From Clostridia bacterium (GTDB lineage: Bacteria > Bacillota > Clostridia > Oscillospirales > CAG-272): 64,000 nt of DNA. The notes under the pieces were generated by a model, which did not search any database, was not told the DNA's origin, and saw only the letters and a program-made list of their open reading frames with translations. The position numbers were made by a program, and so were the translations under genes. The stretch spans positions 404-64,403 of the forward strand of contig JAFWAA010000061.1 of assembly GCA_017507905.1 (NCBI GenBank), read 5' to 3'. Positions 1 to 64,000 of the stretch are shown here, piece by piece (positions within the stretch are counted from its first letter, which is position 1; the number at the start of each line of letters is the position of its first letter).

Positions 1-1
1 C

Positions 2-205
2 ACCTATTTTGAGGAGGACAACCGCCCGCAGGTAAAGCTTGACCGCGACATCTACGGCGGTATGGGCGTGACGGTGGGACGTCTGCGCGAGGATACCCTC
101 TTTGACTACAAGTTCGTCGGTCTCTCGCACAACACCCTGCGCGGAGCCGCAGGCGGCGCCGTGCTGATCGCGGAGCTGCTCTACCGCGAGGGCTACTTTG
201 ACTGA
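2..205 (+). CDS. asd: aspartate-semialdehyde dehydrogenase, C-terminal fragment (5' end outside window)
   Basis: Open frame from the window edge to TGA at 203-205. It translates to ...GRLREDTLFDYKFVGLSHNTLRGAAGGAVLIAELLYREGYFD, the conserved Asd C-terminus (NTLRGAAGGA). Confidence 0.8.
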   Translation, partial: TYFEEDNRPQVKLDRDIYGGMGVTVGRLREDTLFDYKFVGLSHNTLRGAAGGAVLIAELLYREGYFD

Positions 206-255
206 AAAAGCCCCGAAAAAACGGCAAAAGCGTGCGAAAAGATGCGACTTTGGCA

Positions 256-284
256 TTGACAAATCCGCACGCGCGTGATAAAAT
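256..284 (+). promoter_or_regulatory. sigma-A type promoter of the marR-ABC operon
   Basis: TTGACA at 256-261, 17-bp spacer, TAAAAT at 279-284. Confidence 0.65.
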
Positions 285-320
285 AGTTGCAGGCGCAACC
301 GTTGCGCCTGCAACTATTTT
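280..320. promoter_or_regulatory. perfect inverted repeat, probable MarR operator
   Basis: aaaatagttgcaggcgcaac (280-299), c, gttgcgcctgcaactatttt (301-320). The 20-nt arms are exact reverse complements. The repeat overlaps the -10 element and the transcription start. Confidence 0.7.
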
Positions 321-338
321 TGTTTGGAGGAAGAAAGC

Positions 339-782
339 ATGCCTTCCATCATGCGAAACATGAATACGATCGGCCGCTGTCAAGGGCTTTACCGCAGTCA
401 CAAAATGCCCGAGAGCGATCTTTGCCCGATCCATCATCCCTTCGTCTTTGCCATCTGCAACAATCCCGGCATGAGCCAGGATTGGCTGGCCAAGCATCTG
501 TCGCTCAACAAAAGCACCGTTGCCCGCTCGCTCTGCCAGCTGGAAAGCACGGGCTACGCCGAGCGGCGTCTGCACCCCGAGGACAAGCGCGTCACGCTCG
601 TCTACCCCACCGAGAAGATGCTCGGCATTCTCCCCACCGTGCGGCAGGTCGCCCGCGAGTGGACCGAGGAGATCAGCCGCGTGATCACTCCGGAGGAGAT
701 GGAGCAGTTCTGCGCCACGCTCGAAAAGCTGGCCGAGGAGGCCAAGCGCATCACCAAGGGCTTTGAGGAGAAGAAAAGCTGA
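339..782 (+). CDS. MarR family transcriptional regulator
   Basis: ORF 324-782. ATG at 339 is preceded by GGAGG (326-330). A winged-helix segment (MSQDWLAKHLSLNKSTVARSLCQLESTGYAERRLHPEDKRV) is typical of MarR. The stop overlaps the next start (TGATG). Confidence 0.85.
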   Translation: MPSIMRNMNTIGRCQGLYRSHKMPESDLCPIHHPFVFAICNNPGMSQDWLAKHLSLNKSTVARSLCQLESTGYAERRLHPEDKRVTLVYPTEKMLGILPTVRQVAREWTEEISRVITPEEMEQFCATLEKLAEEAKRITKGFEEKKS

Positions 783-2506
783 TGAAAACGATCCTGACCT
801 ATATCAAGCCCTATCGCCTGCGCATGGTGCTCGGCTTTTGCATCAAGGTGCTGGCCACGCTCTCCGAGCTGGTGCTGCCCATCATTCTGTCGCATATCCT
901 CAAGGAGGTCGTGGTCACGCAGGACATCTATCAGATCCTCTTCTGGGGTGCCATGATGATCCTGTTCTCGGCGGCGGCCTGCGTGCTGAACATCATCGCC
1001 AACCGCATGGCAACGCTGGTCGCGCGGAACTTTTCGGAGCATATCCGTAAGGATCTGTTCTCGGCCACGCTCCATCTCTCGGCGGCACAGACCGACCGCT
1101 TTACCATTCCCTCTCTGGAATCGCGCATCACCACGGACACCTACAACGTCCACCACTTCGTGGCCATGATCCAGCGTCTCGGCGTGCGCGCGCCCATTCT
1201 TCTGGTGGGCGGCATCGCCATTACCCTCTTTATGGACGCTTACCTCTCTCTGGCCATGCTCGCCGTGCTTCCCTTCATCTTTGTCACCGTATTCTTCATC
1301 TCGCGCAAGGGCGTTCCGCTCTACGCCCGCGTGCAGAAGGCGGTGGACGGCATGATCCGCGTGGTGCGCGAGGACGTGATGGGCATTCGCGTGATCAAGG
1401 CGCTCTCCAAGGAGGAATACGAGCATAAGCGCTACGACGACGTGAACGCCGCCCTTGCCCACAACGAGCAAAAGGCAGGCGTGATCATGAGCGCGGTCAA
1501 CCCGATCATGACCCTTCTGATGAATGGCGGCATCATCGCCGTCATTTCGCTGAGCGCATCGCGTGTGGCCAATCACCAATCGGATCCCGAGACCGTGATC
1601 GCCTTTATGCAGTACTTCACCCAGATCTCCATGGCCATGATGACCCTCTCCAGAATGTTCGTCATGTATACCAAGAGCGCCGCATCGGCCAAGCGCATCG
1701 GCGAGGTGCTGGACTCTCCCACAGAGCTGCCCGTGCTTGCGGAGGCCGAGCATCCGCCCGTCAACACCGAGGCGCACGTCTGCTTTGACAGCGTCTCCTT
1801 CTCCTATCTTGGCAAGCTCAACGATCTGGAGGATATCTCCTTCTCCCTTCCCCACGGCGGAAGCCTTGGCATCATCGGCGCAACGGGAAGCGGAAAGACC
1901 ACCCTCATCAAGCTCCTGCTCCGCTTCTACGACGTGGGCAGCGGATGCGTGCGCATCTCGGGCAGAGACGTTCGCACCATTCCGAAGGAGGAGCTTTACG
2001 GCGACCTCGGCATCGCCATGCAGCACGATTTCCTCTACGCCGACACGGTGGAGGAGAATATCCGCTTTGGCCGCGACCTCTCGCACGAGCAGATCGTCCG
2101 TGCGGCCAGGATCGCGCAGGCCGACGACTTTATCTCCGCCTTCCCCGAGGGGTACGGGCATATGCTCTCGCAAAAGGGCACGAACGTCTCGGGCGGACAA
2201 AAGCAGCGCATTCTGATCGCCCGCGCTTTAGCGGCAGACCCCTCCATTCTGATCCTGGACGACAGCTCCTCGGCGCTCGACTATAAGACCGACGCCAATT
2301 TGCGTACCGCTCTGCAAAAGGAGATGGCCGATACCACCCTGATCACGGTGGCACAACGCGTCAGCTCGGTCAAGGGCTGTGACCTGATCCTTGTGCTGGA
2401 TGAGGGGCGCATCATCGGTATGGGCGACCACGAGCATCTGCTCGAGACCTGCACCGAATACCGCGAGATCAGCAATTCACAGATGGGAGGTGCTTTCGTT
2501 GAATAG
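782..2506 (+). CDS. ABC transporter ATP-binding/permease protein (exporter half-transporter)
   Basis: 574 aa. N-terminal six-TM domain, then Walker A GATGSGKTT, signature VSGGQKQR and Walker B ILILDDSSSALD. Confidence 0.9.
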   Translation: MKTILTYIKPYRLRMVLGFCIKVLATLSELVLPIILSHILKEVVVTQDIYQILFWGAMMILFSAAACVLNIIANRMATLVARNFSEHIRKDLFSATLHLSAAQTDRFTIPSLESRITTDTYNVHHFVAMIQRLGVRAPILLVGGIAITLFMDAYLSLAMLAVLPFIFVTVFFISRKGVPLYARVQKAVDGMIRVVREDVMGIRVIKALSKEEYEHKRYDDVNAALAHNEQKAGVIMSAVNPIMTLLMNGGIIAVISLSASRVANHQSDPETVIAFMQYFTQISMAMMTLSRMFVMYTKSAASAKRIGEVLDSPTELPVLAEAEHPPVNTEAHVCFDSVSFSYLGKLNDLEDISFSLPHGGSLGIIGATGSGKTTLIKLLLRFYDVGSGCVRISGRDVRTIPKEELYGDLGIAMQHDFLYADTVEENIRFGRDLSHEQIVRAARIAQADDFISAFPEGYGHMLSQKGTNVSGGQKQRILIARALAADPSILILDDSSSALDYKTDANLRTALQKEMADTTLITVAQRVSSVKGCDLILVLDEGRIIGMGDHEHLLETCTEYREISNSQMGGAFVE

Positions 2507-4343
2507 AGGAGGCTTTGGGGGCGGACCCCGTGCAAACAATCCGAACCGAAACGCTCCCGGACAAAAGCTGGACAAGCGCACCGCAAGAAGCGTTTTCCTG
2601 CGCCTTTCCGGATACGTGCTTCGCCAATGGCCGCTCTTCCTTCTGGCCGTTGCCTTTACGCTGACCTCCAATCAGCTCTCGCTGATGGGGCCCGAATTTT
2701 CGGGCAACGCGCTTGACGCCATCGCCGCCGAGGGAGGCGTGGATTTTCCCACGGTGTGGGAAAACGTGCGCTGGATGATCCTGTGCTACGTGGCGTCTGC
2801 CGTTCTTTCCTACGCGTTGGCCGTGATCATGATCCTTCTGACCCGACGGATCGTTTACGGCATGCGGCGTCAGCTCTTTGAAAAGCTGACTACCCTTCCC
2901 GTATCCTATTTTGATACGCACGCGGTGGGAGACATCATCAGCCGCATCTCCTACGACATCGACACGGTCAACAGCTCGCTCTCGCATGACCTCGTGCAGG
3001 TCATGAGCAGCGTTTACGCCGTGGTGGGCTCCTTCCTCTTTATGCTCCGCATCTCGCCCCCCATGATCCTGGTCTTTGCCGTGACCCTGCCGATCTCCAT
3101 CGTCTTTACGCGCTACCGCTCCAAGAAGGTGCGTCCCCTCTTTCACAAGCGCTCCCATAAGCTTGGTGAATTGAACGGCTACGCCGAGGAAATGCTCTCG
3201 GGCTGCCGCACCATTCAGGCCTACGGCAAGGAGGAGGTCATCTGCGGCCGCTTCAACGCACGCAATAAGGACGCGATGGACGCCTACTACAACGCCGAAT
3301 ACTACGGCGCAACGCTCGGCCCCTCCATTAACTTCATCAACAACCTTTCCATCTCGCTGATCATGATCTTCGGCGGAATCCTGTATATGTTCTCCCAGAG
3401 CGGTGCCGTGGCCGCGACCTCGATGTTTTTCATCACGCTGGGCGGCGTTTCCAAGTTCGTGCAGTATTCCCGCAAGTTCTCAGGCCCCATCAACGAGTTT
3501 GCCAACATCATGCACGAGTTTCAATCCGCCTTTTCGGCCGCCGAGCGCGTCTTCCGCATTCTCGACGAGGAGCCCGAGCTAAAGGACGCCCCCGATGCCA
3601 AAGCCCCCGAGAGCGTTCGCGGCGACGTGACCTTCACCGACGTGCATTTCGGCTATTCTCCCGAGAAGGAGATCCTGCACGGCGTTTCGGTAACGGCAGA
3701 CGCGGGCAAGACCGTGGCCGTGGTTGGACCGACGGGTGCGGGAAAGACCACCATCATCAATCTGCTCATGCGCTTTTACGATCCCAATTCGGGAAGCATT
3801 CGCATCGACGGACAGGAAATCCGCTCCCTGCCGCGCAGAGATCTGCGCGCGGCCTTTACCATGGTCCTGCAGGACACCTGGCTCTTCCACGGAACCATTC
3901 GCGAGAACATCGTCTACGGACGTGAGGACGCCACCGACGAGGAGATCCGCGCGGCGGCAAAGGCGGCAAAGATCGACTCCTACATCATGCATCTGCCCGA
4001 GGGCTACGATACCCTTCTGTCGGACGACGGCGTGAACATCTCCAAGGGACAGCGGCAGCTCATCACCATCGCGCGCGCCTTCCTCTCCAAGGCACCGATG
4101 CTGATCCTGGACGAGGCCACCTCAAACGTCGACTCGCGCACCGAGATCAAGATCCAGGAGGCCATGGCCGATCTGATGCGCGGACGCACCTGCTTTGTGA
4201 TCGCCCACCGTCTCTCCACCATTCAGAATGCTGACTGCATTCTGGTCCTGCAGGACGGCAGGATCACCGAGCAAGGAAACCACGAGCAATTGCTCAGCCT
4301 GGGCGGATTTTACAGCACGCTCTACCATTCGCAATTCCAATAA
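2499..4343 (+). CDS. ABC transporter ATP-binding/permease protein (second half of heterodimeric exporter)
   Basis: ORF 2391-4343. TTG at 2499 is preceded by GGGAGG and overlaps the upstream stop. Walker A GPTGAGKTT, signature ISKGQRQL, Walker B LILDEATSNVD. Confidence 0.88.
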   Translation: MNRGGFGGGPRANNPNRNAPGQKLDKRTARSVFLRLSGYVLRQWPLFLLAVAFTLTSNQLSLMGPEFSGNALDAIAAEGGVDFPTVWENVRWMILCYVASAVLSYALAVIMILLTRRIVYGMRRQLFEKLTTLPVSYFDTHAVGDIISRISYDIDTVNSSLSHDLVQVMSSVYAVVGSFLFMLRISPPMILVFAVTLPISIVFTRYRSKKVRPLFHKRSHKLGELNGYAEEMLSGCRTIQAYGKEEVICGRFNARNKDAMDAYYNAEYYGATLGPSINFINNLSISLIMIFGGILYMFSQSGAVAATSMFFITLGGVSKFVQYSRKFSGPINEFANIMHEFQSAFSAAERVFRILDEEPELKDAPDAKAPESVRGDVTFTDVHFGYSPEKEILHGVSVTADAGKTVAVVGPTGAGKTTIINLLMRFYDPNSGSIRIDGQEIRSLPRRDLRAAFTMVLQDTWLFHGTIRENIVYGREDATDEEIRAAAKAAKIDSYIMHLPEGYDTLLSDDGVNISKGQRQLITIARAFLSKAPMLILDEATSNVDSRTEIKIQEAMADLMRGRTCFVIAHRLSTIQNADCILVLQDGRITEQGNHEQLLSLGGFYSTLYHSQFQ

Positions 4344-4354
4344 GACAAAGCAAC

Positions 4355-4392
4355 GCTGCCCGAATGCAAACGCATTCGGGCAGCTCTTTTTT
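4355..4392 (+). terminator. rho-independent terminator after the ABC operon
   Basis: gctgcccgaatgc (4355-4367) pairs with gcattcgggcagc (4372-4384), followed by tctttttt. Confidence 0.8.
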
Positions 4393-4403
4393 CGATCGTT
4401 GAT

Positions 4404-6932
4404 TTATTTGGCGTCAAACCAGGTCCTGCCCACGTGAATGTCCACGTCAAGAGGCACGGCACAGGTCATAGCGCGCTCCATCTCCTCCTTGAGCAAGCGT
4501 CTTGCCTCCTCGGCGCAGGAGTGATGCGCCTCAAGGAGCAGCTCGTCATGCACCTGCAGGATCAGACGGGCGTCAAGCCCTCTTTCCAGAAGCGCCCGAT
4601 GCACGCGCACCATGGCGATCTTGATGACGTCGGCCGCCGTGCCCTGAATGGGGCTGTTCATGGCCACGCGCTCGCCGAACTTCTGCTGCATCTTGTTGCT
4701 TGCCGAAAGCTCGGGAATGTAGCGCCTTCGGCCGAGGACGGTGGTAACGTAGCCCTGCTCGTAGGCCTTTTCGATGACCTCCTTAAGGTAGGCGTCAATG
4801 CGCGGATACCCTGCAAGATAGCGGTTGATAAAGCCCTGCGCCTCGGCAACCGAAACGCCGATGTCGTCCGAAAGCGAGAAGGCGCCGATGCCGTACATGA
4901 TGCCAAAGTTGACCGCCTTTGCGCGCTTGCGCATCTCGGAGGTGACCTCCTCCTCGGGCACGCCGAATACGGTAGCCGCCGTGGAGGTATGCACGTCCAC
5001 GCCCTCGCGGAAGGCACGGATCATGTTCTCGTCTCCCGAAACGTGCGCCAGAAGGCGAAGCTCGATCTGGGAATAGTCGGCGTCGATGATGACGTAGTCC
5101 TCCTTCTCGGGCAGGAAGAAGCGGCGCAGCTCGCGTCCGAGCTCGGTGCGAATGGGAATGTTCTGCAGGTTGGGCTCGGTGGAGGAAAGACGCCCCGTGG
5201 CCGTTCCCGTCTGCTTGAAGGTGGTATGCACGCGTCCATGCTCATCTGCCACCTTGAGCAATCCGTCGGCGTAGGTGCTCTTGAGCTTGGTGAGCTGACG
5301 GTAATCCAGGATCTCCTGAATGATGGGGTGGTAGGGACGAAGCTTGTCCAGGATCTCGGCGTTGGTCGAATATCCCGTCTTGGTCTTCTTGGCGTGCGGA
5401 AGCTTGAGGGTGTCAAAAAGCACCTCGCCAAGCTGCTTTGGCGAATTGACGTTAAACTCCTTCCCTGCGTGGAAGAAGATCTGTGCCTCGAGCGCCTTGG
5501 CTACGTCGCCAAGCTGCTCCCCGTAGGCACGAATGCCCTCGCGGTCAATGTAAAAGCCAACCGTCTCCATATCCGCCAACACGCGCGAGAGGGGCATCTC
5601 CAGATCGAGAAGAAGGCTTTCCTGCTCGCTCTCGCAAAGCTTTGCGCGGATCTCGGGATACAGACGCAGGAAATAGGAAATGGGCGGACGGCTCTCGTCA
5701 AGGATCTCGCAAAGGTAGTCCGAGACCAGGCGGTCAAGCGAGTAGACGCCCGAGGAATTGACCAGATAGGCCGCCAGCATCAGATCGTACAGCGGAAGCG
5801 CACGCAGCCACGCCGCGTCGGTTGCGCGGTAAAGGCGCTTGGCGTCGTGGCAAACCACGCGAGAGATCGTTTGCAAGGCCTCGGCCAGCGCGCCGCTTAC
5901 CTCCTCGGTGGAGAAGATGCACTCGCCATCCGAGAGAAGGATCCCCGTATCGGAAAGCTCCAGCGCCAAAAGTTCGCGTCCGCGAATGCGCTCTGCCAGA
6001 GCGTCGGGCGAGAGCGAAAGGATCTCGCAGGGGGCTTCTGCGCAAGGGGAAAGTGGCTCGGGCTCGGCGTTTTGCAGATCAAAGCGCTTGAGGAAGGCAG
6101 AAAACTCCAGGCGGAGGAAGAGCCTTCTCGCCTCGGCGCGGTCCATGCCCTTGCTTTGCAGATCGGAAAGGGCAAGACCGATGGGCGCCTCACGGCAGAT
6201 GCGGGCAAGCGTTCGGGAAAGATACGCGCTCTCCCGTCCGCTCTCCAGCTTGGCGCGCAGAGAGGGGGTATGCTTTGCCGTGGGAAGGGTCTCGTAGATA
6301 CCGTCGAGGCTGCCGTACTCCGCGATCAGACGCAGGGCGGTCTTCTCCCCGATGCCGGGAACGCCGGGAATGTTATCCGAGCTATCCCCCATCAGCGCCT
6401 TGACGTCCACGAACTGCGAGGAGCGAACGCCGTATTTGGCAAAGAAGGCCTCCTCGGACATATCCAGCGTCTCCTGATTGGTGGCCAGAAGCACGTGCAC
6501 GTTCTCGCTGATCAGCTGCAGGGCGTCGCGGTCTCCCGTAAGGAGATAGGCCTCGCAATCCTCGCGCTCGCACATTCCGGCAAGCGTGCCGAGAAGATCG
6601 TCGGCCTCGTAGCCCTCAAGCTCCAGCACGTGATAGCCCAGCGCACGCAAAAGCTCCTTGGCCACGGGCATCTGCTGTGCCAGCTCCTCGGGCATGGGCT
6701 TTCTTCCTGCCTTGTAGGCGTCGTACATACGATGACGGAAGGTGGGGGCCTTGAGGTCAAAGGCCACGGCGCAATAGGCGGGAGAAAGTGCCTCGACCTG
6801 GCGCGTGATCATGGTGACCATGCCGTACAGGGCGTTGGTGGGAAAGCCGTCCTTGGTGGTCAAGGGACGGATCCCGTAAAAGGCGCGGTTCAAGATGCTG
6901 TTGCCGTCTACGGCCAGCAGTTTCTGTTTCAT
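4404..6932 (-). CDS. polA: DNA polymerase I
   Basis: 842 aa. N-terminal 5'-nuclease (MKQKLLAVDGNSILNRAFYG...) and C-terminal family-A polymerase motifs (DYSQIELRLLAH, RRRAKAVNFGIMYG, QVHDELLLE). Confidence 0.95.
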   Translation of the reverse strand: MKQKLLAVDGNSILNRAFYGIRPLTTKDGFPTNALYGMVTMITRQVEALSPAYCAVAFDLKAPTFRHRMYDAYKAGRKPMPEELAQQMPVAKELLRALGYHVLELEGYEADDLLGTLAGMCEREDCEAYLLTGDRDALQLISENVHVLLATNQETLDMSEEAFFAKYGVRSSQFVDVKALMGDSSDNIPGVPGIGEKTALRLIAEYGSLDGIYETLPTAKHTPSLRAKLESGRESAYLSRTLARICREAPIGLALSDLQSKGMDRAEARRLFLRLEFSAFLKRFDLQNAEPEPLSPCAEAPCEILSLSPDALAERIRGRELLALELSDTGILLSDGECIFSTEEVSGALAEALQTISRVVCHDAKRLYRATDAAWLRALPLYDLMLAAYLVNSSGVYSLDRLVSDYLCEILDESRPPISYFLRLYPEIRAKLCESEQESLLLDLEMPLSRVLADMETVGFYIDREGIRAYGEQLGDVAKALEAQIFFHAGKEFNVNSPKQLGEVLFDTLKLPHAKKTKTGYSTNAEILDKLRPYHPIIQEILDYRQLTKLKSTYADGLLKVADEHGRVHTTFKQTGTATGRLSSTEPNLQNIPIRTELGRELRRFFLPEKEDYVIIDADYSQIELRLLAHVSGDENMIRAFREGVDVHTSTAATVFGVPEEEVTSEMRKRAKAVNFGIMYGIGAFSLSDDIGVSVAEAQGFINRYLAGYPRIDAYLKEVIEKAYEQGYVTTVLGRRRYIPELSASNKMQQKFGERVAMNSPIQGTAADVIKIAMVRVHRALLERGLDARLILQVHDELLLEAHHSCAEEARRLLKEEMERAMTCAVPLDVDIHVGRTWFDAK

Positions 6933-6986
6933 GGCAAGCTGCCTACCTTTCCCGATGGATGCTCCATCCTGATTACTCTGTCTATT

Positions 6987-7015
6987 ATTGTATCATACCG
7001 CACACCAAAAGTCAA
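6987..7015 (-). promoter_or_regulatory. sigma-A type promoter of polA
   Basis: On the minus strand: TTGACT (7015-7010), 17-bp spacer, TACAAT (6992-6987). Confidence 0.5.
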
Positions 7016-7036
7016 CGAAAGGCGAAAAAGAAAGGC

Positions 7037-7078
7037 AAAAAAAGATGGACCGTCCCCTCTTGCGTGCGGACGGTCCAT
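7037..7078 (-). terminator. rho-independent terminator of the rubredoxin gene
   Basis: On the minus strand atggaccgtcc and ggacggtccat form an 11-bp stem (7045-7055 / 7068-7078), followed by a U-run (plus-strand A-run 7037-7043). Confidence 0.8.
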
Positions 7079-7121
7079 TCTATGTGTATTCCACGGCGGA
7101 AAGCCGCTTATCAAAGGGGGG

Positions 7122-7307
7122 TCAGATGACCTCCTCATCCTCCTCGCGCTCCTCCTCGACGAAATCGTCCTTGGTGGCACCGCAGAGGGGGCAGACCCAA
7201 TCGGCGGGAAGATCCTCAAAGTCGGTGTTTTCGGCGATTCCGTTATCGGGATCTCCCGTGCGAGGATCGTACTCGTAGCCGCAAAGCTCACAAACGTAGA
7301 CAACCAT
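7122..7307 (-). CDS. rubredoxin
   Basis: 61 aa, [15 protein letters not shown]...[14 protein letters not shown]. Two CxxCG knuckles, plus an acidic C-terminal tail. GGAGA RBS. Confidence 0.92.
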
Positions 7308-7508
7308 AATCGTGCGTCTCCTTTTTCAAAGTGTAATCGAAGCAGTATCATCATATACCATATTGCCTCTATTGTCAATACCCTTTTTCGGATTTTTCCA
7401 CTTTTTTTCCCTTCGCCGCAAAAAGAACGCACGCCAAACGATAATTTTACCGTTCCTCTCATAGAATAGAAAAGCGTCGATCCCGGGACGCGCGAAAGGA
7501 GAATGCAT

Positions 7509-9149
7509 ATGCAAAAGCAGGCAAAACGGCTATTCTGGAACGCGCTCCTTCTTGGCGCGGCCTCTCTCTTTATGCGCACGGTGGGCGTAAGCTTTCAGGT
7601 GCTTCTGGCCGGGCGCATAGGGGCGGAGGCCATGGGACTTTATTCCCTGATGGGAGGCGTGTACGGCTTTGCTCTGACGCTTGCCACCTCGGGGATCGGG
7701 CTCGGGGTGACGCGGCGCGTGACCGAAAACGTGGGAGAGGGACACCCCGAGCGCGTGCGCCCCACCCTTCGGCGCGCAACGCTCTACGCCTCAGGCTTCG
7801 GTCTGCTTGCCGCCCTTCTGCTCCTCGGTACGGCAAAGCCAATAGGGCTCCTCTGGCTCAAGGACGCGCGAACGGTGCGTCCCTTGCGTCTTTTTGCCCT
7901 TACCCTGCCCCTGATCGCCCTCTCCTCGGTATGGAGCGGCTACTTTACGGCGGTCCGCCGCCCCTACAAGAGCGCCGCCGCGCAGGTGAGCGAGCAGATC
8001 TGCAAGGTGGCGGCCACGCTGCTGCTCCTCTCCCTGCTCTCCCCCTCCGACGTGGAGAGCGCCTGCTGTCTCTTGGTTCTTGGCGGCACGGTTGCGGAGC
8101 TGCTCTCCTTCCTTTTGCAGCTGCTCCTCTACCTGCCCGACCGACGGCGGCATTTTGCCCGTGCAGAGACGGAAAGTGACGGACGTGAGGGCAGACGTCT
8201 GCTTGGCATTACCCTGCCCATCGCCTTTGCCGCCTACATCCGCTCCGCCCTTCTGACCCTGGAGCATATCCTCATTCCCGAGGGTCTACGCAACAGCGGA
8301 CACTCACACAAGGACGCGCTCACCGCCTACGGAAGCATTCAGAGCATGGCTCTGCCCGTGATCCTCTATCCCGCCGCGATCATCTCGGCCTTCTCCGGCC
8401 TTTTGATCCCCGAGATGGCCGAAAGCCGCGTCCGAGGCGGGGAGAAGCGCATCTCCTATATGATCGGCAGGGTCTGGTCGCTCTCCCTGCTCTTTTCCAT
8501 CGGGGTGGCAGGGGTGCTGCTCTCCTTCTCGGGCACGGTCGGCGAGGCACTTTATCCTGGCACGCAGACCGCACATTACCTGCGCATTCTCGCGCCCCTG
8601 ATCCCCATTATGTACGTAGACACCGCCACCGACGCCATTCTCAAGGGGCTTGGCGAGCAGGTCTACTGCATGAAGGTGAACATCGCCGACGCCCTGCTCT
8701 CCGTGATCCTGGTCACCCTGCTCATTCCGCGCCTCGGGATCCTCGGCTACGTGGTGACCATCTACGTCTCCGAGCTTCTCAACACCGTGCTCAGCGTGCA
8801 CCGCCTGCTCTGCATCCGCCCCTTGCAGGTAAGGCTTTTCAAGTGGGTCTACAAGCCCCTTCTCTCCATCGTCGGAGCAACCGCCATGGCAAGGCTGCTG
8901 CTCTCGCGGATCGGTCAGCTTCCGACAAGCCCCTTCGCCGCGATCAGCCTTTGCTCGGCTCTTACCCTGGTCCTCTATCTGCTGCTTCTCCTCTTGACGG
9001 GAGGACTGGAGCGCGAGGACGTGCGCTGGCTGACCTCTCTGTTCCGTCCGCGGACGGAGGCGCCCTCAGAGGAAAAGCCTTCTGAACTGTCTGCCCTCAA
9101 GCGCCGCCGCAAGCGTGGGCTGAAGGAGGGTGACGTCCGCCACGAGTGA
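7509..9149 (+). CDS. spoVB: stage V sporulation protein B / MurJ-type (MOP family) flippase
   Basis: ORF 7503-9149. The second ATG (7509) has better spacing from AGGAG. Polytopic membrane protein with a SpoVB-like N-terminus (...LAGRIGAEAMGLYSLMGGVYGFALTLATSGIGLGVTRRVTE). Confidence 0.8.
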   Translation: MQKQAKRLFWNALLLGAASLFMRTVGVSFQVLLAGRIGAEAMGLYSLMGGVYGFALTLATSGIGLGVTRRVTENVGEGHPERVRPTLRRATLYASGFGLLAALLLLGTAKPIGLLWLKDARTVRPLRLFALTLPLIALSSVWSGYFTAVRRPYKSAAAQVSEQICKVAATLLLLSLLSPSDVESACCLLVLGGTVAELLSFLLQLLLYLPDRRRHFARAETESDGREGRRLLGITLPIAFAAYIRSALLTLEHILIPEGLRNSGHSHKDALTAYGSIQSMALPVILYPAAIISAFSGLLIPEMAESRVRGGEKRISYMIGRVWSLSLLFSIGVAGVLLSFSGTVGEALYPGTQTAHYLRILAPLIPIMYVDTATDAILKGLGEQVYCMKVNIADALLSVILVTLLIPRLGILGYVVTIYVSELLNTVLSVHRLLCIRPLQVRLFKWVYKPLLSIVGATAMARLLLSRIGQLPTSPFAAISLCSALTLVLYLLLLLLTGGLEREDVRWLTSLFRPRTEAPSEEKPSELSALKRRRKRGLKEGDVRHE

Positions 9150-9626
9150 ATGCGGCTTCTTCTCGGGATCGTCCTGCAGCATGGGGACGAAATAAACGCA
9201 CTTGCGCGAGAGAAGCGTGGCGATGTTGCGCAGATTGGCCGAGAGGGCGTCGTTTGAGGCAAGCGAAATGATCAGGGGCGCGTCACGCCGCAGATGCGCC
9301 TTTGCCGCCATGCAGACCGCCGTGTCGGTAATGCCGTTGGCGATCTTAGCAAGCGTATTCCCCGTGCAGGGCGCAAGGATCAGCGCCTCGAGCCGAATGG
9401 CAGGACCGAGCGGCTCGGCATCCACCACCGTGTGAATGATCTCCCTTCGGCAAAGCGTCTCCACGGCTCGGCGAAGCTCCTCGGCGCGTCCAAAGCGCGT
9501 GTCGGTGCGCCAGACCGTTTCGCTGAAGATGGGCTGGATCTCATATCCGCTCTGCACCAGACGCTCAAGCTCGCGAAGGGAGCTTGCGTGCGTGCAGAAG
9601 GATCCGCAAAAGGCATAGCCAAGCAT
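9066..9626 (-). CDS. dpaB: dipicolinate synthase subunit B (flavoprotein)
   Basis: MLGYAFCGSFCTH...LILAPCTGNTLAKIANGITDT matches the SpoVFB/DpaB flavoprotein family. ATG at 9626 follows AAAGGGGGG and lies 1 nt after the dpaA stop. Confidence 0.88.
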   Translation of the reverse strand: MLGYAFCGSFCTHASSLRELERLVQSGYEIQPIFSETVWRTDTRFGRAEELRRAVETLCRREIIHTVVDAEPLGPAIRLEALILAPCTGNTLAKIANGITDTAVCMAAKAHLRRDAPLIISLASNDALSANLRNIATLLSRKCVYFVPMLQDDPEKKPHSLVADVTLLQPTLAAALEGRQFRRLFL

Positions 9627-9627
9627 T

Positions 9628-18117: not shown

Positions 18118-20175
18118 TCATGCCTTGCGCATAAATTCCTTCAAGGAGTATTCCTCCTTGATCTGCTTGTTCTTGCGAATGATCAGCACGGCAAGGACCG
18201 CCGCAAAGAGGCCGACGATGGCCCAGCCGAGAATGGGCATCCAGAGAGAGCCAAACTCGCGCGTGGTAAAGAGCGTGCCAAAGAAGAAGACGAGAAATCC
18301 AACCGAATAGCCAACGCCCAGCTGCAGCCCAATGCCTGCAAAGAGCCACTTCTTGCTCTTGATCTCTGCGTTCATCGCACCGATGGCGGCAAAGCACGGA
18401 GGCGTAAAGAGGTTAAACATCAGATACGCCAGAGCGGCAACCTTGGTGATCGCCATAATGGCGGCCACCTCTCCTCCTCCGCCAACCATCTCCAGGGATT
18501 CGGCGTCGATCAGATGCTCAAGGCCGACAAAGCACACGGCCAGCGTTCCGACGACGTTCTCCTTGGCGATAAAGCCGGTGATGGCCGCGGCGGCAAGCTG
18601 CCAGGCAACCACGCCGACGATGGGAGCAAAGAGGTAGGCAAAGGGGGTAGCGACCGTGGCAAGAATGGAGTCCTTGGCGTTCTCCACGGGCTGGAAATTC
18701 CAGCCGAAGCTCTGCATCAGCTGGACGGCAAAGTTGCAGACCAGAATGATGGTTCCCGCCTTGACGATGTAGGCCCAGCCGCGCTGGCACATGGAGAGGA
18801 ACGCCTTTCCAAAGCTCGGCGCCTTGTACTCGGGAAGCTCAATGATAAAGAAGGATCTCTTTTTGCGGTTTCCGGTAATGGCGTTGACCAGCAGCGCGCC
18901 GAAGAAGATGATCGCAATACCGACGAAATACATCAGCGTGCCCACCCAGGAGGCCTCGCCAAAGAAGGCGCCTGCAAAAAGGGAGATCAGAGGAAGCTTT
19001 GCACCGCAGGGCATGAAGGGAGCGAGCATGGCCGTTGCCCTTCTCTCCCGCTCGTTGCGAATGGTGCGGCAGGCCATCACCCCGGGAACGGCACAGCCCG
19101 TGCCGATGATGAAGGGGATAACGGATTTGCCCGAAAGGCCGACCTTCTTGAAGATGGGGTCAAGCACCACGGTCACACGCGCCATGTATCCGCAATCCTC
19201 AAGCAGGGCCAGCAGGAAGTACATGACCATGACCAGGGGCAAAAAGCCAACGACCGCGCCGACACCGCCGATGATGCCGTCCACGATGATGGAAGCGAGC
19301 AAGGGGTTGGCGTTTTCCATAAGGCCTGCGACCCACTCGCCGAACAGATCAATAAAGGTAACCAGTCCCGGGATCGACCACTCGTTCTCCATTCCCTCGT
19401 TAAACACGTAGCCGTTGGCGATCCAATCGCCAAGCCATGCCTGCGAGATCTGGAACACCAGGAACATCACCACGGCAAAGATCGGAATACCAAGCCACTT
19501 GTTGGTCAGCACGGCGTCGATCTTATCCTGCGTGTTTTTCTCCTTGGTCAGGACCTTGCGGCTCTCCACCGTCTTGACGATGTCGTTGACAAAGGCAAAG
19601 CGTGCTCTGTCCGCGTGCTCCACTGCGTTCTTATCGGTCAGATCGATTTCTCCCTGCTCATAGGGGGCCTTCTGCCCTTTTCCAATAAGAGAGACTGCCG
19701 CGGCGACGACCTCCTTCATGCCCTTGGCAGAGGTGGAAACGGTATCCACGACCGGACAATTCAGCTTTTCCGCAAGCACCTTGGAGTCGATCCTGGTCTC
19801 CTTCTTTTTGTTGACGTCCGCCTTGTTCAAGGCGACCACCACGGGGATCCCAAGCTCCAGAAGCTGCGTGGTGAAGAAAAGACTGCGGCTGAGGTTGGTG
19901 GCGTCCACGATATTGATGATCACGTCGGGATGCTCGTTTTGCACGTAAGCACTGGTAATGCTCTCCTCCGACGTGAAGGGGGACATCGAATACGCGCCGG
20001 GAAGGTCCACCGCGATCAGCTCCTCGTTGCCGCTGTAAAGGCTTTTCCTGATGGGATGCTCCTTCTTCTCCACGGTAACCCCCGCCCAGTTGCCCACCTT
20101 TTCGTTGCTACCGGTCAGGGCATTATACATGGTCGTCTTACCGCTGTTCGGATTGCCGGTCAAAGCAATTCTCAT
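18118..20175 (-). CDS. feoB: ferrous iron transport protein B
   Basis: ATG at 20175 follows AGGAGG. N-terminal G-domain MRIALTGNPNSGKTTMYNALTG, DLPGAYS, NKAD, then a polytopic permease domain. Confidence 0.95.
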   Translation of the reverse strand: MRIALTGNPNSGKTTMYNALTGSNEKVGNWAGVTVEKKEHPIRKSLYSGNEELIAVDLPGAYSMSPFTSEESITSAYVQNEHPDVIINIVDATNLSRSLFFTTQLLELGIPVVVALNKADVNKKKETRIDSKVLAEKLNCPVVDTVSTSAKGMKEVVAAAVSLIGKGQKAPYEQGEIDLTDKNAVEHADRARFAFVNDIVKTVESRKVLTKEKNTQDKIDAVLTNKWLGIPIFAVVMFLVFQISQAWLGDWIANGYVFNEGMENEWSIPGLVTFIDLFGEWVAGLMENANPLLASIIVDGIIGGVGAVVGFLPLVMVMYFLLALLEDCGYMARVTVVLDPIFKKVGLSGKSVIPFIIGTGCAVPGVMACRTIRNERERRATAMLAPFMPCGAKLPLISLFAGAFFGEASWVGTLMYFVGIAIIFFGALLVNAITGNRKKRSFFIIELPEYKAPSFGKAFLSMCQRGWAYIVKAGTIILVCNFAVQLMQSFGWNFQPVENAKDSILATVATPFAYLFAPIVGVVAWQLAAAAITGFIAKENVVGTLAVCFVGLEHLIDAESLEMVGGGGEVAAIMAITKVAALAYLMFNLFTPPCFAAIGAMNAEIKSKKWLFAGIGLQLGVGYSVGFLVFFFGTLFTTREFGSLWMPILGWAIVGLFAAVLAVLIIRKNKQIKEEYSLKEFMRKA

Positions 20176-20227
20176 ATTGGATTTCCTCCTTATTCCGATC
20201 CTTTCGGATATAAACTGCATTCTTAAG

Positions 20228-20253
20228 CGTCGGTTAGCAATTGCTAACCGACG
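20228..20253. promoter_or_regulatory. 26-bp perfect palindrome between feoA and feoB, carrying a TTAGCA-N2-TGCTAA core
   Basis: cgtcggttagcaattgctaaccgacg is an exact reverse-complement palindrome. It has the same half-sites as the box at the feoA promoter. Confidence 0.6.
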
Positions 20254-20287
20254 GGAAAATAAAAAAGCAATTGGAAAAATTACTTTT

Positions 20288-20506
20288 TTATCCCTCGATC
20301 ACGATGGCCTCTGCCAGCCCGTTATCGATATTGTATCGGCCGTCCTTGATGGAGACCACGCAGCCGCCCCTGCGACGGGAAACGACCGTGATGGGCTCAC
20401 CGCTGTAGCAGCCCAAAGAAAACAGGAAGGCATCCAGCTCCTCGTCGTCGGTCTCGATCGCCTTGACGGTATATTCGATTCCTTCCGTTGCATCCAGCAA
20501 AGTCAT
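20288..20506 (-). CDS. feoA: ferrous iron transport protein A (FeoA, SH3-like)
   Basis: ATG at 20506 follows GGAG. The 72-aa product MTLLDATEGIEYTVKAIETDDEELDAFLFSLGCYSGEPITVV... is a typical FeoA. Confidence 0.85.
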   Translation of the reverse strand: MTLLDATEGIEYTVKAIETDDEELDAFLFSLGCYSGEPITVVSRRRGGCVVSIKDGRYNIDNGLAEAIVIEG

Positions 20507-20568
20507 TGTGCAATCTCCTGTATCGGTCACCTGCATTTTGCAGGTCCTTCGTGTTTCGCGCCTTCGAA

Positions 20569-20582
20569 TTAGCATATGCTAA
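20569..20582. promoter_or_regulatory. probable DtxR-family operator at the feoA transcription start
   Basis: Palindrome ttagcatatgctaa, 12 nt downstream of the -10 element on the minus strand. Confidence 0.6.
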
Positions 20583-20594
20583 CTCAACGGTAAG

Positions 20595-20623
20595 ATTATA
20601 CCACCCTTCTCTTTTTTTGTCAA
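20595..20623 (-). promoter_or_regulatory. sigma-A type promoter of feoAB
   Basis: On the minus strand: TTGACA (20623-20618), 17-bp spacer, TATAAT (20600-20595). Confidence 0.7.
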
Positions 20624-20686
20624 GACTTTTTTGCAAATTTTTTACCTTTTTCCCCTTTTCTCAACGAAAAAACCGAGAAAAAGCAC

Positions 20687-20715
20687 TTGCAATGCCGACG
20701 CGTCTATGATATAAT
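20687..20715 (+). promoter_or_regulatory. sigma-A type promoter of the DtxR-family repressor gene
   Basis: TTGCAA at 20687-20692, 17-bp spacer, TATAAT at 20710-20715. Confidence 0.6.
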
Positions 20716-20753
20716 GGAAGTGGAAAGACAAAACCGCAGGAAGGAGGGATCTC

Positions 20754-21134
20754 ATGCATATTCAGGAATCGGGAGAAATGTATCTGGAGAGCATTCTCGT
20801 GCTTTCCCGACAGAAGGGCTCGGTCCGCGCCATCGACGTGGGCGAATATCTGGGATACTCCAAGCCCTCCGTCAGCCGCGCCATGGGGCTTCTCAAGAAC
20901 GGCGGCTTTATCACCGTGGATAAGGACGGCTCCATTAAGCTGACCGAGGAGGGGTACGCGATCGCACAGAAGATCTACGACCGCCACACGCTCCTCTCTG
21001 CTCTCCTCGTGCGCCTTGGGGTGGATCCCGAGACGGCCTCGGGAGACGCCTGCCGCATGGAGCACGCCATCAGCGACACCTCCTACGAGGCCATTAAGGC
21101 ATTCGTGGAGGCACTTCCTCCCAAGGAGAGCTAA
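20754..21134 (+). CDS. DtxR/IdeR-family metal-dependent transcriptional repressor (no SH3 domain)
   Basis: 126 aa. N-terminus ESGEMYLESILVL..., wHTH YSKPSVSRAMGLLKNGGFI, and a metal-ligand pattern (DRH ... CRMEH) matching the Met/Cys/Glu/His set of iron-type DtxR. Confidence 0.88.
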   Translation: MHIQESGEMYLESILVLSRQKGSVRAIDVGEYLGYSKPSVSRAMGLLKNGGFITVDKDGSIKLTEEGYAIAQKIYDRHTLLSALLVRLGVDPETASGDACRMEHAISDTSYEAIKAFVEALPPKES

Positions 21135-21170
21135 GACCGCGCTCCCCAAAGGAGCAATCAACGCCATATC

Positions 21171-21206
21171 AGCAAGCCTGCAAGACACGCAGGCTTGCTT
21201 TTTTTG
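21171..21206 (+). terminator. rho-independent terminator of the repressor gene
   Basis: agcaagcctgc (21171-21181) pairs with gcaggcttgct (21189-21199), followed by a 7-nt T-run. Confidence 0.8.
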
Positions 21207-21302
21207 CTTTCCCCTCTCCCGCCTCTGGCGGTGTTGCCTCATATTTTGCGCACCTTTTTCATATAGTGAGGAAGAACGCACAAGGAAAGGCGGAGAGGGA
21301 CT

Positions 21303-23981
21303 ATGCAGGAATACAAGGCCGGATTGCACGAGAGGAATGGGCTTTCTAAAGGAGCGGTCGAGGAAAGCCGACGCCTGCACGGCGAAAACCGCCTCTCGCG
21401 CAAGAAAGGAAAATCCTTCGCCCGCCGTTTTCTCGGCAACCTCGCCGACCCCGTGATCCGCATTCTTCTCGGCGCGCTTCTGCTCAATCTGCTTCTTCTC
21501 CTGCGCGACGGCAGCTGGATGGAGACCGCAGGCATCGGTGCAGCGGTTCTGCTCGCCACCCTGATCTCCACCCTCTCCGAGCATACCTCGGCACGCGCCT
21601 TTGAGAGCCTTGCCGAGGAGGAGGGACTTGCGCGCTGTCGGGTGCGCCGTGCGGGAGAGGTGCGGGAGATCCCGGGCACCGAGGTGGTGGTTGGCGACCG
21701 CCTGCTCTTGAGTGCGGGGGATTGGATCGCGGCGGACGGTCTTTTGCTGGAGGGGAGCCTCTCCACCGACCAAGCCTCCCTTACGGGGGAAAGCCGCGAG
21801 GTGCAAAAGCGCCCTTCGGGCAATACCTCGCTTTCTCCCTCCGCGCCCTCCTCCCTCTTTCGGGGCTGTACGGTGGCTTCGGGAAGCGGTGAGATGCGCG
21901 TTTGTGCGGTGGGGGACGCCACCCTTATCGGCAAGATCTCGGGCGAGGTGCAGAGCGAGCAGCGCGACAGCCCCCTAAAGCTTCGACTCAGACGCCTGGC
22001 CCGCCAGATCAGCTACGTGGGATACGCCGCCGCTCTGCTCGTGGCGCTGGCTTACCTCATCAACGTCCTTCTCCTGGACAGCGGAATGCGCTGGGAGGTG
22101 ATCCGCCTGAAGCTGGAGAGCCCCGCCTTTCTGCTCTCCTCCCTCCTTCACGCCGTCACGCTCGGCCTTACCGTGCTGGTCGTGGCCGTTCCCGAGGGGC
22201 TGCCCATGATGATCGCCGTGGTGCTCTCGGCCAACAGTCGACGCATGGTGCGTGACCACGTTCTGGTGCGCAAGCCGGCAGGCATTGAGGCGGCGGGAAG
22301 CATGAATCTGCTCTTTACCGACAAGACGGGAACGCTGACCGAGGGCAATATGCGCGCCTGCCGCGTGCTGTTGTCCTCGGGGGATCACCGCACGCTGAGC
22401 GAGGCCGTTCGCCTCGGCCTCCGCCCCTCTCTCTATATGGCGCTCTGCTTTCGCTACGGGAACGACGCCCTGCTCGGGAAAGCTGAGGACGGCACGCTCA
22501 CGCCTCTTGGCGGAAGCGCCACCGAGCGCGCGCTTTTGCAGGCCGTGATCGGCGCCCCCCTTCCCGAGGGCTACCGCGTTCGCTCCCGCCTTCCCTTTGA
22601 CAGCGACAAAAAATATTCCGCCGTCACCCTTACGGGAAAGGATTCCCCCACCCTTCTTCTCGGCGCACCCGAGGTGCTTTTCCCCTTCGTGCAGAGCGTG
22701 ATGCGGGAGGACGGGAGCATTCTTCCCTTTTCCCCCGCGTCCTGGCAAGCCCGCATCGGGAGAGAGGCCGAGCGCGGCGGACGGGTCCTGGCCGTGGCCG
22801 CATCGCTTGAGGGGGCTGACGCATCGGTGCACGCACGCGGCATTCGCGGATCCCTCCTGCTCCTCGGCGCGATCACGCTGGAGGACCCCATTCGTCCCGA
22901 GGCCAAGCGCGCCGCCGGGGACCTGCAAAGCGCGGGGATCGGCGTGGTGATGATCACGGGGGACGGCGAAAAGACCGCCCGAAGCATTGCCGCGCGCTGC
23001 GGTCTGCTCACCCCCGAGCGAGATCTTGTGCTGACAGGTCAGGAGATGGCAGGACTTTCGGATCCTGAGCTTGCCGAGCGCCTTCCCCGTCTTGCGGCGG
23101 TCGCACGCGCCCTGCCGAGTGATAAGAGCCGCCTTGTCCGCCTGGCGCAGGAAAAGGGCCTCGTGGTGGGCATGACGGGAGACGGCATCAACGACGCCCC
23201 CGCGCTCCGCCACGCCGACATTGGCTTCGCCATGGGAAGCGGCACGCAGGTGGCCAAGGACGCAGGCGACATCCTGATCCTCGACGATAATCTCGCCTCC
23301 ATCGTGCGCGCCGTTCTTTACGGACGGACCGTGTTCAAAAGCATCCGCAAGTTCATCACCCTGCAATTGACCATGAACCTTTGTGCCGTTGGAGTGACGA
23401 TGATCGCCCCCTTCCTCGGCGTGGACTCCCCCGTCACCGTGATCCAGATGCTCTGGATCAACATCATCATGGACACCCTGGGAGGTCTCGCCTTTGCGGG
23501 GGAAGCACCGCTTGCCGACTATATGCGCGAAAAGCCGAAAAGACGCAACGAGGGTATCCTCAACCGCTATATGGTCAATCAGATCCTCTTTCTCGGCGGA
23601 TTCAGCGTGCTGCTCTTTCTGTTCTTCCTCAAATGCCCCCTGATCACCTCGCTCTTCCGCCACACCGAGGGAGACCTCTGCCATCTGACCGCCTTTTTCG
23701 GGCTCTTCATCTTTGCCTCGGTGCTCAACTGCTTCAACGCGCGCACCGACCGCCTCTCCCTTGTCGCAGGGCTGGGAAGGAACAAGACCTTCCTTGCGAT
23801 CATGGGCGCGATCCTTGCGATCCAGCTGGTCTTCCTCTATCTTGGCGGAAGCATTCTGCGCACCATGCCCCTGACGGCGCGCGAGCTTTGGATCACCTGG
23901 CTGCTCGCCCTCTCGGTCTTTCCCGCAGACCTGCTCCGCAAGGCCATTCTTCGCCTGCGCGGTAAGCATACGGGCTACTGA
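21303..23981 (+). CDS. calcium-translocating P-type ATPase (PMCA/SERCA-like, P2 type)
   Basis: 892 aa. Phosphorylation motif DKTGTLT, hinge motif MTGDGINDAPAL, TGES actuator motif, and 10-TM architecture. Confidence 0.9.
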   Translation: MQEYKAGLHERNGLSKGAVEESRRLHGENRLSRKKGKSFARRFLGNLADPVIRILLGALLLNLLLLLRDGSWMETAGIGAAVLLATLISTLSEHTSARAFESLAEEEGLARCRVRRAGEVREIPGTEVVVGDRLLLSAGDWIAADGLLLEGSLSTDQASLTGESREVQKRPSGNTSLSPSAPSSLFRGCTVASGSGEMRVCAVGDATLIGKISGEVQSEQRDSPLKLRLRRLARQISYVGYAAALLVALAYLINVLLLDSGMRWEVIRLKLESPAFLLSSLLHAVTLGLTVLVVAVPEGLPMMIAVVLSANSRRMVRDHVLVRKPAGIEAAGSMNLLFTDKTGTLTEGNMRACRVLLSSGDHRTLSEAVRLGLRPSLYMALCFRYGNDALLGKAEDGTLTPLGGSATERALLQAVIGAPLPEGYRVRSRLPFDSDKKYSAVTLTGKDSPTLLLGAPEVLFPFVQSVMREDGSILPFSPASWQARIGREAERGGRVLAVAASLEGADASVHARGIRGSLLLLGAITLEDPIRPEAKRAAGDLQSAGIGVVMITGDGEKTARSIAARCGLLTPERDLVLTGQEMAGLSDPELAERLPRLAAVARALPSDKSRLVRLAQEKGLVVGMTGDGINDAPALRHADIGFAMGSGTQVAKDAGDILILDDNLASIVRAVLYGRTVFKSIRKFITLQLTMNLCAVGVTMIAPFLGVDSPVTVIQMLWINIIMDTLGGLAFAGEAPLADYMREKPKRRNEGILNRYMVNQILFLGGFSVLLFLFFLKCPLITSLFRHTEGDLCHLTAFFGLFIFASVLNCFNARTDRLSLVAGLGRNKTFLAIMGAILAIQLVFLYLGGSILRTMPLTARELWITWLLALSVFPADLLRKAILRLRGKHTGY

Positions 23982-24001
23982 ACGAAAAAGAGCCTTCATA
24001 C

Positions 24002-24046
24002 AAAAAAATCGGCCTCAACCCAAACGGGTTGAGGCCGATCCTGTTT
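24002..24046. terminator. bidirectional rho-independent terminator
   Basis: atcggcctcaaccc (24008-24021) pairs with gggttgaggccgat (24026-24039). An A-run precedes it and a T-rich tail follows. Confidence 0.8.
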
Positions 24047-24052
24047 CATGCG

Positions 24053-24748
24053 TTATGCGTTTTCCCAGGCCTTCAGCAGGGATAAAAATGCGGGAAGCTC
24101 GCGGATCTCGGCATCGGGACGGATGTCCGCACGCCCTGCCTTCCCCTTCGGGTTAAACCAGCAGGTGCGGATCCCCGCGTGTATGCCGCCGAGAATATCC
24201 GAGGTCAGGCTGTCGCCGAGAATGACCGCCTCGCGCGGCGAAAAATTCGGAATGGCGGCAAAGCAGGCGTCAAAGAACTCCTTTTGCGGCTTGACGGCGC
24301 CCAGCTGCTCGGAGATAAAGATCCCGTCAAAGTAGCGCCCTACCCCCGAGTCGGCAATGCGCGGCGTTTGCACCGAAAGCGTGCCGTTGGAGGCAATATA
24401 CAGCTTGTAACGCCCGTAAAGCGCGTCGAGCAGCTCCTTTCCAAAGGGCATAAATCCATGCTCGCGCGAGAGCGCCAGCATATAGCCATCTCTCGCCGCC
24501 TCGGGAGAGGCCGAGCAGCCAAGCTCCCGAAAGAGGATCTCAAAGCGGCGCACCTGCACCTCCTCGCGCGTCAGCTCCCCTCGCTCCAGAGCCTCCCACT
24601 GCGCCTTGTTGATGGCGCTGTAGCGCGCCACCGTCCCGTCGGTGGGAGAGATCCCAAAGGAGGAAAGCGTCTTGCGAATGGCGGCGTCCTCCGCCTGCCC
24701 GAAATCCAGGATCGTATCGTCCAGATCAAGAAATATCCAGCGGATCAT
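24053..24748 (-). CDS. HAD-IA family hydrolase (YjjG-like nucleotidase type)
   Basis: MIRWIFLDLDDTILDF (DxDxT motif I) and a late GDSLTSDILGG motif. ATG at 24748 follows GAGGA, just after the dnaE stop. Confidence 0.8.
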   Translation of the reverse strand: MIRWIFLDLDDTILDFGQAEDAAIRKTLSSFGISPTDGTVARYSAINKAQWEALERGELTREEVQVRRFEILFRELGCSASPEAARDGYMLALSREHGFMPFGKELLDALYGRYKLYIASNGTLSVQTPRIADSGVGRYFDGIFISEQLGAVKPQKEFFDACFAAIPNFSPREAVILGDSLTSDILGGIHAGIRTCWFNPKGKAGRADIRPDAEIRELPAFLSLLKAWENA

Positions 24749-24758
24749 GCACACGTCC

Positions 24759-27700
24759 TCACTTCCAAATCACGTTTTCCGCGCCGAGAAGCGCGCGAAG
24801 CTGCTCCACGGCGTAGCGGCTGCGCTCCATGCCGAGCGCCTCGGTGCTGTAGGTCTTGGTGGAGGCATCGTAGAAATAGACGGGAAAATCTCCCTCAAAA
24901 AGCTCAACGATGTTCTTCGCCTTGCGGTAGCGCAGATCCTCCAGTGAGGGGACGCGCAGGAAAAGTCTTCTCGCCTGCGAAAGCCCCTCGATCGCAGGTG
25001 CAGAGGAGGGCTTTTCGGCAGACGCGCCTCGCTTTTCGACGCGCTCCTGCTCCGCAGGGAGGGCATTCTCGGTCTTGGGTCTGTCCTCGCCCCGATAACG
25101 GGCGTCCTCGATCAGCTCCTTTGCCAGGTTGACCAAAAGCTTTGGCGGCTCGTCCTCGCGGATCGACAGCGTGCCCGTGACGAACAGGCCGTTCTCCACG
25201 CGAAGCAGGTGCGAAAGCTCGCGGTACTGCCGTGCAAAAACGATGCACTCGATCTCGCCCATGCGGTCCTCCAGCGTGAAAAAGGCCATACGGTCACCGT
25301 TTTTGGTGCTTTTCGGTGTCACGGAGGTCACGATACCCGCAAAGGAGACGCGCGCCTTGTCGGCAGGATCGGCGTCCTCACCGACGTATTCCACGATGGA
25401 CTCGGGAGAAAGATCGGCCAGGTGCTTCGTGTATTCATCGAGAAGCTGACCCGAGAAATACATTCCCGCGGCCTCCTTCTCCATCAGCAGCTTTTCGCGG
25501 ATGCCGAATTCGGGAATATCGGGATACGTGCAGGAGGGGGTGCTTTGGAGCGTTCCCCCCATGGAGAACATATCCAGCTGCCCGTCCAGGTTGTTTCTTC
25601 CCTTTTCGGCGGCGCGGTCGATCATGCGCTCCGACACGGCCAGCATCTGACTGCGATAGAGTCCAAGACCGTCGAACGCGCCTGCACGCAAAAGCGACTC
25701 GACCATGCGCTTGTTCAGGTCTCCCGAGGGCATACGGTCGATGAACTCCTCAAAGGAGGCAAACGGACCGTTCTGCCGCTCGCGCAGGATCTGCTCGATG
25801 AACTGGCGCCCCACGTTCTTCAGCGCCAGAAGGCCGAAGCGGATATGCTTGCCCGACACCGAAAAGAGCATACGGCTCTCGTTGATGCTGGGCGGAAGCA
25901 CGCGAATGCCTCGCGAGGCGCATTCGGCAATATACTCCGCGATCTTGGTCTGATTGCCGAGAACGCTGGTGAGCAGGGCGGCAAAATACGCCCTTGGATG
26001 ATGGCATTTGAGATAGGCCGTGCGATAGGAAATGATCGCGTAGGCCGCGGCGTGCGATTTGTTGAAGGCGTAGTTGGCAAAGCTCTCCATATCGGTAAAG
26101 AGCGTTTCGGCAACCTCTCTCTCCACGCCTCGCTCGGCAGCCCCCGCAAGAAAGCTTTCTCTCTCGGCCAGAAGCACCGACGCCTTCTTCTTGGACATGG
26201 CGCGACGCACGACGTCGGCGTGCCCAAAGGTATATCCCGCGATCTCGCGGAAGATGCTCATGACCTGCTCCTGGTAGACCACGCAGCCGTAGGTGGAGCG
26301 CAGGATCGGCTCGAGAAGCGGCGTGGCGTAGGTCACCTTTTCGGGATGATGACGGCGCTCGATGAAGGCGGGAATGGAATCCATGGGTCCCGGGCGGTAG
26401 AGCGCGATGGCGGCGATGACGTCGTCCAGGCGCTCGGGTGCGAGATTGGAAAGCATCTGCCGCATTCCCGCGGACTCAAGCTGAAAGACGCCCGAGGTCT
26501 TGCCGGAGGAGATGAGGCGATAGGTTGCCGCATCGTCCAGCGGAATTTTTTCCACGTCAAAGTCGGGCTCCTCCTCGCGGATCTGCTTTTCGGCATCGTG
26601 AATGATGGTCAGGTATCGCAGAGCCAGAAAATCGAATTTTAAGAGACCGAGGCGCGCAACGGTGTCCATATCAAATTGCGTCACCACGGTTCCGTTGCTC
26701 AGGGCAAGAGGCACGTGATCGGCGATCGGTCGGTCGGTGATCACCACGCCTGCGGCGTGAATGGAGACGTTTCGCGGCATTCCCTCAAGTCCCATCGCCG
26801 TATCCACCAGCGTCTTTACGCGGTCCGAGCTTTCATAGAGCTGCTTGAGCGTGGGCTGGGCAAGGGCGTCGGCGATGGTGATGTTCAGCTCCTGCGGAAC
26901 GGCGCGTGCCACGGCGTCCACGTCCTGGTAGGACATTCCAAGCGCCCTTCCCACGTCGCGGATCGCGGCGCGTGCGGCAAGCGTGCCGAAGGTGATGATC
27001 TGCGACACGTGATCGGCGCCGTATTTGCGCGTGACGTAGTCGATGACCTCGTCGCGTCGGTTGTAGCAAAAGTCGATATCGATATCCGGCATACTGACGC
27101 GCTCGGGATTGAGGAAGCGCTCAAAGAGCAGGTCAAAGCGAATGGAATCCACGTCCGTAATGCCCAGAACGAAGGCCACGAGGCTTCCCGCCCCCGAGCC
27201 TCTGCCGGGTCCTACGGGAATGTCGCGCGACTTTGCAAAGGCAACGTAGTCCTGCACGATGAGAAAATAGTCGGCGTATCCCATCTGCCCGATGACCGAA
27301 AGCTCGTAGTCAATGCGGGCAAGGTATTCCTCTTTCGTGTGTCCGTCAAAGAGGATCTGTCCGCACGAGATGCGCGATTCAAGTCCCTCAAGCGCCAGAC
27401 GGCGAAGCGTTTGCTCGGCCGTCTCCCCCTTGGGACAGGGGAATTTCGGCAGATACGTGGTGGAAAAATCAAATTCCACGTTGCATCTCTCGGCAATACG
27501 GCAGGTGTTTTGGATCGCCTCGGGATAGGCACGGAAGAGCATCTCCATCTCGTTCGTATCCTTAAGGTAAAGCTCGTCCGTAGCAAAGGCGGCAGGACGT
27601 CCCGCATCCACGGTGGTCTGCGTCTGAATACACATCAGCACCGCCTGGGTCTGCGCGTCCTTCCGTCGGAGATAGTGACAGTCGTTGGTGGCCACCAGGG

Positions 27701-28298
27701 GAAGCCCCGTGGAGGCGGCCAGATCCGCAAGCATGGGCAGAATGGCCTTTTGCTCGGCCATGCCGTGATCCTGCAGCTCGATATAGAAATGATCCTTGCC
27801 AAACAGCTCGCCATAGCGCACAGCGGTGGCACGGGCGGCGGCAACGTCACCCTTGGAGAGCAGACGGGGGATCCTTCCGCCAAGGCAGGCCGAATGCGCG
27901 ATCAGCCCTTCCGCGTGCGTGCGCAAAAGCTCCTCGTCCACGCGCGGCTTGTTGTAAAAGCCCTCGGTATAGGAGCGCGAAACCATCTCGATCAGGTTTC
28001 GGTATCCCGTCATATTCTCACAGAGAAGCACCAGATGATCGGCGTATCCGTCCGCGCTCGGCGTCTTGTCAAAGCGCGAATTCGGCGCAACGTAGACCTC
28101 ACATCCGATGATGGGATGCACCCCTGCCTCGCGGCAGGCACGGTCAAAGGCGATCACGCCGTACATGGCACCGTGATCGGTAATGGCCACCGCCTCCTGT
28201 CCGCATTCCTTGACCCGTGCGGGGATCTCGGAGATCCGACACGCGCCGTCGAGCAGGCTGTATTCGCTGTGCAGGTGAAGATGAACGAAGCCGTGCAT
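24759..28298 (-). CDS. dnaE: DNA polymerase III subunit alpha (DnaE type)
   Basis: ATG at 28298 follows GGGAGGG. PHP domain MHGFVHLHLHSEYSLLDGA, polymerase core (PDIDIDF) and a C-terminal OB fold. Confidence 0.95.
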   Translation of the reverse strand: MHGFVHLHLHSEYSLLDGACRISEIPARVKECGQEAVAITDHGAMYGVIAFDRACREAGVHPIIGCEVYVAPNSRFDKTPSADGYADHLVLLCENMTGYRNLIEMVSRSYTEGFYNKPRVDEELLRTHAEGLIAHSACLGGRIPRLLSKGDVAAARATAVRYGELFGKDHFYIELQDHGMAEQKAILPMLADLAASTGLPLVATNDCHYLRRKDAQTQAVLMCIQTQTTVDAGRPAAFATDELYLKDTNEMEMLFRAYPEAIQNTCRIAERCNVEFDFSTTYLPKFPCPKGETAEQTLRRLALEGLESRISCGQILFDGHTKEEYLARIDYELSVIGQMGYADYFLIVQDYVAFAKSRDIPVGPGRGSGAGSLVAFVLGITDVDSIRFDLLFERFLNPERVSMPDIDIDFCYNRRDEVIDYVTRKYGADHVSQIITFGTLAARAAIRDVGRALGMSYQDVDAVARAVPQELNITIADALAQPTLKQLYESSDRVKTLVDTAMGLEGMPRNVSIHAAGVVITDRPIADHVPLALSNGTVVTQFDMDTVARLGLLKFDFLALRYLTIIHDAEKQIREEEPDFDVEKIPLDDAATYRLISSGKTSGVFQLESAGMRQMLSNLAPERLDDVIAAIALYRPGPMDSIPAFIERRHHPEKVTYATPLLEPILRSTYGCVVYQEQVMSIFREIAGYTFGHADVVRRAMSKKKASVLLAERESFLAGAAERGVEREVAETLFTDMESFANYAFNKSHAAAYAIISYRTAYLKCHHPRAYFAALLTSVLGNQTKIAEYIAECASRGIRVLPPSINESRMLFSVSGKHIRFGLLALKNVGRQFIEQILRERQNGPFASFEEFIDRMPSGDLNKRMVESLLRAGAFDGLGLYRSQMLAVSERMIDRAAEKGRNNLDGQLDMFSMGGTLQSTPSCTYPDIPEFGIREKLLMEKEAAGMYFSGQLLDEYTKHLADLSPESIVEYVGEDADPADKARVSFAGIVTSVTPKSTKNGDRMAFFTLEDRMGEIECIVFARQYRELSHLLRVENGLFVTGTLSIREDEPPKLLVNLAKELIEDARYRGEDRPKTENALPAEQERVEKRGASAEKPSSAPAIEGLSQARRLFLRVPSLEDLRYRKAKNIVELFEGDFPVYFYDASTKTYSTEALGMERSRYAVEQLRALLGAENVIWK

Positions 28299-28332
28299 CC
28301 TGCGCCCTCCCTTCTTCTCGTACAAATCTTCT

Positions 28333-29121
28333 TTAGTTCGCTTTTCCTACGCCGAGAGGATCCTCTCGCTCAAGCTCTTCAATAATGGCCGCGATCGCTC
28401 CCTCCGAGCAATCGACCGTAACGCGGTCGGCCACGGCCTTAAGCCAATCCGGGGCGTTGTCCACGGCATATCCGATATCTGCCGCCTGGATCAGGTCCAT
28501 GTCATTTTCATAATTGCCCACGCCAACGACCAGCTTTGCGCGGTCCCCAAGAAGCTCCTTGAGACGGCGGACGGAATCGCCCTTGCCCGTTCCCTTCTTC
28601 TGGATCTCAATGCCGTTGACCCAGCTGCGCATAACGATATATTCGTCCCCTGCGATCTCCTTGATCCGCGCGGTGTATTCGTCGCTGTATTCGGACGGAA
28701 CAACGTAAAGGCTTTTGTAGATCGGCGTATTCAGCACATCCTCGGAAAGCACCTCGCCCGGCATCTGGCGAATGTAGCCGGTCACAAGATCGTGTTCAAC
28801 CTGCTGAAGCATTGGACACTCCTCGAAGATGCGGGTCGCCATCTCCAAAAGCTCACGTCCCGAGGTCATGCTGAAGGCGATCTCCTTCTCCTCGGGATCG
28901 ATCAATACCGCTCCGTTGATCAAGGACACCCAGGTGTTCGGGAATACGGATTCCCGATGCTTGGAGATCCAGCCGGGGTTGCGTCCGCTGGCCAGGGTAA
29001 AGAGGCCGCCGTTCTCCTGAAAATAGCGAATGGCCTGGCAGTTTGCCTCCGGGATCGCTCCGCGATAGGCCAGCGTGCCGTCAAAATCCACGATCAATAC
29101 GATGCCTTCAAATGTTTTCAT
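28333..29121 (-). CDS. Cof-type HAD-IIB family hydrolase
   Basis: MKTFEGIVLIVDFDGTL, ...GKGDSVRRL..., GVGNYENDMDL. Confidence 0.8.
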   Translation of the reverse strand: MKTFEGIVLIVDFDGTLAYRGAIPEANCQAIRYFQENGGLFTLASGRNPGWISKHRESVFPNTWVSLINGAVLIDPEEKEIAFSMTSGRELLEMATRIFEECPMLQQVEHDLVTGYIRQMPGEVLSEDVLNTPIYKSLYVVPSEYSDEYTARIKEIAGDEYIVMRSWVNGIEIQKKGTGKGDSVRRLKELLGDRAKLVVGVGNYENDMDLIQAADIGYAVDNAPDWLKAVADRVTVDCSEGAIAAIIEELEREDPLGVGKAN

Positions 29122-29147
29122 CTTGGGAAAGTCTCCTTTTTTGGGGG

Positions 29148-30035
29148 TCAAAGCTCCTCTGCCTCGGCAAGGATCCGCTGCAAGCGGTGGTTCAGTCCGG
29201 ATTTGGAAATGGGCGGCTCGTGCAAAGCGGTAAGCTCGTCCAGTGAGGCGTCGGGGTTGCGGTAGCGGAGCATCGCCGTGATGCGCAGCCCCTCGGAAAG
29301 GTTTTCCAGGCGCCCCGACTCGATCAGACGCCCGATCGCCTCCATCTGCCGCGTGCCTGCGGAGATGGCTTTTTCGATATTCTTTGCCACGCAGTTGGTG
29401 GCGCGGTTTTCATTGTTGCGGATATCCCGCTCGATGCGGCTGTTGATGACCTCAAAGACGACGTGCTGTCCGCCCATGAGGGTGATCAGCTCCTCCACCG
29501 AGCCGCTGTCCTTAAAGTAAAGCCCTGTTCCGCCCGTCCGCACCATGCGGCGGGGGGGATAGCCGAGAGAGGTCAGAAACTCCTCCAGTGCGTCAGCCCC
29601 CCGTCCCTCGGGGAGCAAAAGCTCAAGGTGGAAGGACTTGTGCGGATCGTTGACCGTTCCGTAGGCCAGGAACGCACCGCGCAGAAGAGCCGCACCGCAG
29701 CCATCGCAAATTCCCTTCCCCTCGGTCACGGGAAGAACGCCCTCCTCCTGCACACCGTGCAAAAGCTTTGCCGCCGAGGGGGAGGAAAAGGAAATATCCC
29801 AAAAGCGATGTCCGCACGCTCCGCTTTGGCGGACGTCCGGGGCTTTCCCGTAAAGCGAGGACAACAGCGGGATCGCCAGCTCGGCCGTGCTTTCCTGCTT
29901 TAAGCGGAGCGCGATCTGCTTGCCCGGGAGCAGCTTGGCTCCCAAAAGCAGACCTGCGCCGAGCATACGCCGACAGCAGGGCTTTTTGACGTTGATTGCG
30001 GCAAGCTCACGCCGCACGTTCTCGGCAAAGGACAC
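29148..30035 (-). CDS. whiA: DNA-binding protein WhiA
   Basis: 295 aa. N-terminus SFAENVRRELAAINVKKPCCRRMLGAGLL and C-terminal HTH ...LDELTALHEPPISKSGLNHRLQRI. GTG start with GGAGGGA upstream. Confidence 0.9.
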   Translation of the reverse strand: MSFAENVRRELAAINVKKPCCRRMLGAGLLLGAKLLPGKQIALRLKQESTAELAIPLLSSLYGKAPDVRQSGACGHRFWDISFSSPSAAKLLHGVQEEGVLPVTEGKGICDGCGAALLRGAFLAYGTVNDPHKSFHLELLLPEGRGADALEEFLTSLGYPPRRMVRTGGTGLYFKDSGSVEELITLMGGQHVVFEVINSRIERDIRNNENRATNCVAKNIEKAISAGTRQMEAIGRLIESGRLENLSEGLRITAMLRYRNPDASLDELTALHEPPISKSGLNHRLQRILAEAEEL

Positions 30036-30093
30036 TCCCTATCCCTCCATTTCCTTCATCTTCTGCAAACGTCTTTTTTTCGTTCAAAAGTGC

Positions 30094-30990
30094 TTATAAA
30101 AAGCGGATCTCGCGCTCAAGCTCCACGCCGAATTCTCGGCGCACGCACTCCTGCACGTGGGAAACGAGTGCGCGAACGTCCCGAGCGGTCGCACCGCCCC
30201 GATTGACGATAAAGCCTGCGTGCTTCTCGGACACCTGCGCGCCTCCGATGGAAAATCCCTTCAGTCCGCAGTCCTCGATCAGCTTGCCCGCGTAGTGGCC
30301 GACGGGACGCTTGAATACGCTCCCCGCGCTGGGAAGATCCAGGGGCTGCGTGCTTCTCCGCTTGGCGGCAAGCTCACGCATCTGTGTCAGGATCTCCTCG
30401 GAGCTTCCCGGCTCCAGGCGAAGCGTGGCCTCAAGGATCACCGCCGAGGGAAGCGTCTGATAAACGCTTTTGCGCACGCCGAAGCCATGCTCCTCTCCGC
30501 GGAGCGTGCGGATCTCTCCGCTTTTGCGATCGTAATAGGAGGAGGACACCACGACCTGCTCCATGCAGCCGCCGTAGGCACCCGCGTTCATCAGAACGGC
30601 ACCGCCGAGCGTTCCCGGAATGCCGTGGGCAAACGCCAGGGAGCCAAGCGATTCCTCCTGCGCGCGCTTGGCCAGAGCCGAAAGCGAAGCACCTGCCGAG
30701 GCGCGAAGGGTATTTCCCTCGACCGTGATCTCACGCCACCCTCCCGTAAAGAGAACGGCGCCGTCAAGCCCCTCGTCGGGAAAGAGAAGGTTGCTGCCGT
30801 TGCCGATGACCCAGAGCGGAAGCTCGGCGCGGTCGATCAAGGAAAGCGAGAGGAGCAGCTGCTCCCGCGTTTTGGGAAAGAGGGCAAGGCGTGCCGGGCC
30901 GCCGATGCGGAAGGTGCTGTGCGCCGAAAGCGGACAGTGCTCCTCAAACGGAACCCCCGCCCGTGCAAGCTCTGACAAGACGGTTTTCAT
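30094..30990 (-). CDS. murB: UDP-N-acetylenolpyruvoylglucosamine reductase
   Basis: ATG at 30990 follows GGGGAGG. FAD-binding motif HSTFRIGGPA and C-terminal GGAQVSEKHAGFIVN. Confidence 0.92.
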   Translation of the reverse strand: MKTVLSELARAGVPFEEHCPLSAHSTFRIGGPARLALFPKTREQLLLSLSLIDRAELPLWVIGNGSNLLFPDEGLDGAVLFTGGWREITVEGNTLRASAGASLSALAKRAQEESLGSLAFAHGIPGTLGGAVLMNAGAYGGCMEQVVVSSSYYDRKSGEIRTLRGEEHGFGVRKSVYQTLPSAVILEATLRLEPGSSEEILTQMRELAAKRRSTQPLDLPSAGSVFKRPVGHYAGKLIEDCGLKGFSIGGAQVSEKHAGFIVNRGGATARDVRALVSHVQECVRREFGVELEREIRFL

Positions 30991-31083
30991 GCTCTGCACC
31001 TCCCCATTTCTCATTCTGCTTCTATTATACTCGATTCGCGGCAAAATTGCAATACGATTCTCTCGAAAAAACGCGAATACCCC

Positions 31084-31112
31084 TTGCAAAATTTTCTTTT
31101 TTGCTGTATAAT
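31084..31112 (+). promoter_or_regulatory. sigma-A type promoter of the oxidoreductase-coaE-slt unit
   Basis: TTGCAA at 31084-31089, 17-bp spacer, TATAAT at 31107-31112. Confidence 0.55.
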
Positions 31113-31171
31113 ATTATATTGGAAGTATATATAATTTTTCCAAACGGGAACGAAAGGAGTGCGGAACGCAC

Positions 31172-32317
31172 ATGAAGGAAAAAAAGATCCTGCGGATAGG
31201 CCTTCTCGGCTTTGGTTCTATGGGGCGTACGCACGCCTTTGCCATTCGGAATCTGCCCTTCTTTTATGGGGAGCTTCCCTTCACTGCGGAAATTCGCGGC
31301 CTTTGCACGGCACACCCCGAGAGTGCAAGGCAGGCGGCAGAGGAGTTTGGCATCCCGCTTGTGTTTGAGCGTGAGGACGAGCTGTTGGAGCATCCCGAGA
31401 TCGACGTGATCGACGTTTGCACGCCGAACCGCTATCATGCCGACACGCTTTGTCGGGCGATCGCCTGCGGCAAGCACGTCCTGTGCGAAAAGCCGCTCTG
31501 CACCTCCCCCGAGGAGGCACGGCGGATCCTTGCCGTTCCGCAAAGAGAAGGACAGGTCACGGGCATGGTCTTCAACAATCGCCATCTCGCCCCCGTCCTG
31601 CGCGCAAAGCAGCTGATCGACGAGGGACGCCTTGGGCGGATCCTGACCTTCCGCGGCGCGTACCTGCACAACAGTGCCACCGACCCCTCCCGCCCCGCAG
31701 GCTGGAAGCAGGACAGGACCGTTTGCGGCGGTGGCGTTCTGTTTGACCTCGGCTCGCACCTGATCGATCTTATCGGCTGGCTCTGCGGCGAGTTTCGCGC
31801 GGTCAGCGGACTTTCCCAAATCGCCTTCCCCACCCGTATCGGCATGGATCACACCTCCTGGCAGACCAACGCCGACGAGGGCTTTTCCCTGCTGGCCGTC
31901 ACGAAGGACGGCGCGCACGGAACACTGGAGGTCGGAAAGCTCCAGGTGGGAACGAACGACGATCTTTCTTTCGAGATCTACGGTGAGCGCGGCTCTCTCC
32001 GCTTCTCCCTGATGGATCCGAACCATCTCTTTTTCTACGATGCCACTTCTCCCGCCTCTCCCATCGGCGGTGAGCGCGGATACACCGCCATTGAATGCGT
32101 GGGACGCTATCCCGATCTTTGCTTCCCCTCGCCAAAGGCCCCCGCAGGCTGGCTTTACGGACACGTGCAAAGCATGTATTCCTTCCTCTCCGCCGTCAGC
32201 GAAGGAAGGCCGTTTGCACCCTCCCTTTCGGACGGTGCCTACGTGCAGGCCGTGATGGACGCCGCCTATCGCTCGGCCGAGCAGGAGAGCCGCCTTACGG
32301 AGGTGACCCCATGTTAG
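31172..32317 (+). CDS. Gfo/Idh/MocA family oxidoreductase
   Basis: N-terminal Rossmann fold MKEKKILRIGLLGFGSMGRTHA and the EKP motif (HVLCEKPL). Confidence 0.85.
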   Translation: MKEKKILRIGLLGFGSMGRTHAFAIRNLPFFYGELPFTAEIRGLCTAHPESARQAAEEFGIPLVFEREDELLEHPEIDVIDVCTPNRYHADTLCRAIACGKHVLCEKPLCTSPEEARRILAVPQREGQVTGMVFNNRHLAPVLRAKQLIDEGRLGRILTFRGAYLHNSATDPSRPAGWKQDRTVCGGGVLFDLGSHLIDLIGWLCGEFRAVSGLSQIAFPTRIGMDHTSWQTNADEGFSLLAVTKDGAHGTLEVGKLQVGTNDDLSFEIYGERGSLRFSLMDPNHLFFYDATSPASPIGGERGYTAIECVGRYPDLCFPSPKAPAGWLYGHVQSMYSFLSAVSEGRPFAPSLSDGAYVQAVMDAAYRSAEQESRLTEVTPC

Positions 32318-32913
32318 TCATCGGTCTTACCGGTCCGAGCGGCGCGGGAAAGGGCGAGGTCAGCCGTATGCTCCTTGCGCTTGGCATTCCCGTGATCGAT
32401 GCGGACGAGGTCTACCACGCCCTGCTCGTCCCCCCCTCCCCCTGCCTTGACGCCATCGCAAGCGCCTTTGGCAAGCAGGTCCTGCGTGCCGACGGCACGC
32501 TTGACCGCAAGGCCCTCTCGGCGATCGTCTTTTCGGATGCCGCACAGCTGCAAAACCTCAACCGCATCACCCACGGCTTTGTGATGGAGCGTATCCGTCA
32601 GGAGCTGGAGGTGCTTCGGAAGAAGGGATACGCCGCGGCCGCCATAGACGCCCCTCAGCTCTTTGAGGCAGGGGCTGACGCCGACTGCGAGATCACGCTG
32701 GCGGTGCTTGCCGACCGCGAGCTTCGCCTGCACCGCATCATGCAACGCGACGGCCTGGACGCCGAAAGCGCCGCACGGCGCGTGGACGCTCAACGGAGCG
32801 ACGACTTTTTCCGTCGGCACGCCGACTACGTGCTGGAGAACAACGGCGCCCCCGAGATGCTTCGTCCGAGCCTTCTTCGCATTCTAGAGGAAGTGGGGGT
32901 GCTACGCACATGA
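32311..32913 (+). CDS. coaE: dephospho-CoA kinase
   Basis: ATG at 32311 overlaps the upstream stop. MLVIGLTGPSGAGKGEV P-loop, about 200 aa. Confidence 0.9.
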   Translation: MLVIGLTGPSGAGKGEVSRMLLALGIPVIDADEVYHALLVPPSPCLDAIASAFGKQVLRADGTLDRKALSAIVFSDAAQLQNLNRITHGFVMERIRQELEVLRKKGYAAAAIDAPQLFEAGADADCEITLAVLADRELRLHRIMQRDGLDAESAARRVDAQRSDDFFRRHADYVLENNGAPEMLRPSLLRILEEVGVLRT

Positions 32914-33494
32914 AGTTCAATTCCCGCCGTCTGATCGCCCTGCTCCTTCTGGTCCTCCTCTCGGTCGGCTTCGGCTTTGCCTTTGACGCCGTGGCCACCG
33001 CCATTGAAAAGCATCAGTATCCCATGCCACGGGAGCTTGCGGAGTACGTCAGCTCCGCGGCCGAGGAATTCGGTCTTCCCGAGACCGTGCTTTGGGCATT
33101 CGTCCGCACCGAGAGCCGCTTTGCCAGCGACCTCGTCTCCCCCGACGGTGCGATCGGCCTCTTGCAGCTGACCCCCGAGACCTTTTCCATGATCTGCACC
33201 GAAATCCTCGGTGAGGAGGAAAAAAGCAGCGAGCTGCTCTACGCCCCCGCAACCAATCTGCATTACGGCGCGGCGCTGATCTCCTCCCTCTACGAGCGCT
33301 ACGGCGTGTGGGAGACCGCCTACGCCGCCTACTTTGCCGGACGGGAGACCGTGGACGCATGGCTTCGCGATCCCGAGCTCGTCACGCCCCAAGGCAGGCT
33401 CAGCATTCCCGATCCCGATACCGCCGCCTACGTGGAGGATCTCCTCCGCGCGGTCGAGCGCTACGGCGAGCTCTACTTCAGCCGTACCCCATAA
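32910..33494 (+). CDS. lytic transglycosylase (SLT domain) protein with N-terminal membrane anchor
   Basis: Signal anchor, then the SLT catalytic region VRTESRFASDLVSPDGAIGLLQLTPETF. The start overlaps the coaE stop. Confidence 0.85.
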   Translation: MKFNSRRLIALLLLVLLSVGFGFAFDAVATAIEKHQYPMPRELAEYVSSAAEEFGLPETVLWAFVRTESRFASDLVSPDGAIGLLQLTPETFSMICTEILGEEEKSSELLYAPATNLHYGAALISSLYERYGVWETAYAAYFAGRETVDAWLRDPELVTPQGRLSIPDPDTAAYVEDLLRAVERYGELYFSRTP

Positions 33495-33538
33495 CCGAAA
33501 AACCATATTCTGTGAACCATAATAAAGGAGAAATCATT

Positions 33539-34918
33539 ATGTCCGACGCAAGAAAGAATCTGGTCTACGAAAAGAAGACCGTCTATGAGAAGGCCGGCGA
33601 GAAGATTGTTGCAAAGGCTTACGAATACGCCAAGGGCTACGTCAACTTCCTTGACGCCGCCAAGACCGAAAGAGAGGCCGTTTGCGAGGGCGTGAAGCTC
33701 GCCGAGGCGGCAGGCTACCGTCCCTACACCTTCGGTGACCCCATCAAGGCAGGCGACAAGCTCTATTACAACAACCGCGGCAAGAATATCTTCTTGTTCC
33801 GCATCGGTACCGAGGACATCAACAACGGCATCCGCATCACCGCCGCACACATCGACTCCCCGCGCCTTGACCTGAAGCAGGTTCCCCTCTACGAGGACAA
33901 CGGCATGTGCTTCCTCAAGACGCACTACTACGGCGGCATTCGCAAGTATCAGTGGCTCGCCATGCCTCTGGCCCTGCACGGCGTGGTGGTCAAGCAGGAC
34001 GGCGAGGTGCTTGACGTGGTCATCGGCGAGCGCGACGAGGATCCCGTTATGTATATCACCGATCTTCTTCCCCACCTGGCGGCCGCCTATAACGAAAAGC
34101 CCCTCGGCAAGGCCGTGACGGGTGAGCAGCTCAACATTCTCGTGGGCAGCCGTCCCCTCGCCGACGAGGACAAGGACGCCGTAAAGCTTGGCGTTCTGCA
34201 GTATCTCTACGACACCTACGGCATCACCGAGGAGGACTTCCTCTCGGCAGAGCTTTCCATCGTTCCCGCAGGCAAGGCACGCGACGTTGGCTTTGACCGC
34301 TCCATGATCAGCGGCTACGGACACGACGACCGCGTTTGCGCATATCCCTCCATCACCGCCATGATCGACGCGGACGAGAAGGTCCACACCACCATGTGCC
34401 TGCTCGTGGATAAGGAGGAGACCGGAAGCGACGGCGTGACCGGTATGCAGAGCAGTCTGATCACCGATCTGATCACCGAGATCGCCAAGGCCCTTGGCGG
34501 AAACGAGGCCACCGTGCGTGCAAACTCCAAGTGCCTCTCGAGCGACGTGACCGCGATCTACGATCCCACCTTCCCCGACGTCTACGAGTATCGCAACTCC
34601 GCCCTTCTCGGCTGCGGCGTTGGTATGTGCAAGTTCACCGGCTCGCGCGGAAAGGGCGGCACGTCGGACGCAAGCGCAGAGCTTGTTGCCTGGGTGCGCC
34701 GTTGCCTGAATGAGGCAGGCGTCGTTTGGCAGACCTGCGAGCTTGGCAAGATCGACGTTGGCGGCGGCGGAACGGTGGCAAAATTCATGGCCAACCACAA
34801 CATCGACACCGTGGATCTCGGCGTTGGCGTGCTTTCCATGCACGCGCCCTACGAGCTGATCTCCAAGGTGGATCTCTACGAGAGCTACCGCGCCTTCAAG
34901 GCCTTCTACGCATTCTGA
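33539..34918 (+). CDS. M18 family aminopeptidase
   Basis: ATG at 33539 follows AGGAGA. MSDARKNLVYEKK..., AAHIDSPRLDLK, GYGHDDRVCAY, DKEETGS, SMHAPYE: the M18/M42-like metal-site pattern. Confidence 0.85.
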   Translation: MSDARKNLVYEKKTVYEKAGEKIVAKAYEYAKGYVNFLDAAKTEREAVCEGVKLAEAAGYRPYTFGDPIKAGDKLYYNNRGKNIFLFRIGTEDINNGIRITAAHIDSPRLDLKQVPLYEDNGMCFLKTHYYGGIRKYQWLAMPLALHGVVVKQDGEVLDVVIGERDEDPVMYITDLLPHLAAAYNEKPLGKAVTGEQLNILVGSRPLADEDKDAVKLGVLQYLYDTYGITEEDFLSAELSIVPAGKARDVGFDRSMISGYGHDDRVCAYPSITAMIDADEKVHTTMCLLVDKEETGSDGVTGMQSSLITDLITEIAKALGGNEATVRANSKCLSSDVTAIYDPTFPDVYEYRNSALLGCGVGMCKFTGSRGKGGTSDASAELVAWVRRCLNEAGVVWQTCELGKIDVGGGGTVAKFMANHNIDTVDLGVGVLSMHAPYELISKVDLYESYRAFKAFYAF

Positions 34919-34980
34919 AATCCCCGTTCGGGACACCGATCCCGTCCATTCCCTGACCACGAAGAAGAAAGGAGTGCCCT

Positions 34981-36045
34981 ATGCTAAGCAAGCTGCAAGC
35001 GGCAGAGGAAAAATATCTTCACCTGGAAGCCTCGCTTTCGGACCCCGCCGTGATGGCAGACCCTGCACGCTGTGCGCAGATCATGCGCGAGCATAAGCTC
35101 CTTTCCCCCATCATGGAGCAATACCGCCTCTACCGCGAGAACGAGGTCCGCATTGCGGACGCACTTGCGCTCCTCGAGGAGGAGAGCGATCCCGAGCTTC
35201 GTGCTCTTGCCTCCGAGGAGCTTAAGGAGGCACGCGAGACGGCCGAGAGCCTGCTTCACGAGCTGACCCTGCTTCTCCTTCCGCGCGACCCGAACGACGA
35301 TAAAAACGTCATTGTGGAGATCCGCGCGGGAGCGGGTGGCGAGGAGGCCGCCCTCTTTGCGGCGGTTCTTTACCGCATGTATACCATGTATGCCACGACG
35401 CGTGGCTTCCGCTGCTCACTCGTCAATCAAAATCCCACCGAGCTTGGCGGCTTTCGGCAGATCGCCTTCCAGATCGAGGGAGAGGGCGCGTATTCACGCT
35501 TCAAGTTTGAGAGCGGCGTGCATCGCGTCCAGCGCGTTCCCGAAACCGAATCCCAAGGACGCATCCAGACCTCTACCGCCACCGTGGCGGTGCTTCCCGA
35601 GGTTGAGGAGGTCTCGGTGGAGATCAACCCCGCAGACCTGCTCTTTGAATCCTGCAAATCCAGTGGCGCGGGCGGTCAGCACATCAACAAGACCGAGTCC
35701 GCCGTTCGTCTGACGCACAAGCCCACGGGAATCGTGGTCGAGTGCCAGGAGGAGCGTAGCCAATTCAAGAATAAAGACAAGGCGCTCCGTATGCTCCGCG
35801 CGATCCTCTACGACCAAAAGCAGAGGGAGCAGACCGAGCAGATCGCCTCCGACCGCCGTGCCCAGGTGGGAACGGGCGACCGCAGCGAGCGCATCCGCAC
35901 CTACAACTATCCGCAGGGACGCGTCACCGATCACCGCATCGGGCTGACGCTCTATTCCCTTGACCGCTTCGTCAACGGCGAGCTGGACGGCATGATCAAC
36001 GCCCTCGCCACCGCCGAAACGGCCGAAAAGCTCAAGCAACAGTAA
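34981..36045 (+). CDS. prfA: peptide chain release factor 1
   Basis: 354 aa. PxT-type decoding region and the GGQ motif (SSGAGGQHINKTESAVRLTH). Confidence 0.95.
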   Translation: MLSKLQAAEEKYLHLEASLSDPAVMADPARCAQIMREHKLLSPIMEQYRLYRENEVRIADALALLEEESDPELRALASEELKEARETAESLLHELTLLLLPRDPNDDKNVIVEIRAGAGGEEAALFAAVLYRMYTMYATTRGFRCSLVNQNPTELGGFRQIAFQIEGEGAYSRFKFESGVHRVQRVPETESQGRIQTSTATVAVLPEVEEVSVEINPADLLFESCKSSGAGGQHINKTESAVRLTHKPTGIVVECQEERSQFKNKDKALRMLRAILYDQKQREQTEQIASDRRAQVGTGDRSERIRTYNYPQGRVTDHRIGLTLYSLDRFVNGELDGMINALATAETAEKLKQQ

Positions 36046-36059
36046 TTTGGGAGGCCCTT

Positions 36060-37103
36060 ATGGCTTTGCAGACCGAATACATCACCGTTACCGATCCTGC
36101 GTCGCAGGATGCGGAGCTTCGCCACGCGGCCGAGATCCTTCGCCGCGGAGGGCTCGTGGTCTTTCCCACCGAGACCGTCTACGGTCTTGGAGGCGACGCC
36201 ACCGACGCCGAGGCTTCAAAACGCATCTACGCCGCAAAGGGGCGTCCCTCGGACAACCCCCTCATCATTCATCTGGCCCATCCCGAGGAGGCCGAGGCCT
36301 ACGCCCACACCTCCCCGCTCTATTACCGTCTGGCCAAGGCCTTTATGCCGGGGCCCTTGACGGTCATTCTTCCCAAGAAGGACACCGTTCCCCTCTCGAC
36401 CACGGGAGGGCTTGATACGGTCGCCGTGCGATGCCCCTCGCATCCCGTGGCGCACCGCCTGATCGAGCTTTTGGGACGTCCCATCGCCGCCCCCTCCGCC
36501 AACCTTTCGGGAAAGCCCTCCCCCACCAACGCCCGCCACGTGGCCGAGGATATGGACGGACGGGTGGACATGATCCTGGACGGAGGCGAGAGCGAGATCG
36601 GGCTTGAATCCACCATCGTTAAGCTGGACGGCGACACCGCCACGCTTCTGCGCCCCGGCGGGATCACCTACGACGCGCTTTGCTTGGTCCTGGATCACGT
36701 TTTCGTGGCCGACGCCGTGACGCACCGTCTGGCCGAAAATGAGCGTCCCCTTTCCCCCGGCATGAAATACCGCCATTACGCCCCCACGGCCCCCCTCGTG
36801 TTGCTTTCGGGCGAGCGTGAGCGCGTTTTGGACTTTCTCCGTCGGGAGCAAAAGGAAAACGATTGCGCCATTCTTTGCTACGAGGAGGACGTCCCCTTCC
36901 TCGACCAACGCAACCTCTTTCCCATCGGCGCACGCGATGACCTTGACGCACAGGCGCACAGCCTCTTTCGCACGCTTCGGCAGGCGGATCGCGCAAGCAC
37001 AGCGTGCATCTACGCGCCCCTCCCCCCGACCGAGGGACTTGGCCTGGCTCTCTACAACCGCATGATCCGCGCCGCCGCCCATACGGTCAAGCACATCGAC
37101 TGA
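36060..37103 (+). CDS. tsaC: L-threonylcarbamoyladenylate synthase (Sua5/YwlC type, with SUA5 C-terminal domain)
   Basis: VVFPTETVYGLGGDA, KGRPSDNPLIIH, SANLSGKPSPT. Confidence 0.92.
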   Translation: MALQTEYITVTDPASQDAELRHAAEILRRGGLVVFPTETVYGLGGDATDAEASKRIYAAKGRPSDNPLIIHLAHPEEAEAYAHTSPLYYRLAKAFMPGPLTVILPKKDTVPLSTTGGLDTVAVRCPSHPVAHRLIELLGRPIAAPSANLSGKPSPTNARHVAEDMDGRVDMILDGGESEIGLESTIVKLDGDTATLLRPGGITYDALCLVLDHVFVADAVTHRLAENERPLSPGMKYRHYAPTAPLVLLSGERERVLDFLRREQKENDCAILCYEEDVPFLDQRNLFPIGARDDLDAQAHSLFRTLRQADRASTACIYAPLPPTEGLGLALYNRMIRAAAHTVKHID

Positions 37104-37134
37104 CAACAAAACAGAAAGGATCACGATCCAAGCT

Positions 37135-39327
37135 ATGGCTAAAAAGCAGAACAAAGGCAAAAAGGAGCTTGTCTACGCTCCCATCGTCTACCAGCCCATT
37201 ACGGAGACCATCGAGAAGAACTACATGCCCTACGTCATGAGCGTTATCGTTTCGCGTGCGATCCCCGAGATCGACGGCCTCAAGCCCTCGCACCGAAAGC
37301 TGCTCTACACAATGTATAAGATGGGTCTTCTGACGGGTCCTCGGACGAAAAGTGCCAACATCGTGGGACAAACCATGAAGCTCAATCCCCACGGTGATGC
37401 CTCCATCTACGAGACCATGGTCCGCCTCACCCGCGGCAACGCCACCCTGCTCCACCCCCTGGTGGACTCCAAGGGCTCCTTTGGTAAGCAGTATTCCTCC
37501 GAGATGAAGTACGCCGCCTCCCGTTACACCGAATGTAAGCTGGATGCGATCTGTGCGGAGCTGTTTGCCGGCATCGACAAGAATGCCGTGGACATGATCG
37601 ACAACTACGACGCTACCATGAAGGAGCCCGTTCTCCTTCCCACCACCTTCCCCAACATTCTCGTCATGCCCAACATGGGTATCGCCGTTGGCATGGCCTC
37701 CAACATCTGCTCCTTCAATCTTGCCGAGATCTGCGACGGCACCATTGCGCTCCTGCGCAAGCCCAACCTCTCGGTGGACAAGATGATGGAGCTGGTCAAG
37801 GCTCCCGACTTCTCGGGCGGCGGCGTCCTGCTCTACGATGAGGAGCAGATCCGCCAGATCTACACCACGGGCCAGGGCTCGGTGCGCCTGCGCGGACGCT
37901 ACGTCTACGACAAGACGCACAACTGCATTGAGATCCTCCAGATCCCCTACTCCACCACCGTGGAGATCATCATGGCAAAGCTGGATACGATGTTCAAGGA
38001 GGGCAAGCTCAAGGAGGTCAGCGACTACCGCGACGAGACCGACCTGAGCGGTCTTAAGCTGACACTGGATCTGCGCCGCGGCGTTGATCCCGAAAAGCTG
38101 ATGGCCAAGCTCTTTAAGATGACCGCGCTTGAGGACAGCTTCAAGTGCAACTTCAACGTCCTCATCGACAGCGTGCCGCGCACCATGGGCATCATTGAGC
38201 TTCTCTCCGAGTGGATCAAGTTCCGTCTCGTCTGCCTGCGCCGCGAGATCGCCTTTGACCTCAAGAAAAAGAAGGACAAGCTCCACCTGCTCTTAGCGCT
38301 CGGCAAGATCCTGCTGGACATCGACAAGGCCATTCGCATCATTCGCCACACCGAAAAGGAATCCGACGTTGTGCCCAACCTGATGAAGGGATTTGGCATT
38401 GACGAGATCCAGGCAAACTATATCGCCGAGATCAAGCTGCGCAACCTCAACCGCGAGTATATCATCAACCGCATCTCCGAGATCGAGGATCTCCAGGCCG
38501 AGATCGCCGACATGGAGGAAACGCTCAAGGACGAGCTCAAGCAAAAGGCACTCATCATCAAGCAGCTGACCGAGATCAAAAAGAAATACGGCCAGCCCAG
38601 ACGCACCCAGATCGTTGCGGCCAACGCCGTGAAGGTCTACAAGGAGGAGGAGCATACCGAGGATTACCCCGCCCGCTTCGTGCTGACGCGTGAGGGCTAC
38701 TTCAAAAAGATCACCTTCCAATCCCTGCGCGGAAACGACGAGCAAAAGTGCAAGGAGGGTGACGAGATCCTGAGCCTCTTTGACGGCTCGAACACCGATA
38801 CGCTGGTCTTCGTGACCGACAAGCAGCAGATCTACAGAGCCAAGGCAGACGACTTTGACACCACCAAGGCAAGCGCGCTTGGCGAGTATCTCCCCGTAAA
38901 GCTCCATATGGATCCCGAGGAGAAGCCCGTGCTGATGACGGTGCAAAACAAGTTCCCCGCCAAGGAAAGCTTCGTCTTCCTCTTTGCCAACGGCAAGGGC
39001 GTGCGCATATCCGCCGCAAACTACGAGGCTCTGGCAGGACGCCGCAGACTGACCTCGGCCTACTCCAAGACCTCGCCCATCGTGGCCGCCTTCTACGAAA
39101 AGGCACCGATGGACATTCTACTGGTCTCCTCGGACAATCGCGCCATCATCATCAAGTCCTCGCTGATCCCGCAGATGGCCACCCGTACCTCGGGCGGTGT
39201 CACGCTGATGACGCTCAAGCCGGGACAGACCGTTGTGCGTGCTTCTCTGGACACGGAGAGCATTGCCGACGGCGGCAAGAGCCTCAAAAAGATCAAGATC
39301 CCCGCAACCGGCGTTCTCCTGCCCTGA
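37135..39327 (+). CDS. type IIA DNA topoisomerase subunit A (ParC/GyrA-like)
   Basis: 730 aa. YMPYVMSVIVSRAIPEIDGLKPSHRKLLY, HPHGDASIYETMVRL, and the catalytic Tyr context AASRYTECKL. Confidence 0.88.
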   Translation: MAKKQNKGKKELVYAPIVYQPITETIEKNYMPYVMSVIVSRAIPEIDGLKPSHRKLLYTMYKMGLLTGPRTKSANIVGQTMKLNPHGDASIYETMVRLTRGNATLLHPLVDSKGSFGKQYSSEMKYAASRYTECKLDAICAELFAGIDKNAVDMIDNYDATMKEPVLLPTTFPNILVMPNMGIAVGMASNICSFNLAEICDGTIALLRKPNLSVDKMMELVKAPDFSGGGVLLYDEEQIRQIYTTGQGSVRLRGRYVYDKTHNCIEILQIPYSTTVEIIMAKLDTMFKEGKLKEVSDYRDETDLSGLKLTLDLRRGVDPEKLMAKLFKMTALEDSFKCNFNVLIDSVPRTMGIIELLSEWIKFRLVCLRREIAFDLKKKKDKLHLLLALGKILLDIDKAIRIIRHTEKESDVVPNLMKGFGIDEIQANYIAEIKLRNLNREYIINRISEIEDLQAEIADMEETLKDELKQKALIIKQLTEIKKKYGQPRRTQIVAANAVKVYKEEEHTEDYPARFVLTREGYFKKITFQSLRGNDEQKCKEGDEILSLFDGSNTDTLVFVTDKQQIYRAKADDFDTTKASALGEYLPVKLHMDPEEKPVLMTVQNKFPAKESFVFLFANGKGVRISAANYEALAGRRRLTSAYSKTSPIVAAFYEKAPMDILLVSSDNRAIIIKSSLIPQMATRTSGGVTLMTLKPGQTVVRASLDTESIADGGKSLKKIKIPATGVLLP

Positions 39328-39340
39328 GCGGAGGAAAAAG

Positions 39341-39387
39341 AAAAAAAACAAACCGCCGCAGATGCATCGCATCTGCGGCGGTTTTTT
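39341..39387. terminator. bidirectional rho-independent terminator
   Basis: ccgccgcagatgc (39353-39365) pairs with gcatctgcggcgg (39369-39381), flanked by an A-run and a T-run. Confidence 0.85.
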
Positions 39388-39401
39388 CGTCTTGTGTAAA
39401 A

Positions 39402-41453
39402 TTAGTCTGCCTTATTCTCGGCGATCACCTTGGCGGTAATGTTGCCGGGAACAACGTCGTAGCCGGTCACCTTGAACTCGAAGGAGCCGCGGCCCTGCGT
39501 CATTGCGCGCAGCGTGGTGGGATAATCGGCGAGCTCGGCCTTCGGAGCGATCGCCTGGACGGTGGTATAGCCCTTCTTCTGTGCGGGCTCCATGCCCATT
39601 ACACTTCCGCGACGCTTGTTGAGGTCGCCCATAACGTCACCGACCAGTGCCTCGGGAACGGTGATGCTCAGGTCTCCCACAGGCTCAAGCAGCACGGGGG
39701 CAGCCAGCTCGAGGGCCTTCTTGTAGGCCAGGGATGCGGCCGTCTTGAAGGAAAGCTCATCCGAGTCAACGGCGTGATAAGAGCCGTCGTACAGATCTGC
39801 GGCCAGGCAGGTCATCGGGTATCCGTAGGCACCCTTGACCATGGAATCCTGCACGCCCTTCTCCACTGCGGGATAGAAGTTCTTCGGCACGGTTCCGCCA
39901 ACGACCGAGATGGTGAAGGTCAGGCCCTCCTCCTCGCCGGGAGCGAAGCGCATCTTGACGTGACCGTACTGACCGGAGCCGCCGTTCTGCTTCTTGTGCT
40001 TGCCTTCCACGTCAACTGACTTTGTGATCTTCTCGCGGTAAGCCATCTTGGGAACGTCAAAGCGAACGTTAAGCCCAAAGCGGCTCTTCAGTCTTGCAGC
40101 AAGGACAGACAGATGCATCTCGCCAAGGCCGTAGATCAGAAGCTGTCTGGTCTCGGCGTCATTCTCGAAGCGAATGGTGAAGTCCTCCTCGGTCATTCTG
40201 GCGATGGACTGCGAGATCTTGCCCTCGTCGCCCTTGGAGACGGGGATCATGACCTTGGTCAGATAAGGCGTGGGATATTCGATCTTGGAGTAAGAAAATT
40301 CCTTATTCCAGGTAAGGGTATCGTTGGTGTTGGTGTTGGAGAGCTTTGCGACCATACCGATGTCACCGCAGCACAGCTCGTCAACCTCGGTCTGCTTCTT
40401 GCCCTTCATCACGTAGATGTGTGCGAGCTTCTCGCTGTCACCCGAGGTATTGTTGCGCAGGAGCATATCCTTGCGCACGGTACCGTTCATGACCTTGAAG
40501 AAGGACATCTTGCCAACAAAGGGGTCGGCAACCGTCTTGAAGACGAAGAGTGCGGGCTCGCCTTCGGGCTGGATCTCCATATCGTCGCCGTTGTCGAGCG
40601 TCTCGCTCTTCTTGGCCGTGTGACGGGGGAAGGACTCGGCGATCTTGTCAAGCAGGGTCCAAACGCCCCAGAGCTTGCTGGCAGCGCCGCAGAATACGGG
40701 AACGATATCGCCGTGAATGATGCCCTCGTGAACGGCGTTGATCGCCTCCATGTGCGTGATCTCCTCGCCCTCGAAGTACTTCATCATCAGCTCCTCGTCG
40801 GTACTGGCAACGGCCTCCATGAGCATATCGCGGTACTTGGCAACCGCCTCCTTGGACTCCTCGGGAATGATCTCCACGCTGTGGCGTCCGTTCTTATCGA
40901 ACACGTGTGCGGACTCGTCGATCAGATCGATCGCGCCGACCACCTCGCCGTCCTTGACCATCGGAATGGTTAAGGGGCAGACGTGCTTACCGAAGGTGGT
41001 ATGCAATTCGTCCAGAACGCGGCCGAAGCGTGCCTCGTTGTCGTCAAACTTATTGATAAAGAATGCGCGGGGCAGTCCTGCATTCTCGGCTGCATCCCAA
41101 GCCAGCTCGGTTCCAACCTCAATGCCTGCCTTGCCGTCCACCAGGATCACGGCACTGTCCGCCACGCGGAGCGCCTGTGCGACCTCACCCGTGAAATCCA
41201 GATAACCGGGCGTGTCGATCACGTTGATCTTGATGTCCTTCCAGACCATCGGAGCCATTGCCGCGGAGATTGAGATCTTTCTCGCGTTCTCCTCGGGATC
41301 GTAGTCACAAACGGTATTGCCCGCCGTGACGTTTCCCAGACGGTCGGTCTCGCCGGTGATGTAGAGCATTGCCTCTGCCAGAGAGGTCTTTCCGGAGCCG
41401 CCGTGACCGAGCAACGCGATATTTCTGATGTTCTTGGTTTCAATCTTCGCCAT
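39402..41453 (-). CDS. elongation factor G paralogue (EF-G2-like translational GTPase)
   Basis: ATG at 41453. G1 GHGGSGKTS, G3 DTPGY, G4 NKFD, followed by EF-G domains II-V. Not located in an rpsL-rpsG-fusA-tuf context. Confidence 0.85.
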   Translation of the reverse strand: MAKIETKNIRNIALLGHGGSGKTSLAEAMLYITGETDRLGNVTAGNTVCDYDPEENARKISISAAMAPMVWKDIKINVIDTPGYLDFTGEVAQALRVADSAVILVDGKAGIEVGTELAWDAAENAGLPRAFFINKFDDNEARFGRVLDELHTTFGKHVCPLTIPMVKDGEVVGAIDLIDESAHVFDKNGRHSVEIIPEESKEAVAKYRDMLMEAVASTDEELMMKYFEGEEITHMEAINAVHEGIIHGDIVPVFCGAASKLWGVWTLLDKIAESFPRHTAKKSETLDNGDDMEIQPEGEPALFVFKTVADPFVGKMSFFKVMNGTVRKDMLLRNNTSGDSEKLAHIYVMKGKKQTEVDELCCGDIGMVAKLSNTNTNDTLTWNKEFSYSKIEYPTPYLTKVMIPVSKGDEGKISQSIARMTEEDFTIRFENDAETRQLLIYGLGEMHLSVLAARLKSRFGLNVRFDVPKMAYREKITKSVDVEGKHKKQNGGSGQYGHVKMRFAPGEEEGLTFTISVVGGTVPKNFYPAVEKGVQDSMVKGAYGYPMTCLAADLYDGSYHAVDSDELSFKTAASLAYKKALELAAPVLLEPVGDLSITVPEALVGDVMGDLNKRRGSVMGMEPAQKKGYTTVQAIAPKAELADYPTTLRAMTQGRGSFEFKVTGYDVVPGNITAKVIAENKAD

Positions 41454-41560
41454 GATAATAAACCTTTTGTAACCTTTCGTTTGATTTTCCGATCCGAAAA
41501 GGATCCCGTGGGCGGGAATTTCGCGGCCGATCAAGGTCTCGCACGGATCGCCTTTCTTCT

Positions 41561-41589
41561 ATTATACATGATTGAAAAAATTTTTTCAA
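41561..41589 (-). promoter_or_regulatory. sigma-A type promoter of the EF-G paralogue
   Basis: On the minus strand: TTGAAA (41589-41584), 17-bp spacer, TATAAT (41566-41561). Confidence 0.55.
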
Positions 41590-41658
41590 GCGATTTTGCA
41601 AACTTTATCACGATAGAACGTAGAAATCCGCGCCCGTTTTTTGGTTATCTTGCACAAA

Positions 41659-42477
41659 TCAATGCGCAAAAAAGAGGTTTTTGCCGTTTTGAGCGGTAAT
41701 GGCGGCGGCCTCCTCGGGGGTGCAGCCCCAAAGCTCGGCCAGCGCGGAAAGCGTGTGGATCAGCAGGCCGGAATGGTTGAGCCTTCCCCGCATCGGGTGG
41801 GGCGCAAGATAGGGAGCGTCGGTCTCCACGAGCAGGCGGTCACGCGGAACGGCAAGCGCCGCCTCGCGCACGCGGGTTGCATTCTTGAAGGTCAGCGTGC
41901 CCGAAAAGGAGATATACCAACCCCGACGCGTCAGCTCGCGTGCCATCTCCGCGCTTCCGCTGTAGCTGTGAAAGACGCCGCGGATGCCCGGATGGCGCAG
42001 GACGGTCTCAAAGCAGTCACCGTGCGCCTCGCGATCGTGAATGATCACGGGAAGCCCCAGCTCCTCGGCAAGGCGCATCTGCGCCTCAAAGAAGTAGGCC
42101 TCCTTCTCGCGGTCAAGCGCGATCTCGCCGTAATTTTCGTAGTGATAATCCAAGCCGATCTCTCCAAGGGCAAGGATCTTATCCCGCTCTCGGGAGGCGG
42201 CGTCCCCAAGCATACCCCGAAGCTCGTCTAAGGCCTTGTCGGGATCGGCGATCCAATGGGAGTCCTCGGGATGAATGCCGACGGCGGCGTACATTCCCTC
42301 ATGCTTTGCCGCCTGCTCGATGCAGAGGCGCGAGGTCTCGGGATTGGTGCCGACGTTGAGAATGAGAGACACGGGCGCGGGCAGGATCGCCGAAAGGATC
42401 GCCTCCGCTCCCCCCTCGGCCTCCCGATCGAAGCGACGGTCAAAATAATGGGCGTGGGTATCAAAAATTCCGTTCAT
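41659..42477 (-). CDS. tatD: TatD family metal-dependent hydrolase
   Basis: ATG at 42477 follows AGGAGA. MNGIFDTHAHY..., ALGEIGLDYH, VIIHDREAH, ETDAPYL. Confidence 0.9.
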   Translation of the reverse strand: MNGIFDTHAHYFDRRFDREAEGGAEAILSAILPAPVSLILNVGTNPETSRLCIEQAAKHEGMYAAVGIHPEDSHWIADPDKALDELRGMLGDAASRERDKILALGEIGLDYHYENYGEIALDREKEAYFFEAQMRLAEELGLPVIIHDREAHGDCFETVLRHPGIRGVFHSYSGSAEMARELTRRGWYISFSGTLTFKNATRVREAALAVPRDRLLVETDAPYLAPHPMRGRLNHSGLLIHTLSALAELWGCTPEEAAAITAQNGKNLFFAH

Positions 42478-42490
42478 ATGCATTTCTCCT

Positions 42491-42539
42491 GAAATAAAGG
42501 GAGCGCTCCGCAGGATCTTTTCCCGAAAAGCGCTCCCTT
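42491..42539 (-). terminator. probable terminator after metG
   Basis: aagggagcgct (42497-42507) pairs with agcgctccctt (42529-42539). A T-rich tail follows on the minus strand. Confidence 0.55.
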
Positions 42540-42580
42540 GAATGAGCGAATGTAAGGTCTGCGCGTTTATCCGAGAGGCC

Positions 42581-44542
42581 TTAGCGCACTCTCTCACCCA
42601 GAGGCGTATCCTCCGCGAGGAAGACCACGCGCACGGTCTCCTCACCCGAAGCAAGGATCATACCGTTGGACTCGATGCCGCACAGCGTGGCAGGCTTGAG
42701 GTTTGCCACCACGATGATCGTTTTGCCGATCAGGTCCTCGGGAGCATACCACTTGGCAATTCCCGAGACCACCTGTCTCTGCTCATAGCCCAGATCGATC
42801 TGCAGCTTGAGCAGCTTCTTGGCCTTGGGAACCTTCTCGCAAGACAGGATCTTTGCCGTGCGAAGCTCAACGTTCATAAAGTCCTCAATGCCGATCAAGG
42901 CACAGCCCTCGGGCTTCTCCACGGGGGCGTTGGCCTTTGCCTCGGCCTCGGCAGCTGCGATCAGAGCCTTTCTCTCCTCCTCAAACTCGGCCAGCTTCTT
43001 CTCCTCGTCAATGCGGGCAAAGAGCACCTTGGAATCGCAGACCTCACGTCCTGCCTCCATGCCGTCAAAGGTGGCAAGAGAAGCAAAATCGCGGCGGTCG
43101 GTGTTCAGCTCGTCCAGGATCTCCTTGGCGGTTGCGGGAATGAAGGGCGTCAGCATGACGGCACCCTGACGGATCGCCTCCATCAAATTGTAGAGGACCG
43201 TGCCAAGGCGTTCGCGGTTGGCCTCGTCCTTTGCCAGAGTCCAGGGAGTGGTCTCGTCGATATACTTATTGGCACGGCTCAGCATCTCAAAGACGCCCTC
43301 CAGCGCGTCGGCCACGCGGTAGTCGTCCATGCAGGCAACGAGCGTGTCAAACGCCTTCCTGCAGGCAGCCTTCAGCTCGGCGTCGGTTCCCTCCTCCGCG
43401 GCGGGTGCGGGAACGATCTTGCCAAAGTACTTCTTTTCCATATCCAGCGTTCTCTTGACCAGGTTACCAAGATTGTTGACAAGGTCTGTGTTGAAGCGCT
43501 TGATGACGTTTTCGTAGGTAATGGAGCCGTCGTTTGCATAGGGCATCTCGGAGAGGGCGTAGTAGCGCACGCCGTCCACGCCAAAATGCTCTGCCAGCTT
43601 GTCGGCGTAGATCACGTTGCCGCGCGACTTGGACATCTTATCCATGCCAAAGTTGAACCACGGATGCGCGAACACCTTCTTGGGCAGGGGCAGATCCAGG
43701 GCCATGAGGAAGATGGGCCAGTAGATGGTGTGGAAGCGAATGATGTCCTTGCCGATGATGTGCACGTCGGCAGGCCAGTACTTCTTGAACTTCTCGCTCT
43801 GCTCCTCAAAGCTCTTGTCGGGATCGTAGCCGATGGCGGTGATATAGTTGGTCAGCGCGTCAAGCCAGACGTAGGTGACGTGCTTGGGATCGATCTCCAC
43901 GGGAATGCCCCAGGTAAAGGAGGTACGGGATACGCAAAGATCCTGCAGTCCTGCCTTGAGGAAGTTGTTGACGATCTCCTTCTTGCGGCTCTCGGGCTCG
44001 ATGAAGCCGGGATGCGCGTCGATATACTCCATCAGTCGGTCGGCGTATTTCTTCATGTTGAAGAAGTAGGCCTCCTCGCTTGCACGCTGGACCTCGCGTC
44101 CGCAATCGGGGCACTTGCCCTCGGCCGCCTGCGTGTCGGTGAAAAAGGACTCGCAGGGCACGCAGTACCAGCCCTCGTAGCGGCTCTTATAAATATCCCC
44201 CTGATTGTAGAAGCGGGTAAACATCTTCTTCACGGCAGCCTCGTGATAATCGTCGGTGGTGCGGATGAAGTGATCGTAATCCACGTTCATGCCGTCCCAG
44301 AGCTTGCGGATCTCCCCCGCAACGCCGTCCACGTAGGCCTTCGGCGTAACGCCCGTCTCCTTGGCCAGATCCTCGATCTTCTGTCCGTGCTCGTCCGTGC
44401 CGGTGCAGAAAAAGACGTCGTAGCCGCGTGCCTTGCGGTAGCGCGCAACGGCATCGGTCATGATCGCCTCGTAGGTGTTGCCGAAGTGCGGCTTCTTGGA
44501 CGCGTAGGCGATGGCCGTTGTCAAATAAAACTTCTCACTCAT
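42581..44542 (-). CDS. metG: methionine--tRNA ligase (with C-terminal tRNA-binding domain)
   Basis: ATG at 44542 follows GGAGG. A HIGH-type region (...PHFGNTYEAI), KMSKS and a zinc knuckle (CVPCESF...CPDCG). Confidence 0.95.
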   Translation of the reverse strand: MSEKFYLTTAIAYASKKPHFGNTYEAIMTDAVARYRKARGYDVFFCTGTDEHGQKIEDLAKETGVTPKAYVDGVAGEIRKLWDGMNVDYDHFIRTTDDYHEAAVKKMFTRFYNQGDIYKSRYEGWYCVPCESFFTDTQAAEGKCPDCGREVQRASEEAYFFNMKKYADRLMEYIDAHPGFIEPESRKKEIVNNFLKAGLQDLCVSRTSFTWGIPVEIDPKHVTYVWLDALTNYITAIGYDPDKSFEEQSEKFKKYWPADVHIIGKDIIRFHTIYWPIFLMALDLPLPKKVFAHPWFNFGMDKMSKSRGNVIYADKLAEHFGVDGVRYYALSEMPYANDGSITYENVIKRFNTDLVNNLGNLVKRTLDMEKKYFGKIVPAPAAEEGTDAELKAACRKAFDTLVACMDDYRVADALEGVFEMLSRANKYIDETTPWTLAKDEANRERLGTVLYNLMEAIRQGAVMLTPFIPATAKEILDELNTDRRDFASLATFDGMEAGREVCDSKVLFARIDEEKKLAEFEEERKALIAAAEAEAKANAPVEKPEGCALIGIEDFMNVELRTAKILSCEKVPKAKKLLKLQIDLGYEQRQVVSGIAKWYAPEDLIGKTIIVVANLKPATLCGIESNGMILASGEETVRVVFLAEDTPLGERVR

Positions 44543-44651
44543 GTTGCTCATCCTCCAATCGAACCGCGGCACGGTCAAGCCCTGACCGCGGCATATGAAG
44601 GCGCACGTGCGGACGGCAAAGCGTCGCCGCGCTTCCTTCTGATCTTTCTTT

Positions 44652-44680
44652 ATTATAACAAATCCTTTTGGAATTTACAA
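44652..44680 (-). promoter_or_regulatory. sigma-A type promoter of metG
   Basis: On the minus strand: TTGTAA (44680-44675), 17-bp spacer, TATAAT (44657-44652). Confidence 0.5.
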
Positions 44681-44794
44681 TAGATTTTTGAATTTTTTTC
44701 CCTTTTTCGGCACACAATGAGGATGTTACGCGCAAAAGCAGCGAAAAAAAGCAAAAACGAACGGGGATCGCCCCCGCGAAGGGAGGAATACGGA

Positions 44795-45220
44795 ATGGAA
44801 GGACGCCGCACGCCGGAGGAGCATATCCAGCATCTGGCCGAGCTTCCCCTGCTCTTGCTGACGGGAGGAGTGGGCTACTACGCCCTGGAGCTGCTCTGGC
44901 GGGGGCGCTCACACTGGAGCATGGCCGTTTGCGGCGCGGTCTGCTTTCTCTTTATCTACCGCCTCAACCAGACCTATCCGCACGCGCGCCTCTGGGTGTG
45001 CGCGCTGCAATCCGCCCTTTTCATCACCGCCGTGGAGCTTGCGGCAGGGTGCCTGCTCAACCTTTGGCTGGGGCTTGGCATCTGGGATTACAGCAGCCTG
45101 CCCTGCCAGTTTCTCGGGCAGATCTGCCTTCCCTACACCGCGCTTTGGTTTGCGCTCAGTCTTCCGCTCTGCCTCCTTTGCCGTCTGATGGGACGGCTGA
45201 TCTTCCTTGAGAAGGACTGA
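44795..45220 (+). CDS. small polytopic membrane protein, CmpB-like ('putative ABC-transporter type IV' family)
   Basis: ATG at 44795 follows GGGAGG. Four TM helices and a GIWDYSSLP motif. Confidence 0.6.
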   Translation: MEGRRTPEEHIQHLAELPLLLLTGGVGYYALELLWRGRSHWSMAVCGAVCFLFIYRLNQTYPHARLWVCALQSALFITAVELAAGCLLNLWLGLGIWDYSSLPCQFLGQICLPYTALWFALSLPLCLLCRLMGRLIFLEKD

Positions 45221-45284
45221 TCCGCGCCCCTCCGTCTCCGCGCGCGCGGAGGAGCTTTGGCAGAGAGCTGAGGGAAATCGCCGC

Positions 45285-45836
45285 ATGACCGCGCACCGCT
45301 TTTTTCTGGGATACCTGCACAGCCTGGTCACCGAGGCGCCGCTCTACGTGCAGGTCAACCGCTTTTTGCGCTACGTCCGCCGCTTCCGCACGGTCACCCT
45401 CGTCCTTCGCCTGATCGGGATCGCCGCCGCCATTTTGCAAACGGGAACGCTCGTGCTTCTCGGCACCGCGCTCTTTCTGGTGCTTCTCCCCTTGGGAGGC
45501 GCGTTTCTGCTCGGCCTGCTCCTGACGGCGCTTCTCGAATCCCGACGCTCCAACCGCTATTTGGAGAAATGCCTTGCCGGTCGGCGCGTGACCGTTCTGT
45601 TCCTCTCTTCCGAGAAAAGCCCGTTCTTTTGTGCCAACCTCCGCGATCTCAAGGCGCGAGGACAGGCCGTGATCGCCGTGTCCCCCTTCCTCATCTCCTC
45701 CGAGGGACTTCGCAAGGGACGCTTCTACTGCACCCTGCGTGAGGAGGAAAAGGACGTCTTTCTGGTCCGCAAATACTATTTCTTCAGCCTGCGCAAGCAC
45801 GTGCTCTCCAAGACGAGGCTCACCCTGCTCTACTGA
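45285..45836 (+). CDS. hypothetical membrane protein
   Basis: ATG at 45285 follows GAGGGAAA. Two central TM helices and a basic C-terminal region. No family recognised. Confidence 0.5.
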   Translation: MTAHRFFLGYLHSLVTEAPLYVQVNRFLRYVRRFRTVTLVLRLIGIAAAILQTGTLVLLGTALFLVLLPLGGAFLLGLLLTALLESRRSNRYLEKCLAGRRVTVLFLSSEKSPFFCANLRDLKARGQAVIAVSPFLISSEGLRKGRFYCTLREEEKDVFLVRKYYFFSLRKHVLSKTRLTLLY

Positions 45837-45915
45837 AAAAAAGGGACAACCTCTGCCGCATCGGCATCACCTAGGTAAGACTTAACTCCATCGAATAAGC
45901 GCAGATCCGCACAGA

Positions 45916-45956
45916 GAAAAAGCCCGACCGAGCAATTGACACTCGGTCGGGTTTTC
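45916..45956. terminator. bidirectional rho-independent terminator
   Basis: cccgaccgag (45923-45932) pairs with ctcggtcggg (45942-45951). An A-run precedes it and TTTT follows. Confidence 0.8.
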
Positions 45957-45968
45957 GTTATGCGTATG

Positions 45969-47186
45969 TCAGTCCAGAACGGGCAGGCAGAAGACCGCCT
46001 CAAGCCCGGTCGCAGAAAGTGCCTCTCTTGCTTCTCCGCCCGACATGGGACGGCTCACCACGAAGAATGCGCCCTCGCGAATAAACGCGCAGATCTCTCC
46101 GCCCAGAGCGGCCTTGGCCTTCTCTGCGCAACGGGGGCAGCCCTCGATGAGGTAGCAGCGGCGGCAGACGAGCGCGTCTGCATCGGCCACGTCCTCCGCC
46201 TTGGCGCGGCGCCAAACGGGAGCAAGACGCTCGCTCTCCTTGTGCGAGAGAATGTCGAGAATATCGGCAACCACCGCGCTTGCGGTGGGCAGCTTGCCCG
46301 CACCCGCTCCGTAGAAGAGCGCGCGGCCAAGCATATTGGCGTCCACCAGAATGCCGTTAAAGACGCCGTCCACGTGGCAAACGGGATTGCCTGCGGGGAT
46401 CAGGAAGGGCGAGACCATGGCCAGCACCCGACCGTCTACGCGCTCGGTATGCCCGATCAGCTTGATCGCGCCGCCAAGCTTGTCCGCAACGGCGGTATGG
46501 TCGGCGGTGATGCCCGTGATTCCCGTGGTGGAAATGCTCTTGGGATCCAGAAGAACGCCGTAGGCCAGCGCCGCCAGGATCACGATCTTGCGTGCCGCGT
46601 CGATGCCCTCCACGTCGGCGGTGGGATCGGCCTCGGCGTATCCGCGCGCCTGCGCCTCCTTGAGCACGGTGGCAAAGTCCGCGCCCTCGTTCTTCATCTT
46701 GGTCAGGATAAAATTGGTCGTGCCGTTGAGAATGCCGCTGATGCCGAGGATCTCGTTGGACGCCAGATCGGTCTGCAGAGGACGAATGATCGGAATACCG
46801 CCGCCCACGCTGGCCTCAAAATAGTAGGACACGTGATGCTCGCGTGCGATCTCCAGAAGCTCGTCGCCAAAGGTGGAGACGACCTCCTTGTTGGAGGTGA
46901 CCACGCTCTTGCCTGCGCGCAGAGCCGCCACGGTAAACTCGTAGGCGGGGTGCGAGCCGCCCATCATCTCGGCCACGAGGACCACCTCGGGATCCGCAAG
47001 GATCACGTTGATGTCGTGCACCACGCGGTCTCCCAGCGGATGGTCAGGGAAATCGCGCAGATCAAGAATATATTTGACGTTCACTTCCTCGCCGCAATGC
47101 TTGGCGATGCGCGCGCGGTTTTCCTGCAGGACCTCTGCCGTGCCGCTGCCAACGACGCCAAAGCCCAAAATTGCAATCTGAAGCAT
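45969..47186 (-). CDS. hom: homoserine dehydrogenase (with C-terminal ACT domain)
   Basis: MLQIAILGFGVVGSGTAEVL Rossmann fold, and GILNGTTNFILTKM. Confidence 0.92.
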   Translation of the reverse strand: MLQIAILGFGVVGSGTAEVLQENRARIAKHCGEEVNVKYILDLRDFPDHPLGDRVVHDINVILADPEVVLVAEMMGGSHPAYEFTVAALRAGKSVVTSNKEVVSTFGDELLEIAREHHVSYYFEASVGGGIPIIRPLQTDLASNEILGISGILNGTTNFILTKMKNEGADFATVLKEAQARGYAEADPTADVEGIDAARKIVILAALAYGVLLDPKSISTTGITGITADHTAVADKLGGAIKLIGHTERVDGRVLAMVSPFLIPAGNPVCHVDGVFNGILVDANMLGRALFYGAGAGKLPTASAVVADILDILSHKESERLAPVWRRAKAEDVADADALVCRRCYLIEGCPRCAEKAKAALGGEICAFIREGAFFVVSRPMSGGEAREALSATGLEAVFCLPVLD

Positions 47187-47341
47187 ATCTGTAAAATCCT
47201 TTCGTCATGGGTTTTCGCTCTTACCCTTATATCATAACATAAAATTCTCCGAAATGCAAACAAAACTATTGAAAAAATAAAAAAAATATGCTATACTGAG
47301 TACGTTAAACACCGTATTCTAAGGAAAGGGGGCAGATCCTC

Positions 47342-47899
47342 ATGCCATCATCCTCCATCGGGAGCAAAAACACCGTCAAGATCTTCGTGCTCTACCTGAT
47401 GCGAAATATCAATTATCCCATGGATTTTGTAACCATCAACGACATCGTGATGCAGAACGACTACGTCATGTACCTGGATTTTGCCGAATCCTTCCACGAA
47501 ATGCTGGACCAGGACCTCATCATGCAGGACGGCGTCAGCGAGCTTGGCGATCCGCTCTATTCGGTCACGCGGAAGGGCGCGCTCGTTGCCGAGCAGCTCC
47601 GCAGCGATATCCGCGCATCGGTTCTGGACAAGAGCCTGACCTGTGCCCTGCGCTATCTGGATTTCAAGAAGCGCAACATCACCCTGGATTGCTCCTGGCA
47701 GCATCTGGCCGACGCCACCTACGACGTGACCTTCTGGATCCGCGAGGAGGGCAAGGAAACGCTCAGCGTCAAGATCAACGTGGATTCCGAATACCGCTGT
47801 CAGCAGATCCGCCGCAACTTCCGCGAGCGCCCCGAGGTCATGTACCGCGGGATCATGGCGCTTTTGTGCGGAAAAGTGGATTATTTGTTCGATCGTTGA
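47342..47899 (+). CDS. DUF4364-like protein of unknown function
   Basis: 185 aa. AAGGGGG RBS. Resembles the Clostridia-restricted DUF4364 family by eye (VKIFVLYLMRN...DFVTINDIV). Confidence 0.55.
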   Translation: MPSSSIGSKNTVKIFVLYLMRNINYPMDFVTINDIVMQNDYVMYLDFAESFHEMLDQDLIMQDGVSELGDPLYSVTRKGALVAEQLRSDIRASVLDKSLTCALRYLDFKKRNITLDCSWQHLADATYDVTFWIREEGKETLSVKINVDSEYRCQQIRRNFRERPEVMYRGIMALLCGKVDYLFDR

Positions 47900-47943
47900 C
47901 CTTTTTGTTCTATTTTCACAAAATAAAAACCACCAATATTTTT

Positions 47944-48018
47944 CCTCTCGCTCTGTTCAATTTATCCAAAAGCAAGCGCGCAAGTTGGAATGTTGAACAA
48001 AAGGCGAGAGGATTTTTT
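47944..48018 (+). terminator. long compound hairpin followed by a T-run (probable terminator)
   Basis: Outer stem cctctcgc (47944-47951) / gcgagagg (48004-48011). Inner stems tgttcaa/ttgaaca and ccaa/ttgg. Followed by attttttg. Confidence 0.6.
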
Positions 48019-48082
48019 GTGCAAAACGACTTCAAATCATAAAATATGTAAAATTTCTACAAGATACGTGTAAAAATTCCTA

Positions 48083-48110
48083 TTGACATTTGTCAAATTT
48101 ATGGTATAAT
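48083..48110 (+). promoter_or_regulatory. sigma-A type promoter (extended -10) of the sigma factor gene
   Basis: TTGACA at 48083-48088, 16-bp spacer, TGgTATAAT ending at 48110. The -35 element is half of the palindrome ttgacatttgtcaa. Confidence 0.65.
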
Positions 48111-48135
48111 GGTATTCAGAATAGTGTAAACCGCC

Positions 48136-48777
48136 ATGAGAATGGCAAATCCCGAAGGAAAAATCCACCGGAAAGGTACGCATCAACCCATGAGTCATCA
48201 GCAAAGCACCCCCGATCCCCTGCTTCTCTCCCTGCTCGCAGACGCGCAGGGCGGCAGCCAATCTGCCTTTGAAGCATTGCTTGGGCGCTATGCTCCGCTG
48301 ATCGATTCCATGACCGCGCGCTTCTCCCTTCCCTCCCTCTCCCTGCAGGACCGCGAGGATCTGCACCAGGAGGCCGTGGTGGCGTTCTATCGCGCACTGA
48401 TGCGCTACGACACCGCAAGGGAGCAGATCCCCTTCGGCTACTTTGCCAAGGAATGCATCCGCAACCGCTTGATCTCGCACCTGCGTACCCTCAAGCATCT
48501 GGAGCATACCGTTTCTCTGGAGGAGGAGCCTATCCCCAACGAGAGCGAGCCTTCTGCCAATCCCGCCGAGCATCTGGTGGAGCAGGAGAACTACTCGGCG
48601 CTTTGCCAACAGGTTTGCGGCATCCTTTCGGAGTACGAAAACCGCGTGTGGTGGCTCTATCTTGCCGGACGCACCGCCAAGGAGGTTGCCTCCCTGCTCG
48701 GAACCGACGAGAGGAGCGTGCAAAACGCCATCTATCGCATTCGCAAAAAGCTGAGGTCGGAGCTTCCCTATTCCTGA
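48136..48777 (+). CDS. sigma-70 family RNA polymerase sigma factor, SigH-like
   Basis: Region 2 (DLHQEAVVAFYRALMRYD...FGYFAKECIRNRLISHLR) and region 4 HTH (LAGRTAKEVASLLGTDERSVQNAIYRIRKKL). The start is uncertain: ATG at 48136, or ATG at 48190. Confidence 0.8.
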   Translation: MRMANPEGKIHRKGTHQPMSHQQSTPDPLLLSLLADAQGGSQSAFEALLGRYAPLIDSMTARFSLPSLSLQDREDLHQEAVVAFYRALMRYDTAREQIPFGYFAKECIRNRLISHLRTLKHLEHTVSLEEEPIPNESEPSANPAEHLVEQENYSALCQQVCGILSEYENRVWWLYLAGRTAKEVASLLGTDERSVQNAIYRIRKKLRSELPYS

Positions 48778-48880
48778 CACGCCCACATAGTTTAAGAAGA
48801 ACGTTGTTTCAAAGGTGACGGTTGAAATCCGTCTGGGGCGAAATCTTCATTTTACATGAACAAAAGAGAGAGGTACTACC

Positions 48881-49201
48881 ATGTTCCAAGACGAAACCTA
48901 CGGTGCAGTAGAAGAAAAAGAATTTGTCGACGAGACCATTGTCTGCAAGGATTGCGGCAATGAATTTGTCTTCACGGCCGGCGAGCAGAGATTCTATGCA
49001 GAAAAGGGCTTTATGAACAAGCCCAAGGCCTGCAAGGCTTGCCGCGATGCCAAGAAGAACGCCGGCAGAGCTCCCCGTGAGTATTTCACGGCAGTTTGCG
49101 CCGACTGCGGTGGAGAGGCAAGAATCACCTTCCAGCCCTCCAACGACAGACCCGTATACTGCAGTGCTTGCTTTGAACTGAGAAAGAAGGCACAGGAGTA
49201 A
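48881..49201 (+). CDS. CxxC-x17-CxxC zinc-ribbon domain protein
   Basis: 106 aa with two ribbons: CKDCGNEF...CKACRD and CADCGGEA...CSACFE. Confidence 0.75.
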   Translation: MFQDETYGAVEEKEFVDETIVCKDCGNEFVFTAGEQRFYAEKGFMNKPKACKACRDAKKNAGRAPREYFTAVCADCGGEARITFQPSNDRPVYCSACFELRKKAQE

Positions 49202-49257
49202 TCTATCTGTATCAAATTGTCTTTACATGTCTAACTTGATATAAATAGAGTTCTGAA

Positions 49258-49290
49258 CAAAAGGTCCGATGCTTCGGGCCTTTTGTTTTT
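49258..49290 (+). terminator. rho-independent terminator of the zinc-ribbon gene
   Basis: caaaaggtccga (49258-49269) pairs with tcgggccttttg (49274-49285) with one G-U pair, followed by ttttt. Confidence 0.8.
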
Positions 49291-49310
49291 CTCCCCTTCC
49301 CTTGGGAAAA

Positions 49311-49356
49311 GCCAAAAATAAAGAGCAGACAGAAGATCTCTGTCTGCTCTTTATTT
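49311..49356 (-). terminator. rho-independent terminator of rplS
   Basis: Perfect 18-bp stem (49316-49333 / 49339-49356). A U-run follows on the minus strand. Confidence 0.85.
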
Positions 49357-49374
49357 TGAGCTCGGCGATGCCGA

Positions 49375-49716
49375 TCAGATCTGCTCCTTAACCTTGGAAG
49401 CCTTGCCGACTCTGCCGCGCAGGTAGTAGAGCTTTGCGCGACGGACCTTACCGACGCGGAGAACGTCTACCTTCTCTACGTTGGGGGAGTGGATCGGGAA
49501 GGTCTTTTCCACGCCTACGCCGTAGGAAATACGTCTTACGGTGAAGGTCTCGGAAATGCCGCCGCCGTGCTTTGCGATGACGGTACCCTCGAACATCTGG
49601 ATTCTCTCTCTGTTGCCCTCTTTGATGCGGTTGTGCACACGGATGGTGTCACCGATGCGGATAGTGGGCAGCTCCTTCTTCAATTGCTCGTTCGTAAAAG
49701 CCTCAATCAGATTCAT
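49375..49716 (-). CDS. rplS: 50S ribosomal protein L19
   Basis: 113 aa. [44 protein letters not shown]... AGGAGG RBS. Confidence 0.97.
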
Positions 49717-49801
49717 TGTTTGGCCCTCCTCTGTACCGGGTGTTCATGCGAGCATAGCAGCGGACCACCCTAAAATTCATTTGCGCATGCGCAACACGAG
49801 T

Positions 49802-49830
49802 ATTATAACACACTTTTTTCTCTTTTGCAA
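49802..49830 (-). promoter_or_regulatory. sigma-A type promoter of rplS
   Basis: On the minus strand: TTGCAA (49830-49825), 17-bp spacer, TATAAT (49807-49802). Confidence 0.6.
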
Positions 49831-49861
49831 GAGCTTTTTGCAAAAATATGAAAAAACTTTT

Positions 49862-50602
49862 TCACTTCTTCAGGATCACGTAAGGCTCGTCATCCGTGAT
49901 CTTGCGCACGTGCGGACAGGTGGGTCGCACGCGATAGGTGGGCGTCAGGAAGCGCACGGCGTTGCGAATGACCGACTGCACGTTGGGATCCTTATAGGTC
50001 GGGAAGGTCTCGTGCCCCGGCTGGAAGTAGAGGATCTTTCCGTTCCCGCGCTCGTAGAGGCAGGCAGAGCGGAAGACCTCGCCGCCCGAATAGTTGCCGA
50101 TCAGCAGGACCTTATCGGGATTGGGAACGACAAAGGGCTCGCCGTAGGTCTCCTCGGCCGGAAGGACGAAATAGCGGTCAACGTCGCGCGTGATGGGATG
50201 TGCGGGATCAATGACCCAGAGCACCTCGCGGTCCGCCGATTCCCGCCAGGTCAGATGGCAGGGTGTGCCCATCAGCAAACGGAAGGGCTTGGAATGATGC
50301 GCCGAGTGCAAGAAGATCGCACCCATACCGTCGAGCACGGCGTCACGCACCAGCTCGGCGATCTCGTCCGGCACCTCTCCGTGCTTGGCATGTCCCCACC
50401 AAAGCAGGACGTCGGTCTCCTCCAAGATCTCCTTGGTGATGCCGCAATTCTCATCGTAGAGCGTAGCCGTGCGCACGGTGATATCCTCCTCGGCGCCGAG
50501 AAAGTCCGCAAGCGCGCGATGGATCCCCTCGGGATACACCTGCTTGACCGTCCTCTGAAATTGCTCGTGATAAAACTCGTTCCAAATCAATACTCGGATC
50601 AT
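49862..50602 (-). CDS. ThuA domain-containing protein
   Basis: 246 aa. MIRVLIWNEFYHE..., DVLLWWGHAKHGEV, IFLHSAHHSKPF. GGAGG RBS. Confidence 0.8.
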   Translation of the reverse strand: MIRVLIWNEFYHEQFQRTVKQVYPEGIHRALADFLGAEEDITVRTATLYDENCGITKEILEETDVLLWWGHAKHGEVPDEIAELVRDAVLDGMGAIFLHSAHHSKPFRLLMGTPCHLTWRESADREVLWVIDPAHPITRDVDRYFVLPAEETYGEPFVVPNPDKVLLIGNYSGGEVFRSACLYERGNGKILYFQPGHETFPTYKDPNVQSVIRNAVRFLTPTYRVRPTCPHVRKITDDEPYVILKK

Positions 50603-50800
50603 GTCCCAGTCCTCCGCTTTTTCCCGTTTTGAACAGATGTATTATAGCATACCCTTCCCGTGAAGTCAACCGCTTTCAAAAAATATCCACAAAAGAACTT
50701 GACAAAGATGCGCTTTTCCAGTATACTGAACTATTGGACGGATACGCAAAACAGGATCAGGAAAGGACGCTTTCGCTCGGCGAAGGCAAGGGATTTGGAC

Positions 50801-51931
50801 ATGAAATTGGTAGCAACCTGCCTCTTTGGACTGGAAAAGCTGCTCGGCAGCGAGATCGACGCCCTGGGGCTTCGCCGCATCGAAACGATGGACGGCCGCG
50901 TGATCTTTGAGGGGGAGCCTCGGGATATTCCGCGCGCCAACATCGCCCTGCGCTGCGCCGAGCGTGTGTATATTCTGCTCGGCTCCTTCCCCGCAAAAAG
51001 CTTTGCTGAGCTGTTTGACGGCACGAGAGCCCTCCCCTTTGAAGATTGGATCGGCAAGGATGATCTTTTTCCCGTCAAGGGACACGCCATCAAAAGCAAG
51101 CTCTATTCCCTGCCCGATTGCCAGAGCATTGTGAAAAAGGCCGTGGTTGAGCGGCTTTCCGAAACGTACGGCTGTCGCTGGTTCTCCGAGAGTAGCGGCG
51201 TCAAATACCAGATCGAGTTTTTCCTCTTCAAGGACGTGGCGCACCTGATGATCGACACCAGCGGCGTTGCTCTGCACAAGCGCGGATACCGCCCCGAGGC
51301 AGGTGCCGCTCCCATTCGCGAGACGCTTGCCGCCGCCATCGCCATGACCGCACGCGTCAAGGAGGACACGCTCCTCTGGGATCCCTTCTGCGGCTCGGGC
51401 ACCATTCCGATCGAGGCCGCCCTTCTGGCCACCAACCGCGCGCCAGGCCTTGGCCGCTCCTTTGCGGGCGAAGCCTTTGCCAACCTCCCCGCAAGGCTTT
51501 GGGAGGAGGCACGCGAGGCAGCACGGGGCGCGATCCGCAAAGGCTCTCCCTTTGAGGCCTACGCCTCGGACATTGACGAGGATATTCTTGACCTGGCCTA
51601 CGAAAGCGCACTCCGCGCAGGCGTGGAGGAGCACATCAACATCTTTCAGGCCGACGCACGCAGGATCAAGCGTGAGGACCGCCGCGGCACGATCGCCTGC
51701 AATCCGCCCTACGGCGAGCGGCTGATGACGCCTGCCGAGGTGGCCAAGCTCTACGCCGAGATCGGACGCACCTTTGACGCGCTCTACCCCTGGCAGATCT
51801 ACGTCATCACCTCCTGCGAGGACTTTGAGCGCCTCTACGGACGCCGTGCCGACAAGGCCAAAAAGCTCTACAACGGCATGATCCCCTGCCATCTCTACGA
51901 ATACTTCCGCCCCCGTGAGGCGAAAAAATAA
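50801..51931 (+). CDS. THUMP-domain class I SAM-dependent RNA methyltransferase (RlmL/YpsC-like)
   Basis: ATG at 50801. THUMP N-terminus, then DPFCGSGTIPIEAA and the catalytic NPPYGER motif. Confidence 0.85.
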   Translation: MKLVATCLFGLEKLLGSEIDALGLRRIETMDGRVIFEGEPRDIPRANIALRCAERVYILLGSFPAKSFAELFDGTRALPFEDWIGKDDLFPVKGHAIKSKLYSLPDCQSIVKKAVVERLSETYGCRWFSESSGVKYQIEFFLFKDVAHLMIDTSGVALHKRGYRPEAGAAPIRETLAAAIAMTARVKEDTLLWDPFCGSGTIPIEAALLATNRAPGLGRSFAGEAFANLPARLWEEAREAARGAIRKGSPFEAYASDIDEDILDLAYESALRAGVEEHINIFQADARRIKREDRRGTIACNPPYGERLMTPAEVAKLYAEIGRTFDALYPWQIYVITSCEDFERLYGRRADKAKKLYNGMIPCHLYEYFRPREAKK

Positions 51932-51941
51932 GAATGCAAAC

Positions 51942-51979
51942 AGAGGACTTCTCCAAAAGGAAGAAGCCCTCTTTTTTTC
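51942..51979 (+). terminator. rho-independent terminator of the methyltransferase gene
   Basis: agaggacttc pairs with gaagccctct (one mismatch), followed by a 7-nt T-run. Confidence 0.65.
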
Positions 51980-51980
51980 T

Positions 51981-52793
51981 TTATTCTGCGATCGAAAATA
52001 CCTTCTTGGCGTTCTCGGCAAGCATCCGTCGCATATCCTCCTCGGAAAAGCCGAGCGACAAAAGGGACGCAAGCTCCTCCCTGGGATGCCACATGGGGTA
52101 GTCCGTGCCGAACAGGACGCGATCCGTGCCAAAGCGCAGGATCAGCTCCCGCACGCGCTCGGGCGGCAAAAAGCCGAAGCAGGAGGAGGAATCCACGTAA
52201 AAATTCGGTGCCCCAGCGAGCATCCGCTCCGCGTCCTCCCAGACCGACCAGCCGCCAAGGTGCGCCCCCACGACGGTAAGCCCCTCAAAGATCTCGAGAA
52301 TGGGAAGCATCCGATTGGGATTGGAAAAATCGTAGCGGCGGTCGCCCGTGTGCATCAGAATGGGCAGTCCCTCCTCCTCGCAAAGCTCGTAGATGCGCAG
52401 GAAGCGGAAATCGTCGATCTTGAAGCGCTGAATGTCGGGGTGCAGCTTGACCCCGTGCAGACCGAGGCGCACGATCCTGCGGACGTCGCCCGTAAGGTCC
52501 TCGCTCTCGGGATGAAGCGTGCCAAGACCGGTCAGGCAACCCTTTCCCTGTGCAACCTCCTCGGCAATAAACTCGTTGATGCCCGTGACCTGCTTTGGTG
52601 TGGTGGCGACCGACTGGATCACGAAATGATCCACGCCGTGCGCAAGCCCCTCCTCCATCAGATCCTGCACCGTGCCGCGGCAGACCGAGTGCAGACCGTA
52701 AAAGGTATCCGTGCCCTCTACCGCGCGCGCCGCGATCTTTTCGGGGTAAACGTGGCAGTGCGCGTCAACGACCGCATAGCCTTGGCCGACCAT
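51981..52793 (-). CDS. amidohydrolase_2 (TIM-barrel metal-dependent hydrolase/decarboxylase) family protein
   Basis: 270 aa. VVDAHCHVYP (HxH), GVKLHP, ILMHTG, GTDYPMW. The ATG overlaps the upstream stop (TGATG). Confidence 0.8.
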   Translation of the reverse strand: MVGQGYAVVDAHCHVYPEKIAARAVEGTDTFYGLHSVCRGTVQDLMEEGLAHGVDHFVIQSVATTPKQVTGINEFIAEEVAQGKGCLTGLGTLHPESEDLTGDVRRIVRLGLHGVKLHPDIQRFKIDDFRFLRIYELCEEEGLPILMHTGDRRYDFSNPNRMLPILEIFEGLTVVGAHLGGWSVWEDAERMLAGAPNFYVDSSSCFGFLPPERVRELILRFGTDRVLFGTDYPMWHPREELASLLSLGFSEEDMRRMLAENAKKVFSIAE

Positions 52794-55327
52794 CAGGCAG
52801 TCACCACGCGGCTCGCCTTGTGCAGACCGAGCTTTTCGATGGCCTCCTCACGCATCTTGTACTTGAGGATCTTGCCTGCGGCATTCATCGGGAAGCCCTC
52901 GACGAAGTCCACGTACTTCGGCACCTTGTGGCGCGCCATGTGGTCGCCGACATACTTCTTCATCTCCTCGGCCGTCATGCTCTCGCCATCCTTGAGGACG
53001 ATGCAGGCCATGATCTCCTCGCCGTACTGCTCGTCGGGCACGCCGATGACCTGCACGTCGCGGACCTTGGGATGCGTGTAGATAAACTCCTCGATCTCCT
53101 TGGGATAGATGTTCTCGCCGCCGCGAATGATCATGTCTTTGAGGCGTCCCGTAATGCGGAAGTTTCCGTCCTTGGTGCGACAGGCAAGGTCACCCGTATG
53201 GAGCCAGCCCTCAGCATCAATGGCGGCCGCGGTGGCCTCGGGCATCTTGTAGTAGCCCTTCATCAGGTTGTAGCCGCGTGCCACGAATTCACCCGTGACC
53301 TCGTCGGGGCAATCCTCTCCCGTTTCGGGATTGACGATCTTGCACTCGATCTCGGGCAGGGGACGTCCGACCGTGCCCACGCGGACCTCGATGGGATCGT
53401 CCGTGGAGCTCATGGTGCAGCCCGGGGAGGCCTCGGTCTGGCCGTAAACGATGGTGATCTCCTTCATGTTCATCTTCTCGACCACGTCCTTCATCGTGGA
53501 GATGGGACAGGGGCTTCCCGCCATGATGCCCGTGCGCATATGCGCAAAGCTGGTCTTCTCAAAATCGGGATGCTCCAGGAGCGCGATAAACATGGTGGGC
53601 ACGCCGTGGAAGGCGGTGATGTGCTCGTTGTGAATGCAGGCAAGCGCGGGCTTGGGGGAGAAATACGGCAGGGGCAGAATGGTGCCTCCGTGCGTCATGG
53701 TCGCCGTCATGGCCAGCACCATGCCAAAGCAATGGAACATGGGCACCTGGATCATCATGCGGTCCGCGGTGGAGAGATCCATGCGGTCGCCGATGCATTT
53801 TCCGTTATTGACGATATTATAGTGCGTGAGCATAACGCCCTTGGGGAATCCCGTCGTGCCCGAGGTGTACTGCATATTGCAAACGTCGTCCTTGTTGACG
53901 GCGGCGGCCATGCGGTAGACCTCACGCAGAGGAACGCGTGCGGCTCTCTCGAGTGCCTCGTTCCAATCCATGCAGCCCCTCTGACGGAAGCCGACGGTGA
54001 TGACGTTGCGCAAAAAGGGCAAACGCTTGCTGTGCAGAGGAGAGCCCGTCTTGGTCTCAGCAAGCTCGGGGCAAAGCTCGGCAATGATCTTGCCGTAATG
54101 CGTATCCTTCGAGCCCTCGGTCAAGATCAAGGTATGCGTATCCGACTGCTTGAGCAGGTACTCGGCCTCGTGGATCTTGTAGGCCGTGTTGACCGTGACC
54201 AGCACCGCGCCAAGCTTTACCGTTGCCCAGAAGGCAATATACCACTGCGGCACGTTGGAGGCCCAGACCGCCACGTGCGATCCCGCCTTGACGCCAAGAG
54301 CGATCAGCGCGCGGGCAAATTCGTCCACGTCGTCGCGGAATTCGCTATACGTGCGCGTATAATCCAGCGTCGTATACTTGAAGGCGTACTGGTCGGGAAA
54401 TTCCTCGACCATGCGGTCAAGCACCTGCGAGAAGGTCGCGTCGATGAGCGCCTCCTTCTTCCAGACGTACTTGCCCGTGTGGGCCTTGTTATAGTAAAGC
54501 GCAGGCTCCTTGCGGGAGGTGTCGCTATACTGCTTCATGTAGTTGACGAACTGGGAGAAGATGATCTCCATGTCGTCCAGCTCCTCGCACCAGCGCGGAT
54601 CCCAGACCAGGGAGAGGAAGCCGTCGTAATTGACCGAGCGGAGCGCCAGCATCATGGACTTCAGGGGCAGCTCCCCTTCTCCGACCAGGCAATACTCGAG
54701 GCCGTCCTCGGTCATGCGCGCATCGCTGACGTGCACGTGACGGACGTAAGCGCCCAGATGCTTGATGACCTGCTCGGCGCTCTCGCCGCCTCCAAAGTAA
54801 GCGGCAGACAAATTCCAGAGTGCGCCCAGAAAGTCGCAGGCAAAGCGCTCGAGAAGCGTGCGCAGCGTCTCGGCACGGCAGAACAGACCAAAGGTCTCAA
54901 TCAGCAGAGTGATCCCCTTCTCCTCGGCCACCGGCAAAAGCGTTTCCAAGAGCCCTGCGATGCGCTCGATCGCCGCGGCGTTTTTCTCCGCACTGCCGGC
55001 GTCGCTCGCCTTGAGGCGGATAAAGGGAATGTGCAGATTGGAGGCGACCTCCATGCAGGAGAGGATCTCCTGCACGTCACGCTCTCCGTCCTGTGCCTTG
55101 CCAAGATCGCAAACGGTGTCCATGCAGACCACCGTCAGCTTCTTCTCGTACAGGCGCCGCAGAGTTGCCGCGCTGGCATAGCCGTGGAAGGCGCCGTCGC
55201 GGTCGGTGAACATCGCATTATAAATATTGTGCAGCTCGATGCCCTCAAATTTCAGATCCTCGGCAACGTCGCAAAACTCCTCAAAGCTGCGTCCGTGCCA
55301 GCCCTTGGTGGAAAAGGAAAGCTTCAT
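52793..55327 (-). CDS. fusion protein: xylose-isomerase-like TIM barrel plus AMP-forming acyl-CoA synthetase/ligase
   Basis: 844 aa. The first ~280 aa match the AP-endonuclease-2 / sugar-phosphate-isomerase fold (KFEGIELH, LLIETF, VRHVHVSD, YDGFLSLVWDP). The rest is an adenylate-forming enzyme (MQYTSGTTGFPKGV, WLHTGDLA, GRLKDMIIRGGENIYP, GKILK). GGAGG RBS. The ATG overlaps the upstream stop (ATGA). Confidence 0.85.
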   Translation of the reverse strand: MKLSFSTKGWHGRSFEEFCDVAEDLKFEGIELHNIYNAMFTDRDGAFHGYASAATLRRLYEKKLTVVCMDTVCDLGKAQDGERDVQEILSCMEVASNLHIPFIRLKASDAGSAEKNAAAIERIAGLLETLLPVAEEKGITLLIETFGLFCRAETLRTLLERFACDFLGALWNLSAAYFGGGESAEQVIKHLGAYVRHVHVSDARMTEDGLEYCLVGEGELPLKSMMLALRSVNYDGFLSLVWDPRWCEELDDMEIIFSQFVNYMKQYSDTSRKEPALYYNKAHTGKYVWKKEALIDATFSQVLDRMVEEFPDQYAFKYTTLDYTRTYSEFRDDVDEFARALIALGVKAGSHVAVWASNVPQWYIAFWATVKLGAVLVTVNTAYKIHEAEYLLKQSDTHTLILTEGSKDTHYGKIIAELCPELAETKTGSPLHSKRLPFLRNVITVGFRQRGCMDWNEALERAARVPLREVYRMAAAVNKDDVCNMQYTSGTTGFPKGVMLTHYNIVNNGKCIGDRMDLSTADRMMIQVPMFHCFGMVLAMTATMTHGGTILPLPYFSPKPALACIHNEHITAFHGVPTMFIALLEHPDFEKTSFAHMRTGIMAGSPCPISTMKDVVEKMNMKEITIVYGQTEASPGCTMSSTDDPIEVRVGTVGRPLPEIECKIVNPETGEDCPDEVTGEFVARGYNLMKGYYKMPEATAAAIDAEGWLHTGDLACRTKDGNFRITGRLKDMIIRGGENIYPKEIEEFIYTHPKVRDVQVIGVPDEQYGEEIMACIVLKDGESMTAEEMKKYVGDHMARHKVPKYVDFVEGFPMNAAGKILKYKMREEAIEKLGLHKASRVVTA

Positions 55328-56706
55328 GCCTGGACCTCCTCGTAAACGATCTTATTGATCGCGTTGATGTATGCACGGATGCTTGCACCGATGATGTCGG
55401 TGGAGATCCCGTTGCCCGAATAGAGCTTGCCGTCGGCGCGGAGCTTGACCAGAGCCGATCCCATGGCCTCCTTGCCCTCGGTGACCGCCTGGATCTGGAA
55501 ATCGTCCAGCTCGTAGCGGTGTCCGACGATCTGCTCGATGGCGCGGAAGGCGGCGTCGATCGGACCGTCACCGATGGAAATCCCCTGCATGGTCTCTCCG
55601 TTCTTCTCCATCGTGATCTGTGCGGTGGAGGAGATGACGTTGCCGTTGTTGACGACGTAAGCCTTGATCTGATAGGTCGCGGGGACCTGCAGAGCCACGC
55701 TCGCGATCACGGCCTCCAGCTCCTTGGAGCCGACCTGGCGGTTGCGGCTGACGCGGCAGAACTCCTCGTAGACCTTTGCGCGGTCCTCCTCGGAGAGATC
55801 GTAGCCAAGCTGTACGGCGGCCGCATCCACGGCCTCGCGCCCGTCGTTGGCGTCCAGACGGATCTCGGCCTGCTCGGCGGCAGGAGAGAGCACGAGCTTC
55901 TCGCTCTTTGCGCCGTCAATGATCCAACGGATCTGCTTGACGTTGCGGTGCAGCTCGGTCGCGCGGACGGCCGTGCAGAGCTCGTAGGTGTTTCCGCAAT
56001 TCTTGATCATATCCACGAAGGCCTCAAGCGAGACGGCCTCGCCCAAAACCGCCGTCTTGACGCCGTCAACGCCTGCACGGACGGCCAGAGCAGCCGATGC
56101 CGCGGCCATGCCGTTCTTATCGTTGCAGCGCACGTAAACGGGAACGGAGATGCGCTTGGCGATCTCCCCTGCAAAGGCGGCAAAATCGTCGGGCATCATC
56201 TCGGCGGCACTGTCGCAAAGGGTGACCGAGGTCGCGCCCGCGCCGATAGCGGCCTGCAAAGCGGCCTCAAGCACCTCGCGCTCGGCGCGCGTGGCGTCCA
56301 CGGCGCAAAGCTCCACGTCGGGGCAGGCCTGCTTTGCCTCGGCCACGCAGGCAGCGATCCACTCGATCATCTTGGGTGCCTTCTTGTGGCAGGCATACTC
56401 CATTCCCACGGGAGAGACGGGCAGCTCGATGCGGATACGGGGATGGGCGGCACCCGAAAGCGCCGCGGCCGCCAGGGCCACGCTTCCCGCTGCCATACCT
56501 GCGCCAACCGAAAGCACGCTTCCCTTAACGAAGGAGGAAACCGTGCGCACGAGCAGGGAGTCGGTCTTGGCATTGGTGATCTCGGGGAGCTCGATGGCGT
56601 CCACGTTCAGCTTCTCCAGCTGACGGGCGATCTCGATGCGCTCCTTGAAGCTGAGGGCGCCCTCAGCGCTCAAAAGCGTTGTGTCTGCAATTCTGATCTG
56701 TTTCAT
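55324..56706 (-). CDS. 2-isopropylmalate synthase-like protein with degenerate catalytic motifs and an intact LeuA regulatory domain
   Basis: ATG at 56706 follows AAAGGAGAGG. HMGL-like barrel in which DTTLRDGEQ is DTTLLSAEG and H-x-H-D-D-L-G is VRCNDKNG. C-terminal LeuA-dimer domain (GDGPIDAAFRAIEQI...GISTDIIGASIRAYINAINK). Confidence 0.75.
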   Translation of the reverse strand: MKQIRIADTTLLSAEGALSFKERIEIARQLEKLNVDAIELPEITNAKTDSLLVRTVSSFVKGSVLSVGAGMAAGSVALAAAALSGAAHPRIRIELPVSPVGMEYACHKKAPKMIEWIAACVAEAKQACPDVELCAVDATRAEREVLEAALQAAIGAGATSVTLCDSAAEMMPDDFAAFAGEIAKRISVPVYVRCNDKNGMAAASAALAVRAGVDGVKTAVLGEAVSLEAFVDMIKNCGNTYELCTAVRATELHRNVKQIRWIIDGAKSEKLVLSPAAEQAEIRLDANDGREAVDAAAVQLGYDLSEEDRAKVYEEFCRVSRNRQVGSKELEAVIASVALQVPATYQIKAYVVNNGNVISSTAQITMEKNGETMQGISIGDGPIDAAFRAIEQIVGHRYELDDFQIQAVTEGKEAMGSALVKLRADGKLYSGNGISTDIIGASIRAYINAINKIVYEEVQA

Positions 56707-56751
56707 GTTACCTCTCCTTTTTCTGTGTTCTCGTCGGAGACGGGGAATGCC

Positions 56752-57020
56752 GAAAATAAACAAGCCCCCGGGATCGGCCAATACCGATCCCGGGGACGAA
56801 AAAACACTTTCGCGGTACCACCCCGGTTGCTGCCATAGCAGCCACCTTTTTCCGAATTCCAACAAATTCTCTGCCATGATAACGGGGCAAGCCGTAGACG
56901 CTTACTGGACTTCAGCACCTCTGCTCCGGAATGAGACTTCCCTTCTCGCTCACGCCGACTCGCACCTACCGTCGGCTCTCTGAGGTGAGGAATGAAAAGC
57001 GGAATAATTCCTTCAACGCA
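56752..57020 (-). promoter_or_regulatory. T-box riboswitch leader, specifier CUC (Leu)
   Basis: Minus strand. Stem I (57020-56922) has a K-turn UGC-GUUGA...GGA-GCA, AG bulge AGAGAG, distal loop GGUAGGUGCGA, and specifier CUC-A at 56935-56932. F-box-like CCGUUA is present. T-box core GGGGUGGUACCGCG lies at 56824-56811. The terminator is a 12-bp stem (56766-56777 / 56784-56795) followed by a U-run. Confidence 0.85.
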
Positions 57021-57043
57021 TTTACATTTGAATGATGGAAATG

Positions 57044-57072
57044 ATTATAGCACGCTTTTCCCCTTTTGTCAA
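57044..57072 (-). promoter_or_regulatory. sigma-A type promoter of the Leu T-box operon
   Basis: On the minus strand: TTGACA (57072-57067), 17-bp spacer, TATAAT (57049-57044). Confidence 0.7.
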
Positions 57073-57134
57073 GGGCTTTTGCAAATTTTTCTTGAAATCC
57101 GCAAAAAATCAGGCGTTTTACCAAAGGTGTGGGA

Positions 57135-57674
57135 TCAGGCCTCGTAATCCGCGCCCAGCTGCATTGCCTTGAGGTTGACCTCAAGCATATCCGCGCGCTT
57201 GGCGGAAATGACCTTCCTCAGTGCGGCCTCGACCTTTTCCACGTCGAACTGTCCAAGCTCCTTGAGGATCTTGCCCAGAAGGATCATGTTGGCAAGCGTG
57301 GGCGTGCCGTTGTCGCTCGCCATCTGCGTGGCGGGGATCTTGACCAGCTTGACGTCTTTTCTCTCGATGTCTCTTGCGATCAGCGTGGAGTCGGCAAAGA
57401 TGATGCCGCCCGGCACCACCGCAGACTCAAAGCGATCGAGGGACGGAAGGTTCATGGCCACCAGAACGTCGGGATTGGAGACGATGGGAGAGCCCACGGG
57501 CGTGTCGCTGACGATCACGCTGCAGCTCGCCGTTCCGCCGCGCATCTCGGGACCGTAGGAAGGAAGCCAGCTGACCTGCTTATCCTCGGTCAATCCCTTA
57601 TACGCCATCAGCTTTCCGACGAACAGAATGCCCTGTCCGCCAAAGCCGGAGAACAAAAACTTGGTTGTACTCAT
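57135..57674 (-). CDS. 2-oxoacid:ferredoxin oxidoreductase, gamma subunit
   Basis: 179 aa. [22 protein letters not shown]... AGGAGG RBS. The start overlaps the beta-subunit stop. Confidence 0.88.
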
Positions 57675-58426
57675 TTCTCTGCCTCCTGACTTGCCGATCT
57701 GTCCTTATAGACACCCAAGGGGTAATACGGCAGCATTTTTTCGTCGATCCACTCCAGCGCCTGCTTGGGCGTCATGCCCCAGTTGGTGGGACAGGAGGAA
57801 ACGACCTCGACCAGAGAAAAGCCCTTGCCGTCGATCTGATTCTGGAAGGCCTTCTTGATGGCCTTCTTGGCGTTCTTGACGTTCTTGACGTTATTGACGG
57901 TCACACGCTCAAGATACTCGGGGCCCTCAAGCTCGGAGAGCAGTTCGCAAACGCGAATGGGGTATCCGCAATGCTTGACGTCGCGTCCGTAGGGCGAGGT
58001 CTGCGTGACCTGGCCGGGGAGCGAGGTGGGAGCCATCTGTCCGCCCGTCATGCCGTAGATCGCATTGTTGACGAAGATGACCGTGATGTTCTCGTTGCGC
58101 GCGGCGGCGTGCACCGTCTCGGCCATACCGATGGACGCGAGGTCACCGTCACCCTGATAGGTGAAGACCACGTTCTCGGGATTGGCGCGCTTAACGCCCG
58201 TAGCGACTGCGGGAGCGCGTCCGTGCGCCGCCTCGATCATGTCGCAGTTGAAGTAATCGTAAGCCATGACCGAGCAGCCGACCGGTGCGATACCGACCGT
58301 CTTGCCCTCAATGCCAAGCTCATCCATGACCTCGGCCACCAGGCGGTGAATGATGCCGTGGGTGCAGCCGGGGCAATAATGCAGAGGAAGATCTGCCAAT
58401 GCGTTAGGCTTCTGAAAAACGATCAT
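57671..58426 (-). CDS. 2-oxoacid:ferredoxin oxidoreductase, beta (TPP-binding) subunit
   Basis: 251 aa. [10 protein letters not shown] and GDGDLASIG (TPP motif). GGAGG RBS. Confidence 0.9.
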
Positions 58427-59496
58427 TCGTTCTTACCTCCATTCTTTGCAGCCTTAAGGATCGCGTCAAGCACCTGCTCGGGGGACGGGATCATTCCGCC
58501 CACGCGATTGCACAGGGTGACGGGAACGCGGCACTCGGTGGCCAAACGAACGTCCTCGATCATCTGTCCCATGGACAGCTCTACCGAAATGACCTCCTTG
58601 ACCTGCTCTGCCGCGCGGCGGAAGGGTGCCTTCGGGAAGGGCCAAAGCGTGATGGGACGGATCATACCGACCTTAATGCCCATCGCTCTTGCCTCGTCGA
58701 TGGCGTTCTTCGATACGCGAGCGGCAATACCGAAGGCGGCAATGCAGATCTCTGCATCCTCCATGCGGTATTCCTCGTACATCGTTTCCTTCTCCTCGAT
58801 CACGCGATAGCGATCGTAGCGCTCAAAGTTGGTCTCTTCGAGCTTTTCGGGAGAGAGGAACAGAGAGTTAATCACGTTATGCGGACGCTTCATGCCCGTT
58901 CCCGTCACGGCCCAAGGCTTCTCGGGCATGGGGGTCACGGGGAGATCGTCCAGGGCCACGGGCTCCATCATCTGTCCCATGGTTCCGTCGGCCAGGATCA
59001 TGGCCGTCATGCGATAGGTATCCGCCAGAGCAAAGCCCTTTACGGTCAGCTCTGCCATCTCCTGCACCGAGGAGGGGGCAAGAACGATCATGCGGAAGTC
59101 GCCGTGTCCGCCGCCCTTGGTGGCCTGGAAATAATCCGACTGGCTGGGCTGAATGCCGCCAAGTCCCGGGCCGCCGCGCTGGACGTTGACCACAAGCGAG
59201 GGCAGGTCCGCACCGGCAAGGTAGGAAAGTCCCTCACTCTTGAGCGAAATTCCGGGGCTGGAGGAGGAGGTCATCACGCGGCGTCCTGCCGCTGCAACGC
59301 CGTAGACCATGTTAATGGCCGCGATCTCACTCTCGGCCTGCAGAAACACGCCGCCGATCTTGGGCATTCTCTTGGCCATGTAGGCCGCGATCTCGGTCTG
59401 GGGAGTAATGGGATAGCCGAAGTAGTGGCGGCAGCCTGCACGAATGGCCGCTTCCGCGATGGCTTCGTTTCCCTTCATCAAAACCTTATCTGCCAT
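58423..59496 (-). CDS. 2-oxoacid:ferredoxin oxidoreductase, alpha subunit (VorB/KorA-like)
   Basis: [36 protein letters not shown]...[17 protein letters not shown] at 59496 follows AAGGTGA (a GTG at 59505 is also possible). Confidence 0.88.
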
Positions 59497-59505
59497 ATTC
59501 TTCAC

Positions 59506-59712
59506 TCACCTTTCCACTTCAATGATGCAGTCGGGGCACATGGTCGCGCAGAAGGCGCAGCCGATGCAGGCCTCCTCGTTGGCGGCCTCCACGGGGTGGT
59601 GTCCCTTTTGGTTGATCTTGTCGGGGGACAGACGAAGGACCTGCTTGGGGCAGGCGTCAACACAAAGCCCACAGCCCTTGCATTTGTCGGTCTTAAAGGT
59701 TAATTTTGCCAT
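59506..59712 (-). CDS. 2-oxoacid:ferredoxin oxidoreductase, delta subunit (2x[4Fe-4S] ferredoxin)
   Basis: 68 aa. CKGCGLCVDACP and CIGCAFCATMCP. Confidence 0.9.
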   Translation of the reverse strand: MAKLTFKTDKCKGCGLCVDACPKQVLRLSPDKINQKGHHPVEAANEEACIGCAFCATMCPDCIIEVER

Positions 59713-59738
59713 ATGTCATTCTCCTTTTCTTAGGATCT

Positions 59739-60398
59739 TTAACAAATTTTTTCTTGCAGGTCAAGGGGGAAAAGCCCCTCGATCTGCTCCTTGAGCGTCT
59801 CGTAAAGAGATGCGCGCACGGTCGTCATGCGTACGGGAAGCCCCGATGCGCGGCTGACCTCCTCGGCGTACCGGAGGGAGGCAAGCACGTCCTCGGGAGA
59901 GGTCATCTCACCGAGATTGGAATTGTTGACCAGGCCCGTAAAGCGCATTCCGCAAGCGGTCTCGATCTCCCCAAGCACCTCAAGCGTGGAGGGGACGTCC
60001 TGCGTCAGCGGGCGGTAGCAATTGATGACCGCCAGCATTTCGTAGTTCCCTTCCTCGCGCAGTGCGGGAGAAATGCGTCCCAGCGCCAGCGCGCCGCGAT
60101 CGTCGCCGCCAACGTCGATCACCGCAGAGCGGCTCTTATCGTCCGTGATGGCGTAAAGGTCGGCCGGGAGCGCGGGAATATCCAGATTGGTGTTGGCGTA
60201 TTCCGAGCAGATCAGGCGAATGCCTGCCGCCTCCAGCTCCTTGCGGCTGTCCTTGGTTCGGAAATAGGGATTGACGATGTCCAGGTCTGCGACCGTGACC
60301 TCCTCCCCGCTCCGCCGAAGATGAAGGGCATAATTGACGGCAATATTGGTCTTGCCGCTACCGTAATGCCCGCAAAAAAGCGTTACCCGTTTTTTCAT
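59739..60398 (-). CDS. P-loop NTPase (MinD/ParA/CooC-like) of unknown role
   Basis: About 219 aa. Walker A CGHYGSGKTN, DLDIVNPYF, VIDVGGDD. Sits between the acyl-CoA synthetase and the oxidoreductase genes. Confidence 0.7.
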   Translation of the reverse strand: MKKRVTLFCGHYGSGKTNIAVNYALHLRRSGEEVTVADLDIVNPYFRTKDSRKELEAAGIRLICSEYANTNLDIPALPADLYAITDDKSRSAVIDVGGDDRGALALGRISPALREEGNYEMLAVINCYRPLTQDVPSTLEVLGEIETACGMRFTGLVNNSNLGEMTSPEDVLASLRYAEEVSRASGLPVRMTTVRASLYETLKEQIEGLFPLDLQEKIC

Positions 60399-60410
60399 AC
60401 ACAAAAAGCC

Positions 60411-62702
60411 TCAAAGCATATTGCGGCGGATCTTGCCGCTGGTGGTCTTGGGAAGCTCGTCGCGGAAGACGACCAGACGCGGATACTTGTAGGGAGCGGT
60501 ATGCTCCTTGACGTAGCGCTGGATCTCCTTCTTGAGCTCCTCGGTGGGCTCGGTGCCGGGCGTCAGAACGATGCTCGCCTTGACGATCTGTCCGCGCACC
60601 TCGTCGGGAGCGGCCGAAACGCCGCACTCGAGAACGTAAGGAAGCTCCATGATGACGCTCTCGATCTCAAAGGGACCGATGCGGTAGCCCGAGGACTTGA
60701 TGACGTCGTCCACGCGGCCGACGTACCAGTAGAAGCCGTCCTCATCGCGCCACGCGGTGTCTCCCGTATGGTAGTAGCCGTCGTGCCAAGCCTCGGCGGT
60801 CTTCTCAGGATCGTTGTAGTAGCCCACGGAAAGTCCGCAGGGATAGCCGTTTTTGAGGCTGACGACGATCTCGCCCGTCTCACCCACGGCCACGGGATTG
60901 CCCTCGGCGTCCACCAGCTCCACGTCGTAGATCGGTGCGGGCTTGCCCATCGAGCCGATCTTATGCGGCGCACCCGTCATGTTTCCGATGATCATGGTGC
61001 TCTCGGATTGACCAAAGCCCTCGAGGATCTGCAATCCCGTTGCCTTCTCGAACTGACGGTAGACCTCGGGGTTGAGTGCCTCGCCCGCCGTGGTCATGTG
61101 CTGGACCGAGGAGAAATCGTACTTGGAAATATCCTGCTTGATCATCATGCGCAGCATCGTGGGAGGTGCGCAGAAGGTGGTGATGCCGTACTTGGCAAAC
61201 ATGGGAAGGATATCCGAGGCGTCGAAGCGGTCGAAATCGTAAACGAAGGTGGCCGCCTCGCAGAGCCACTGGCCGTAGAACTTGCCCCACATGGATTTTG
61301 CCCAGCCCGTATCCGAGATGGTAAAGTGCAGGCCGTCGGGATCCACGTTGTGCCAGTATTTTGCCGTATGGAAATGTCCAAGCGGATACTTGTAGTTATG
61401 TGCGGCAATCTTGGGATAGCCCGAGGTGCCCGACGTAAAGAACATCAGCATCAGATCGTCGCCGCCCGGTGCATTCTCCGGACGCTTGTAGTGCGTGCTG
61501 TAAAGCGTGTATTCCTCGTCAAAGCTTCTCCAGCCCTCGCGCTCGCCGCCAACCAGCATCTTGTGCTTGAGGGTGGGAGAGGAGGCGGCGGCAAGCTCCA
61601 CCTGCTCTGCCACGCCGTCGTCGGCGGTGCAGATGATGGCAGAGATGCCTGCGCTCTTGAAGCGATACTCAAAATCGTGCGCCTGGAGCTGGTTGGTGGC
61701 GGGAATGCCGATGGCACCCAGCTTGTTCAGTCCGAGCATGGCGGCCCAGAACTGGTAATGCCGCTTGAGCACCAGCATCACGCGGTCGCCCTTCTTGATG
61801 CCGAGCGACTTGAAGTAGTTGGCACACTGGGCAGACATCTTCTTCATGTCCTTGAAGGTGAAGCGACGCTCGGTCTTGTCCTTGGAGACGTGCAGCATGG
61901 CCAGACGGTCAGGCTCGCGCTCGGCGAGGGCGTCGATCAGATCAAAGGCGAAGTTGAAGTTGTCGATATTCTGGAATTGGATCGAGGTAGGCGTGCCGTT
62001 CTCGTCGACCTCGGTCTTGATAAAGCGGTGATAGATGCGCTCGCGATCGTCCCTCTTGGGTGCGCGCGCAGGCTCGCGAATGGCCTTGGTGGGGGTCAAT
62101 TCGGGAATGGGCTCGCCCGTGGGATTGAGAACGATGGCGTAGAATACGCAATCCTTTCCGCCAACGGCGATCATGCCGTGCGGCGTGTCACTGTCAAAGT
62201 AGATGCTGTCACCGGGGCCCAGCACCTCGCGATGCTCGCCCACCTGCACCATCAGCTGTCCCTCCACGACGAGGTCGCATTCCTGGCCTGCGTGCGTGGT
62301 CAGCTCAATGTCCCTTTGCTGTGCCTCGGGATCATAGGTGCTGCGCACGTACAGCGGCTCGGCAATACGGTTCTGGAAGGCGTAGGCCAGGTTGTAGTAG
62401 GTCATGCCGTGCGCCTGTGCGATCTTCTGTCCCGCACCCGCACGGGTGACGGTAAAGGATTTCAGCGTCGGGCTCTGACCCTCGATGATATCGGTAACGT
62501 TGACGTTGAGCGTCATGGCGCAGCGATAGATGAACGCAAAGTTCAGATCGCTCTCGCCCGACTCACAGCGAATGTATTCGGCAACGTCCACACCCGTCTT
62601 CTGCGCCATCTCCTCGGGGGAAAGCCCCTCGATCTCGCGCAGCTCGCGGATACGCGCCGCCATTTCCCGGATCTTAAAATCCAGTCCCTTCATTTGTTCC
62701 AT
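60411..62702 (-). CDS. fusion protein: XRE-type HTH plus cupin plus medium-chain-type AMP-forming acyl-CoA synthetase
   Basis: ATG at 62702 follows AAAGGGGA. HTH (IRELREIEGLSPEEMAQKTGVDVAEYIRCESGES), cupin (GQECDLVVEGQL...GDSIYFDSDTPHG), then the ACS (FFTSGTSGYPK, YHTGDTAWRDEDGFYWYVGRVDDVIKSSGYRIGPFEIES, SGKIRR). Confidence 0.85.
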   Translation of the reverse strand: MEQMKGLDFKIREMAARIRELREIEGLSPEEMAQKTGVDVAEYIRCESGESDLNFAFIYRCAMTLNVNVTDIIEGQSPTLKSFTVTRAGAGQKIAQAHGMTYYNLAYAFQNRIAEPLYVRSTYDPEAQQRDIELTTHAGQECDLVVEGQLMVQVGEHREVLGPGDSIYFDSDTPHGMIAVGGKDCVFYAIVLNPTGEPIPELTPTKAIREPARAPKRDDRERIYHRFIKTEVDENGTPTSIQFQNIDNFNFAFDLIDALAEREPDRLAMLHVSKDKTERRFTFKDMKKMSAQCANYFKSLGIKKGDRVMLVLKRHYQFWAAMLGLNKLGAIGIPATNQLQAHDFEYRFKSAGISAIICTADDGVAEQVELAAASSPTLKHKMLVGGEREGWRSFDEEYTLYSTHYKRPENAPGGDDLMLMFFTSGTSGYPKIAAHNYKYPLGHFHTAKYWHNVDPDGLHFTISDTGWAKSMWGKFYGQWLCEAATFVYDFDRFDASDILPMFAKYGITTFCAPPTMLRMMIKQDISKYDFSSVQHMTTAGEALNPEVYRQFEKATGLQILEGFGQSESTMIIGNMTGAPHKIGSMGKPAPIYDVELVDAEGNPVAVGETGEIVVSLKNGYPCGLSVGYYNDPEKTAEAWHDGYYHTGDTAWRDEDGFYWYVGRVDDVIKSSGYRIGPFEIESVIMELPYVLECGVSAAPDEVRGQIVKASIVLTPGTEPTEELKKEIQRYVKEHTAPYKYPRLVVFRDELPKTTSGKIRRNML
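61137..61223. repeat. 87-nt block identical to 63816-63902 (inside paralogous acyl-CoA synthetase genes)
   Basis: cttgatcatcatgcgcagcatcgtgggaggtgcgcagaaggtggtgatgccgtacttggcaaacatgggaaggatatccgaggcgtc occurs in both copies. The flanking sequence is clearly diverged. Confidence 0.9.
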
Positions 62703-62747
62703 TCCGTGTCCCCTTTCTGATGCGCAGATCCCTGCACATCGGCGGGC

Positions 62748-63010
62748 AAATACAAAACGCACTCGCCCCAAAGTTCGTTGCTTTGAGACGAGTGCGAAAT
62801 CACCCGCGGTACCACTCAAATTACGGCTCTCGCCGTCACTCCGGATCTGACAATCCTTATGCCTTGACGCAGCAATCACGGGAAGGTTCTACGGCCGCGA
62901 GGCTTTCTTCCTTCCGACTCGGGAGCTACAAGCAAACACCCTCTCCTATGGCTCGCACCGTCCGCCATTTCTCTGTAAGGATCCGATCAATGCCCTTCTC
63001 CGTCACCGTC
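62748..63010 (-). promoter_or_regulatory. T-box riboswitch leader, specifier GUA (Val)
   Basis: Minus strand. Stem I (63010-62916) has a K-turn GAC-GGUGA...GA-GUC, AG bulge AGAGA, distal loop GGACGGUGCGA, and specifier GUA-G at 62929-62926. T-box core GAGUGGUACCGCGGG lies at 62817-62803. The terminator stem is cgcactcg.../...cgagtgcg (62758-62796), followed by UUUUGUAUUU. Confidence 0.82.
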
Positions 63011-63028
63011 TTTCCTATGAATGAAACT

Positions 63029-63057
63029 ATTTTAGCACAACTTTGTCTTTTTGTCAA
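63029..63057 (-). promoter_or_regulatory. sigma-A type promoter of the Val T-box operon
   Basis: On the minus strand: TTGACA (63057-63052), 17-bp spacer, TAAAAT (63034-63029). Confidence 0.7.
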
Positions 63058-63089
63058 TAGTTTTTTTGGTTTTTTCTCAGGCCGCGCGA

Positions 63090-64000
63090 TCAAAGCTTGT
63101 TTCTCTGGATCTTTCCGCTGATGGTCTTGGGAAGCTCATCGCGGAAGACGACGATACGCGGATACTTGTAAGGCGCGGTATGTTCCTTGACGTACTGCTG
63201 GATCTCCTTCTTGAGTGCCTCGGTGGGCTCGGTTCCCTTGACCAGCACGACGCTGGCCTTGACGACCTGTCCGCGCACCTCGTCGGGGGCTGCGGAGACG
63301 CCGCACTCAAGGACGTAGGGCAGCTCCATGATGACGCTCTCGATCTCAAAGGGCCCAATGCGGTAGCCCGAGGACTTGATGACGTCATCCACGCGGCCAA
63401 CGTACCAGAAGAAGCCGTCCTCGTCACGCCACGCGGTGTCGCCCGTGTGGTAGAGGCCATCATGCCATACCTCGTCGGTCTTTTCCTGATTTTTGTAGTA
63501 TCCCGCAAACAGCCCACAGGGGATCTTCTTGTCGGTGTGAATGACGATCTCGCCGACCTCACCCACGGGAACGGGGTTGCCGTCGGGATCGACCAGATCC
63601 ACGTCGTAGAAGGGCACGGGACGGCCCATCGAGCCGAGCTTGTGTGCGCCTCCCATAAGGTTGGCGATGGTAAGGGTGGTCTCGGTCTGTCCGAAGCCCT
63701 CCATGGTCTGCAGGCCCGTGGCCTCCTCAAACTTGCGGTAGACCTCGGGGTTGAGTGCCTCGCCTGCCGTGGTCATGTGACGAATGGAGGAAAGATCGTA
63801 CTTGCTGATGTCCTCCTTGATCATCATGCGCAGCATCGTGGGAGGTGCGCAGAAGGTGGTGATGCCGTACTTGGCAAACATGGGAAGGATATCCGAGGCG
63901 TCAAAGCGATCAAAGTCATAGGTAAAGACCGCACCCTCGCAGAGCCACTGGCCGTAGAGCTTGCCCCAGAGGGCCTTGCCCCAGCCCGTATCCGAGATGG
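63090..64000 (-). CDS. medium-chain-type AMP-forming acyl-CoA synthetase, paralogue (N-terminus outside window)
   Basis: The frame is open to the window edge (...ISDTGWGKALWGKLYGQWLCEGAVFTYDFDRFDASDILPMFAKYG...SGKIQRNKL). It is closely related in protein and DNA sequence to the C-terminal part of 60411-62702. Confidence 0.88.
   Translation of the reverse strand, partial: ISDTGWGKALWGKLYGQWLCEGAVFTYDFDRFDASDILPMFAKYGITTFCAPPTMLRMMIKEDISKYDLSSIRHMTTAGEALNPEVYRKFEEATGLQTMEGFGQTETTLTIANLMGGAHKLGSMGRPVPFYDVDLVDPDGNPVPVGEVGEIVIHTDKKIPCGLFAGYYKNQEKTDEVWHDGLYHTGDTAWRDEDGFFWYVGRVDDVIKSSGYRIGPFEIESVIMELPYVLECGVSAAPDEVRGQVVKASVVLVKGTEPTEALKKEIQQYVKEHTAPYKYPRIVVFRDELPKTISGKIQRNKL
63816..63902. repeat. 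87-nt block identical to 61137-61223
   Basis: See the 61137-61223 repeat entry. Confidence 0.9.

Follow-up and report, generated by a model that had tools for sequence, protein, structure and literature searches.

A T-box leader with a valine specifier in the middle of a three-unit array and its probable role in valine formation from isobutyrate in gut Clostridia

In the 64-kb stretch of DNA analyzed here (the window), a genuine T-box leader lies on the minus strand at 62781-63015, upstream of genes for a predicted short branched-chain acyl-CoA synthetase (ACS2) and a 2-oxoacid:ferredoxin oxidoreductase (OFOR). Its specifier codon is GUA (Val), and it is the middle one of three tandem T-box units conserved in about 80 genomes of the Acutalibacteraceae/Oscillospiraceae. 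The leader probably senses tRNAVal and gates ACS2 and the oxidoreductase for the conversion of isobutyrate to valine. As an RNA the element is an ordinary transcription-attenuating T-box riboswitch and its mechanism is unsurprising; the interest lies in the genes that the T-boxes label.

Results

A first-pass annotation, made from the sequence alone, had proposed a complete T-box leader on the minus strand and a comparison with the Rfam covariance model RF00230 as a check. The comparison gave a full-length match on that strand (model positions 1-219, 72.9 bits, E=7.5e-14 over the whole 64-kb window and E=5.5e-16 over a 471-nt region), but the score lies below the Rfam gathering score of 93. 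The leader was detected in a permissive RF00230 scan, and a default scan at the gathering threshold is silent on it. The annotation did not mention the sub-gathering score. Two orthologous leaders do exceed 93 with the same model, L001 at 101.6 bits and L053 at 95.6 bits. The covariance model, these threshold-passing orthologs and the covariation described below together confirm the T-box assignment. By thermodynamic stability the element would not stand out, as the z-score of the whole-leader fold is only -1.32; the minimum-free-energy fold contains the terminator, Stem III and an extra linker hairpin. Every element that the annotation had listed was recovered in place: a TTGACA-17-TAAAAT promoter, Stem I with its K-turn base, AGAGA bulge and distal loop, the T-box core, the UGGU bulge of the antiterminator, and the terminator hairpin with its U-run (Table 1).

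Table 1. Coordinates of the leader elements and genes in the window, in order of transcription
Feature	Position	Strand	Details
ACS1, 3' part	63090..64000	(-)	HTH-cupin-ACS paralogous to ACS2; extends past the window edge
Sigma-70-type promoter of the Val T-box unit	63029..63057	(-)	TTGACA-17-TAAAAT, TG-extended -10, 11/12 matches
Stem I	62916..63010	(-)	K-turn base, specifier loop, AGAGA bulge, distal loop
Specifier codon GUA (Val)	62927..62929	(-)	Model codon position aligns here; purine G next at 62926
Stem II	62881..62915	(-)	6 pairs, 6/6 compensatory, 99.4% paired (78 leaders)
Stem IIA/B pseudoknot	62860..62880	(-)	IIA 62880-62868; IIB 62874-62872 pairs with 62862-62860
Extra conserved linker hairpin between Stem IIA/B and Stem III	62843..62856	(-)	4 pairs, all compensatory, 99.7% paired
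Stem III	62823..62836	(-)	5 pairs, 5/5 compensatory, 98.1% paired
Antiterminator	62783..62819	(-)	7-nt UGGUACC bulge; two helices 100% and 98.5% paired (78 leaders)
Competing intrinsic terminator and U tract	62748..62796	(-)	Stem 62796-62758, 16 bp, 9 G-C pairs
ACS2	60411..62702	(-)	XRE-HTH, cupin and AMP-forming synthetase domains (Pfam); predicted short branched-chain acyl-CoA synthetase
Conserved P-loop NTPase	59739..60404	(-)	Weak ParA/CbiA matches; position conserved across loci
OFOR delta subunit	59506..59712	(-)	2x[4Fe-4S] ferredoxin
OFOR alpha subunit, VorB type	58423..59505	(-)	NF005507, 543 bits, cutoff 399
OFOR beta subunit	57671..58426	(-)	Binds thiamine diphosphate
OFOR gamma subunit	57135..57674	(-)	
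Leu unit control region	56764..57072	(-)	Promoter 57072-57044; Leu (CUC) T-box 57025-56789, 120.4 bits; terminator 56797-56764
Leu-controlled genes	51981..56709	(-)	LeuA-like pseudoenzyme, TIM-barrel::ACS3 fusion, Amidohydro_2 protein

To assess covariation we used 78 orthologous Val leaders from species-level genomes. Across this alignment 89.6% of the cells pair, and 39 of the 54 pairs show compensatory changes, which occur in all helices including the IIA/B pseudoknot and the terminator. The covariation score was 0.340 versus 0.176 for shuffled alignments (none of 500 reached 0.340) and 0.09-0.14 for slid controls. An 18-nt T-box core is identical throughout the 78 leaders. In Stem I, the base helix (99.1% paired), K-turn helix (100%) and apical helix (96.2%) each have compensatory changes. 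The middle of Stem I, 19-56% paired, is poorly aligned by MAFFT and was taken as uninformative and not as counter-evidence.

The K-turn of the window leader reads GAC-GGUGAC-GGAG / CUCC-CGA-GUC and its distal hairpin is GGCGGACGGUGCGAGCC. The AGAGA bulge and distal-loop residues G81, G85, U87, G88 and A91 are invariant in the 78 leaders; bulge and loop make up the T-box platform for the tRNA elbow. The specifier, by alignment-based tally as for the Ile and Leu leaders below, is GUA in 77 of these leaders and GUC in one. It thus always encodes Val, with the G and U invariant and a G or A following. This and the model alignment uphold the earlier reading of GUA plus a purine immediately 5' of the basal helix. 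The placement also agrees with the TBDB rule that the specifier occupies positions 2-4 from the bulge end (PMC7778990). The Cys register one nucleotide upstream (UGU), which the first-pass annotation had disfavored, is not conserved, reading GGU in L007, L010 and L021 and CGU in L068. A UAG register was likewise ruled out on conservation among the 78 leaders. The canonical S-turn sequence AGUA/GAA is absent from the window leader, which has AAGGGCA / GCUU in place of the consensus aAGUA / GAA; some orthologous leaders keep AGUAC on the 5' side of the specifier loop. No tRNA genes were found within the 64-kb window, and related loci carry tRNALys only.

Downstream of Stem I, the two pseudoknot helices are 100% and 99.6% paired in the 78 leaders. 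Two of the three IIB pairs are compensatory, with double changes from UA to GC and from GC to AU. The linker hairpin that follows is an insertion relative to the Rfam model. The T-box core, 62817-62803 (-), is GAGUGGUACCGCGGG; AAUUUGAGUGGUACCGCG in the antiterminator is invariant in 78/78 leaders, as is the UGGU bulge. The terminator stem is followed by UUUUGUAUUU. It is 93.5% paired in the 78 leaders, with compensatory changes in five pairs, and it overlaps the 3' strand of the antiterminator so that the two folds are mutually exclusive. At the promoter, the -35 TTGACA is kept in 71 of 77 orthologous upstream regions. When an operator for the HTH domain was sought upstream of the promoters, only the promoter hexamers were conserved.

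The genes that the first-pass annotation had placed behind the leader, an HTH-cupin-ACS and an OFOR, were borne out by domain and family profiles, and the OFOR has four subunits. ACS2 is 763 aa as called here; the database start is 9 nt (three codons) downstream, giving 760 aa. Its catalytic domain matches MacsMa (PDB 3ETC), the medium-chain acyl-CoA synthetase of Methanosarcina acetivorans and its nearest relative of solved structure, with E=4e-188 and 52% identity over 515 aa. Unlike the 3ETC chain, ACS1 and ACS2 carry an N-terminal XRE-HTH and cupin module of about 200 aa, and the 3ETC alignment starts at ACS2 residue 246. The preferred substrate of MacsMa is 2-methylbutyrate (PMC10455477). 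Among the NCBIfam models ACS2 matches MbcS (NF047394) best, at 432 bits, below the equivalog cutoff of 850; judged by this profile, it is an MbcS relative and no equivalog. Source records that name these proteins label them only 'AMP-binding protein'. The adjacent P-loop NTPase has no NCBIfam match. The OFOR is predicted to be a four-subunit VorB-type 2-oxoisovalerate:ferredoxin oxidoreductase (VOR), as the alpha subunit passes the VorB model, named 3-methyl-2-oxobutanoate dehydrogenase subunit VorB, and delta, beta and gamma are encoded next to it. Genes for acid activation and for the OFOR are both present and predicted to be co-transcribed. No aminotransferase gene was found in the cluster.

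We also examined the neighboring units. The array was found in MAGs from ruminant and human guts, and the order is T-box(Ile) with ACS1, T-box(Val) with ACS2 and VOR, and T-box(Leu) with a LeuA-like pseudoenzyme and a third ACS. The array of three branched-chain T-boxes was not part of the first-pass annotation. Specifiers and units are consistently paired, with AUC before ACS1 in 64/64 leaders, GUA or GUC before ACS2 in 78/78, and CUC or CUG before the third unit in 23/23 (CUC in 21, CUG in two). The window ends within ACS1; in the same species ACS1 is preceded by an Ile (AUC) T-box (L081, 7021-7263, 97.9 bits). The terminator of the Leu unit serves the Val operon as well, as its 3' end.

The ACS1 and ACS2 sequences fall into two orthologous groups, with 75% and 82% identity within the groups and 66% between them. 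Fixed differences between the two adjoin the A4 and A5 motifs, which we take to line the acyl pocket in this enzyme family. The Ile-linked ACS1 has GWGK and TIA, as in the 2-methylbutyrate-preferring MacsMa, and the Val-linked ACS2 has GWAK and IIG. ACS3 is of another ACS subfamily, and a PDB search with it gave no substrate clue. Identity between the Ile and Val leaders is 0.768 within the same genome versus 0.722 across genomes, too weak a sign of concerted evolution to base a claim on.

Discussion

In the mechanism we propose, a strong promoter of its own would start the transcript, and the default fold, the 16-bp terminator, would stop transcription before the first gene. When uncharged tRNAVal accumulates, its anticodon UAC would base-pair with GUA, the Stem I specifier, its elbow would stack on the distal platform of Stem I, and its free ACCA end, with A73 as the predicted discriminator, would pair with the UGGU bulge. 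The bound tRNA would stabilize the antiterminator and let RNA polymerase enter the operon. ACS2 would then activate exogenous isobutyrate to isobutyryl-CoA, VOR would reductively carboxylate this to 2-oxoisovalerate, and an aminotransferase encoded elsewhere would yield valine. Like classic T-boxes, the Val leader would in this way control the supply of the amino acid it senses.

An AMP-forming synthetase drives its reaction toward acyl-CoA, and induction under amino-acid starvation makes sense only for an anabolic direction. It is possible, if unlikely, that the same Val switch controls an MbcS-like supply of isobutyryl-CoA, used to prime branched-chain fatty-acid synthesis at times when valine, from which such primers normally derive, is scarce, with VOR and ACS as alternative sources. 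MbcS of Staphylococcus aureus supports branched-chain fatty-acid synthesis and is the best NCBIfam match of ACS2, and both ACS and VOR, the latter in the oxidative direction, yield isobutyryl-CoA. However, ACS2 misses the MbcS cutoff (432 versus 850), an oxidative VOR under valine starvation would drain 2-oxoisovalerate from valine, and three amino-acid-specific switches suit amino-acid supply better. We regard as very improbable a catabolic operon in which VOR oxidizes valine-derived 2-oxoisovalerate for energy and the T-box is incidental or follows some other logic. A switch that turns on at valine starvation is opposite to catabolic need, the synthetase spends ATP on acyl-CoA and cannot conserve energy, and there is a strict pairing of an activating enzyme with each of the three switches (Ile, Val, Leu). 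These points weigh more with us than the 'dehydrogenase' in the NCBIfam name or the fact that VOR-type enzymes are best characterized oxidatively, in peptide-fermenting archaea and Clostridia. Least probable of all is a leader that is decaying or senses another tRNA, such as tRNACys through the UGU overlapping GUA in the window; its low Rfam score and non-canonical S-turn would fit this, but the invariant core, the extent of pairing and compensatory change, the orthologs above the gathering threshold and a -1 register that varies while GUA/GUC stays Val all argue against it.

Valine supply from isobutyrate, the reading we prefer, has a precedent in the rumen. The formation of branched-chain amino acids by rumen bacteria, with volatile fatty acids as the starting material, has been known since the 1960s. 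The classic work on this route is biochemical, and in the literature searched we found no account of its genes or regulation. The OFOR, of the VorB type with delta, alpha, beta and gamma subunits, comes from gut and rumen Clostridia, and the isobutyrate to valine chemistry would fit the reductive carboxylation route. Unlike in the classic work, the enzyme genes here are tied to amino-acid-specific tRNA sensors, with the catalytic direction of VOR inferred. PMC7356843, citing Allison and co-workers, describes as established the formation of Val from isobutyrate, Ile from 2-methylbutyrate and Leu from isovalerate by carboxylation in rumen bacteria. By extension, three independently promoted units would let the cell recover branched-chain volatile fatty acids when needed, each into the corresponding amino acid.

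We put at about even the chances of a broader proposal, that the array is the genetic and regulatory basis of this 'Allison' pathway in gut and rumen Clostridia. Uncharged branched-chain tRNAs would each switch on a dedicated ACS, which with VOR would turn 2-methylbutyrate, isobutyrate and isovalerate back into Ile, Val and Leu. The HTH-cupin modules and a catalytically dead LeuA with a leucine-binding domain would add a second layer of control, and the specifiers would tell, from within the locus itself, the substrates of enzymes that could not be annotated otherwise. The VOR genes are confined to the Val unit of the array. Starvation for Ile or Leu only would not obviously induce VOR, as transcription running on from ACS1 would be halted at the Val terminator. 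At the sequence level, the specifiers (AUC, GUA, CUC) are evidence for a role of a VorB-type oxidoreductase and three ACS in amino-acid supply, and they suggest which acid each synthetase uses. This bears on the use of branched-chain volatile fatty acids in the rumen and on branched-chain amino-acid balance in the gut.

The window leader shares the Stem I K-turn, specifier loop, AG bulge and distal loop with the Val, Ile and Leu T-boxes of Firmicutes (valS, ileS, leuS, ilv-leu). Stem II, the IIA/B pseudoknot, Stem III, a UGGN bulge and a competing terminator are as in classic transcriptional T-boxes (RF00230), from which it differs in its degenerate S-turn sequence, the extra hairpin before Stem III and its sub-gathering score. 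Unlike the valS, ileS, leuS and ilv-leu T-boxes, it precedes ACS and OFOR genes; aminoacyl-tRNA synthetase, transporter and ilv/leu genes are not among its targets. The first-pass annotation had called such a target unusual. The regulon link appears to be undescribed, as no connection between a T-box and an ACS and OFOR operon was found in our literature search, which was incomplete and had key T-box surveys outside it. The arrangement becomes less anomalous than that annotation held, since the operon can sensibly be read as an alternative route of valine biosynthesis.

Tandem T-boxes, with several copies of one specificity in one leader, are known, for example in B. subtilis thrZ. Similar to these, the array has several T-box terminators in series and one direction of transcription. 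Unlike in thrZ, the specificities in the array differ (Ile, Val, Leu), the units have their own promoters with genes between them, and each terminator also closes the unit before it at the 3' end.

A valine T-box in front of a synthetase and oxidoreductase operon

On the minus strand, an operon coding for the HTH-cupin acyl-CoA synthetase ACS2 and a VorB-type 2-oxoisovalerate:ferredoxin oxidoreductase (VOR) lies behind a transcriptional T-box that has its own promoter and carries a valine specifier. The first-pass annotation had described such a leader and had suggested a search with the Rfam T-box model, RF00230. All the leader elements it listed were located, the terminator hairpin being followed by UUUUGUAUUU, and the model matched the leader with E = 5.5e-16 in a search of the region and 7.5e-14 in a search of the whole window on both strands with all families. 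The curated gathering cutoff of RF00230 is 93 bits, and a gathering-threshold Rfam scan of the whole window did not report the Val leader, listing the T-box at 56789-57025 as the only one. The match is well past chance although it falls under the Rfam cutoff, a shortfall due to a degenerate S-turn and to the middle of Stem I, where the model alignment has non-canonical pairs.

Features of the three T-box units in the window
Feature	Position	Strand	Evidence
ACS1, partial, cut by window end	63090-64000	-	
Val leader, all elements	62748-63057	-	
Val promoter, TTGACA-17-TAAAAT with TG extension	63057-63029	-	promoter scan, 11/12 matches
Val leader, RF00230 match	62781-63015	-	72.9 bits, permissive scan, model positions 1-219
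Val specifier, GUA	62929-62927	-	RF00230 alignment
Extra 4-bp hairpin	62856-62843	-	99.7% paired, compensatory in 4/4 pairs (78 leaders)
Val terminator, 16-bp hairpin	62796-62758	-	93.5% paired, five compensatory pairs
ACS2, XRE-HTH + cupin + AMP-binding	62702-60411	-	domain matches
ACS2, XRE-HTH + cupin part	62100-62702	-	
P-loop protein, 221 aa	60404-59739	-	no NCBIfam match
OFOR delta, 2x[4Fe-4S]	59712-59506	-	
OFOR alpha	59505-58423	-	VorB model, 543 bits (cutoff 399)
OFOR beta, binds thiamine diphosphate	58426-57671	-	
OFOR gamma	57674-57135	-	
Leu T-box unit, CUC specifier, own terminator	56764-57072	-	
Leu leader	56789-57025	-	120.4 bits
LeuA-like protein	55324-56709	-	
TIM barrel::ACS3 fusion, 844 aa	52793-55327	-	
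Amidohydro_2 protein	51981-52793	-	

We retrieved 80 loci, each encoding a relative of ACS2 (78-83% identical), from ruminant and human gut MAGs assigned to Acutalibacteraceae, Oscillospiraceae and Ruminococcaceae. The T-box core lies about 95 nt upstream of the synthetase gene in 77 of them. With the T-box architecture written onto an alignment of 78 leaders, 89.6% of the cells were paired and 39 of 54 pairs showed a compensatory change. The covariation score was 0.340, compared with 0.176 for column shuffles (0/500 as high as observed) and 0.09-0.14 for slid controls. The Stem I base, K-turn helix, apical helix, Stem II, IIA/B pseudoknot, Stem III and antiterminator are each 96-100% paired. 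Given this pairing and covariation, and two orthologous leaders that pass the Rfam threshold (L001, 101.6 bits; L053, 95.6 bits), the window copy is a bona fide, low-scoring member of the family, and the RNA is an ordinary T-box. Conservation and covariation contradict the reading that the T-box has decayed or has a specifier other than Val. The extra hairpin, located between Stem IIA/B and Stem III, is absent from the Rfam consensus and is treated by RF00230 as an insertion.

The specifier codon is followed by a G and then by the CUCC strand of the K-turn helix. Its first two positions are invariant in the 78 aligned leaders; at the third, 77 leaders have A and a single one has C, and the resulting GUC is likewise a valine codon, so the valine assignment of the first-pass annotation holds in every aligned leader. 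The cysteine register one base earlier, which that annotation had disfavored, reads UGU in the window and GGU or CGU in several orthologs, and is therefore excluded. Also invariant in the 78 leaders is the 18-nt T-box core, AAUUUGAGUGGUACCGCG. UGGU would pair with an ACCA end, implying a tRNA with discriminator A73; no tRNA gene is present in the window.

Genes of the valine operon

Six tightly spaced genes without an internal terminator follow the Val leader, and among them are both gene sets, HTH-cupin-ACS and 2-oxoacid:ferredoxin oxidoreductase (OFOR), that the first reading had assigned to the operon. The top NCBIfam model for ACS2 is MbcS, with 432 bits against an equivalog cutoff of 850. 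Its closest solved structure is PDB 3ETC (E = 4e-188, 52% identity over 515 residues), the Methanosarcina acetivorans enzyme MacsMa, which prefers the branched acid 2-methylbutyrate (PMC10455477). The P-loop protein has a GHYGSGKT motif and weak similarity to ParA/CbiA. It is kept between ACS2 and OFOR delta in the related loci that reach that far, and may serve in OFOR maturation or Fe-S delivery.

Three T-boxes in series

Two further T-boxes flank the Val leader in the same loci, one about 2.6 kb upstream and the other about 7 kb downstream. In alignments of each leader group, the upstream specifier is AUC (Ile) in 64/64 and the downstream one is CUC in 21/23 and CUG in 2/23 (Leu). The gene order [Ile]-ACS1-[Val]-ACS2-Ploop-delta-alpha-beta-gamma-[Leu]-LeuA-like-TIM::ACS3-amidohydrolase is kept across loci; in one sublineage the Leu unit is upstream and divergent, yet adjacent. 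Each T-box has its own promoter, that of the Leu unit being a perfect TTGACA-17-TATAAT. The -35 hexamer is conserved in 63/63 regions upstream of Ile leaders and in 71/77 for the Val leader. The only strong terminators on the minus strand are two T-box terminators and one past the last gene, with none between the ACS1 stop codon and the Val promoter; each T-box terminator therefore doubles as the end of the preceding unit. The Leu T-box, which scores higher than the Val leader, lies directly behind the OFOR gamma gene and supplies, with its terminator, the sole 3' end of the Val operon.

Uncharged tRNA-Val would stabilize the antiterminator, ACS2 would activate isobutyrate, VOR would run backward to produce 2-oxoisovalerate, and valine would be formed from it by an aminotransferase encoded elsewhere. 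The proposed chemistry is the classic rumen route, in which Val derives from isobutyrate, Ile from 2-methylbutyrate and Leu, by carboxylation and amination, from isovalerate (PMC7356843, with the work of Allison that it cites). VOR genes are found in the Val unit only, and the scheme does not account for VOR induction under Ile or Leu starvation alone. The operon may instead supply lipid primers, as MbcS does, though this fits the three-amino-acid logic less well. An AMP-forming synthetase drives toward acyl-CoA, and a switch induced by starvation is sensible for synthesis only. This general biochemistry points to the synthetic direction, and a catabolic role is contradicted by the logic of the switch as well as by the choice of an AMP-forming enzyme.

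The regulon of the Val T-box is apparently undescribed and is biologically informative. Our incomplete literature search, which leaves an earlier mention possible, found no link of T-boxes with isobutyrate, VOR-type oxidoreductases or acyl-CoA synthetases. Such genes are unmentioned in the TBDB paper, and in the text and part of the supplements of the in silico T-box survey of Wels et al. About 20 of the largest ORFs in 1-50,000 were identified, and they are the usual chromosomal complement of a spore-forming, Clostridium-class organism (including DpaA, ComEC, DNA polymerase III alpha, WhiA, MurB, RF-1, Sua5, topoisomerase and EF-G), with no ilv or leu genes among them.

The ACS1 and ACS2 paralogs

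In the same species, a contig with a 99% identical ACS2 shows ACS1 preceded by an Ile (AUC) T-box of 97.9 bits (unit at L081:7021-9605). The HTH-cupin module is common to ACS1 and ACS2, two Macs-like synthetases that fall into separate orthologous groups, with 75% and 82% identity within groups and 66% between. The N-terminal XRE-HTH and cupin part is the most diverged (about 50% identity; L081:7335-7935 in ACS1), and the catalytic part is 80-98% identical. The HTH-cupin divergence suggests, at the sequence level, paralog-specific ligand sensing or autoregulation; no conserved operator for these modules was found. In the catalytic part, a few fixed differences between the paralogs lie beside the A4 and A5 motifs (GW[G/A]K and TE[T/S]T[L/M]xI[A/G]N). 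Like the Ile-linked ACS1 at these sites is the 2-methylbutyrate-preferring MacsMa.

Over their 3' halves, the Ile and Val leaders share 72-77% identity (L001-L080), compared with 66% for their cognate synthetases. Probably a leader and its ACS were duplicated in tandem as one unit, and the specifier changed between AUC and GUA. In a few genomes (L003, L004) the two leaders are near-identical over stretches.

Genes of the leucine unit

The first gene after the Leu T-box encodes a paralog of LeuA in which the catalytic motifs have been lost. Relative to PDB 3EWB, RDGEQ is replaced by LLSAEG and HxH by RCN, and the same losses are seen in the orthologs matched by motif search (about half of 21). 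The C-terminal LeuA_dimer domain, the leucine-binding part of true LeuA, is retained, and from its sequence the protein may be a leucine-sensing pseudoenzyme. Next is a xylose-isomerase-like TIM barrel (AP_endonuc_2) fused to the FadD-like acyl-CoA synthetase ACS3, a member of another ACS subfamily for which a PDB search yielded no substrate clue. The fusion is followed by a protein of the Amidohydro_2 family, which includes reversible decarboxylases.
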